A DNA stretch of 64,000 nt from Iphione sp. A-MEVVRFRX5 (Eukaryota): the NCBI GenBank assembly GCA_976226885.1, contig OZ320318.1:25854001-25918000 (forward strand), written 5' to 3'. Position numbers and translations under genes: made by a program. Shown here piece after piece: positions 1-64,000 of this stretch. Positions within the stretch are counted from its first letter, which is position 1; the number at the start of each line of letters is the position of its first letter. A model generated the notes under the pieces. It ran no database searches, was not told the origin of the DNA, and saw only the letters and a list, made by a program, of their open reading frames with translations.

Positions 1-542
1 ACGCCAGTTGGTTACGATCAGCCCGCCGAACTACTCACGACCTACTCGCGAGCGCCTTCGGAGCGATTCACCTGGTTACGTCTCTGAAACGCTATACAGA
101 AGTCTGGAACAACACCAGGACGGCTCTTTACTATGCCAGCAGCGGCTATCCACATTGGCAATTCATAGAGCAGTTGTTGATGGTCAGATCTATCCTGTCA
201 GCCTCTTTACTTATCTCAGGGGCGGTGACGGCATTGTGATCCTGGCTGGCTCGTTCTTGTCGGTAGAAGGAATTACGTAGCGGATTCTACCACTACTTCT
301 GCCTGAAAGCTTCAGAGACTTCTTTTTTCACGGCACGTAATCCTGTCTTTAAGGACGTTGCGAAGCTAGTTCAACTAATGGAGTGTTTTCGGCAGCTCAG
401 TTAAATCAATACAACCAACGTATTTAGACTACTTTGCTTTATTTCACAGCTGCAAGATAAAAAAAAGTTCTAACTTGAACTGCTGCTTAGAACGAAATAA
501 TAACTAAAAACATAACTTAAAAAAATAACTAAAAAACCGAAA

Positions 543-1027
543 ATGACAGATAACGTCACTTGGAATCCTCTACCACTTCTGAGTTCGGAAACAATATCAC
601 AAGGCCTTGTTCACGTAGATACCTTGACGGACACAGGAAACTTGTCGAATGGAACTTCCTGGCCGCTACCAAACGTCACGACGACTCAGCGTGGCCTAGA
701 CCCCGAAGGAGCGGCTGGACCGGTTGCAGTTGTCCTGCTGTCGTTGCTTTTCTGCGCCATCGGTTTTGTCGGCATCGTCGGCAACCTGCTGGTCATCTGG
801 GTGATCATGACCGACCGCAAGATGCGCAGCTCCGTGACAAACCTGTTCATTCTCAACCTGGCTGCCGCCGACTTCCTTATCATGCTCTTTGGTGTGCCGG
901 AGATCGCGCAGGTCATTGTCAACAAGGGCTGGGTCCTGGGCCCCACAATGTGTCGAGTCGAGCGTTATGTGCTTGTCTTCAGCCTCTATGTCTCAATCAT
1001 GTCGCTCGTCTCCGTCTGCGTGGAAAG
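543..1027 (+). CDS. Class A (rhodopsin-like) neuropeptide-type GPCR, coding exon 1 (N-terminus, TM1-TM3)
   Basis: ATG at 543. Four N-x-S/T sequons in the N-tail, TM1 GIVGN, TM2 NLAAAD, TM3 cysteine and CVER. The exon ends AG|GTGAGT at 1027/1028 (phase 2). An acceptor-like tttgctttatttcacag at 433-449 suggests an upstream non-coding exon. Confidence 0.95.
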
Positions 1028-4000
1028 GTGAGTCCAGGAATGAGTAACTGAATGTAGCTCAGTTAATCATGTAGAAGTGTTCTCTCGCATCGCATTGGTG
1101 TTTGGTCTAGGATAGTTGAAGGTAAAAGTGAGGAAACAGAGGACCAATATCTTCGAACCGCTGACAATGGTACAGTCATTAGCATAAATAAACGTGAAAT
1201 GTTTGGTGCCTTTCATTTTGAAAATGGGCTTTATTTGAAACCTATATTCGTATCCAGATCGTGTTACGCTCCAGCAAATGGAAGGAAAAGGGAATATATA
1301 TAAATATCTATCAGATTAGCTCTTAATTCACGGACCTGGACCTTTTTGAATGGTAAACTGGTTAAAGCAGTTGATGTGTTTAAGGCTTCAACGACGCACT
1401 CAACGTTGATTGGGAGGATCTCTAGACCTACGAAACAACACTCTAATTGTAATTCCACGCATGTTTCTAGGACCAACTGGGCAGACAATGAAAACATGGA
1501 CTTAATTGGGGTGAATTATGGTATCAAACCTAATAAAGGCATATCAGTTAGTGTACGGAATATGAAATAGGAAGTGCGTTTGTCTAATAGGACAGCAACG
1601 TTTCTGGGCGTAAAGAGAGTTATCAGTAGAAGGAATCTATTGGATACTTGCCCAGTAAGCCATTCGGCGCCAAATACTGCCAGATCTCACGATGATGAAA
1701 TAACTCAATCAAAGATCAAATTAGGAAGGAGCTCGCAAAGTGTTCCGTTCCGCATCGATGGTTTGATAAGCGTCAGTTCTGTGCCTAAAATACAGGGGTG
1801 TTGAGAAGAAATCATCAGCTGCCTTGTGGCAGCCATCTGCAGAAAAGGATTGTTAAGTGAATTACAAATGCTCTGACAATTCTCTGATACTTTATCATCT
1901 TCTCAAGATGGCTGAAATTCGGAGCACTTGTTTTCGAAATGGAAATTGAATCGGGGCAATTACTGGGTATTTCAGCACAGATTTAAACAGACGGTTTATT
2001 TGTCTGTTTAATCTATTGACCCAAATCGGTGTTCTTAATTACGTAAGGTAATTTGCGTTTAATGAACTATTTGATAGCATTATCCACGATCTTACCAAAG
2101 TCTGTTCCCCCCTCCGCGGAAGGATTAATTTCTCTCCGTGGAAACGAGCGTTTTTTTCCCATGAGGATCTCGGTCATGACCCGTAATCAGACTTAAATTT
2201 CATAACATGTTGAAGCAAACAAAGTGATGTTTAAGTACGACGCCCTCCCGCTTGTCTTGCTGCACTGACAAAGGTGATCAAATCAACCGAGCAAATAGGC
2301 GAAACATTGAAGGGCCGCCATTAAAGCTGAGGTCCTGTTAGCGGTACAGTGTAGATATCGGTTAAGCACACGACGCTAAGTAAATAACATGTAAACTTTG
2401 GTCGCATAAAGAGGGTGGACCCAAGGTGAACAACGTAAGTGATACGATGAATGCATTCAGGACGCGATAGTTTTCAAATCCATGTTGGTCAGCTAGGCTT
2501 ACTTGTAGACGGAACTGATTATTGACATCTGTCTCTAAAGTAGCGACGTAAGTGAAGAATATCGTGGATGACGCGCTGTCATCATTCATTAGTCCAACAT
2601 ATAATTAGACCTTAATGAATATGTACATGTGATAGTGTGGATCTGACGCTAATTTTTCAACCTGTACTTGTATACGGTTCACATTTTCGTCTCGAATTCT
2701 GATCTCTTTACTTATCAAAGTGGCCTCCGGCGGTGGTAGTGGAGTGTGGTGGGGCCAGATGTCCTTTCGGGACGTGCATTTAAGGACACTTGAATGCTCT
2801 ACCATATACGTGTCTATTTTATCCATGATGGGCATCAGCTGAGGTAGCAGTTTCATAAAGAGAAAAGCTTTACATACGTATCAGGTCTCACACAAAATAT
2901 GTCTTTATTCGTTTTTTTCTAATCCTAATATACACTTTTGACCTAGTAGCTGAGAGACATTATTCCACAATTAACAACATTCAGCTCATATTTCCTTATT
3001 TTTTGTGGATGTTAATCAGTGATATAGCAACATTTTTACTTGCCAGAATACTTCTTCACTCATACGGCAAACTTCCTCTTCTGATATCCTAACGGTTCAG
3101 ATTTGAATTTTTATGTGCAATGCGATCTCTCTCCTATCACTCATCATTATTCCTCAACTGTGGTTAATATCATTTGAAAGAATTCAAATTGGTGAACTGA
3201 CGAACATGTCCAGTGTACCCCTGATTTTTCTTTGAAAGGATTATCTATAAACCATTCCGATCAGCGTATGTTTGGCAGTGGGCTTAACAGGAACCTGCAC
3301 GTATTCAAGCTCCATATTTTGTATGTAGTCATCTGAAGTATTCACAAAATTCCTTATCTTCGACCTATTCATACTGATGATTACAAGTCACAATCATGTA
3401 ATTTTGTTCTCAGGCAGTAGAATATCACAGCCGACTCTTATGTTATTCTTCCACGTCAGTTGAGATGGATGAATGATCATTCTTCTGGATTCCAATAGAT
3501 TGTTCAATACATTCTTTATTGCAATGTAATTTTCCAAGAACGTGTCTCACTGGTTCATAATTCCATGTACCACTTGGGCAGAATTATATAAGAAGGGAGG
3601 AAGCATGCAATAAACTTGTTTACACGTGTGGAATCTAACCGTGGGTAGACCTTTCATTGCTTGACAAACAAGAACTACAACAGAGTCTCAGAGCTGTAAC
3701 TTTATTCCAGTTGAAACATTACAACATTCGATTGTATCATTGGCTTTAACAAGCTGTTATGCTGGAAATAACAGATTCGGGTGAATTCGCCTAATAGCAT
3801 GTGTCAACGTCAGTTCGACTTTTGTGAATAGGATCAGGGTTAGTGTACTATATTTCCTTTCATTAGTTGCAGTCACTTGTGTATGTAATTCGACCTGTCT
3901 TACGTCATAGCTTATATTAGCTGTGGTCATTTTTGTATGGATTTCGTGTTATCTTATCTCATGGGTTAATATCAGATCAGCCACATAGTTTGGCCGTCTA

Positions 4001-7000
4001 TGTGGCCTTTTTTAGTTCCATTTTTTCCCATGGGTGAGCAATGCTCATATTACAAGCTTTTGTATATATTATCTTTTAAATTTCCATATAGATTCAATTC
4101 AGTATAGTTACAATCGGCTTAAACATCTTTATGTGAATGTATGACCGAATTGAGAGCGACAGGTCCATGATCTATTGCAACACTGTAACACTACTAATTT
4201 TCTCTCATTGACTCTATTAGGCAAAAACTAGAATGGAGTATGTATTTGTAACTGATACATTCTTATTAAAGCAAACAAATTAATATCTAAAAATGAAGTG
4301 ATGTATTCGTTTAATTTTGATTTGTAAAGTACCACCTCTCAACAAATCTGGAATCAATCAGTCAATCGTCCCGAGTAGTTCGCAGGAGCAATAGTTTCCA
4401 GTAATAGGTAAAACATTTTTTTAGAGTGAGTGCCATATAAAAGTCAGGTCCGTTAGATGGATGAGAGCATGGTTGTTGTTGCTAAATCGCTAAATGATTT
4501 TGAATGGCATGGGCAATCATTTTGTTTGTCGGACCCACTCACCGCAAATTCGCACTGTGTACCGTACAATGCATCCATGCGACAGGTATTGGGTCGGCTA
4601 TTGTGTTATTTGATTCCCCGTGAGAGGGCACTGTTCATTTTCTGTCATATCATTCCATGACCGATGGAATCGTTTTCGCAGCCACCGTATGCAGCTTTTT
4701 GTGATTCATATGAGGACTGAAGTCTGATCAAACCGTTACCGACGCACAATTCAGGAAACCTACCCCGATGGTAAATTCTATATACATTGTGTAAGATCAA
4801 TATCCACCGAAAGCCACAAATCATGTACAGCGGGTCTGACTACCTGTCCAAAACTGAAACCAACAAATTTATATTGGGTAAAACGATTATAAATAAAAGA
4901 AAACTCCAAAAGATGGAGGGCTGATTGAGTTATTTGAAATACATACATATTTTTACTAGGCCTGAGTGAAATTCAGTAGAATGTCATATCGGCTATAGCC
5001 TTTATTGTTATAATAAAGATACACAGCATGTTTAGTGTTCCCCCATCCCCTTATGAGAGATTCGAGGCATGTGTAAGCTCATATCCAACTCCATCCAGTA
5101 CTGCCATTGTGTTAGTCCTGGCATGCTTTGTCTATGATACAACTATAGCTGGGAGGTGTGATTGTTGCAGTTCAACGATAGTGTCCTCAGAAAAAAAACG
5201 GAGAAAGAATCTTATTCGCTGATATGGTATTCCTGGCTTTATCCTTCAGGAGATGTGTGTATGGTCAGATCAACCTTGGCTGTAGAGTTTACATATTTTA
5301 TATGCAATATCCTGTGGCCGTGAAGGGTTAATTAAGTAATTAATACTCATAACTGACCGATCACGAAATACGTGATCACAATAGAATAACTGGGCACTGA
5401 TGATGCACTTTTAGGCATTTGCAGGTACAACTCATTGAGTTGTCAGAGGAAGTGATAAACATGTCATTATGATGTTAGATACAGAACGTCTCTAAATTAC
5501 GTAGGTTCAGTCTATTACTAAACACCCGGTGGTTTCTCTAAAGTCTTTTAATGAAAAGAACATAACATTTCATTGCTCGGTTTTCGTTTCACACTTTTGT
5601 TAATGCGGTTACTAAAAGACCTCTGGATGTAGCAATCGGGGACTGCATGTACATATACGGCAATCCGCAACCTTGTGAGCACACGTCAAAATACCAATTT
5701 CTCAGCTAGAAGGTATACGTAAGTGGGTTGTCGCTGGAGCAATTTTACCACGATTTATGTGATAATGGTTACACTTACAGCAGGGAAGCATATACAGATT
5801 TCTTGCTGACCCTTGCTTACTTGTCATGTTTCTAACCAGTAGCATAGATCAATGGCCATTGTAATAAAACTATGTATGTATGCTCAGTATGATATGCAAA
5901 TGTTCAATAATGTATAAAAGAAAATTTCTTAGTGTACTCAGAAATTAAGGGTACGACATGTATGTATGTTTTTATTATTAACAAGTAGTTCTGACTCAGA
6001 AGATTCGGTTCGCAATTAGAGAATTTACAGAAACAGAAGTATAAAAAGGATTCTGCCTGCGTTGAACAGACACAAAATGAGGCTTTTGCTGTAAAACCCG
6101 AGTGTTAACATACCTAAAACTCTCGACAGGAGAGAATGGCTCACGATCAACAATTAGTGATAAATTACATAATGAAGCCTTGCATAAGAATACAGATAAA
6201 TTCGTTCGCATGTTTTGTCGAGCTGGTCATCTATGCACTCTATATGCAACGTATTTCATTATATGGACTGTAGGGTTTAAATTTTCTACCAAAACAAAAC
6301 AGTCATCAGATGAAATATGTCATTGCTTCATTTCCTGGTAAAAATTCAATTTCCAGGCAGACTGTAGAGAATTCCGAAAACTTCCATGGCAGTGCTGTTT
6401 AGATTTCTGCAGTGTAAGCTAAGTGGTGGATTTTTTTCTCTCAACAAAATGCATTTTATTTATTCATAATATGGCATTGTCCTATACATTTTGCGCCACA
6501 TCTCTATAATGTCTGATCTACGTGTCCAGAGCTCATAATAAAGGACTCAATCGCCTCTTTTCAGCCGAAATGATTTAATTGTATGGGGTCTGTAGAGACT
6601 GGTCCAATACCCAAGGCCAAAGTTTGTGATTTATTAGTTTATTGTGTTTGATAACTGCGATAAAATTGAAGATTACTCACATGCTGTCTCTCTATCAGGC
6701 TTTTTGCCCATACAAATTGGAACTTACGAGATCTTTCTGAATAAGAATAGATAGGAAGACATAAATGTTTATATTGGCCGTTAAATGCTGGACCATTATC
6801 AGTTCTGTTGAGATCGTCTATGCTTAATAACAATAATTTCTGTTCCCACGACAAAGTATTACTCTGTGGCATTCCAATACTGAATACGCACGCTGGAGGA
6901 ATACCCCAATTTCCACCAAAGGCTGGAAAAATCTTTCCAAAGGCTCCGCCTAGACAGCGGCCATTTGGAAGATTTAATTTGGCAATCCATAGGTGTGATT

Positions 7001-7049
7001 TGGACCAGCGTGTCTCCGTCCAATGATCTTATTTCCCTCTAATAGGGCT

Positions 7050-7600
7050 TTGAATTGCTCGTCGTTCTGACCAATTTCCGTGTGAATAATCTATTAGGCG
7101 CAGTGTGCATGCCTCAGGCTCTCTGCGTGGTAGCAGGGAGAGGAAGATGGATGGCGATGCATCGGATAGGTGTGGGTTTTTAAGGGCCGCCGCCTTGTTG
7201 TCCAAGGGCCTTTAGAGCTGTGAAGCTGGATCGAGAATCATAATGGAAGTTGAGAAGGTGGTGTAGACAGACTTTGAGGTGCTAGCTCGAGACTGGCAGT
7301 CCATTGAAGCCATGCAGGCAAACGGTGAAAGCTATAGGAACAGTTTCCCCAACCGCTATATTCACGACCATAACTGTCACAAAAATTGATGTTACTGTAG
7401 CACGCCTGTTTACAAGTATGAAATTGTCGCCCCGTCGATGTCCAACGGTCGTTGGTGGGCACTTTGGCCATTCTTTCTCCTGTCTTTTCAAGGTTGCCTC
7501 TATGCCTGATCGACACGCTCATGTCTGGTGGCGTTCGCTTCGTGTGTGCAGCCTTACGGCAGCTGTTCTTACCCTGTGTCACGTTCTGTCTTGTCCTATT
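7050..7600 (-). mobile_element. Probable decayed LINE 3' fragment
   Basis: EYSGWGNCS and LQWTASLEL resemble the LINE motifs LEY..VVWGNC and L.W.SLE.RR. Confidence 0.4.
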
Positions 7601-9434
7601 ACATGTTACACAGCTGTCTAAGTGAATGTCTGCATGCTGAGGAATGCTTTATTGACCAAAATATTTACACACCGAAAGGGTACATGCGAGGAAACACCAT
7701 GGAAGCTGTGGGTTTCAATCCATACTTTCTTTATAATGGCAGACGCACAAAAAACAGACATAAAATATTTAGCGTTAAGTAAATGCCTCCCCAAGGCTTA
7801 CTGAAAATGCTTTTCATAGAAACATACAGATTCCAGATATATTAGGTCTTCTTTTACAAGCTGGAAGGCAGAAATGTGCGTTTACAGAAACGATCGCCGG
7901 AGAACTGTGTGGATAGAGTGGGCGTCACTCTTGACTTCAGTGCGCCTTGCTCGCATCGTTCCGAAAGTAAATAAGATGATACTTTCTCTCCTGCGTCCCC
8001 TTATACCGATATATACAGCAGCAGCAAGGAGGTTCTCAATGATTGAATCGGTCTGAAGAGGACTTGATGAAGCACGGGGGCACTTTTCAAGGGGCCCATT
8101 CACTTGCAAATAGCGACTGAGGGGCATGATCGGAGAATAAAAGAGAATGAGAGATAGAGAACAAACAAACACTGGCCTTAACAAAGACTATCTCAAAGAG
8201 AGAATTCGCTTGCAATTCTTTTACCTTTTAACTGTTTCAATTTGCACTACTGTCAAAAGCATCTTAATTTGTTCTTTGGCAGAAAAATCGTATTAAATAA
8301 TGCTTAAAGACTAATACACTCTTAAAATACAGGTCCACATGGACGAGCGCAGGAAAGAAAAGCAGTCCGCATAAAATCCACACACACAAACTCTTTGATG
8401 CAAATGGAACAATCCCAAAACTAAAAACAGGCTTCAAGACATAAGTACAGGGCGAATGATAATCTGTCAAAACAAATGCAGGTAAGAAACATTTTGATAA
8501 TGAAATTTGATAATGAAAATGGGAGAAATGTGATCAACGTACACATCACGAAGTTATCCTAAGAACAATTCGAAGCCCTATATATTAGTGATGAATTTGG
8601 CGAAAAAGTATAGTTTTGTGCTCGTTGTTTAGTTCTGATACACAGTCTGTACTCTCGAATGAGAGATAGACACGTGTATACAAGGATTTACTTATTTGAC
8701 ATTTGACAAACAGATCCAAACAAAAAAGAGCGACGATTTTATAACATAATCTATAGTAGATATAGCCTATCAAAAGGGCTAACGCGATAAAGGGCAACGG
8801 GTCCATGGAAGTTGGCATGGGAAGTCCAGGTCTATAACTTGTTCGATTATTTTCCAACGCGTGGTAGGGAGCGTGCTGCAAGGGGGTGAGGCCCCCATTC
8901 AGGAAGGCCGATGATGGTTGTGTCTGGGAGAGGAGGGCGTTTGCCACCCGCAGAAACAACAGGCCGTACGCAGGAAGCCAACCGCGAAGCCACGTGCTGA
9001 CATTTAAAACGTTCGTTGCCCATGGGACTTGATCCTTGAAAACAGCCCACCCAGCCCACATGGCATATACCCGGTCCACTAAGCCTACCCCGCCAACGGC
9101 CAACGAACCCCGGGCTACGTAACCTAGCCTGACCAATCGAGTTTGAAATCAGCGCCGTTTCCATCTTTGGACCAATGCCAGGCTGTCGGGTTCATTTCCA
9201 GGGATGAAGTAAGTTCTTTACAATGACCGCACTATGTAGTCTCGCCGCTATCACACGTGTAAGCCATAACTACTCATCTATACAAGTATACCGTTGTAAA
9301 AACATTAATCATTTTATCAAAGCGGACATTCTCCACAATCTTTCCACTGTCCCGTCATTTAGGGTGAAGGGATGCATTTGGGACACTTTCTGAGAGAGAA
9401 GATTTAAGCAAGTGGATCAAAGTTGATATGACTT

Positions 9435-9667
9435 CACTGTAAAAAATACTTTCGGTTTTATAATGTATTGATACTGAAGTAGAATTTCACTCTAAGATAT
9501 CAAAACCATTTCAATCCTCCTCTAAACACTTCACTAAACTATTTTTAATACGTTAGAAGTCATTTATTTCATTTAAAACAAATGAGTGTTAATATTTTCA
9601 ACATATTACGGTATGTAAAAAAGTGTCAGACAAAAGGTTTTAAAACTACACGTTTGTTTTTACACTG
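9435..9667. mobile_element. Small non-autonomous DNA element with CACT termini (EnSpm/CACTA-like)
   Basis: CACTGTAAAAAA at the left end, TTTTTACACTG at the right end (one mismatch to a perfect TIR), TT on both flanks as a possible 2-bp TSD. Confidence 0.45.
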
Positions 9668-12099
9668 TTACCTTTTTCCTGAGATAGCTGGGTGACAAAG
9701 TTAGACCTTGCCTATTGGTAATCAAATCAGGACGTTCGGACACTTTCTCCCGTATCAGCGATGCGCATATAACTGACATGTGACGGGAGGAAATAACGAA
9801 AAAAACATTAATTTCCATCACCATTTAACGTAGATTGCACGAAGGCAATCATTCCATGCCTGTGCGCTATAAATGTTTGAACGTCTGCTGGGAGAGAAAA
9901 AAATTTATTGGCTTCCCAGTAGGCAGCGCTGGGCTGGTCTTCACATGCAATGAATACGCAACTGAAAAGTATATGGACAAGAAACTCTTCCAATAAATAA
10001 ACGAATCGCACTGTGCAAAGATTGGACTGTCTGTGAGAGGAAACTTGGCTATACAAATATTTTCTTACCACCTAGGGAGCTTCCTAACCTACTAGACGTT
10101 TTTGGCACTTCAATTATAGAATGCCTTCCTGGAATAAATCTACATGTTATCGCCTCCGGGGGGAAAGTTCCGCGCAGCTTGACAGAACAGCAAACAACCA
10201 AGTATCCTACATCCGCATGAACATCACGTTGTGACAGGAACAGGTGATAATCCACACTGATGAAGAAGTTTGCCGTGCACTTAAGTTTCTCCCATCTATT
10301 CACCACTTGAAATCTGAGGGAACCATATGTTATCTATCCTCCATGATACATTCACAAAGCTTTTTGTTTAATGAGTTTTAATTTTCAAGACTAACAAATG
10401 TTATGAATTATCTACACGGGATGAAGTGTCAACGATTTAGAGTAATTACAAACATAGCAATGGAAGGGGGGTTTTGAGGCGAGACAAACTGTCAGACAAA
10501 TGTGGAAACGATAGATTTAATGGTCCGTCTTTTGTACAAAGAAGCATCTGTTACACCACTTCCAACGATGGCATTTATAAATATGTTTGAAAGCACAATA
10601 GCATCGATATCTTCCTTTCCTGATGATGGGATGTTTAGTAGGAAAAAAAACAACTGCAAACAATAAAAAGCTCCAATTTCTGAGTTGATTTCCTACTAAC
10701 CGCTGCAAATCGAATTCATTTAAGCTGGATGTGTCCCAAGAGTCATATATCCAAGCTGATTAAATGTGTTCCTATCCATCATTTGGTGCTTCACAGGCAG
10801 TCTGTGATAGGTACAATAATGTTTCTCACACATGAGCCGGTCTTATGCTAATATCCCTACAGTCACTTATTAGTTGATGCAGCAAAGAGAGATGGGAAAT
10901 AGACACTGCGGACTTTATATTTATAAGCATGTTATTAGGAACAGGTGAAAACGGAGAGTATAATCGGGTTTGAATAGGTTTCCGAAGCATATCTCTTCCC
11001 CAGCATATAGGTCGATAAGTTAATCTGCCAAGAGTCACCCTAACATCCGTTCGATGACTATCTCCATCGCAAAGCTCCGTGTAACTGGACGTCCGCGCGT
11101 GTAAAGCAGTGGTTGTTCTATGCATCCAAGTATCCCTGGCACTGTTCCCGTCCAGCGTGTCTCTTGCGCCTGTGCTCGCAAGCCAATCTATAGGGCTTAT
11201 GTTCTATGTATTCGTTGAAGTTGATGAATTTTTTTCCTGGAAGCAAAAGCATTATGCTTTTCGTTGCCATGACGACGGCAGAGGGACGGAAGATAAGAGA
11301 GGTGAATGGTGATTGATTCCCGCGGCACCACGAGGTTCTGTCAGCTGAGCTGTGTGCAAGAGCAGTGAGAGCTGCTCGAACGTCAACACCGGGGCTAATA
11401 CAGTGGTGGCGACTCAATCAACCTGTAAAAGGCTGGCGCCGAGGGGCCCATCAGATCTGGTCCTACAACTCCTCCCTCACATGGCCATGAGACTGAACGT
11501 ACTGCTTTCTTTCTGATTTTGTGCGCATCCATTTTACTCCTCCTTTTGACACATCACCAGTCAACACAATCTGTGCTTTCATTGTTAGAACATGTGATAC
11601 ACGTAGCGTCTTTGTAAGTCACTGTTTATATATCAACATCGGTCTGCGCTCATATTGGACCAGCCATCTTCACACTCATAATACACTCATTATAACTCTT
11701 CTCCTCTCTCAGTTCTTCGTAAGAAAAACCAAGTTTGCCGTCTTATTAAGTTTTATTCGGCTCAGGTCAGGATCACACCGTAAGCCATAAAGTAATCCGG
11801 CCTTCGTTCCTCCGCGCCCTTCAGCTAATGTGTCACGTCCGTTTTCATCTTCCTCTTTACTCGATCTGTTAACGTACTTTCCAAAGTTGTGAAGAATGCG
11901 CGGCGCCCGTCTGGCACTAGATGGCTGTTAACTGATGTCTTTAATAGTCTCCGACAAATTGTCGAATTATGTGTTAATTTCGGCAGGTTCGTCATTCTAA
12001 ATGAGATTATTACAGATCAACCTGTCATAACCTTGACGAAAGAGTTAAGGATCTCCTTCAATGGTATGGATATTAAAATATGCGATGCTGCTTCATCTT

Positions 12100-13000
12100 C
12101 TATCAGGTTTATAAGTGTCAAAGCGATTTAACAGTCTTCGCACATTTCCAAGCTCTATACTGAGCATAGCAAACACCTTTACTGCATACCTATTTATAAC
12201 TAGTGATATTAATTTGCTTACATTTATTAATTTGTCTACAAGGAGGGAAGACCGGTTTCTTTTCACAAGCAACAATGTTGCTAAGCCGGATTGTAGTGCC
12301 ATAAATAATGAACCTTCGTGAAGAGTTCAGTACATGTAGTCAGACTGTATTACTTTGAATAGCTATTCTCTAAAAACGGGACAACCGGAACATTTCGACC
12401 GCGATTCTAATATTTTAATCCTGTCTAACCACAACAGTGGCGTCTTCCGAGTCAAACAGGAATTGAAGCTGACGCATTCGGAAGCCGTAGGCTTCAATCA
12501 TGGGCCTCATCTAGACCTCCATTGCTGTTGTTTATCAGAATGCCTTCATTTCCTACATTAAAGAGACCTATCAAATAAGTTTAGCAGTTTAGACATGATT
12601 TATCTTGTTAAAATTTCTCATCACAGAAAAAAACCCTCTGATTTAGGTAGCACGGATCCTGCCAAGCTGAAATGGGATTAGGTTTACATCTGACTGACAA
12701 AACGTCTGCTTAGCACTATGCAAATGTGGCGTTGTTGAGGGGTGGGATTGGAATAACGATAGGAAGTACTCAAAGGGAGGCCGATTTAGATTATTTACTG
12801 TAAGGATTCCTTATCCAAGCGCTGTCTTCGTCAGTTGTGGCGGCTTTTTATCGTGGGCTCTCAGTCGACTTCTACGTGGCTCTCCAGGGCCCGTGAAGTC
12901 CACTCTGCCACTACTCAATGTCTGGAGGCCCTTCGGTGGCAAGTCCTTGTTGACGCACCTCTTTAAGTACTGCGTCGATTTCAACCTGTTCAGGAGGTAA
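12100..13000 (-). mobile_element. Possible Penelope-like element N-terminal remnant
   Basis: QYLKRCVNKDLPPKGLQ resembles the FL.RC....L.PKGL motif of Penelope ORFs; no RT or GIY-YIG motif seen. Confidence 0.25.
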
Positions 13001-16000
13001 TTATTGTCATGGAACCCAGCAGACAATACATTTTGTGTAGCAAATGTTTTGTCCGGAAGAAAACCCACAGATACTTTCACCGTTATAGACCTACGGTCAC
13101 TGATGAAGCATTTGCCTCCATGACAAAAGGATATTAGATACGTGTTTGGTGAAAATAACATTTCATTGTTAGATTCATGCAAAGATAACTGCAGTAATTA
13201 CCAGCATTTTGGATTTCGTTCCCGCTGGTCGGACTAGACTTGCTGATCGGTAGATGTAAGGAGATGGGCCCGTGGTGCAATAAGTATACATGTATATCGT
13301 CAGCTAACAGTAGGTCGGCACGTGCATACGAAAATGTCACGTCGATCAAGGGAAACTTTCTAGCAGATTTATCCAGCTAATATCTACTACCCATTCAGTA
13401 GATGCGAGAGAGAGGCTTGGGCTTCCTCTCATCGTTTCTCTGTGTAACAAATTACTACGCTTTACTCGATGGGGTTGTGAACTTCATCACAATGTTTGCT
13501 GAGAGATATCACTGGACCCGCCATGGAAGATGGCCGTTTTATGAGCGTGGTGCATGCTATTTCACCACCTCCTGGATGCCTTGACGAGAGAGATCCTCAG
13601 ATTCCCCAGGCGTGGCTTCACAATGGCGCCCACTCCCAGCCTGGTGCCTTTCATGCCACGTCTTTCGGCACACTGGCCATCCCTAAGGGGTTGTTCCTTT
13701 GAACCTATGTGTGGGTGACAGATTTAGCAGGACTCATCCAGATTACAGCCAGGAGAAACTTATATCCACATATCATCGTTATCGCTTTCTATTCATACAT
13801 ATTTGATATATCTTGACAAGTGGATGTAAACACAAACAAATATATACAGATGATTTTACAAATATATACACTTTGAGTCACTTAGGCAAAGTTTCTAAGA
13901 GTTTCTTGTCTGTGGTTTAAGTATGTGTTTCACTATGTTTTCGCATTTATGCTTATGATATACAATGCTTCTATGCTCCTGGAAATATTCAGTACTAACA
14001 AGGATCCATTGTTTGAGATTAGCATATGTCCCAATTTAGGCAGTGCAAGGAACGCCATTTAGCATAGAAGTGCATGAAAAGGGGGCACAGACAGAACAAG
14101 AATACATTGGTAAGGTAGAAACAAGATAGATGTCTTCTTGTTTGATTGGTATTTACAGATATTTGCATAAAAAATGACGGCTTACGCACAAATTGCACAA
14201 ATTACACCAAATCTATCCTTTTCCTGCCAAGCTTATGGACAAATGGCACAAATTATACCATAGATAGACTATAGTCGTCTCTTGACATACGGTAATCAAT
14301 AACTCATGGAGTTGACCCGCCATTCATTGGGATATAAACCTCTTTGGCTTGGAGTACATGTAATGTATAAAGATCAGACTATGAATTACATTGTGCCCCG
14401 CTTGTCCCAATCCGCCTCTTGAAGTAGATCTGATAATGAAAAAAAAACTAAACATGTTAAACCCGAAAGTGCATTAACGTGATGATCTGTCCTTCCATAT
14501 AATCAATGCTTGGATTGCTTGGGTATGGAGAATGAGGGTCTATTGTATAGTAAACAGGTGTAGATTCCAATAAGTCATGTTTAGGCTGCTGTATGTTTAA
14601 TCTAACCTAAATATATGTTTAAGTATCCAGGTAGTTTCTAAATGTTTTCGAGTGTGTATACGCATGTACGTGGGCGACGCCTGGGTATACATGTTCTTAT
14701 ATGGGGGTTTTCAGTCTTGTATGGAATCGCGTCATAAAGGTAGCAACCTTCGCTCCTTCAGAGGAATTCACGGAAACTGACACAGGGTTAGACAATTCGT
14801 GCATTATACATATGACAAATACAAGCCACCTCCTATGTGGATACAAGCCTCTGGCCTTCCCTTAAACAAAAATGTATTCAGACATGCATTTTACAGAGAC
14901 AAACATTTGTATACTCTTCGGGTATCCCCACCCACGTCAAAACCAGTTTTATTAATATAGCCTGGATAGTCAATATAAAACTCTACAGACACAAGATGTA
15001 CCGGAAATCAGTGCAACTATCTGCACACTACCCTCAAGTATAGCTAGTTGAAGGCTTTCGCAATATGTATACTATGTCGTTTGCTTATCACTTACATGAA
15101 ATGAAAAATAGAAAAAGCATATTATTATATATATATATATATTTCATCTGGTAATTCTATACAGTATATGTATTTGTAACCAACACTTCCAATCATGATT
15201 AAATCCATTTTTAACAAACAAGTATGTCAGTAATGTACACATACATGTATACATAATACACACCTACAAGTGATGATCTCTATAACTACGAAAGCATCTA
15301 ATTCCAGTCCTAGGATATAAGTTACAGTAAATTATTAAGTAAATTAAGTTAATTGGTCTGGAGCACGACCATCCAGAGTACAAGAACATCTCACTGTATA
15401 TCGATTATCATTCTCGTTATCATGTGGACCACGTTCTACAATTCATCTCCTTATTCCTTTATCATCATGTCTTGCTGTCGTCATTATCCAGGGATTTAGG
15501 ATCAAATCCTGTTCCCCATCAGTGTTTTTAATGAGACCAGGCCCCAATAAAGCAATGTACAAAGCAAAATGAGGGCCGATACTAGGTAATTTATTAATTT
15601 GATAAAAGTTTGCAGAATATTAGCGCATTTCGGACCAAGTCATTTCGCAGCTCTAGCTTTCAGTGTATCAACCATACCATTGTAGATAAGATTGATTCGT
15701 GCAGTAGGTACCGAAAAAGCAGAGGTAGAGGTATACAGGGCAAGCAGTGCCAGCCCGAAGCCACCACGAAAACGAGACGAAGAATCAATTCAGTTGCTGT
15801 GGACCTGTAAGTTGATAAGAACTTTATCATAAGAGATAAATGAAGCTCGAATATGCCTCCTTCTTAAGTTTATCATAAGATATATAACAAAATAGAAAGA
15901 AGTCGAGGAAATATACGTATAGCCACGGAGCAGTATTTTATGTCTATTTGACACATACATATTGCCCATATCCTTAGTCAAGCAACAGCATAACTTCCTT

Positions 16001-18329
16001 CTTGAGTACGAAGGGCAATGTATTATTTAGGGGATCGGTTTGACCGTAGATTTTTACCATGTTCAAGTTCCGACCTAAATGGTCGATTCATACGAAGAAA
16101 TCCACACGGTTTCTGGTGACACCTGCGTCATCAAGTAATAGCTAATAAATAATTTAGCGCAGCCTCAGCATTATCTACTTAACTGCAAGGCACAATGAGC
16201 AATTTGTCACCACTATCTGCATTTATTTTCGTACCTCGCCCCTCTATTTATGAACACGGGTCAATAATCGTTACAGCTCCCCAAAGGCAGCAATAAGAAG
16301 AAAACAAATTGAACCGTAACCGCACCTCATTTATTGTCCAATAATGCAGCATTGTTCACAAATTGAGGATCTCTTTATATCAACTTCTGTCGAATCGCTT
16401 CTTTAATAAATTGTATCAAGAAGATCAGTTCCTATCGGCTGACAATTTGTGCGAAAAGACGGGAAAAGCTCTTCATTCAAGAAGTTCCAAAAAGGGAAAT
16501 CAGAACCTGATGATGCTCCCTCATAAATACATTCAGTATCGTGTGAGGTGACGTTTAAGATATGTATTTAATGAAGAATTGAATTTTAAAGCGAAAGAAA
16601 AGATATATTCAAGGACAAATTCAAATGTTGTAGATGTCGTAGGAGACATTCCAGACAGTAAGGTTGAAACGTTGATTTACCTCTAAACGGTTTTTAATGC
16701 ATATGGCACGAATAATCTTTGAAAGGTCCCTAATATATTACACTAGATGGAAATCTCTTTAACTTAGCTCTATAACTGTATGCTTCACTGTCTCGTCATG
16801 ATGGGAAAATACTATTCCAACATCTGAGTTGTTCTCTACAAAACGACCCATTGTCAAACTTGCGCCAAGAGGTCACATTTCAAGTTGCCTTCGGAACTAC
16901 ATGTATAAATTGTCAGTCTTATTTCAGACATATCTCATTTGACCAGTGTAAGATCTGCTTAAGTACCCAGCAATCATAAAACAGGACCGCAGACTATATT
17001 CTACAAAATTATCTGTATTATTCATATGATGTTTCCATATCGATTGGTTTTTACTTCAAACGTCAAATATCTTTCATATGCATTAAATAATAACATCAAA
17101 TATAGGAACCATTCTAATGAGTCCATGGCTTACGGAGACAAGTCCTATAGAACCATGTGGTAGCTGAGAACTGGGCTAACCGTGACAAGAAACGTCACAT
17201 AGCTCACTACATCTAACATATGTGATGCAAAGTTTGGACTGATTTTTCTGTATATACTCTCACCATGGAACATCATTGGCTGTAAAATATTGTCATTGTA
17301 ACAAAGCTCAAGACAACACAGGTTTCCAAGTTAGTTGATATCTATTGCAACAAAGTAGACAAGTACAGGTAGCATGATGGAGCTGTCTGAAAAGTCCATA
17401 GAATTCAAGGACATTACATACTGATAGTTCACAACCCTCATATAGGAGTTTGCAACCTCCCTGTCATAGTTCATAACCTTAGGTACATAGTTCACAACCT
17501 TTCATAACCTTTGGTCATAGGGCACATAAACTCTGACCTGGGTGTATGACTTGGGTCATGACTGGTTAATTTTCAAATCAACCCCTATCCTCACCCTAGC
17601 ACCCTTTATGATACATGTCTTTTTCAGATGTTATCTGTTAAGACCGTTCCTGGTAGCTCCCTGAAATCTCCATTATGATGTACCTTTATATTATGGTCTG
17701 AAGTTAACCCTACATAGTTTATGAGTGTCTGCTCTGGCTAAGACTGTCCAGACTTTCAGTGGCACCACTCTAATAAATGGCATAGCTCTTGTCTCCACAT
17801 GAACAGTGCTTGTAGACTTATATATGTACACTGTACAAGGAACTCTCTATCTCAACTAAATGCTTTCCCATTTGAAGCATACCATAAATGTCTGAACTAT
17901 ATCCGAGCATTCATTTGTCCACAGGTCAGAATGTCTGAATGTCTGAATATCTGGGTGTATGAACATCTGTTATAGCAATTAATTATTTAACACACTGTGG
18001 AACTTCATCTCATAACATTACTTCATCTCATCAATCATGTACATATAGTATATCATATATCATCTGAAATATCAAATGATGAAGACCTGACTTCATATGT
18101 ACTCAATGTATGAAGGTTCTCAGGATAAATAAAATTTTAAAAAAATTTCACCATCTTCATAAAAATATGGTTCAATACTGCCCCTTCTCCAGCCAATCTA
18201 GATATATCGGAGGAAAGACGTCGTTAGATTCTGGTTTGACTTTTCGTTTCACACTTGAAAAATCGGACAATTTCATCCTTGCTGCATTCTGCCTAGTAGC
18301 ACTGTGATGAAAGTATCACGCTACCTTTC

Positions 18330-18640
18330 ATCGGAGTGATACAGGAGAACATTGTGTAAACAGGAGAGGAGTGTTCGTGGAAGGGCACATCTGGCGTGTC
18401 ATCAATTTCCGAATGATGCCAACTGGGACTAGGCGGCAACATCTTTGAGGCGTCCGCCGGCAGGCTTCAGCCAAGTCCTTTTCAAACAAAGTTAATGGAT
18501 CAGACAGGCACAGACAAGCCTCAATCATAAAACAAACACAATTTATTACTGGAGTCGATGGGACCTGCTCCAGGGAGATGACTGTGAACAGTTCACGCCA
18601 TAGGCGACCGAGCTTGTAGCGGTGAGTAAGCCACTCCAAA
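18330..18640 (-). mobile_element. Possible LINE RT N-terminal remnant
   Basis: LSDPLTLFEKDLAE and LWRELF...EQVP-like text; weak. Confidence 0.28.
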
Positions 18641-21600
18641 AGATTCTCAGCAGGTCAACCTCCCTGTTTTCTCTTACCTCGAAGGCAGCCCATCTGTCTT
18701 CCGCAGCTGAAGTTTTTTTTTCACTCGACTATCGCCACTATTGCTCTCACTACCGGGAAACGCAGACATTATAGACCAAGCGTACATTGATAAGGGGATT
18801 CGTACGCAGAGGTCGATGGGCGGGAAGGAAACCACTAAAGTTCTGACCAAACCACTCGTCTCCTCTCTATCGCAATGATACACTAAGTGCCTTTGTGAAC
18901 GAAATGTAGTCTGATCCCTCTTTAGAGGAGAACACTACCACTTTTTGCACTTCCCTGGCGTCAGCGAAGCTAGGAAGAATCCCTCAGCCACTCTACAAAT
19001 GGGCTTCCTCTTCCATTGTACATCCCCATGGCTTTCTCCAGATCTACGTAGACACTATTGGAGACTAAACGGTATAGTTGAATTAAAATAAATCCACCTC
19101 ATTTACACGTATCCTTGATAGTGATTTGCAGTCGAAAGCTTGAACTTTCTTTTAATCCATCTAAAAGGAATGGATAAGATACGCATTGGTATTTTTCTTT
19201 TAAACTTCGCCACGATCATGTCTCCGTGACTTTTCATTACAACCATTAATTCCCTCTTGCTGTATGGTGCAGGTTCACAGATCACACAAAGTGGCACTTC
19301 ACAGGAAGACACTCCCCGTTTCATCTGCAGTTGGACTATAATACCCATGTTGTTTTTTGGTATGTCATTCACGTGTGTAGAAAAAAAGGCGTCTATGTGG
19401 CACACATCGCTGCCCATCGCTCTCTGATTCCGATTTTGGCTCTCGAATGGAACTTCTTTGGTCGTTACCTATCTGTGTAACGGATCAAGTAACAAATTCT
19501 CGCTGATGTTTCCCCTCGTCCTCTATGGTTATAGGTCGGCTTTATGGCCGTATTTCGTCAGGCTGGCTAACTGCTCCGAAAGAATGTGAATTTCCTTCTC
19601 ACTGTTTGTTTTGAAAGGGCCTGAAACTCGAGACATCCATCAACTCAGATGTACACAACTGGAATAATGTAGTAACACAGTGATGCAGAAATACATATAT
19701 GCAGAGAGGAAGAGATAGACAGGTATCACTTTAAAGTGCTTTACCTTGTGTTTATGTGTATTTCATCTATTCGAACCACGTACATTGTTACCGTTCATCT
19801 CAACAGCCTTTGCGTCCAATATGCAGTTGGCCCCAACAGGATATCATGCGTTGCCAGTGACTGGGATGATACTTATTGAAGCACATTTCTTATTTATGTT
19901 GCCAATCATTATTTTCATATTGCTCATCCTTTGTGCATCGCTCCTGGTCATCTAGAACCTGTTTTCTTATCTCCCCATTATGTGATCTCATTCCGTGTCT
20001 GTGATAAGAAAAGATCTACTGTGAGAGTATTTTCTTCACAAGGGAAGTCAGGAAACGGATCACATGACCCAGACAAGGTCAATCTAACCTTTACTCCTTC
20101 AGGGAACGTACAAGTATGTGAGTTCTTCAAAGCTGTCAGCAGCCTGAAGTTTACCAATTTGATTCGATCGCTTCTATGTAGGTGCAATCTATATTGTTAC
20201 CGCTTATGAAATGATAGCCAGCACGACCAATGTTCCTCACCTTCAGCAGTGTACCAGAGCTCATTACTCTCATGACAATAACAGCTAAACTAGTGCAAAT
20301 ATGACTATGTCTCATCTGCTTCTTCAACGTATCATCTTCAAAAAGAAATCCGTTCAGAATTCACTGAGACGAACACTTTACATAAATGCCAGCACTCTGT
20401 TTAATGTTCAACTTATTCACACTGATCTGACATTTAAACGGCTAGATGGTTGGACTGCAACATTCCATTCCGTAACCTAGGAGAGGGAACACTAATACAT
20501 ATTATGCCTCTAATAACCACATGATATAGAATAGGATAGAATTGCACAGCGTAGCAAGTACATATCGAGGTCTCCCGGTGAATGTAATGGAACAACATAT
20601 AACATACAGGGACAAGACACAGATGCAGTAGAAAGGTTTTGATTGCTCTTACATAACCACATACTTATGATGCAATGGGAGTTGTGAAAATACTCTTACA
20701 AACTTGTAGTGTGTAGACATTATGTGATTTCAAGGAGAAATCTCGACTAAGGTTTCACATTGAAATGAAATCTCAAGTTTATTCAGGTCCCCAGCTCTCT
20801 CGTATGATACTCAATCAAAGTGATAATTTGTCATGAAAAACAAATGTTTCAGTCATGTACAGCAATGTACAGACTACGTCAAGAAAAAAACCCAGCCAGA
20901 TTAGGTCTTGCACACAACAAATTCTGTATGCCAGATTGATCCTGTGATTTGCCAAATGATCCCCTCCGGTAAAAAGGGCATTTCCAGAACAAATTCTTCT
21001 TCAACTAGTGACACGACAAGCTTGACTGGTGTTCACCACCTCAATAACAAAACCTGTTTTTGATAATATTTCAACTGAAATTAATAAGATCCTCCCCCTC
21101 CCCCTCCATTTAGAGGGTTTGTAACAGGCTGGCTGGAACAATTGATGATGACAGTTTCATCCTTGACTGCAAATTCTTTCTTGATCAACACATGGGAAAG
21201 TAGGGAACAACTGTCCATCTTTGCCCCTAATATTGCTACACTCATAGTCTTTAACACTGTTTTGACACCTCTTAAACAGAATGGTTTACGAATTACACTG
21301 TGCTATTCTAACTCATTTTATATGCTGTTTGCACTTCTGCCTAAATAACCATAGCTCAGATCAGTACGTCCACCTTACCAGTTCTAAATCCATCTGAATA
21401 GTTAGATGGAGAGAGCCAAATATTGCCTATCTTGACAAACAACATGTAAAATGATCACTGAATCATTGGGTGGGTTCCATTTGTTGTCTTGGAGATATTT
21501 TGTCTCGTATTTTATTTATCGGACCGGCAGTCGTCAAACTTCCTATTTTATAGATTTTTTTTTCCGATTCCAAAAATAGTATGGCGCATATGGAAGTCAT

Positions 21601-24600
21601 CTTAAACTATCGCTCGATACGAACCGCTGAAGGCAGTCGGGTTAAGAGTCGAATAACTCTAGATTAAAGAGTTATGTTAGGTCTTGCCATTAGGAACTGA
21701 CAAGATAGATAACAGTTCTGCATATTGAAACATTATCCTGACCAAGATACGCAGAGCAAGGGGCCTACAGAAAGGCCTGTCGAGGGTTAAAGCTCTTGCA
21801 CAGCCTCTGGGGCTGGGCCTACGCAATTGCTGCCCCGCACGCACGCGTCGTTTTAAAGCAGAAGTGGAGTTGAAGCAGATCATTAAAGTAGGACACCTGA
21901 GCCAGCTCTTCAGCATGCTCATAAGTGTCAACTAACATTACCGATAGCAAAACCAGAGGCTCAACCACTTGGTGATCGCCGCGTTGCTCCCCTGTCCGTC
22001 TCATTTGGGAGGAGAGTCTAAGAAGGCTTCCAACTTTTTACATCCATTGGTTTATTTAGGTTTTCGCATTTTGAGAATCTTAAAATCGAAGAGGAAGGTT
22101 ATGATGAATCTGCTTGAACTTGTATTGCAGTGGATTGCCTCTTTGTGGACGTGTCTGGAAATTTTGTACTTGATATGCAGATGCTTTCAGAGAAAATAAT
22201 ATGTTCAACTAAATATATAAATTTTACATCAGCCTACTATCATCTACCATAACCCAGAAGGGGTTTTGATGCCCTGTAGCTGACATCGTTAGCAAAGCAT
22301 CCAGTGCTGGGTGGCCTGACGTAGAAGCATGAACTGTACCACCAATAAGGATGTCGCGGACAACAAATATGATGTTGTTTCCTGATATGCTAACTCCTGC
22401 CACCTAAGGAGAAAAGGTTATCCAACCGCTGAGTGAGTTTTTTTTACAAGTTGACAAGGAGCAAATTAAAGGTGAAACATCATTTCAAATTTATTTTCCG
22501 TCTGGCAGTGTTTATACCCAATCTCCGAAGTCGTACTAAATAAATCATATATTTCTGCAGTATTCTCAGGGATATCAACAGTAACCGGTGAGTATGGCCT
22601 CAGGCCACCGCACATAATTGTCCCAGGCGTGTTTCGAATATGGACAATTTGCTAAACAAACATGGCTGTCTCTTTTAGAAGGCGCCGAAAGTTGGTGTAA
22701 GTAACAACAATTTTACTCTCTTACAAAAATAAAACGCATTGAGATGCCCCGAAATGGTACCATTACTTCGGCATCCTAGTAGAGCCCAAGGCAGGGATGG
22801 AGTAATTGTGAATTTACATAAATTAGTTCTAGGCATGATAGGAGAAGCGCATCAGGATAACGATATCTTTGCACGAAACCCGACCGGCGCAGTTGAGCCA
22901 TGAGGTACCGAAAATAGAGTAATTCAGCCCCTCTTCGTGCCAAATAGCATCCATTAATTTTCAAGCATGTTAGATTCCTTTAAGGTTTTCCTAATATTCA
23001 ACTTGTGGTTTCTCTTAGACGGACAGGAATACATTCACCAAGATTACAGGACTAAAAGGTGTCTGGCAGGATTGAAGACTCTCCCTTCCACTGGAGCTAT
23101 GTTTGTGAAGAATATACGACAACATATCTGGTACCGTTAGCCTAAAATTGGCCAAACGGAGATGGATTTTTCGGTTGTATGTGTATGGGGGTAGTTCCTT
23201 CCAACAGGTGACGCGGGCGTTATTTTTTTACTCGACGGTCGATTTTTCCTTGCCGTATGCATGTACAGCGAACAGAATTTCCACAACCGACTCGACTAAA
23301 GGTGAAGAGTTTCATGTCACACGCGTACGTACACATGTCTGTTTGAGCAAGGTTCCCGGCAGGGGGAGGTAAAGCCGCTGACTTGTTAATGTGGGAAACA
23401 TTGATCGGTCCGACAGCGACGCTTATCGACAGTTCCATAAATCATTCTCATCTTGATTTGAGTCCCGTCGTTAGCCCATGAATAAAATACACAGTTGGTT
23501 GTAACCAAAAGGTATCGCAACAGTCATCTCGATAGATCCTCATCATGCAGAGTTTGTCACGAAAGTAATATCGACCAACTAGCGAGGCAGAAGTACGGAA
23601 ACTGGAAGCGTAGGAGTTTAAAAAAGGGTCTCGGACTAGCATGAAGTAACTCTCAAGACATTCGCTCCCAAAATAATGGGAATAAATATAACTGTGCATG
23701 CAGCCACGTTACATAATCAAGCCCACAGATTGCGAATGGCAAACGTCATTTGGAGACACTATACGAGGAGGTCCTGATAGGACAGACTCTCCGATTTAGG
23801 ACTCGAAGTGTACATGATAATAGAGAAACTTATGTTCAGCGTGCATTTTCCAGCACATTAACCTGATAACACTGAATAATTTTACTGATTCTTCATATAC
23901 AAATGTAAATGCAAAATGAATATTAGTAATAAGACTCCGAATTTTTCAATACCAAAAACCCTTCAGTGTTTTTATAATAGAAATCCCATACAATCATACC
24001 TCGAATCCAATAACCCAGTAATTGAGAGGGTTGCTGCATTCAGCAGAGCTCCCTAAATCTTTCTAATCATATAGACAAAGCTGTCCAATCTAATAAGCCA
24101 AAAATCCATTACACAAGGACGACAGCTACAGAGCTGCAAATTCCGGATACACTATGACTAAACTATACTTATATTAATTAATGGAAAATTGCATACACAT
24201 AACATGTAGCACGGGTTCAAAGGTGGTCCATGCCAGCTTACAAACACAAATAAGCAGAATTATCAGGGGTGATATGGGCATTGTCGGTTGGAGTGAACAA
24301 AGCTAGGTCTAGTTGCAATTGACTCATTAGGTATTAGAGGGAACATCGCAGTGCATAAAATGATATATATAAAAGCAGTTAAGGGGCGAACCGTTTATCA
24401 ATGATAGGCCAAGATGTGAGCATAATCGACATTTACCATACCACATCCCACACTAGAGAAATATAGAATACCTTTCCAGCATAAAGGTGCACTCCAATGA
24501 GGGTGACCGTAGCCTATGTCCTACACTTTTTTAATGCGAACTGTTTGCCTCAAGCTGATTGATAGTAGGACTGCCAAGGACTGGAGAGTCCCGTTACAAG

Positions 24601-26849
24601 CGGGGCCATAAACATGACATGGCGCCCATGTAATTGGAGGTTAACCTTTGAATTTTGCTTGAGTGAGATCTTCTCTCGGCCTGTGATTCAGTACCCGGAA
24701 CAGTGGGTACATTTGTGGGTATACAATTCGACATGCACCATCTCTCGGCCCATTCTTTCTAAGGCCTATGCGAACTCTGTCTTCCCTTACTCGTTGACAG
24801 AGACGCAACCACACTCAGAAGATGCTTTGCCATACACAAAGTGAAACATGCATAGGCGAAACAAGATGATATGCATCATGACGAAAGTCGGTGGATCAGT
24901 TAATTAAACAAATAAAAATAAAAAAAACAAGGCCACTCTACCTCGGAACGCTAGGGTGTGAATATAGTTTGAAGATAACCTAATATAAATGTACTCAACT
25001 GACATATGTGAACAGTGGAGTGTGAGGGAAAACATGATAACGAGTCAAGTGTACAGACACAGGATCTGTCGCGAATCACATTAACAACCTCAAACCGATG
25101 CCACTACATGTATTTGGGTGAACTTTTCTTCTTGTCCGTTAGGCAGACTAATAGCTGGGCGGAACATGGGGGAGGCAATATGACACCGTACATGGACCTG
25201 TGGATGTGTGACAGTGCAAGCCGTCAAAGCACAGCTTTTGCTTAAAACAGAGAGCAAACCTGTCTAATGTCGACACGCTTACTTACCTAACACATCTTCA
25301 GGAAAACTCCTGGATTGTCATAAGACACCTAGGCCAATCGCGATGAGGTCAGAAATGATATTTTCTACTTGCGCAATGAGACCCCATCTGGCTCACTTGG
25401 TGTGGCCATGTGTAGAAGGGAAGGTATCATCCCCTGTGGGCATAAAACAAGACGTACTGACACTAACGTACTGAAGCCTACATGGAACAGGCGCCTAAGT
25501 CTCAAATGCCCTCGGGCTTCGGCAGCAGTGGCTAGAGATGTATAGGAGAAGCCAACTCTTGGCTTACCATTTGAGTTTCCCCGGTGTACTGCCAGACTAG
25601 CTCGAGTTTCCCTGGTGCGTATGGAAATAAAGCACGCATAGTTTCAACGACGCTAGTTCCATCAGGTATTTTATATGCGGAATAGATGTTTAAAGGACTA
25701 CTCTTCAATAGGGTTGAGGTTCGACTGGCCCAATTAGAATGTGATAGCCGACAACAAGGGTCAGAAATGACAGGGAAAATCTGATTTCCTTGGAATTCAA
25801 AGGATTGCATGCCTAGTCTAATTTCCAGTTCATTTGAAGGGGCAGGTTTACTGGGTACATCGACGAACATTTTTTGAATGCGTGTGGTTTGTTCTGCATT
25901 CGCCAAGAGACAGGTATGCATTTTTTAACTATGGGGTGTTGGCTTGGCTCACCTATGTGCCCATCATGAAGTCAATGGCGCCGTGTTGCTTCTTTGACAG
26001 ATTATTGTATTTCTGGCATACCCAAATCTATTGTTTTTTTTTCATTTAGTCTTGTTTCGTTGTCATCATTTTTTATTCCTGATCATACTTTCGCACATTA
26101 AGACCTCTGTAAACTTTATTTAGGAATATGTGAGCCATAAAAACACCGAGGTTTTAAAAATAGATGTGAAATGTGGTAAATAAAGTATTCTAGTAAAGAG
26201 TCTGATACAAAATGAACATGTATCATGGTACTAATTGAAGCAAAGTGGCGTACCTCATGTGTACATTTTCTCTTTTCAAGTGAAATTTATCCGGACCATA
26301 AATTATTTGTATATTTTTTTGGAAAAGGCTTAGCGTAGGATCCTGTTCAAGAAAGTACAAGTGTATTAGGTTCTTTTACACATATCTCAGCCTAACTGTT
26401 GTTGTCCGTGCATGAGGACCTCACCTGCGAAGCCTCGATACCGGGAGAGCGTCCATTCGATCATTGTGCGTCCATCTTCCCTGCCGATGAGAGGCCTGGA
26501 GCTGTATCGGTCTCACAAAACACCGTCCTTTGTTGGCACGTGGAGCTGCCTGCATTAATAAAGGTTAACAAGAAGAAAGGGGCGACATCAACAGGCTCGA
26601 TTCTATAAAGTTCCGAGGAAAGAGGTTTACAATATAATCAATTTCAAATTATAAATATGAAAAATTATCCGTGTGGAAAAGTGATAGAAATAGGTTAGGA
26701 AAGGCAGGAGATATTCATACATTTCCAAATGTTTGTAATGCATCAAATACCCGACCTACTGCAGCTGCACTAGGCAAGTTTGTCATAACTTAGTTCACAT
26801 ATAGCCGCGCTCTACCGGCTGTTTGTCATATTAATGTCTCCTTGATTTC

Positions 26850-27620
26850 CATTCCAACACATCATACATCACTTTGACAAAGTGATGAGGGGCTTATCAA
26901 ATTCATCCCCTTTAGACCGATCGATCTAGATATCTATGGGTGAACAGGTCTTTGTTCACGTCTCTATTAAGAATGTTTGCTAGCTGTATCACCGCTTTCT
27001 TTCAAAAACATACTTACACTGTATGATAATCTTGAAACATGACAGAATGAATATAAATTATAAACAGTCACTTCCACTAGTTATCACAAAGTCTTATCAA
27101 AGTTCTTATCATAAAAGGTGAAACATATAGAGCAAAGCTCTACTATCCGTTGTGCGTGTCCCAAGTTGTGCATGGCAGTATTCCAATGTACTCTAAAGTT
27201 AGTTCTCTCATAGATGGTCCACATTTCATTCCTTGCCTTCCTCCTTAAGTTTTACAAAGATTTTGCTTCTCTGATGTCTCCTGAAGGGCCTTAAGACACA
27301 TCCTTTATAGACCCAGAACTCCCGGTACTCTTCTCTCCTTTGGTGATTTTATCTGCCTTCCGCTCCTTCCCCTTGTCTGTGTCACAATTCCCATATCCAC
27401 CCAATAGGGAAGCTTTGTGTAACTCGACAGCTGTCATCATCTCTCTCTGTAGAGTGACCAGTAGTGGCTTACTCTTTAGTTTGTATTTCGTAACCTGCCT
27501 GGATGTCTCATTTAGCGCTAATTTATATATGCAGTTTTCCTTTTTTTCTATCTTTTTGAAAATGTCTATTCTCAATATAGATAAACCATAGTTTAAAACT
27601 GGATAAGTTGATGTCCTCAC
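26850..27620 (-). mobile_element. Probable decayed LINE APE-endonuclease fragment
   Basis: LALNET and GY...K..GE..GSSG..IKD pattern in ORF 27291-27620; weak TIY and LD-like traces downstream. Confidence 0.4.
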
Positions 27621-30600
27621 AATTCTCAGTGGAATTATGTTTAATTGTTATGTAACACCTAATTTCTTCACAGCATACACACTTCATAATTCAAGTCTTT
27701 CCGCACTAAATTTGGCATGGACAATTTAAAGTAATATTTTCATCAAAATGTACTCCGAGCTACTTATAATATGAAGCCGTTTGTTCATACACGTCCTCAT
27801 TCAATGTTAATCACCCATGACAGCTTGGTTCACACACACATACTCGCGACGACTTTACCTCTGTACAAGGGACGAAGTGAGGGGCCACTTGCTCCGCTTA
27901 AAATGCGTTGAAACTCTCCACGATACACCATTATCTCGGGGTTGGAGGTGACCGGTTGTAAAGAAATGGAAAATGAAATTGAAAGCATCTGAAAGAATAA
28001 GGGAGTCTAGCCGTCGTCTACCATGAATGATTTATCTATTTCTCTGTCTAGTTGATACATCGAGATCTTCCAGTGAAAAGAACAGAGAAAAAACAGCGTT
28101 TTTAAAAGTAAAGGTTAGAAATTTACACCAGAATTCACTATCTTGTATGTACATCTCATACATTAATGAATGTATATTTCTATCGATTTTTTACAGTCAT
28201 CGGGAGATAGGAAAAAAACCATATGATGCAGTAAGTAGCTCAGATGTCTCTCGGCATTATCACTAAATGTAAGAGACCTCCTTGCAACGCAATTTATGTA
28301 GACTGTACGTTAGAGTTTTCACCAGGGAAGGACGCTTTCTGTATGTTGCTGCAACGTTTGTACTCTGCTTATATTCCTGGTTTGAAATCTCCATCAAAGC
28401 GAGGCACAATGTCAGGGTTCCAAACCATTACATGTAATGCATTTCGTTGATTATTCCTGAAGTACATGTAATTCACCCATCCTCCATCTCTTATTCACTT
28501 CTGTGGCGACATCACAGCCTATTATGTCATCATATTCCCCAGTGGAGAACTTCCGCATTAGGGTCTCGTAACATTTTCATAAAACCAACTTGTCCCCACG
28601 GGTTGGAGCATGTGCGTTGGTCTTTTATCACTTAAAGGTACTTTTTTTATTAGTGGTAATTAACAGTTTTACAAGTGATTTAACAGTAAGCTAAGAAAAA
28701 CACATACTAACGAAAAACAAATACTCTTTTCATATAAAATGGCCCTTTCCCACAATCAGATTAGATCCAAATTGGAGCTTATGGCACACGGATTCCATTG
28801 ATGCATTATGTACGAGCTTTGCGGTGTCGGCAACCTCACTGTCGTGTCAGAAAGCGTTTTTCTCGCTGTTGAAGGCCATAGCTATTTCACTCGGAATGTG
28901 TTCTCTTGCTCCACCTGCGTGAGACGGTCCCGATCTTCAGTAACCCGGCAAATCTCCCATCGACCTCCTCATCTGCTACCTGCCATAGCCCCCGTGTTAC
29001 CCAATCAGTTGCCGCACTATTATTAGCTGCGCACCAATTTACCACCTAGTGAGTCAATCCACTTTATACTCCAGGCTAGAGGAACGGCGCTTCTCCTTCG
29101 AGGTAAGGGTCCAACCTCGGGGTCCAGTTGGTGATCATTGGTCTTCAAACTCCACCTCTCTAACCCTCGGGTCAGTTACCCCTTGGCTCCTATTTTGTTA
29201 CTCCTTTTCTATCCTACATATGACGAACGTGATCAAATGCAATCGTACGAAAGGGTTTAAGTCAACTCATTCTATTAAAGATTATTTTATTGTTGGATCT
29301 ATCCTCTGCTTTACCTCCTTATAGAACCAGTGGAGAAGACTACATTTGTCCCCTCTACTGAATAAGAGTAATTGTCTTCGTCCAGAGACTGCATGATTCC
29401 TATCCGTCGGATCACCTCCATTTCTAAGTTCTCATTCTGTAATTGTTTCACGAGTTTAGTAATAAATAAATTATTCTTCGTAGGCTTCCTTTCCAGTTGA
29501 TGTCTGCGGACCCCTCGGAACCTTTTGCAACGTTTTGCATCGCCAGGGCCAAACTCATCTGTTGCTCTGGACGTTTACACCCTTGATGCAGACTCGTATT
29601 TTAGTGACCTAAACACCTCAGCAGAGCTACCGTAATGGCCGTGTAATCGTGGCTAAGTCTTCTCTCATGGCTCTAGTTGTTAGTACATTAACTTTGATAT
29701 TGCTCCAAACTCCCTGCAGATTGCAATCCTGATGTCAAAACATCCTTAGACCTTCATACGCTATATAAAAGGCTCACAGGAATTAACAGCACGGTAATAT
29801 CCCCCGTTTCACTAAATCGGATCCACCCACACTTTGGAATTATCCTCATGTCCCGCTGAGGTATGGTCCCTGCCTCGCCCAGCCTTGTCACGATAGCTTC
29901 ACCGTGGCTGATTGATTTGTCAAAGGGCAGGTGCGAGGAGGTGTCCCCTAGACCTCTACAAATTGGCGATGTGCCCCTCAAACCTATAACTATGACAGGC
30001 CTATACGTTACTGGTTCTGACCCAAACTGTACCCGTATATGCTTCTGGATAGTGTCCTGTTCGGTTCACAACTTTTGGATTTTATTAAGGTCTGTACTCA
30101 GAAGTTCGCTGTGATATATCGCCAAACCCTCATACTGCGACTATGCAGTTTAGGTTCCCTGCTAAGCGCAGAGATCAAAGGCCCGGTGTCCACGTGTATC
30201 ATTATCCATGTGCCTCATCTGTCATTTGTAAAAGTTCAAGCTCACAAGTTAACCTTTCGAGGCACTACATAAACCGTAATTTTGGCACTGATCGTGACCT
30301 AGCAGCAAGTACAATTCCCCTGTCAGGTTATCAAAGAGATGGTATATATTTCACTTATCAACTTTAAGTTAGGCTGTCAATTATGTTGATTCCCGAAAAA
30401 CAAGTTTGATATACATGCACTGATAGATGCATTAACTTCTTCATTCATCTTGGTCTGTATCATATTAGCGATAGCATTTTCTCACAAAGAAGCATTAGGT
30501 GTGAGCATATTAGCCTGACCAGATGCCGACTACATGCCGGTCAACTATACACAGGTTTTGCTCACAACGTACAATGAACCCATGGAAATATAATGTGTAC

Positions 30601-32599
30601 ATCGCCACTTGGGTTTAGGTACCTCTTTGCGATTAATAATAAAGGTGCCACATACTAAACTTAATCTTATGTTGTATGAAAACTGCCTGGGTGGGAGCAC
30701 GGTCACGGTCAGTCAGCCACCCAGTTGCAACACTTCTTTTTTTGTCTTCCTACAGTCAGAGTGCATTATTTTGCGACATAGAGAGACGTGAATAATTGTG
30801 TTATAATGTTTTTTTTTAATCCTCAGTCAAATGGTTAATTCATGATAGCAACGTTGTAAGTTTGCTGTAGCTTTGGTTTGTTTTCTTTAGCCAACAGATA
30901 CCTCAGTGAGAATAATGGCGAGGGTCATAGGCCCTTCCTGCAAACCTTTTGGTGCACCAAGCCTTTTCCCGACTCTCTCTGAAGTTTCACACCTTGTGGG
31001 TGATTAGCTACAATATTTCTCCCATGTTGCTATTTGTAAGAGAGGTTGGACCTACTGTGCATCGAACTGAATCATTTGGCACATCTTTATTTCCATGGTA
31101 ACATGTAATAATACTTACGCAGTGCAATACATTACAATTAAAGTAGCCTGATGTAATTTCAAAATTTACGATGACTAATGTAACTACATGTTCTTCCAAA
31201 TTCTCCTTGTCAGGCTATTACACCGAAGCTGCGTGATTATATATATAGGAGGCACCTTTCAGAAATTTGATAATAAACCGAATCCTACAGTGTTTACATA
31301 CAAAAAGACTGAGTTTGAATAGTTGATTTTTCCTTGAATCGAGGGGTCTTCTCGATCCCTGTAGGCGCTTTTAAAGACAAAGCATTTAATAATGCACATG
31401 GACAGAAGACTGGTAGAATATATTGCTGTTGCGCTTCGACAGCATTAACCTGATTAAGTCGTCTACTATGAAGTTGCAAGTATGAAATATAATTATGGTA
31501 ATGTACAAGCACTTCACGCGGGGTTCGCTATGCTTTTTTCAAGCCGTGAATATCATACTCATCAATTAGCTTTACTGCTGCTACTGTTTATCAGGAAGAA
31601 CATCAATAAACGTTCATAAGTGCCCAACAATGTGTTGAATTTATCAATGTAGCTACCTGTTAAAGTTGCCTAGATTCTGCAAATAAGGAACTGCTAGAGC
31701 AAAGGATTCCTTGCGTGTTGCCTATTCCTGCGCGTACCTCTTTCGATGTAAAGCTATACATGCCCCTTGCTGCTGTACGTTGTATCGTATGGGTTCGGTA
31801 TCAGAATGGATGTCAATCTAACACTACATACGAGGGGTCTAGTGCTCTGGCTGAATGTGCTTCTATACATACATGATCGGTGGAAAATACGCACGTTTCC
31901 TCGTTTTCTTAAGGGATAACCATAATTCTTGCAATCCGGATGCTAAAGACGGGAATTCATATACCTCTTACTGAAGAATGGTGTTTACAATGTATTTCAG
32001 CTGCCAGTAGGTCCATTATTGCATAATTTACGCATATACCGTATGGTGGATAACGAGACAATCACGGTTGAAACCATCGCTATTCCTCTGTCTTCTTCCT
32101 TGTGACTCACCCTTATCCTTCTTTGTTTGTCAGGAGATATATGACAATAGAGATTGTGACATCTCTTTAGACACCTCTACACGTCCTAGAGAGGGAGATT
32201 GAGCCAGAGCACTAGATCATTTCTAAGAGACTACTAAGCTGGTACAAGATCTTTGTAGAAACTACAGAGGATGCAACGTTGCCAGTGATTTGAAATAAAA
32301 TGAAGTAAAGTACTAGATATTTTATTGACACCTTTCATTCAGAGTTCTTCTTGATAAGTAATAAATAAACCAGAAAAGGTAAAAAGATAGGTAGAGAAAG
32401 AATTAACTAAACCTTACACAAAAAACTTCCTTATGATGTGACATAGAATCAGTGTACCATGATTTATTATATGCCTATGCCGGGATAATAATGATATATG
32501 GTATGAACATCATAAGGTGTTTCAAACAACGTGCCATTCAGAAAACTAGCCACGTTTAGAATTCTGTCAGTTCAATTTTTGAACCGAAAAATATAATTC

Positions 32600-34000
32600 A
32601 ATGAGATAGTTTTTGATTGGGTCTCCTTGTCAAGAGGGCCAACCTCATACACCTATTTATACATATAATTGAGATGGGTCAGCACACGAGGCTTAAGAAA
32701 ATCAATCCTAGCTCCCATTGGTAGCAGTCTTTTCACTCATGAAATTTGAAGGGCTGCTGCCCACATTTTCTTCTTAATCAATTTGACACCATTGGGAAAC
32801 AATTTTTCATCAATCTAAAATCTCGGTAGTGTCACAAAGTCTTTTGAGGCTTCAGAATAATTCAAGGTCAAGCCCAGATCTGTCCTGCTAGCCTTGTTAA
32901 ATGATAGGTACATACACTTTTGCTCACTTAATCAAAGAGCACTTTTCTGCACCAATCAGATACTGAGCAAGGTCCTCTGTGCCACACCTTGCAGATGGAG
33001 CAGATTCTTACCATATGCAAGAACAGTTAAATTAACTGGCTACATTACTGGTACTGTATTCTTTAGAAAGGATCTGGTCTCTGTGTCAGCAACCAAGCAG
33101 AATTCCACAGGGCCCAAAATTTATCCCTGAGGCACACCTTGTTTGAGTGGAAGACATGAGGCTTCTCTATGCTCAGCCTACCCACAAATAATAAACAAGT
33201 AATACATTTAAGCAGTTTAATAGTGATTTCGGTAAACTATTTGAAGGGACAAACACATCTCCCTTAAATATTAAATGAGTGGAACAACATCATTCATTTG
33301 TTTGATAATATTCAGAGATATTTCACAAAAATAACACTTATACAAAACTACTCTCATATAAGCAAAACCTAGGCTGGGTGGGTGGAGGACATCTGCAGTT
33401 GGCAGATCCCCTGCACCTCACATACTGTATGCGCACCATCATGTAGCTGCCTACCATCGTCACTAGTTTCCATTCTGCCCCCGCCTCTATTGGCCTGCTA
33501 ATGACCTGCTGATGGGGGACCATGTCAAAGGCCTTTTTTAAAGTCAATCTCGATGGCACAGATACAGAGTTCCTTGTTGCAGAGCTCCTGAACCTGGTTG
33601 ATTAAGTGGGCAATGACAGTATCAGTGATGTGGCCCTTGCAGAAGCCATGTTGAAAATCACTGAGAATAGAGTGATCTTCTAATTTTCTGCCAAAGTTGT
33701 CGGCAAAGCACTTCTCACATATCCTGCCTGGTAAGAGCAAGATGGAGACAGGCTGCTAGTTGCTGAGTGCTTTCTTGTTGTGTAGGTTAGAGACGGAGAG
33801 ACTGATTGTACATTAGCGTGTACATGTATGTTGTTAAAGCAGGGCTCCCTCATAATGGCATCAGCCATCCTCACAAAGGCCAAAAAATAGAAAACATCCT
33901 TGCTTCTGTTGTCCTTACGATTTTGCCATAATCCCCTCAAAAAGATTTCGATATACTGAGCCAAACACATCTTGAATTTTCTGTAGAAATTTGATTGAGA
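32600..34000 (-). mobile_element. Decayed non-LTR (LINE, CR1/L2-like) reverse transcriptase fragment
   Basis: Across frameshifts: ILSDFQHGFCKGHITDT, IEIDF/KKAFDMVPHQQVISR, VGSYMMVRIQYVRCRG; downstream LPMGARIDF resembles the LINE C-terminal LHWLP..RIDF motif. Confidence 0.85.
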
Positions 34001-37000
34001 CCCTTATGCCGTGAATTAGCTAGAAGAGAACCTGGTAAAATATGTAGTCACTTCCAATCATATATTTGGAAGATATGAGTGTCGACACACTAAATACTGA
34101 CAATTGCTCATGCTGGTGTACATCGTGGGTTGCTGTTTCATTAGGGACCATAGTAATAAGTCTGGATGACAGGCCGATTACTTGGAAGGAACCATCAGTG
34201 GGCGTTCATCAGCTTAGAAAGCTTTTTCGCCTATGGCAGTAAGAAACACACATAAGAATGCTTTGTGAAAACTAATGCCTTGTTGCTCGTTATCCTGAGC
34301 TTACCTGTAAGACCTGGAGATTACACGAGACGTCTGACTTTAGGTGGATTGTCCTTGGTTGTGTTTACATCTGAGTGTGGAGATTAGCGGAGATTAAGAG
34401 ACGAGCTTAAGACAGAACTCTACCCTTGAAGAGGTACATTTTTGGGGGTACATCCGACTGTAGACGTCACATACCAACATGTATGCAGTGGAACTCAAGG
34501 CAATGCCCGAGTAGGACACAGAGAGAATGTGTGTGTGTTTCCAGATCTCGTCGTATTCCTGTCAAATCTGTGTTTGTGACGTTTTTGTGTGGATCACATA
34601 GAATTCCTGACCGATATGTGTAAACTATGAGTTTTTTGTACAGATTTGATTAAATTCGATCGCCAAATGGTGAAGAAATGGATTCTGCTTCAAACTTTTG
34701 TCGTTTGTGATGTCATAATAGGAATCGTTCAATCAAAATGGATTATTTTGTGACATGGTCCAAAGAAGCAGTAAACATATACATGTACGTAGTAACGGTG
34801 TGAAAACCACTTCGGCGGTCCCCCCATTCTAGTAAAATCTGTTTTAGCTGTTTTTTTCTTTCGAAATGATATACAAATCAGGTAATTTTTTCACATCATC
34901 TATCATATAACAGATAGTGCCGATCAACAATAAGAGACCCAGGAGCCCTAAAGTCACCTCGCAGGATGGCTCAGTCACTGCAGTCTTATTTCACACCTGG
35001 AGACCATGGCTAATCCATTCCCTGAGCGCTCAGGGTGACAAGCTAAGCTTCCAAGATAAGAGCGGGATACCAAACAACCTACATATCAAGATTCGCACGC
35101 TATCTATCAGCTGAGGCAGTCTATATAACAACGAGCAACCGAGCACAAGTGACTAAACTACCTTAACTATGACACTGGATACGTACAGTTAAAACTTCGT
35201 GTTGGACACCGGTATGATAGGGTTTACAGCGTCTTAATGTCGAATTTCATCTCTGCTGCTAGCAAAAAGAGAACATGAGGTCAGCGTGTAATTCAACTAC
35301 ACATTCACATCACATGGCTTCGCGTCTATCGATTTCTGCTCGTCTTTTGAAGTTAAAAACAAGACATCATACTCGTCCACTGGAAACCGACATCATGAAG
35401 TGTTTGTTACGTGACTGTGGAATTCAAGGAGATCTTGACAGAACCTGACATTAAGTAGCAATGAGTATTCAGCGGAGGTCTCTCTGTACAGTTCATCGAG
35501 TTACGGGCTCAACTTATGCTGCCAGAGACCTCGTGCGGATATATGATCGTATTCGCTAAATAAATGTTTAACGAGGAAATACTTGATATTTACATGTAAA
35601 GAAGAAACAATAACGTGTGTGGAGTGGAGGAAAAAGTAAATAGAATAAGGGTTGGTGTCCATGTGAGCATGTTTTCATAGCCCTGCTGATGTTTTCCCTG
35701 TGGTTTGGGGAACTGTGCTTATCACCAAAAGTATTTTCATGCATATGTGTGGCATGAACCATGTAGCATGTCTGCTTGTAGCATGTTTTCAGAAGGGAAA
35801 GTTCCAAATCCGCCATGTTTTCATGGTTTTGAATGTCTGCTTACCACGGCAACTATGGTTAAATACAGAGATGATACATAATAGACATGCTACACATAAA
35901 CACATAAGCACTGTGACCTGACAAAGGCTGTTCACAGTGCCACGGTCATGAAAACATGCTGCACACATACGTGGAAATGCATCGATCTGTAAGGTACCGG
36001 TTTGTAATGTATATTGAATTATTACTCCCAAAGCTTGCATATTTCATAAAGTTCAATTTTGGAAGGGATAACTGATTTCGGGCTTACGAGCACATCTGTG
36101 TCGTGGGTGAACAATCAGGCTAAATAAATGTGATTAATGTTATTCTATCATTGAGACTTTAGGTCGGGCTTCAGTACGTAACACCATGTCAAAATATTTC
36201 AGGTTTGTGCTGGGGCAGGCAGTTAAGAATTTTAGCCTGGATTCCTAGTTCAAATAAATTGATTGAACAATTACCATATCTCTATTATTTTTCTGTGTTC
36301 AAACCAATAGTTTATCATTCTTCCAGTGAGCACGCATCTACAGCCCGGTCGGTTCCAGTCACCTTTCATTGTCATATGAAAGGTATCACATTGGTCCCTC
36401 ACCACTTAATGACATATTTGCCATGCCTTTATTCTGCTGTGCGTTGTCCGTTGCTAGGTGGCTGCCTGAAGGATTAGGGCTGTTAGAAAACCCTGCTGGT
36501 TTTCAATCTTGATGTTGCATCCTTGGGATAAATGTATTTTCTGTCGTTCGAAAAACAAACCTTGGCCGTGCGGTGACCTTCTGCATTGTGGTTTAAGGGC
36601 GTTCACCGCTAAACATCATTTTCTAAGGTCAACGTCTTCATTAGCAAATTACATATCCTGAAGTCAGAGAAACATTGTAGATAGGTTTCTTGGGATTTCC
36701 GTGAAATGAAGGACTTTCCTTATTGGTTTGCTAGAAAAATATTTCTTATTACAAAGAAAAATTCTCATTTCAAGATAATGAAAAAAATTCTTATATTCTT
36801 AATTTGAGATACACATCCAACAAATTACAAGAAAACTGTTCCTAATGTTTTCTATTTTTCATCCAGCTTTGAGAAAATATTCAACGAAGAAAAAAAACGT
36901 TGCCTCAATATGAGAAAAAATATAGGTAAACAAGAAGAAGAAGAAAGAAAAATAAATTATCCTTGTCTGTGACATAGTCACCTGTAATTTTGGTTCCGCT

Positions 37001-37434
37001 GATACACTTGCTCATTCCCCCTTCACAAATTAATCCTTGAAGACGGATTCTCAATTTTCTACCGGTTAGACTACTATGCACTTTTGTCGTTTAACTTGAA
37101 AAAGGGATTTGGATATGACAGTTGGTTAAATCTGGCAGGGTCTTCCATCTTGAAGACCCTATGGAGCCAGTGGTAATGATCAGTGGAAACATCTGTACGA
37201 GGGAGCCAATTTCCATTGGAACAGCAAGGATATATGTTGGTGATAAATCAATACGTGGGCGTTTCCTATTGCTACATATTCTTTAATGCAGGATGCTTGT
37301 GTTTCGATTTTTAAATTTCCATGTACACTGTAGTTCCATATATCTTGAATTGCAAATCTATGCAAAGAAATTAGTTTTACTCTCAGCAGTAAGGAAACTA
37401 CCAGTGCCAAGCATGTGCTACTAGTTGACTGGGT

Positions 37435-37650
37435 GGGCAGTTTCATCAGTTGGTAAGAGTGCTGACTAGCACTGGTCCATTGATGGAGAGGTTACAAGTT
37501 CAATCCTGGGCCTCAGAGTCTTGATCATGACCAGATGGATTTGTCCTAGTCCCAACCCAGAGTGGTCCACAACTTGTAACAAAGTTTGTGGGTATATAGG
37601 ATTCTATGCCCTATACATAAAGAGAACCAGAGCCGGTTCAAAATAATAAT
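37435..37650 (+). mobile_element. tRNA-derived SINE-like element
   Basis: A-box-like TCAGTTGGTAAGAGTGCTGACT and B-box-like AGTTCAATCCTGGG with tRNA-like spacing, followed by a body and an AATAATAAT tail; no intact cloverleaf. Confidence 0.5.
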
Positions 37651-40600
37651 AGATGATAGTACAGTACCCCAGGAGGATATGGAAGAAAAGCAAAAAAGAC
37701 AGCTGAATATCTAGTTCTTGGTTAAATATACAGTGAGAATGAAGAGTTAACTGGCATTATTCTGTTTTTATTTCCTATTTCCTGTAAAATCCTCATCCAA
37801 ATATAGAATACTTTTAGCAACTTACAGGTATATCCTCGCCTTCAGCAGAAATCTGTCAAGAAAGTGACCAATCAAAAGTGATGCGAAAGTTGATTGTAGC
37901 AAATTTGATGTAATCATCATGTCACACAACCTTTTTTTGGAGTATATAAGGAATTTTGTAATATGAATAAACAGATATTCTCTCATTTGTACCCTAAGAG
38001 AAGTATATCTTCATACCATCCGTTTGGCAAAACGTTTCGGGGGTTCACTTAAAAGTGACATTCACTCAGCAGGGCAATATTCCTGGTCCAATGCGAATGC
38101 CACATTTGGTTTCAGCCTGCTCGGTTTTCCATTTTTCTGACAACGTTAGTTACTGAATACTGGCTCCTAAGTACTGGACAGTTCCTAATGGAAGAGGTAA
38201 AACCCCAAACCAAGGGAATCCAAATTGCTGGGTGGCAGATGTTTCTGCTAGTTATTTTGCCAGGAGCACTGACAATGTTACCGGAGGAAAACCAGAGCAG
38301 ACACTTTGCGTTAATGCAACCGAGTTCAGTTATCGTGCATATCATGACTAAAGGAGTGCTTGCTACAAAGGGCACGGCAAGGAAAACTTTTGGCTACAGC
38401 ACATGATGAACTGGGCCTCTGTATTCCACGTTAGCCGTTGTAGTCATCTCTACCTCGACCAGGGAGACTCAACCGACAGTTGTGAGTGTTTGCACCTGCA
38501 CTCAACAGTCGCTATATAATGGTTTTTATCGTACGGGTGACATTACAGCTCCATACCATAGATTTGGTGTGACATTTTAAACAGCTTTGATACGCCAAAA
38601 TAAATGTTTACGTATGCATCAAACACAAGACTTTCTTCTCGAAAATAGATGTACCACTCGCTTTGTAATCTCTTATTCACAGTGGCGAACGGTGATAATT
38701 GTACCTAAAGATAAATATTTCACAGACATCAGCCCTGTACGCGTATCTGGTATTAACAGTTCCTTTACCTACGTAAACTGATGGGTGCCGTTTGAAAACT
38801 GACGCATCAAGGATTAATAGAGGTCATTCCGTCAACCGTGTAGAGGACAGCAGGAGAAAAGGGAAGCTCTGCTTACTTCTTATTCCTTTTATGAGTTCTG
38901 TCGACTACAAGAGTTTCTGCTGTTGTCTTGGCCTTGAAGCAAACACACACAGAATGTTCTTCGCAGAGCAAGTCTCACCTACCGCCTATGGCATGGTTGC
39001 CGCTATTGCATCGCCTCTGTCGATGACATTCACGTCTAGCTGAAAGCCGGCTGAATCTGTCAACACCTATTTGATATCACATTGTAAACGTATGTGAGAG
39101 ACTGCTGAGTAAATTAAGAAACGGGCACAAGCAATACACCATAATCTTCATCTGATCACTGGTTTTCTCTAAGCAGTAGAAGTGATATTGCCATATACAT
39201 TTGTTGCTCTCAGTATAAATTAACACTGATAAAAAAGAAAATGAAAAAAAACAACACCGATCTGTCGACCCTTTCATTTCCCTCAATATCACTGGAGAAA
39301 CAGATATTTTCTTTGTTGCCTAAAGTAGAATATTTCTCGCGGGACTATCAGCATATCGTCAAGAAAATACAATGCACCAGAATTGTATCTTATAGAAAGA
39401 GTTTGAAAGTAAACAAATGCTTTAAATCCGAAATCCAAACAGAATTCATCAAGCAAAGACCAGTTAACGGCCACAAATATGAAGTGAAGTGATGCTTGTA
39501 CTTTGTATGAATCACTTTGCAGGAGACCTTGCACTAATATTACTGTTTGAATCGATCCGTGGGAATTCCGGGCTGAAAATATATTCATGCAAAGTTTTCT
39601 CACCGAATATGGCAGTGATTTGGAATTTTTCACTGTCCATTCTGTAGTGTGATGGCCATTCCGTGGCCCATGCGCACTTGTCCACCAAATCCCAGGTGGG
39701 CCACAGTGGAATATGCAATTGCCGCGAACGGCCTGACGCCTGGTGCCCCTCTAAAGGCTGACCCCAAGTCCGTATTATCGCCCAGGGCCAAAGGCTCCAC
39801 CATCTACGCCGCATCTTTTATGCCCCTGACTGATCAACTGCGCCACGATATCCCTAACCACACCCACGTGCGCGTGATAAGGGTATTTCCGCCCCACTGT
39901 CATGTGATTTGTGTTGTTCTGCCTCCCACCCCTGCCAACGGTCTTTTCGCCGAGCACGAAACTATCGCCCAACAACGATGTGCCAACATTACCCGGTGAT
40001 TGGCCATGCCAGATGAGCAATGCCTCTCTGCTCGGGTGGAAAATGTCGCGTAGGCATTTTGTGTCCGAACGGCAACTGGGCAAGGGGATAGGCTTATGTA
40101 TTTTACGCTAGTGAACTACCGTCGGACGGATGTCTGAAGTCAGCTTGGAGGACGGAAGACAACTCACGTGGAATAGCTTTGAAAATGATCATGAATGATG
40201 GGAGGGAAATGCCACCCACTAAATACGGTCATCTCCCCTCAGATGACGTTTAAGTGAACATTGACTGTGTGCTTGTGCGGAAAGGTACGCGTACCGGCCG
40301 TTTTATCCATTCCAGTAAAACAGCGAGAAATGAATCAGTGCTTCACGCGTTACAAATAAAGGGTGCGAATGACATTTGCGGCTAGATTGTGTACATGGGA
40401 ACAAGGTAATCAAAGGAACGTGTATATATCAAAATAAGAAGAGGAAACACGATCTAATAAAAAAAAGTTAAATAAAGATGAACTGTGGTGTGATAGATAA
40501 AGGAGTGGGTCGGTGGGAAACAATCACAGTGACGGGAGAGAAGGGATAGACCGGGGGGAGAGAGAGTTCGACGCCCAAATAATGTCAATGTATATGAAGC

Positions 40601-41438
40601 TGGCATATCCGGAAATCTGATTCTTGTCATATTCATATTCCCATCCATGTACGACAATGTTCGTATTCTGGACGCCGAATATGCAAGATTTGTACACATG
40701 GACATTCAGCTCAAATAATCACCTGCGTGACGTCAGTGATCATCCATACCCCAATTCTTGCAGTCAGCAATCCGGGCACTTGTGGCCAGTACAGTGTAAA
40801 CAAAGATTTGTCAAGCCAATTTTTATAGAGATTTCATTGATGTCATATGAAGCCACTGTGCTCAATTCACATCTTTTTTGATAAACTAAATAACTAAATA
40901 AGTCTATAGATTTAAATCCTTTTCTAAAACTTATAATTCAGTAAAAATACTGCAGAGGTGAAGGGTGGGTGATAATTGGGGAGTTTGTGTATATTCCTGT
41001 GTAACATCTAAGGCTTTGTTAAAACAAGCCAGTGCAAATTTTGTCATATGCACTTGATCAAAAGGTGGAGTTACAGATGCCTTCATTATAATGTCAGATG
41101 TAATAATGAAATCAGTACCATATGTTTATTATGAAAATAAACACTACAATAGCTCAAAGAGGGAAACTCACCACCTTTCACCTCCACCCCAGGCAACCTG
41201 ACCTATATATGACTAGGGCTACCAGTCTTATCAGCCTCTGTGACGGCATGCCGACTTGAAGAATGGAGGAGCAGGGGCTATGCTTCAGCTCTGTGCATTG
41301 AATCAGAAGCGATGAAAGCGGCCTACCTGGAATATATATTGCAATTATGTGTATGTAGGTGTATAATTATGTGTAGATGTGTCCATGTATGTTGGTTAGA
41401 ACATTTGTATGCATGTTATACAGGTATCTAGGTAGTGA

Positions 41439-41769
41439 GGCCTAAAAAAGAATTATCTGTGTAACATAGTCAAAAAAGGTAGGGTCGGTTGGTCAGTGCT
41501 TTTAGTTTTTTTGCCTAGCAAATTTCACTATGGAAATGTTAGCGAGCTATTATCAAGCATGATATTGTCCCTTCTAATGCTTGGATTTAATTAGATATAT
41601 ATCGAATGAAAGCTTATAATACAAGAGATACATTGATATATTGTATGAACCTTTATCTTTATCCAATCCCAGGCTATTCACAAAAGAGGAAAAAAAATAA
41701 AAAAGTTACAATTGGCTCTAATAAAGGGTCGGTCGGGTTACCGAAAACACAGATTTATTTTATCAGGCC
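41439..41769. mobile_element. PIF/Harbinger-like MITE, copy 1
   Basis: Imperfect TIR GGCCTAAAAAAGAATTATCTGTGT / ACACAGATTTATTTTATCAGGCC, 3-bp TSD TGA, subterminal GGGTCGGT motifs. Confidence 0.75.
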
Positions 41770-41774
41770 TGATG

Positions 41775-42340
41775 TGAGTGTTTGTGGGTATGTGCATGAA
41801 AGTTTTTTTATATGTGGATGTATGTATGGATGTCTGTATATGCATACAGTACATATACTGTATATGCAGGTATGTGAATATATAGGTATATGTGTAGGTA
41901 TGTATTTCTTATTCAAATATGTGCATGTAGACATGTTTGTTAATATGTACGAATAGTGTAGGTGTGTATGCATGGATACATGTGTAGGTATGTATATAGA
42001 TGTGTGTAAACGGAGGTACATGTATGTGTGTAGGTATATTTTTATGTAGATAAATATGTATGTGCCTGTGGGTGTCGAGATATGTGTAGGTCTGTGTAGT
42101 GTAGTGTAGGTTTTTGTTCATGTTGTCATGCTCATTAATTTCACGGTGGCATCAACCTCAAAACTGCACATCCATGTATCTACATAATGTGTTGGTGTAG
42201 ATATGTGAGTTGTTATGCGAAAATGTGGGTGGAGATGTGTATGTATAGGAGTCTATAGATATGTTACTGTATTATTACATTATTGTGTATAAGTATAAGT
42301 AGATGTAGTTATGCATAGCTGTGCATGTTTAAGTGTGTTT
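41775..42340. repeat. Degenerate (TATG/TGTA)n low-complexity tract
   Basis: Dense tgtatg, tgtgta and taggta units; a shorter similar tract lies at 41340-41420. Confidence 0.85.
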
Positions 42341-42369
42341 AAGCTTACATATAACAATAGTATCCATAA

Positions 42370-43150
42370 GGTTTGCAAGTCCGCAAAATCATTACTGTGT
42401 ACTACCGAGCAGTGGAGATGATTTATATATGGCAATTGATCGGATACAAGAGGTCTAAATAGGAATGACTGTCTGACAGTAGTAAAATTCAGATGAGTAT
42501 ATAAAAAAGAGTAAATCTATGCCCTTTAGTGATTCCCCATTCGCTGCATGCCGAATCCAGATATTGGGGTCAAGCGGTAGAGCCTCTACCTATCGATACC
42601 TAGGGGTAAAATTGGATCAAACGCTAAGCTTTGTACACAGATACCGATGAAATGCATGGGCCGGTTAACGATAAGATCTATCATTTAAGGAGAATATCTT
42701 GAGATAATAGGAAAAGGACAGGATAATATGGGGAAAGGCAATGATTTTCCCGATCATAGAATATGGCATCGAGGACGTAGGAAAAACGTACAGTGGTTAT
42801 TTACAGGAGGCTTTATAGATTGTAAAACAAGGTGATTAGGACAATAGTGGTTCGATTGCATTGCACGCGGAGAGAGAGGCTTGCACTTTCAGGGATCTAA
42901 ACCAACGAGAGAAGGATATGGATGGCCAATTAGCTATAAGGGCTCATTACACTTCGCGTTACAGTTTGCCTCAAGGGCTTGAAAATTTATCGGTCTATAA
43001 ATTGAGAGCAAAATGCCTGACATATATTAAATGCTAACCACAAATAAATGAGCGATGGGTTAAGCGAGGGACGGACTCAGTAGGTGTTGTCTATTGACGA
43101 TTCATGGAAAATGGATTAGTCTTAGCGGGCATCGTCTATCATGAATTGAC
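42370..43150 (+). mobile_element. Decayed LINE RT C-terminal fragment
   Basis: YRYLGVKLDQTLSF at 42591-42632, then KIYHLRRI and AMIFPIIEYGI; upstream SGDDLYMAIDRIQE resembles the post-YADD segment. Confidence 0.75.
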
Positions 43151-43830
43151 CATTAGACATTATACAAACTATCAAGACTGGTAAGCTTGATGTAAGATAG
43201 GTTTCCACTCAAAGAACATATTTGAGTAGTTAACACTTGGTAGGCGTCATCTCCCTGTTTGCATTCTGCAGAACTATGTGCCGTGTATTTCAAAGTATTG
43301 AGTACAACCAGTAGTATATGGATTGTATAGAAACATCATATTCATACTTCATTGTCCATTATTCGTCGTTATAGTTTCATGCATATATGTTTCATTATCT
43401 TGCGTTTTTACTGGTGTGGGAAAGAACTTGTACACCACGACTATAAATAATATTTATGTATGATCTACTTAGGACAAAGGTATAGCTAAAGGATGATGTG
43501 TACAAAGTCGCAACGTGCCAATTTCTATCTCTGAAAGACGTCTCACAGGCATGCAAGAAATAATCAAGATACGCAGCCGATATTCAGTTAATGCCGGTTT
43601 CTACATGTATTGCACAAAATCACTAAATTGTAATGTAATATATTGTTCATGTCACAGTGTGAATGATAAACAATCGATTGTTCCAGTGGTCAGTGTAATA
43701 TAAAAATAAGTAGGATGCTGCAATGCTTAACCAGATGACTGATTTGACGTACGCGGTGCCACCAAGGGAATTGGTTGGAGCGGTCGGAGGTACAAAGCGT
43801 TTGGGTTGAAAATAAAAGTTGCCATACCCA

Positions 43831-43989
43831 CAGGCCCGTAGCCAGGAAGTCTTCTGGGGGGTATCGGAAGATACCCCCAAATACTCTACATGTGGAGCTA
43901 ATTTATTTTTACCTCTATAAAAGTCTATTGGCATTAATGGTTTGGGGGTATCGGACGATACCCCCGATACCCCCTTGGCTACGGGCCTG
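43831..43989. mobile_element. 159-bp MITE with 14-bp TIR and 6-bp TSD
   Basis: CAGGCCCGTAGCCA ... TGGCTACGGGCCTG; TACCCA at 43825-43830 and 43990-43995; subterminal GGGGTATCGGA..GATACCCC palindromes at both ends. Confidence 0.9.
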
Positions 43990-44437
43990 TACCCATGATA
44001 TGTACCTTGACTTATCAGTTGAATAGGATTTCTTTCGTTCAAACCGTCTCCTTATCCAGATCTACCGTCATTATACGAAATACTGAACAAATCGTCCATA
44101 ATCGTCCATAATCTATATAACATCATAATTTTCAGTTCCTAAGGCGCAGATAAAAAAAATCTGTTTCTCTTACAAGTCATCGTACATTCAATAACTGTTT
44201 CTTAAGGTCTCGCCCAGTGTAGCGACCGATACGCTGCAGATATGTTCAGCTGCACTGTTATAGCGAATAGGAAATCTTATCTGGTGCAAAATATACGCCT
44301 GAGATATCACTGGCTGCTATCGTGTTTACCTCTCCGCAACAAAATCATATATAAGCATATTGTATTATCTGTTGCATAACTAGACGTGCTCAATACCTAC
44401 TTTCAACAATACATTTGATCTTCTATTACCTTTTCAG

Positions 44438-45176
44438 ATATATCGCCATCGTCCACCCCATCCAAGCCCACATCTTGTGTAGTCGACGGCGTATAGTTCT
44501 CGCCATCTCCATCATCTGGCCAGTGGCGCTGATGCTGGCCCTGCCCACTGTCCTCTTCAATGTGGTCCGTCGTCCTCATCCCGGCTTCCAGGTCGAGTTG
44601 TGCGTGATACACTTTCCCGGCGACCACGTCAGCTTCCGCATCGGCCACCAGTTCACCGAGTTCGCCCTCTTCTTCTTCGGGCCGGTCGTCATCCAGAGCA
44701 TCCTCTACGCCATCATCTGCAAGCAGCTGTTCGTCGGCACGAACGAGCTGCACCGCCGGCCGGTGGTCAGCCGGGCCGACGGCCACCGCGAGAGAGACTC
44801 GGACGCCATTCGAGCCCGGAAAGGCGTCGTCAAGATGCTCATCGCCAGCGTGATGATCTACTTCTTCAGCTACGCGCCCGTGCAGCTCCCCTTCATCTAC
44901 AGCGCCATCAGCTCGCGGCGCTTCCCCGGCAACTGGTCCTTCCACGTGCTGGTCGTGACGCTCGGCTACGTCAACTCGGCCGCCAACCCCATCCTCTACT
45001 GCATCTTCAGTCAGAACTTCCGCCGCAGCTTCCGGCGCGCGCTTTGCTCCTGCCTGCGCCCCAAGCCCGGTCACATCTCGCAGACGGGCGAGACGTCGCT
45101 CTGCCCGCGGGGGGTCGTCCGCTTCGGCAGCGTGCGCGGTCAAACAGCCACGACCGCCCTCATCTCGGAGGCGTAA
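44438..45176 (+). CDS. Same GPCR, coding exon 2 (end of TM3 to C-terminus); joined CDS 1224 nt, 407 aa
   Basis: Acceptor ttttcag|A at 44437/44438 completes AG+A = Arg, giving ERYIAIVHP. TM4 IIWP, ECL2 Cys (ELC), TM5 FFGP, TM6 SYAP, TM7 NSAANPILY, helix 8 FRRSF, LCSCL, stop TAA at 45174-45176. From memory it resembles invertebrate orphan receptors annotated as npr-15-like or trissin-receptor-like (unverified). Confidence 0.95.
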
Positions 45177-47013
45177 CGGACGAGACGCACGGGTACTTAA
45201 CCGTCCGATCGATCGTATGACCTCTGACCCAATGACTGGGGAGACGATGACTGGGGAGTCTTTTCAAACCCACATCACCTGGGATGATCTCAAACTAATG
45301 AAAACCTAACGGTTCAGACCACAGAATGGTCTGAACTGGTCAGTATTTATAGACGTATTCGCAACGTAAACATGGATCCGAGAGCGATGTACATATTTTT
45401 CTTAGATTAGAGTTCATCGAAGACAAAAAACACATGCCAAATCTGTTAGATTTTAGCTTATGAAATAGATTGATCAATCGACTTTCTTTTCAAAAGTAAA
45501 TTGACCTAATCCGTGTTCATCCAAATCAATATTGACCTAATCAGCATAGTTCTGAGGCAACTTTAACGTTATTATGAATCACCCTTTTAACATGTAGCGC
45601 GCCATTCAAATCGCAACGATATCTGTCTTTTACGACGGGAGAGAAGGGTGGTGGTGGAAGTGCTGCAACAGATCAGGTTCGTGAATCAAATGCCTGTTAT
45701 ATTAAAAAACCTTTCAACATGTGAACATATTCACGCCCCCCCCCCGACATATTTGGCGTACAGGTGTTTCAACGGCGTCATACTACGGTGTCGAAGGAGA
45801 TGGATATACAATCGACGACTGGAAGAGAGGTATAGAATTGCTTTTCCTCCCACGTGTGATAAACACCGACGACGCAATCTCTACACAAATGGGTGCAAAC
45901 GGTGGTCGGGTGGCTGCTGGTTAATGGTACTAGTAACTGCACTCTGTATCGTCGGATCCTGATGTGTACCGTGAAGTATGCGGCCATATGGTTAGGCCTC
46001 GCAGATTAACACAAATGATACTCGGCGAACCCATATGACTATTCATTTGCATATTATGTGTACTCCAGTGGTATGGATTTCCGTATGTGATACATGTATT
46101 CATACTGTTTGTGTCGGTATGTATGCAGATGGACGTTGTTAGGTCTGATATCCCAAGCATGCTGCTAAGGCTCGTCTAGATTTACCGGGTAATGGTTATC
46201 ACACTAGATCTTCACAAAGGTAGCTTCATCATTTCGAGTCACTGTTTTAAATGACACCCAAGTGGTAGCTTTAGCCCTATGGTGCAGTGTTATTCATACA
46301 TCTCAGTGGGACCATTCAGACGACCTCGTATAATAGATCAGTGACATATAGGTATACATGTATACAATTGTTCCCTCATTTCATTCCGATCTTATACTTG
46401 TCTTCGTGTGTGGCTGGCAGCGTTTGGATATGTATTTATGTAAACTTTGTTGCACGTTTATCTTAGTGTTTTTCCGCGTAGATGACTCTAAGTATAGGAC
46501 TGTCCATATGGACACGTTTTTCCTACTTTTGTTGCTGAAGTCCATTTAGGGTCTCCTAGTCAAACGCTATTCTTTCCTGCATGTTTCCCGCACCTCGCCC
46601 GATAATTTGTCGGAAATTCTGATATTCCGGTATGTACGTAAATATATACGCAGTAGACTCGTTTTCGATGTGAGCGATTCACTTACACAACCTGGCTCAG
46701 CAAAATGAAAGGAACCGAAATAAATTGTCTGTCTGATACGTGGATTTGCCGAAATAGTACGATTTTAGCTAACGACAATGCGAACGACATTAGTAGCGTC
46801 AGTACTCTGTTGTAATGCATGTATATTATGAAGAATATATCAGACTAGAGATGATTTTAGGTTAAAGCTAGCCAAAATGTCCATACAAAGGCGTATTTTA
46901 TTTAACGGTCTTTCAAGCTGGCGGAGGTGTCACGTGTCTTGATTGTATTGAGTTTGATATTTAGGAAGTTATTAACGCAACTGCCTTTCTTCTAGTTTAT
47001 CTAGTTTAGCTCA

Positions 47014-47346
47014 GGTCTATTAGAAATATTTGTGTTTCCGGTAACCCGACGGACCCTTACTTCTGAGCTTTTGCAACTTTAAAAAAAAATTATTTTGCCA
47101 ATATCTTGAAGACAAATAATTCTACAGACTCATACAATACATCCCTTTCTTGCTTAGGTCATTGGCTGTCATATGATGTAATTCTCAGTAAGATCCAAGC
47201 AGAGGGAGTTGCAATATCACGCTTGGAAACATATGTTTGTTTTTTGAGGCACCATTAGATATGAAAAATGAAAAACAAAACACCTACCCAGCAACCCTAT
47301 ATTTTTCAGCATGTCACTAGAAACACATATATTTTTCTTTTAGGCT
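47014..47346. mobile_element. PIF/Harbinger-like MITE, copy 2 (same family, opposite orientation)
   Basis: Start ggtctattagaaatatttgtgtttccggtaacccgacggaccc resembles the reverse complement of the copy-1 right end; 3-bp TSD TCA at 47011-47013 and 47347-47349. Confidence 0.72.
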
Positions 47347-48966
47347 TCATTTAGATTCATCATGCTTGAGAGGCGTCAGATTTGATTGGTGAACTGTCAA
47401 CACTGCTCACTTTTCAAGGGCAGTGTAGGGTAGTTTTTCTGGGAAGAAATTGGATATACATGAACACTGATATGGTTAACCCTTCGTTTGATATCAAAAG
47501 GGAACACTAACGAGCCGAATGAAATGGCCGGAGTTACTTTGGAGAATATTATTATTTCTTGTACGAATACTGTTGTTGTTTGTAAAGCATTAAAGAGAGT
47601 GAACATAGTCTTATAGTTACAGATTTTTTATTCAAATCAATAGTTTACTGTTTTCAGAAAAACATTTTCCTTCCCAAGACACATAAACTGTTAACAATTC
47701 CCCATACGAAGCTGGAAGCAGGCCTGTCTTGGTTACCAACAGAAGACTTCTGAGGCTGTCTTTCTCTAAATTCAAAGGTCTCCCCAAGTATATATATATA
47801 TGTATATTTTTAAATACTTTATTTTAACTGGAATTGAGGATACATTTCTGTATGCAGACCTAGTACATCCTTTTTGCTTAACCACGAAATGGCTCAATAT
47901 AGGGAAGTGAGACGAAGGAATGTAGTGATTGAAAAATTGATACTGGCTGTACTCAGAGTTGTCACCAGTAATACCAACAGTATGAAAAAAACATTTCTGT
48001 TACATCTCCAGTTCATTGCAACATTGTAGGGATCTAAGGGATATAAGGAATTAATTGCAGTGACATAGCCTTTTGCCCTTCCCTTCATAAGTCTGTATCT
48101 TTGTGTGACATAATTACCTTGCAATACATATTTTCTATGATCACATATGATTAAATATGAGGGTATTGGCTGGGCCCCTTGATCTATTAGCTATTCAGAA
48201 ACGTGGCACGTTCAGAAGACCGCGCTTGTTAACAGTATATAGAGTTTACCAATTTATAGCAGAGAGCTCGAAAGGAAAGGACATTTACATCATAGTTAAA
48301 CTGTATATTAGATGTTCATTTGAACATGCAATGTATGCTCAGTTAAAACGACGTTTGTTTGCCTTTCGATCTGTCATTTATCTTCACGTGACTTTACTAA
48401 GTTTAAAATCTGATTTCCTTAAGCATGTGCTTATTCGAAGCATGGTCTTAATATGCAAACGATTTTCTCTAAACATACCACCGGGATTAAATGTCTGACG
48501 AATATGAGAGAAAAGTCTGCTACACAGTTACGTTACAGCTAAGTGCATCAATAAATTGCGTTTTGAATGTAAAACAGTATAATGAAGCCATTACCTATTT
48601 CGAAAACACCGTAAGGAATTTGTCCATACTTGTTTGACATGTGACAGACAGAATAAGTAAAGGTAAACTCTACAACCATTGCCGATCTTGGACTGGAGCA
48701 AGACAAACCTTGATGGAAATGTGAAGAATGGGGCCTTCTCCAAAGGATATCTGCTGTATACTACTGTCTGTTTGTGTCAGTATACTTAAATTATTGATCT
48801 GGGACTGTTAATGGTCAAGGGACCTCACCAGACCTCAACACACATGGACACAATTGGCACCATTCACCACATATCAATGATTCAATAAAAATGTAGACAA
48901 ACACACAAAACACACACAAACTCACACGGATATCAACACATGGAAGGAAACTGAGCTTAACTATGG

Positions 48967-49125
48967 CAACAATCATTTACAGGACAGGTCTTACAGGGGT
49001 GCATTCCCAGCATGGGGAATTAGGTGGACCAGAGGGAAACACTTACAATGACAACAATCATTAACAGGACAGATCCTAAAGGGATGCATTCCCAGGATGG
49101 GAGTCAAGGGGAGACACAATTAATG
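48967..49125. repeat. Two-copy diverged tandem repeat, period 85 bp
   Basis: caacaatcatt(t/a)acaggacag(g/a)tc...tgcattcccag(c/g)atggg at 48967 and 49052. Confidence 0.75.
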
Positions 49126-49650
49126 GAACTATTCTCAGGTATTTATTTGCTCTATATCCTTGTAGAGTGCATTTGTCATATCCTCTACTCGGGCCAACTA
49201 AGAAATTACCTTCAATCCCTTCAATACCTTGACTTGTTTGGAGAATTTCACTGAAATATGCTAATGCAGCTGTCCCATAATTCTCTATTAAGTTTAGATG
49301 TAGCACTTTGTTAGGGCCGTACGCTCAAGGCTCCTCAGTCCGACCAAATCAGTTGCAGCTCATTCGTCTCAATCTCAGTTTAATTCTTGCATACTCCTTC
49401 TCTGAAAGTACCGAACTTGTCAGTATATTTACAGCATTAGTGGAAAGACTAGGTACCATGGAAAAAACTTGAAGAAATATGAAGCTAACTGTAAATGTCA
49501 ATTGACCAGAGCCGAATATTGTAGAGACTTCAGCAGCAGAGTAACATTTTGCAAAACTAAATTGACCGCTTCTAGAAATGTTTGAACGAGATACAAAAAT
49601 CGTTAAATAGTGAAGGTCATGAAATTTAGGGAAAATAATGAGATTAGTAT

Positions 49651-49914
49651 TGTGGTGCTGCGGAGTGCGGCGCCAGGAGGCAACCCCCGGTGCTGAGTGC
49701 TGCACGTGGAGTGCGGCACCAGGACGCACCGGGGAGTGCGGAGTGCTGCACTCCCCATCCCCCCCTGCCCCTTGGGATGGGTATATAAGGGGCTGCTGAG
49801 GGAGGAGATTCATTCTGGTTAGAGCCACCGTGCTGTTCACATCTGTTGTTGGAATAAACCCCCATTGTCTACAAACCCTAGTCATGTCTTTATTACGTAA
49901 TGGCAAGCGCTACA
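49651..49914 (+). repeat. 5' LTR (264 bp)
   Basis: TGTGGTGCTG...GCGCTACA; TATATAA at 49782-49788 and AATAAA at 49853-49858. Confidence 0.95.
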
Positions 49915-49915
49915 T

Positions 49916-49933
49916 TGGTGGCAGCAGTGGGAT
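49916..49933 (+). promoter_or_regulatory. Primer-binding site, tRNA-Leu type
   Basis: TGGTGGCAGCAGTGGGAT begins 1 nt after the LTR; its reverse complement ATCCCACTGCTGCCACCA resembles the 3' end (with CCA) of eukaryotic tRNA-Leu. Confidence 0.85.
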
Positions 49934-50075
49934 CTCGCCTGCCGCAGGACATGGCCGGGGTCAGCCGCTGGGAAGGGGACGCCGACGGTGGCCGGCCGGG
50001 GCACCGGAAGTATCTGGGGACTCGGATCAGTGGGACAGTGACGGAATGTCGAGCTCGGACGATGAAGTCTAGCTG

Positions 50076-50400
50076 GGCCGCACGCCGCACAGCCGCACGC
50101 CGCTCAGCAACGAGCCGCACAGCCGCACGCCACAGAGCCGCACGCCGCACAGCAACACGCCACACAGCAAGGGACAGCATCGCCACCAGCCGCACAGCCG
50201 CACGCCGCTCAGCAAGGGGCCGCATCACCACCAGCCGCACAGCCGCAGGCCGCCCAGCGGGGGAACCAGTGGGGGGCCGCATCGCCACCAGCCGCACAGC
50301 CGCAGGCCGCCCAGCGGGGAGCCGCGTCGCCGCAGACCGTTCAGCGGGGGGACGCTTCGCCGCAAACTGCGCAACCTCAGGATGCGCCGGGGGATGCCGC
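50076..50400 (+). repeat. Degenerate tandem repeat in the gag position of the LTR element
   Basis: Repeated AGCCGCACAGCCGCA(C/G)GCC units, reading as PHSRTP/QPHSRR or SRTAARR depending on frame. Confidence 0.8.
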
Positions 50401-50723
50401 CCAGCCACACGCCACAACACCACCCCATCTAGTCGGGCCTGGGACAGGGTCAGGACCGACCGGCAGCGCTAACAGTAGCCCTAGGTCCACGACGACACTC
50501 CCCAGTTCTGCGCGGACAGAAACGTAGAACGATCATGGACAGCTAGTACGAGGCCTGCGGGACAGTTGGGTTGGGTGACGGCCACCTGGGCGCTGACGCT
50601 TGGAAAACCCGCGGGGATGCTGACCAAGGGCAACCAACGGTTCGAGGAATGGTCGGGAATCCGGGTAGTGCAGGCGGTGGTGCGTCCGGCTGAGCGAAAG
50701 CTGCTGGTGCCAGTATGGAACCC

Positions 50724-51352
50724 GGACCCCCTAGAGCCTTGCATTCAGACCAAGGGTGGAATTTTGAGGCTGAACTCTTCGCAGAGGTGTTACGATTACT
50801 GGGAATCGAGAAGTCCAGAACCACACCGTATCACCCCCGAGCAGATGGGGTGGTAGAGCGTTTCAACAGGACACTTGCCAACATGCTGGCCACACTGGGG
50901 GAGGAGAGACAGGCAGATTGGGACTTGGCACTTCCCTTCGTGATGGCCGCATATAGGGCCACCCCTCACAGCACCACTGGGGTGTCCCCCAACTGGCTAA
51001 CCTTGCACCGAGAAGTGACCACGCCGGCGGAACTATGCTACGGGTACCCGGAGAGGGCGGCAGTAGCGAGAAGAGAGTACGCATGGCAGGCGGAGGAGGA
51101 AGTTCGTGAGGCCCACCAGCGGGTCGCTTGCAAGCTGAACAAAGCAGCCGAATTGCGACAGGATTGTTATAACCAAAAAGTAAGGCCCCAGGAGTATTTG
51201 GTGGGGCAGAGTGTGTGGCTCTTCACCCCGCTGAGGAAGAAGGGGGTGTCTCCTAAATTTCAGAGCTGGTGGAGGACCGATTGTCGGCGGTGATCTACCG
51301 AATAGGGAGAGGCGCTCGCAGGAGGGTGGTGCATGCGGACCGACTGAAACCT
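50724..51352 (+). pseudogene. Integrase core plus C-terminal domain remnant, N-terminally truncated and frameshifted
   Basis: LHSDQG...TTPYHPRADGVVERFNRTL with exactly 35 residues between D and E. The HHCC finger and first catalytic Asp are absent. Near 51270 the frame shifts where the GPY/F motif is expected (SWW in one frame, DRLSAVIYRI...VVHADRLKP in another). Confidence 0.9.
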
Positions 51353-51744
51353 GCGGTGGGTGATATCGCTGTAGCGGCGACTGGATTACCCCGGAAGGCC
51401 GCTGCAGAGTCCCAAAGGCAGCGCAGAGTACGCGTTGTGGAACGGTGCCAAGGGAATACACCAGAGGGCGCCGCGACGAGGCAGGGTGCTGCGGAGGCCG
51501 AGTGGGCTGCTGCGGAGTTATGCCGCTTCTCTTCCACAGATGGCGCCATGTTAACAATGAACGTTCCCCGCAGCGTCTCTGGCAACCTAAGCGCACGCCC
51601 TGAGCCTCCTCGCACCACATTCCCAGAGCTTAAAGTCGTTGTCAACTCGATCTCTCATCAAGCCAGCCAGAGAAATACGCCTCTGCTTCCCCTGGTTCAT
51701 AAGGATTCTGCCATAAACGAGGTAAGACACGGTAACTCCAGATA

Positions 51745-51915
51745 TTTGTCTCGGCAGCTGAGCAATAATCAGGGAGGACGAACCATATCGTGTCTTGTTA
51801 GGCTGCAACACTTCAGTAACGGTGCCCCAATTATGCATTTGTCTCTGCAGCTGAGCGATAATCAGGAAAAGCAAGCCATTTCGTGTCTTGTCAGTCCACA
51901 ACATTCCAGTAACAT
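51745..51915 (+). repeat. 93-bp diverged tandem duplication between integrase and accessory ORF
   Basis: tttgtctc(g/t)gcagctgagc(a/g)ataatcagg...tcgtgtcttgt at 51745 and 51838. Confidence 0.75.
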
Positions 51916-52131
51916 TGCCGCATTTGTGCGAATTTGTGATCAGAAGCCACAAGTTGCAGCGGCGAGTAGTAAGCCGCTGTGGAGTAATGAGAGATTGAAG
52001 TCATTTAAGCCGCAACGTAGTCGCAAGCCGCACGCGGTCTCAAGGATGGCCGCTGCGGAGCCACTGCAGACTCCGATGTGGAGTGCGGCACGAGAGAGTA
52101 CTGTACGAGGAACGAATTTGACAACAACCTG

Positions 52132-52157
52132 TACTAATTCGCCCTTATTCCCCGTAG
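52132..52157 (+). promoter_or_regulatory. Candidate branch point and 3' splice site upstream of the accessory ORF
   Basis: TACTAAT (52132-52138), pyrimidine tract tcgcccttattcccc, TAG ending at 52157, ATG at 52169. Confidence 0.6.
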
Positions 52158-52168
52158 GCTCAAGCGTG

Positions 52169-55030
52169 ATGGCAGAGGAGAGTCAACCCCCGCCAGCGGA
52201 CGGAGCGACGCCGCAGCCGCCGGCCCTGTTTTCATGCCATCTCTGTGATATGGGCTTTCAACAGCGCCAGAACCTGCGTCGCTATATGGAACAAGTCCAT
52301 AGCCCGAAGGGTTTTGGTTGGATCTGCCCGGCACTGGAATGCAAGGGCACTGCTTTCCGAGTCGGATTCCGACTCGGAGTCGGCATCTCCTGGGGGTGCA
52401 CAGGTCCCTGCAGACGATGCAGACTGTTGATGTACGCTATGTCCGCTTCTCGGGGTTCAACCCCACCCGCGGGGTCGCCATTGACTGCCCCACGGACAAG
52501 CAGCCGGAACTGGCCCGGCGACGCCGACGCGAGGCCATCGCGAGAACAAAGGACCTCCGCGCGGAGATCGTGGAGTCTTCAGATGATGAGGCGGAGCCAG
52601 GGGAAGAGACCCCCGCCCGGCAACCGCGGCCACCTGCCCGTCGGGCCCACCGTCGACTCGGCACGGACTACTCCGCCCCAGCGACCCCCAGCAGCTCTGC
52701 AGGTAGCAGAGGGCATCCCACGTCCACCTCAGCTGGGTCGGCGGAATCCCCATCAGAGACAGAACGACCCTCTCAGCCGGCCCACGGGTCAACCTCCGAG
52801 GCCGGACCATCGCCGAGCAACCGGGCCGGGACCAGCAGGGGGTCCGCGTCATCCCCGGATAGGATGCGGCCGCGCACCTATGCCAGGGCTCCGAGGGAGC
52901 GGCCGGTGACGTTGACAATGTGTGCGCGGACGCTCCCCCTGGTCCCGACCCCGAAGGAGATTAACCTACCGACAAGTCAAGGCTACAAGGGCCGGCGGCT
53001 GTTTGCCGACTCCGAGTCGGAATCCGACGGGACGGAGGAGGGCCAAGGGCAACCGCCAACGGAGACATCGAGCTGCCCGACCAGACCGACCCCGACGCAG
53101 CCCTCCCCCGGGCCGTTGGCCCAACCCCCAAATGCCGTGTACTCGCCGGGCAGAGGGCACGCAGCAATGCGCCATCAGGGCCGGGCCGGGGTTGGCAAAG
53201 GAAAAGGGCCTGTCGCGGCTGGGCCGCGAGGGAAGGGGAAAGGAAAGGCCCCCCCATCCAAGGCGGCACGACCCGGGCAGCCGCCGGTCAAGATGGGCCG
53301 AGGTTCGGCCACAGATACAGAGGAAGAGTTGGATTGCCGCCTGGAGCCCGGCTGGTCCAAGGAGGGGTCACCTTCCCAGACGGTGGTCATTAGTGACTCG
53401 TCGGGGGACTCTCCCTCACCACCACGGAAACGGCCAGGAAGCAAGGTCCGCCCTATGGAGGGTGGAGTGACCCCCGGGCGGGGCACCGTCACGCCCAACC
53501 CCCTCGACACCAGGTTCGTCCACCGGCGGAGGCAGTGCGTCGCAGATCAGCCCCCTGAGGAGAGTGTTCGCGGAGACCCTGGGGGCCTCCTTCTGGGTGG
53601 ACGATATTAGTTCGGACGAACTCCCAGATTTGGAGGAAGAGGCGGCTGTTACCCTGGCGGGCCTTTCCCAACACAGTATATCGGGACCGACCGGTACACC
53701 AAACTCGCCGCGCCTTGAACCACCAGCTGGCCAGCCGCCTACTTTGCCGACAAGCCAGGAAGGGACGACCCCTGCCTCGGCCACATCTGGGGAGCGGACC
53801 CGCGAGCTGGCGCCCATCGTGGAGGATTCCGAGCCCCCGGAGGCCTCTGACGATGAGGAGGCGGGAGCCGGGGGATTGTCAGTGGTGCCTCAGGAGGAGA
53901 CTGTTCTGGTGGCCCCTCCGTGCGCACCCTCTTTGACGGATTTACCAGTGGTTCCGGTGGCTTCTCCCCCGGAAGTTTCTGATGACGAGGAGGCGGGAGC
54001 CGGAGGATCGTTGGTGGTGCCTCAGGAGGAGACTGTTCCGGTGGCCCCTCCGCGTGCACCCTCTCTGACGGATCTACCAACCACCGAGGGAGTGCTACCG
54101 GTCAGGACGCTGGTCACGGACGGCAGCAGGGTGACCGACGCCATCGCGGAGCCGTCACTACCAGTGATTGATAGGAGAGAGCCAGAGGAACCGTTGTTGC
54201 CCGGCCGCGCCAGTGGAGCGGGCCTGGGAGGGGCGATACCAGGGACCTCCGCCGGAGCCCCGCTTATCCCCGGGCCACCCCGAGCCGGTGCAGAAGGATC
54301 GGGGGTGACGCCTCACCATGAGCTGCCCCCCACTGGGCCCGGCACAGGGCTGGCGCTACCAGACATGCCGAGGACAGGCCCTGCGCGACCGTCCGGAGAG
54401 ACGTCACTGGCTCACAGTTGGGAGGCAGAAGCCCTCATTGATCGGCCCATACGACCCGGCCCCTTGGGGGACACGGTCCAACATTGGGCGACCCCGGTTC
54501 AACACCTACGGAGGTGGGCGTCACTGCCGAACTTGGCACGAGGAGCAACTTCCCCCACGGCGCGCGTGCATCCCCTGACATCACCAGGTCTGGGCCGAGG
54601 GGCCGGACAACCGTGGATACCGCCAGGCACACGCTCCCCCTCCCAGTTCTGGTCCTACCAGGACATTTCCCCCCCCTCACCTGAGGACTCAGGCATACCG
54701 GAAGAGGTGTACGTATGGGCAGCAGGACGCTTCGTCTCCTGCCAGTCTGCACCGCCGGAGGGCTGGGAGATCGTGAGGGCGTCTGGACGGTCGGAGGTTC
54801 AGGCATTGGGGGGGCATCAAGTGAAGCTCACCCTGAATCAGAGTATCTGCTTCCGGCGGAGCGGGCCAGACCAGCTGGACTCGGCTGAGCTGATGCGTTG
54901 GCACGCACAACGTTATGAAAATCTCACCAGAGGCACCGCCATGCGTAGGTTGACGACGTGGGACCAGGCCCACATCAGCGATTGCGTCGTGGCCAACCTT
55001 AAGGAGGTGTGGACGGTGTCTCTCCGCTGA
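52169..55030 (+). pseudogene. Env-position accessory ORF (about 950 aa reconstructed): two C2H2-like zinc fingers, basic patches, acidic/Pro-rich region, unknown C-terminal domain; two compensating frameshifts (near 52355 and 53570)
   Basis: gtgATGG start at 52169; FSCHLCDMGFQQRQNLRRYMEQVH; CPALEC...RHLLGVH across the first shift; protein-like text continues in ORFs 52318-53610 and 53564-55030; stop about 115 nt before the PPT. Confidence 0.7.
53834..54075 (+). repeat. In-frame 132-bp (44-aa) tandem duplication inside the accessory ORF
   Basis: SDDEEAGAGG..VVPQEETV.VAPP.APSLTDLP occurs twice, starting at 53846 and 53978. Confidence 0.9.
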
Positions 55031-55146
55031 GGGTGCCAGTCGGATTACTTCGTGTTCAAGTTGACTGTTACGGGTTGCCGTTGGATTGAGAACTGTTACA
55101 ATCATTGTAGTTGCTGATGAGAACTTTGAGGACAAATTTTCGTTTT

Positions 55147-55158
55147 GGGAGGGGGCAG
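55147..55158 (+). promoter_or_regulatory. Polypurine tract
   Basis: GGGAGGGGGCAG preceded by a T-run, directly abutting the 3' LTR. Confidence 0.9.
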
Positions 55159-55431
55159 TGTGGTGCTGCGGAGTGCGGCGCCAGGAGGCAACCCCCGGTG
55201 CTGAGTGCTGCACGCGGAGTGTGGCACCAGGACGCACCGGTGAGTGCGGAGTGCTGCACTCCCCACCCCCCCGCCCCCCCCCCGCCCCTTGGGATGGGTA
55301 TATAAGGGGCTGCTGAGGGAGGAGATTCATTCTGGTTAGAGCCACCGTGCTGTTCACATCTGTTGTTGGAATAAACCCCCATTGTCTACAAACCCTAGTC
55401 ATGTCTTTATTATGTAATGGCAAGCGCTACA
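55159..55431 (+). repeat. 3' LTR (273 bp)
   Basis: Matches the 5' LTR except for 4 substitutions outside the C-tract and a C-tract 9 nt longer; TATATAA 55299-55305, AATAAA 55370-55375. Confidence 0.95.
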
Positions 55432-55489
55432 GTATGCTAGCAACCACTGGGTAATGAGAAATAAATTGAATAGGTGGAAAATGAGCAAG

Positions 55490-57400
55490 CAACTGAAGAA
55501 AAAATTATTCTGGCAGGAGTGGAGGAAAATGAGGAAGACACATTGGAAACAGTCCTAAAATATGCTGATGCCTCAATTAAACCCCCTGACACCAAGCAGT
55601 TTTATGTAAGTCCCGGGGAGAAAGATTGATTTATCCTGGTAGAATTTTACGACGAGGATAAAACCAGGTTGTGTCCAAAGAGCTCTAAAAAACTCCTGAG
55701 AGATATGTGAATTTAAACGTACGAGGAAGGATACATCTTTCGGCAAATTGGATCCTATTAAGCGTTAACATTCTCCACTCTCAAGCTTGTACAGGTCTCT
55801 CTTGCAGTTTGAAGGCAATGCGTACAAATCTGCTAAGCATGGCAATCAGTCTTGTAAGGTCGTTTGACACGAATGTAGGCATGCGTACTACTATGGCCAA
55901 TAAAAGAAGAGTGCACAAGGTGAAGGAAATAGGGGGGATCCATACCGGTTATCAGGGGACCGAGTGAGGCAGCTGTAGACAGATTTAGGATCAACCTATA
56001 GGGTACTCTTGGTTTGGCATAATGATAGGCTAGGCAAGCTGACAGGGGACATACTGGCCGTCTCCTGTGAAGCCGTGCTGCTGAGCGTTGGTCTTCATAA
56101 AATGATGAAGAGCAATACTGCTAATCTCACACCCAATGGTCTTCAAGATGTTATACTGCTGTTGCTGCATCATGTTTTAAAATGATGTATCACTGTTGGC
56201 TATTGTCTACTCATTGTGCAATATATTTTTTAGTTTCGACAAGTGCTTTTGGCGCCTGTTACAGAGCACAGACCTGATAGTAGGGATATTAAGGTCAAGG
56301 TTGTTGGTGTATTCATACACGTAACTGAAAGAATAGTGCTAGAGTTTTGCTCTGCCTTCTTTATATTCTGTTTTCTACCATAAAACACATGGCAGGTTCA
56401 ATTATCCCCAAAAGGATAAACATATACATATGAGAGAAAAGAAATCATGATGTTTAGGAAGAATCTTACATTCATGAGACCTTTCCCCATAGCCGGTCTA
56501 CTTTCAGACAACATTTTATATAGGTAGTGTAAATATACCTAGCTGTTGATGATATCAATCTGCAATAGAAAGGTATGAGAATTCCTCTCCAGATCTGCCA
56601 CAGCATTCTGAAAACAAATGAGGAAGACAAGATCTAGCGAAAAAGAATTTCAAACAGACACTTTGCTTCATCATCACATTCCGGTTTACATATCTATAGG
56701 CTTCCAACACTTTTCGAGCACTTCAACTGCGTTAATAGGAAGAAATAAAAGGTTCTGATGTCTAAGAGTGTAGGTTAATGAAAATACTACAATTAGCACA
56801 GACTTTTTGAAAATGTTAATATTCTAACACTTGTATTCGATTTCCACATTTTCACATCAACTTGCAACTCAAACCAATGACTTGGTAAGCAAATATATTC
56901 CGTACCGAAGGAACTAATGAATCATGTTCTTCTAAGAATCCATAGCACGTTGTTGATCTGATGGAACACGGGATGTTCAAGCAATTAATCACAACTCACG
57001 TACTAAACAATTAGCTAATTGAGTCTCCCAGGGCTCAATGCTAGGTCCGGCTTTGTGTTTTGTTGCAATTATACGCATACTTGCGATAGTTACAGAGGGC
57101 GTCACCGATAGGTATGCTGATGATGCTTTTGTCCAAAAGGCCATTTTATTCTACGCAAGAAATGTTGGTATCACATGAAGCTTTATATGAGTGGTGTGCA
57201 CAGAGTTCCTTTTGAACAAATATTTAGGAAAGGCATTGATGACTAGCTGAAGGGGGAATTGTGGGTCATTGCCAAATCAATCAGTTGTCATATCTTAAAT
57301 ATGAGAGATAATCTTTCAGCCTACATCTAAAAACCGATTCAGAAACAATAGTTATGTGGATCGTATTGGAAGGAACCACTTGGTACAACAGGTAGAATTC
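55490..57400 (+). mobile_element. Old LINE remnant (ORF1 RRM-like start, RT motifs)
   Basis: KIILAGVEENEEDTLETVLKY near 55500; SQGSMLGP at about 57024-57050; YADDA at 57113. Confidence 0.6.
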
Positions 57401-60400
57401 AACCAATTATTTGGGGATTACAAGGCACAGATTCTGTAAGGAAGTAAGCAGTTTGTACTATAAGGGCCGGGTTCTATACCTGGGTTGGTATCTGTGAGGT
57501 ATCTGTTTGTGTCCATGTACATTAATATGTGTTTTACATGCCTTTTCCAATCATGCACCTCAATACACAGGGGTGTAAATTGATGTGTGTTGTGAACTGT
57601 GCATTGGTGCCTGTGAATGACAACCAAAATGATGAAACTGATGAAGAGTATGCTAAAAGCTGTGAAAATGATGAAAACAATGATGAAAAAGGACAAATAT
57701 GACACAAAAAGCCACAACAATTTTGAAAAAGGACAAATTGTGCAGATATGTGTAGTTATGTGTGGTAATGTGCCTATTTTCACCTGATTCAAAGATTATC
57801 CCTAATATACTACTATCCGTTTGCTGTCCCTGTGTGTTAAATTATGGGTCAGGGACCATTAATAGTCAATGGGTGCAAAAGGCACACAAACACACACAGA
57901 CACATTTGTGTTAGAATCAACATGACCAATAAAAATGCATACAAACGCACACAGAATGCACACAAACGCACATGAATACCAACACATGTAAGGAAACCGA
58001 CCTTAATGGCACGATAATGGCATGAAGTTATCACTCAAAGTCACAATGATCTCAGATATGAAAGAGTTCACTGGCGATGCAAACATCCTGCACTCTACAT
58101 ACATGTACATGTATTACCATCCGATATCACTATTCATCGAAATAACTTAGGGGATATTTTTTGATAATTATATTGTTTTACAGTTTGCTTTTTTTATTTC
58201 TATCGTATTGTTCTGATATGGATATGGAAAATCGATTCGGAGGATCGGTGGAAGATCAGTTGCAGACTCACCAGTGAATGATTCAATACAGGTTATTATT
58301 ATATCCTTTCCTAAAACAAAAAAAAACAATTGGAAATATTTGTTTTAGATCTGAACCTGTACAATACTTGAATCTTGATGGGAGATTGAATAGGAAGTTT
58401 GGAACTATCGGAGGGCACCCCTGTGTTAACTGATACCACATGGCGAGGACTGAGTAAGCTTAACTCTAGTGTTGTTTTTAACATGCTTGACTGAACATTC
58501 CACTTAACAATGTAGGTTATTGTAAGGATTGGCGGTAGTGCGCTATTTAAAGTTCTCTAGATTACGGTCTTAACGATAGGGATGTATTAACAACTAGGAT
58601 GTAAGAGGTATGTGAATCTCTGTATGTGAATTTCTGTATGAGAAGTAGTATACGCATAGTGAAATAAAATCAGCTCCCACTAACCTAGTAGCCCTCGTTT
58701 CACTCAAGGCCTCAGATAACAGGTTTGTTTAGGTATTCAAATCTATTCAGTTGCGTATTTTATGGTTTATCACTCTCCTGTCCTTTTTGACCATCTTCTA
58801 TCAAAGCCTTTTTCCACTAAATCTCATCAAACGTAAAGGAAAGCAGAAACGAATTGTAAGGAACGAGTGGTAAATGGCGTCTGTACGAAGACAAAGTGGC
58901 GCGAACGAACTGGCAGTGAGAATTGAATATCTGTTTCTTTTCAAACGTATTGTATCTATGAATATAAATTATTAATCAAATCTGTTTGAACGGTTTCAGT
59001 GAATGTGAATTACCAGTTAATTCTGTTCGTGTTCAGAAATGCAATTGTGTGTACACGCAGTATCTCCAGAAATTATTTCCTCTTAATCTGTTCGGGTAAC
59101 AGAAAGACTGGTGATGGGGAGTTTAAGTGCGTCCTCTTAATAGAATGAATTTAAGAACCACTCACTGATTACAGTTTCATGTCACACACCAACAAGTGCC
59201 AACAGGGCTATAGCCAATCAAAGCAGATCGATTCCTTAAAGAACTGCTTAACGTTATCAAAAAATGTTATTGGGGTCTGAAGTTTTCTTTCGTGTAAACG
59301 CCAATTAAAGTTCGATTATATCAAGTTTTGTAACGATCAAAGGGAAAGGGTTCGGGAATAATTCCAGCAAAATTTAATTAATGGAGATGATCATCTCCTT
59401 CATGTGCGTATCTCTTTTTTATTGAATGTCAAAACTTTGACGGGTGCCATACCACCCAGGAGAATACTAGGCCTAGTACAATGCACGGCCTGGTCACGAT
59501 GGATTGCACTATAGAAAGGAGCAGTGCCTCTGTTCTGGACCGTTCAAAGGGTGGCTTGTAAACGATGATCATCTTCTTCACAGTCTTTGTTCGCTCATGA
59601 ATAGCATCTCTGAGGTGGGCGGTTATAGAAATGACATTACGCTGGCGCCTCTGCATTTGTCTGGTCGCTGTCTCTGCTACACTCACAACGTTGAGCGGAG
59701 TATTCATTTTGTCATATCAGCTTTCAGCCAGCGTCCCCCACGAGTCGTCATATCGGAGTGACGTAGTGATCGACATATACTCACACGTTGCGTCCGATAT
59801 GATTCAATCCATATAGACAAAGGGCTCACAGGCTACTTAATGTATCAACTCCACACACAAATGAAACAGGAGTAGCTATAATTAAGATGTAAGAATGACG
59901 AAATTGAGTAAAATGGACAATCAGCTCTCATCTCACTATAGGAGTCATATCCTTTGAAAAGTGACGTAACAGACTTTTGTACCTAATTATTTAGAAACGG
60001 CTAGTCAATACCATGCCTGTGACTTCATAATAATTTCATGTCCAACTGATAGAGGTTGCCCACCCAGCCGTGAAGATCTTTCATGATGTATTAAGCTCTG
60101 AAAGAACCTATTTAATATAATATCATCCTACCCGTAGTCACATGGGCCTATCTATAAGCTGAGGCCTCACGAAGCCCTCTGACCGAAAGAAACCTGGTTG
60201 TTCGCTCTACAATATACATGAACTTATAGAAAGATGATTAAAGTTACCATAGGAAATTGTATAGACATACTTGAAGCTTGAATGAATTCAACTAAAATAA
60301 GACAAGTTGAAATTCAGATTTGAATACAGTGTATTTGTTCTCACCATTCGTAGGCACAAATTAAAAGACGTACAGGAAAGACACACGCTTCAAGGATAAC

Positions 60401-61792
60401 TGTACATCCACAACGTTATAATTATACACGAGGATGTACCTTTTTAGTGTTATAATGCGACCTTCCTAGGATTTGTAACTATTTCAAGAGCTTATTCAAC
60501 AGAAATAGTTTTTATAATGTGTTGTCACAATATAAAACATCTAGTGTAGTGTTTTCCCATGGTCACACCACCAACAGGTAAAGCGGCGTAAAAAGGGTAA
60601 GGTAATTGAAGCATTGCGCTCTGTTGCTATAAGCTTTTATGCTCGTCTGTCGGCAATGTAGATCTGGAAAAGTAAATATTACATGTGGCTGAATGAAAAA
60701 AAAGTGTGGCATATGGCAAACAAGTCTGCCTGGCAAGAACTCGTCTGGAGGTGCTCTAGTTACAGCAAAATATACACAATTTCGTCTCACCATTCTGAAG
60801 TCACGCAGCTTCTCTCTACTTACTGTACATGTATTCGCAACCTAAACTCACATGTACACTGACGGAATGGTGGGAAAATTCAGTTTGGTAATTTCATTGT
60901 AAATATTTATATCTTTTGAAAGAACATATGTACAGGATTACATGTATATATGTATATGAATAGGATATTATATTGTTACCAACATATCTTGTTGCATAGG
61001 AGGTACTAAGCAACCAGTGAGTATTCAGTATTCCATTCAACGGTCAATCTAGTTGTATTTTTCGCTTTAATAAAGGCTTGTAGTTATCTCCCATTCGCTT
61101 GTTGTTGTCAATATATGTATAATATGTACACCATCATATTTGGAGGCATCTAAATCTGTCAATTTAAGCCGAAGTTTGATACCACTGCATGTATACGTTA
61201 TGTTTACAAATGTATGATATATGCATGTATGTATGTTAGGTAGATACACTCATTCAAGTTTATACTTCAAACGTACACCTGTCATTATTAGGTTGCATAA
61301 AAAATCCATATTTAAAGGTGCCACATGAATGTAAACCTACTAATATGTAGGCTACCTGTCTTCTGTTCTATACGTATACTAGGTATACATTAACGCTTCT
61401 ACCACTACAAGAAATACATATATTGATAATCTCTCAGTAATGTCAGAAGTATACATGAATAGACTGCATTTTGATAATAAAAAAACGTACCTTGCTGAAA
61501 CCAAGCTTCCAACTGGCCAATCGGTCTAATTAGCCACACATGCTCTACACTGTAAATTTAATGATTTGTTCTTGGAATTATTGATCTCCGTTCCGGTGTT
61601 CTCTGGTCATTAGTTGGGTCCTCCCCAGTGTATGGTATAGATTGACAAATGCACCTACTGCCACTACCAACAGTTCGCCCTTGAATGGCGTTATATGAAC
61701 GTCCCTGCCGTCTGCAACTCCGGGAATTCTTGAGGATATCGAGACCGTGGACTGCATTACGCTCAGTCATCGCGTTGAAGAACTTCTCATTT

Positions 61793-61838
61793 CTACGCAA
61801 TTAAGTCAGCAAAGTCTACGCAATTAAGTCAGCAAAGT
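61793..61838. repeat. Perfect 23-bp tandem duplication
   Basis: CTACGCAATTAAGTCAGCAAAGT twice (61793-61815, 61816-61838). Confidence 0.95.
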
Positions 61839-64000
61839 AAATACAGGTTCCTCTCAACTTTTCACTGCTGCACCTCTGCAGTTTATTCAGACCATGTTAG
61901 GTTATACATGTAGTTGCGAGGAGGACGTATCTTTAAGACGTGGGAATACGTTTGCTTTGGAGGCCGATCGCAATATAAGGCCAGCGTCGAAACGGTTCCT
62001 GCGAGTTTTCTTGTAAGGCCGATCGGCCGGTACTCCATCCTACCATTAATAACCCATGCGCTAATGGCCAACGACGGGCCCTTGGGGACAGGTATGTGAG
62101 GCACTATGAACGCTTCGTGGCTGCCGGGGTAAATGGTGATCATCTCTCCGAGTATCTGATACAAATGGCCAGTGTAGCAACATCCCCGTGAAGATAGATG
62201 GCACGGGCCGAAATAGATGACCAGGGTCTTGACCATGGTCCCTCTCCTAACCCACCAGCATTTATCCCGTAAAGGATATCCATACATGAGGACTGTGCTA
62301 GCTACTGCAAAGCAATACTCCGGGACGGGTGATGAGGATAAATAAATCAATTTATGCCTTTCCCCACCGCCAAACCCTCCACTTACTGTGAAGGGTTTAA
62401 TATGAATTTTGCAAAAGGCAGTGCTCAACGTCACTCCCAAGGTGCGCGTTTCAACAAACGGATAACACAATTGATAGAATGGCGATGATGCGAGGGAAAT
62501 GCTTCCAGGCAGCTTGCCACAGTTTACTGATTGCATTTATAGAAAAAGGGAATGCAGCCATTTATTTTGCTGTGGGTACCAAGACGTGCATTACAACAAA
62601 CGCAATAGGTGAGGATAATGACACGGTTAAAATAGTTTCGGCAAGTAGAGGGTTGTATTTTGCTTATGATACAACAAAACAGTTGCTCCGGTTTAGTTTG
62701 CCATTCGTCCAAAGAGAATTTATAAAGGCAGAATTATGGCAACCGAAATTTTAAAAAATCGATGATCCTTTTTATCGAATGCGTGAGAAGGGTATTGTTT
62801 GTGTTATTGTATGGATTACGGTTTCATAATTCTTTGCACCACACCTTGACAAATTTGTTTAAAGCTACAAATTCTTTATATGATTATTGATATTGTAATC
62901 CAACAGTTTCCTTTTCTTCTGTGAGTTTGAGGCAGTGATCTATATATTTTTGTTTTCTGTTTGGATATTGTTGTGGAAAAACTAGGATCTTTTAAACTAG
63001 GATCTACCAGGCCATCCCACTAAAAGGCAACGTGACGTCTCCCAACAGGTGGCGCCAGGGTACGGAAGTACGTCAAATGCTCGGTCGTTTGCTTACTGTC
63101 TGCTTTCAAATTAATTCACTTGTGTATTGATCAGTAACTGTGGATCATAGTTATGATGTTTCAACAATCGTGTTGATAAAGGATATCACTATTAGAAAGG
63201 AAAATGTCCACAACGTAGAATTGCTATGAACTAAACTAACAAAATAATTGTCAAAAAGTTTATAGAATATGGCGTTGGTCAATTTAAAAAACAACATCTA
63301 GATAACATTGGATCAAGAGTAATTCATAATATTCAGGTTACGTTGGACTAGATTGCTCAGGAAATATTTTGATTTGGTTAGGTTAGAAAACTAATTCAAA
63401 TAAGTGGTAAATATTAAATTATAACATTCATACACGAGTGGAATGCAATGTATAAAGTTGAGATAATTGAGAACTGTCAGTGGAAAATATTGAGGCAATG
63501 TTGGCATGAAACACTCCTAGAATATGTAGTTTGGTTAGTTTTATTCTTGAACACTGTAATTTGACTGCATTGGGCTATAAACATAATGAATATTTTTAAA
63601 ATGATTTTAACAACCAAACAGCCCAGAGGGTTAGGTCTTTTAACTTTGACTTAGAAAATTGGGTTCATATCCAACAGTGCGAAAATATAACACTGGAACA
63701 ATGATCCAAGAATTAATAAAGGCAATAAAATATCTAGAATAATATATTTCAGAATACTATATTTTCAATTCAGAAATGTTCACTGTACTTGTTAAATGGT
63801 ACAAAATCCAAATGTTTGAAACCAATTCTATTCTATAAACATTTATGAGTTGTCAGCTTTGACTGTTCCCTAAATGTTGTGTCACAACTTTACTCAAACC
63901 AAACTGCAATATTTATACAATGGTTATATAGCATATATTTCTTCCTTTGAAATGCTTGAAAATTAGTTGTCTCACACAGAGTACAGAGGGTTGTGTTGAC

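Follow-up and report, generated by a model that had tools for sequence, protein, structure and literature searches.

The 64-kb window (the whole stretch of DNA analysed, 64,000 nucleotides) contained a Gypsy LTR element of 5.78 kb (49651-55431) with a zinc-finger open reading frame, ORF3, at the env position. In part as the earlier note had proposed, this ORF was element-borne and non-env, with a strong candidate splice acceptor and nuclear-protein features; it also bore a signal of selection. The best reading of the sequence is that it would constitute a spliced, nuclear and self-regulatory ORF3 of a Gypsy family (probability around 0.5).

The copy was a recently inserted, internally deleted animal Ty3/Gypsy LTR retrotransposon, and the features outside ORF3 were the following:

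49647..49650 and 55432-55435: left and right copies of the 4-bp target-site duplication, GTAT
49651..49914, + strand: 5' LTR (TG...CA), start of the element
49782 and 49810-49815: TATA and initiator-like TCATTC in the 5' LTR, putative promoter by consensus
49818: weak donor candidate CTG/GTTAGA in the 5' LTR, putative role by consensus
49853: AATAAA in the 5' LTR
49916..49933, + strand: primer-binding site (PBS)
49934..50612, + strand: low-complexity 5' remnant with 15/45-nt repeats, by position probably the gag start
50614..50748, + strand: possible protease-RT linker remnant of Pol (weak, E 0.97)
50724..51278, + strand: 3' half of the integrase core, frame 0 (Pfam rve E=5.6e-6; Pol profile 229 bits)
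51269..51360, + strand: integrase C-terminal domain in frame 2, matching Pfam Integrase_p58_C (E=4.9e-6, 27 bits)
51362..52168, + strand: Pol tail, 269 codons, frame 2, the same frame as the zinc-finger ORF
51744-51913, + strand: 93-nt duplication in the Pol tail
52007: Pol-end-like motif KPQRSRKP in the Pol tail
52132..52157, + strand: candidate splice acceptor with TACTAAT as branch point, a pyrimidine tract, TAG and a 46-nt AG-free zone
55147..55158, + strand: polypurine tract (PPT)
55159..55431, + strand: 3' LTR (TG...CA)

Ty3/Gypsy membership was indicated by the TG...CA LTRs, the target duplication, the PBS (presumably of the tRNA-Leu type) and the PPT, all of which were present. The two LTRs were mismatched at 6 of 264 sites, and the element occurred once within the window. 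The copy was heavily deleted internally and non-autonomous: downstream of the linker remnant there was no RT, no RNase H and no N-terminal integrase half, no capsid or nucleocapsid domain was found by Pfam in the 5' remnant, and a frameshift near 51270 separated the integrase core (frame 0) from Integrase_p58_C (frame 2). Across the window, ARAGORN detected no tRNA genes, Rfam gave no matches, and none of 36 further ORFs, of which 32 lay outside the element and 4 were antisense within it, matched a Pfam family. A location of the element inside a GPCR intron was considered and rejected.

The integrase at the end of pol was of the Gypsy type, with Integrase_p58_C directly after the core. All 120 relatives listed were Gypsy-type Pol or fragments thereof, the closest among these matches showing 43-48% identity. 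In an integrase tree of 118 of these 120 listed matches plus the query (support values 0.40, 0.71 and 0.79), built without reference elements, Priapulus and Mytilus proteins were found within a 53-leaf group.

The splice acceptor described in the earlier note was recovered in full: TACTAAT at 52132 (the only TACTAAY on the + strand of the element), a pyrimidine tract, a TAG (AG at 52156-57) and, 11 nt downstream of the candidate acceptor, the ORF3 ATG at 52169 in GCGTGATGG context. This was the only strong site, the single one of 186 YAG sites to pass a filter whose thresholds were chosen with it in view. A comparable acceptor was present in 10 of 300 simulated elements, and in none of the 300 together with a perfect branch point. 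No convincing splice donor was found near the 5' end in a scan of the element; the best candidates after the start site matched the consensus at 7 of 9 positions (51180, 51722 and 51732) or 6 of 9 (49818).

ORF3 and its features were as follows:

52169..55030, + strand: ORF3, 954 codons in three pieces, with breaks at 52356-52385 and within 53471-53607
52229..52300, + strand: C2H2-like finger 1, with Tyr at the third ligand position in this copy
52325..52401, + strand: probable second finger, disrupted by a templated lesion
52516..52530, + strand: basic patch RRRRR
53383..53436, + strand: SIM-like VVISDS, then Ser/acidic residues and the basic patch PPRKRP (53419), putative function
53834..54079, + strand: in-frame tandem duplication of 132 nt with an excess of synonymous differences
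54686..55027, + strand: probably folded orphan C-terminal domain (sequence pattern; low-confidence model)

The 2862-nt span 52169-55030 could indeed be read as one protein, made up of a frame-2 piece, a frame-1 piece (open 52303-53610) and a further frame-2 piece (open 53471-55030). Both of the frameshifts that the earlier note had called compensating were present, but their compensation carried no evidential weight, a second shift restoring the frame in one of two cases. Pieces B and C of the ORF were open where 8.8 and 13.1 stops, respectively, were expected by chance. The units of the 132-nt repeat differed at 9 synonymous vs. 5 non-synonymous positions (pN/pS 0.21, binomial P=0.005, from 14 differences in 38 codons), while pN/pS was 1.14 and 0.98 in the other two frames. 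This pattern points to purifying selection on ORF3 as a protein in the past; in the present copy ORF3 is dead or damaged. The selection signal alone did not distinguish a host from an element origin.

Finger 1 had the spacing and hydrophobic residues previously described, but one of its His ligand positions was occupied by Tyr. It resembled C2H2 proteins in three libraries, each time weakly: Pfam zf-C2H2_4 matched with E=0.0044 but, at 18.1 bits, fell short of the cut-off (27 bits), the best PDB sequence matches were C2H2 proteins, and the ESM Atlas returned generic C2H2 clusters with recognition below threshold. A single-sequence model of the finger region (pLDDT 54.9) was obtained without the beta-beta-alpha fold, and no candidate emerged for this region among proteins of 117-2000 aa. 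The C-x4-C...H-x4-H spacing claimed for finger 2 was unreadable and could not be verified, because a templated copy of a stretch lying 640 nt further downstream had overwritten the central part of the finger as far as the first His codon. Fingers of the C2H2-like type also bind RNA and protein.

The middle of ORF3 was long, of low complexity and rich in Pro, Ser and acidic residues. Both basic patches noted before were confirmed (RRRRR at 52516 and PPRKRP at 53419). VVISDS, at 53383, agreed at 5 of 6 positions with IVISDS, the SLS-4 of ICP0 described as an experimentally tested SIM (PMC3174244), and conformed to the ICP0/Daxx-type motif; no instance of the IVISDS-type pattern occurred in 137,661 aa of Pol relatives or in 3000 shuffles. 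The classical SIM consensus (psi-x-psi-psi or psi-psi-x-psi plus an acidic flank) gave no matches in the four pieces searched. A looser SIM pattern with four sites was discarded as post hoc, one site having been counted twice, and only the IVISDS-type site was retained.

Database searches returned no homologue of ORF3. The C-terminal 180 aa gave 606 candidates among proteins of 910-2595 aa, none at E<=0.01, and the C-terminal 172 aa matched one of 1.84 billion representatives, P0003, which was rejected as a tandem-repeat artefact. The ESM Atlas contained no usable match to the C-terminus and NCBIfam nothing useful for ORF3; of 132 pattern matches in prokaryotic genome contigs, not one was confirmed. 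The middle piece (52303-53607) was compared with Pfam, NCBIfam and the 120 listed Pol relatives. The C-terminal domain was modelled from its single sequence with a pLDDT of 51.5; with this low-confidence model a fold search peaked at Z 5.5 (71 residues aligned, rmsd 3.0) and Foldseek gave no match at E<=0.001, and neither result was given any weight. Catalytic families of the GDSL and DEDDy types had no Pfam match in any ORF3 piece at E up to 1.

On the preferred reading, the element family would have a third gene of its own, placed between pol and the PPT. RNA initiated at the LTR TATA/initiator would probably be spliced to 52158, so that ORF3 would be expressed from an env-like subgenomic mRNA, and its protein would probably be nuclear. 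There are roughly even odds that the fingers would bind the nucleic acid of the element (most simply the LTR) and that the acidic Ser-rich/SIM-like region would recruit activators or oppose SUMO-dependent silencing; through such binding, recruitment or counter-silencing the element would boost its own expression.

A rather unlikely alternative is that the ORF would be mainly a C-terminal extension of Pol, an integrase-tail-zinc-finger polyprotein made from genomic RNA, its fingers and SIM-like site tethering integration to chosen DNA or chromatin in the manner of integrase-fused chromodomains, with the acceptor yielding a second, free form. The ORF did not begin in an interval of its own, bounded by stops, after integrase: frame 2 ran open from 51257 to 52909, spanning the integrase C-terminal domain and finger 1, and the 269 codons of the Pol tail contained no stops in this frame vs. 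11 and 17 in the other two. This stop-free, in-frame tail, overlooked in the earlier note, makes a Pol fusion possible beside the spliced product; one relative, P0107, has a PHD finger immediately after integrase, and chromodomains at the Pol C-terminus provide a precedent (described in PMC12440569). The open stretch was, however, largely accounted for by an ordinary Pol tail with its Pol-end-like motif, a motif like KPQRSRKP (pattern devised in this analysis) being present in 21 of the 107 relatives with tails of at least 60 aa, at a median distance of 11 residues from where Pol ends. This leaves just the final 46 codons (1.8 stops expected) to be explained, and a stop between Pol and ORF3 may have been lost, since this copy has several lesions. 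Moreover, the dedicated acceptor and start codon suit a separate gene, and a C2H2 motif was present in none of the 120 listed relatives (searched up to 2000 aa, a full fusion being longer).

The Pol tail being in frame with ORF3 counts against the preferred reading, since a plain separate gene would not lead one to expect it. For the 93-nt duplication in the tail, pN/pS was 0.58 (P=0.23). An unlikely elaboration would be a zinc-finger, SUMO-binding counter-silencing factor produced from a single reading frame in two forms, one fused to integrase (from genomic RNA) that would mark or protect the insertion, the other free (from spliced RNA) and sustaining the transcription of resident copies.

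It is doubtful that spliced ORF3 would be a Rev/CERV-like factor binding unspliced genomic RNA in the nucleus for export. A strong acceptor implies that the element needs an export route for intron-containing RNA, Arg-rich patches were present, and in the Gypsy element Cer1 the CERV protein, made from a spliced mRNA, is described as required for genomic RNA export (PMC10309623); against this, no RNA-binding Pfam family was found in any ORF3 piece, and the acidic Ser-rich/SIM-like stretches would better suit chromatin work.

Capture of a host gene, or a nested element, confined to the present copy and with no retrotransposon role, is improbable. C2H2 fingers are common among host genes, the window held a single copy, the acceptor could be the end of a captured host intron, and the ORF (0.66) and host exon 2 (0.64) were similar in GC content. 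Its AT skew was nevertheless positive like that of the element (+0.13, vs. -0.13 and -0.15 in two host exons), the junction with Pol was in frame, the ORF was tightly packed between the Pol tail and the PPT (3' spacer of 128 nt), no intron was apparent in its 2.9 kb, and no host homologue was found in the protein searches. A diverged env or other membrane-fusion protein, to which the position after pol and the probable spliced message would correspond, is already largely refuted by the lack of an evident TM helix or signal peptide that the earlier note had reported (top 19-residue hydropathy 1.34 and an N-terminus that was not hydrophobic, from hydropathy only), two N-glycosylation sequons in 2.9 kb, a low-complexity composition with a zinc-finger start and no Pfam env family. 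For F or gB fusogens, Pfam and NCBIfam gave no match, and the fold search covered just the low-confidence C-terminal model.

The suggestion of an undescribed family held for the libraries and literature searched (a scope without Repbase, Dfam and the host genome), but non-env ORF3s are already known; it is the zinc-finger type that was not found in that literature. If the preferred reading is true, regulatory accessory genes would have arisen in Gypsy elements independently of complex retroviruses, and anti-silencing factors of animal transposons would gain a testable candidate in ORF3. Foamy-virus Tas is a 3' transactivator, and the two-form counter-silencing factor, if true, would be a retrotransposon counterpart of such complex-retrovirus transactivators, deleted copies keeping only ORF3 then being potential helpers in trans. 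A real Pol fusion would represent a new kind of integrase-linked targeting module. Host C2H2 genes are described as repressing LTR retrotransposons, and simple LTR elements as thought to rely on host transcription factors (PMC10547256); this picture would be inverted by an element that encodes, at the env position, a nuclear C2H2-type protein of its own.

Among known systems, ORF3s typically derive from spliced messages and can be non-env (as described in PMC5408684). The LTR retrotransposons Juno, Vesta and TelKA of bdelloid rotifers likewise come from animals, are Gypsy-like and have a third ORF, specific to each family, downstream of pol, and TelKA2n, non-autonomous and lacking the gag end and most of pol, has kept its ORF3 much like the present copy; the bdelloid ORF3s described there are env, TM, coiled-coil, GDSL esterase or DEDDy exonuclease proteins, unlike the zinc-finger ORF3, and the word "zinc" is absent from the main text (PMC5408684). 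The gag-pol-ORF3 layout of metazoan Gypsy elements is shared with errantiviruses (described in PMC13524379), whose env differs from the present ORF3, in which hydropathy showed neither a signal peptide nor a TM anchor and no fusogen family was matched. CERV of Cer1 (Caenorhabditis elegans) is likewise a Gypsy nuclear accessory protein from a spliced mRNA, but it acts in RNA export, and the abstract mentions no zinc finger, the likeness being one of description only (PMC10309623). HSV-1 ICP0, with a Zn-binding N-terminus, a long low-complexity body, an NLS and an IVISDS-type SIM, offers an analogy of presumed function only, and its RING ligase domain is absent from ORF3 (described in PMC3174244). 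In plants, ORFs of orphan sequence also lie between pol and the 3' LTR (Grande gene23, Retand and RIRE2), with nuclear localisation in Grande and a proposed regulatory role; those that are nuclear run antisense from a promoter of their own (PMC7264820), whereas the present ORF3 lies in the sense direction, continues the Pol frame and encodes C2H2-like fingers. Finally, the chromovirus chromodomain (described in PMC12440569) and the PHD tail of P0107 likewise follow the integrase C-terminus as in-frame binding modules; such tails are short and end Pol, whereas ORF3 extends over some 950 further codons with its own acceptor and ATG.

The 954-codon zinc-finger ORF between pol and the polypurine tract (ORF3) is, on the sequence of a single damaged copy, a real, selected third gene other than env, carried by a young, defective Gypsy copy and preceded by a strong splice acceptor; this bears out the non-env gene that the earlier note had placed in the env position. 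The unexpected feature of this copy was that ORF3 was joined in frame to Pol. The features concerned were:

516-1028 and 44439-45176, forward strand: the two exons of a rhodopsin-family receptor gene of neuropeptide type
49651-55431, forward strand: GC-rich LTR element, ~4.5 kb downstream of the receptor stop codon
50724-51278, forward strand: 3' half of the integrase core
51269-51409, forward strand: integrase C-terminal domain, in a different frame from the core
52132, forward strand: branch point TACTAAT, followed by the acceptor AG (52156-57)
52169-55030, forward strand: ORF3
52229-52300 and 52325-52401, forward strand: C2H2-like finger 1 and probable finger 2
52356-52385 and within 53471-53607, forward strand: ORF3 breaks 1 and 2

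The window was animal DNA (~40% GC). Receptor exon 1 was nearest to galanin, kisspeptin and somatostatin receptors, and the 43.4-kb GT-AG intron contained two short inverted-repeat pairs, possibly old MITEs (31838-32216, 30-nt arms, 83%; 43830-43990, 30-nt arms, 77%), and a further set of branch point, pyrimidine tract and YAG (4192-4220), a possible cryptic or alternative acceptor. Next to its LTRs the element kept a primer-binding site (behind the 5' copy) and a polypurine tract (in front of the 3' copy). Between the LTRs (264 and 273 nt, starting with TG and ending with CA), 6 of the 264 aligned sites differed, along with a single 9-nt indel, and GTAT flanked the element on both sides; the insertion is therefore young. 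No second copy was found within the 64-kb window. Upstream of the TATA box, each LTR carried a tandem repeat of 46 nt (49662-49751; 55168-55259), a candidate site for binding by an element-encoded finger protein, and a 15/30/45-nt repeat array (50077-50364) lay at the presumed gag start.

This element is a deletion derivative. Within it, a Pol profile drawn from 22 of the 120 listed Pol relatives matched the 3' half of the integrase core (229 bits), the C-terminal domain and, weakly, a protease-RT linker remnant (E 0.97), with no match for RT, RNase H or the integrase N-terminus; no gag domain was found by Pfam in the 5' ORFs. The integrase search returned 254 proteins at E<=1e-10 (best among the 120 listed, 43-48% identity), and a tree of 118 of the 120 listed plus the query placed it in a weakly supported group including Priapulus and Mytilus proteins. 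One of the 120 listed, the related Gypsy Pol protein P0107, had a PHD finger following its integrase C-terminus as a fused domain.

ORF3 was readable in three pieces with two breaks, as previously seen. At break 1, 25 nt were an exact inverted copy of 53004-53028, 640 nt downstream (longest inverted match in 100 simulations, 20 nt), and 11 nt more were a direct copy, together forming a palindrome; break 1 is a real templated lesion and looks like the product of template switching, in repair or reverse transcription. Both frames were open at break 2. The second and third pieces contained no stops (8.8 and 13.1 expected), and a 132-nt duplication in the third showed 9 synonymous and 5 non-synonymous differences in the ORF frame: pN/pS was 0.21 (P=0.005), and the remaining two frames gave 1.14 and 0.98. 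ORF3 was therefore constrained as a protein since the duplication, on 14 differences within one copy that cannot tell host selection from element selection.

The predicted protein comprised, in order, the fingers, RRRRR, a long Pro/Ser/Gly/acidic region, PPRKRP and finally 114 C-terminal residues of more hydrophobic character, which may fold (predicted folds were too poor for use); the basic patches and the Pro-rich and acidic Ser-rich stretches were present as described. Finger 1 kept its spacing, had Tyr in place of one His and matched C2H2 models weakly in Pfam, PDB sequences and Atlas alike, and finger 2 had its middle overwritten by the lesion at break 1. VVISDS at 53383 resembled ICP0 SLS-4 (IVISDS), a tested SUMO-binding motif (PMC3174244). 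This type of pattern did not occur in the 137,661 aa of Pol relatives, and since the ORF3 pieces held no match to the classical acidic-flanked SIM consensus, VVISDS was counted as one suggestive SUMO-binding-like site only. Ninova reportedly linked SUMO to piRNA-guided silencing in 2020.

Branch point, pyrimidine tract, TAG and ATG were all at the positions first described. Of 186 YAG sites on the element plus strand, the ORF3 acceptor alone passed a filter for pyrimidines, AG-free zone and branch point, with thresholds chosen with this very site in view; among 300 simulated elements, 10 had a passing acceptor, in no case one with a perfect branch point. These figures are supportive, not proof, because the thresholds were post hoc, one minus-strand site also passed and the receptor gene's own acceptor lacked TACTAAY. 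No good donor was found close to the element 5' end. The simplest candidate is 49818 (6/9 match), directly past the likely transcription start; deletion may have removed the true donor from this copy. A 7/9 match (GAG/GTAAGA) occurred at 51722 in the Pol tail, 436 nt upstream of the acceptor, and a splice from it would terminate Pol at the out-of-frame TGA overlapping the ORF3 ATG (TGATG, 52167-52171). Such overlaps are used elsewhere for stop-restart translation; this one may be chance. The 3' LTR held a near-consensus donor (CCG/GTGAGT, 55237-55245), missing from the matching 5' LTR site near 49732; its place upstream of the TATA box makes it an improbable donor for ORF3.

Our best reading (probability about 0.5) is that ORF3 would be made from a spliced message, and that its protein would localise to the nucleus, bind nucleic acid of its own element and thereby raise the element's expression. 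A somewhat unlikely alternative, not mutually exclusive with this regulator, is a targeting module fused to integrase, which is favoured by a finger-1 frame that extends without a stop from the integrase C-terminal domain. This link was overlooked in the earlier note: from Pol tail to ORF3, 269 codons contained no stops (the other frames had 11 and 17). Most of the open stretch is ordinary Pol tail because it holds a basic motif that 21 of 107 relatives have near the Pol end (median 11 residues from the end, 90th percentile 48, by our own pattern and leaving out 13 with tails <60 aa). Past this motif, 46 further codons reached the ORF3 ATG without a stop (1.8 expected): either Pol truly runs on into ORF3, for which the odds seem a little better than even, or a stop was lost in this copy. 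No C2H2 motif occurred in the 120 relatives listed (of 254), searched as proteins of up to 2000 aa, shorter than a full fusion. A CERV/Rev-like RNA exporter is unlikely, and a passenger gene more so: the ORF is packed closely against the polypurine tract, shows no apparent introns and has an AT skew like that of the element, all of which favour the element over the host as owner. Env is very improbable because the protein, as first noted, had no membrane segment and no hydrophobic N-terminus.

Word-based searches at scale, weak on distant relatives, found no homologues of the ORF3 C-terminus and fingers. ORF3 is a provisional orphan, given the type of search, the two regions that it covered and the frequent masking of transposon ORFs in annotations. 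Some unnamed mollusc proteins may carry N-terminal C2H2 fingers inside Gypsy elements, and the type may be widespread and just undescribed.

In the open literature covered, which included main-text passages of PMC13524379, PMC12440569, PMC3174244, PMC13269885, PMC8556966, PMC10547256 and PMC12006353, no Gypsy element was found with an ORF3 of C2H2 type; the supplementary element tables of PMC13524379 and PMC8556966 could hold relatives. Bdelloid LTR elements have non-env ORF3s, mostly spliced, and include a non-autonomous family retaining its ORF3 (PMC5408684), Cer1 has a spliced nuclear regulator (PMC10309623) and MDG1-group elements have small accessory ORFs (PMC11952523); plants have nuclear orphan ORFs downstream of pol (PMC7264820). 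Spliced ORF3s other than env are already known, and the C2H2 type would be the new feature.
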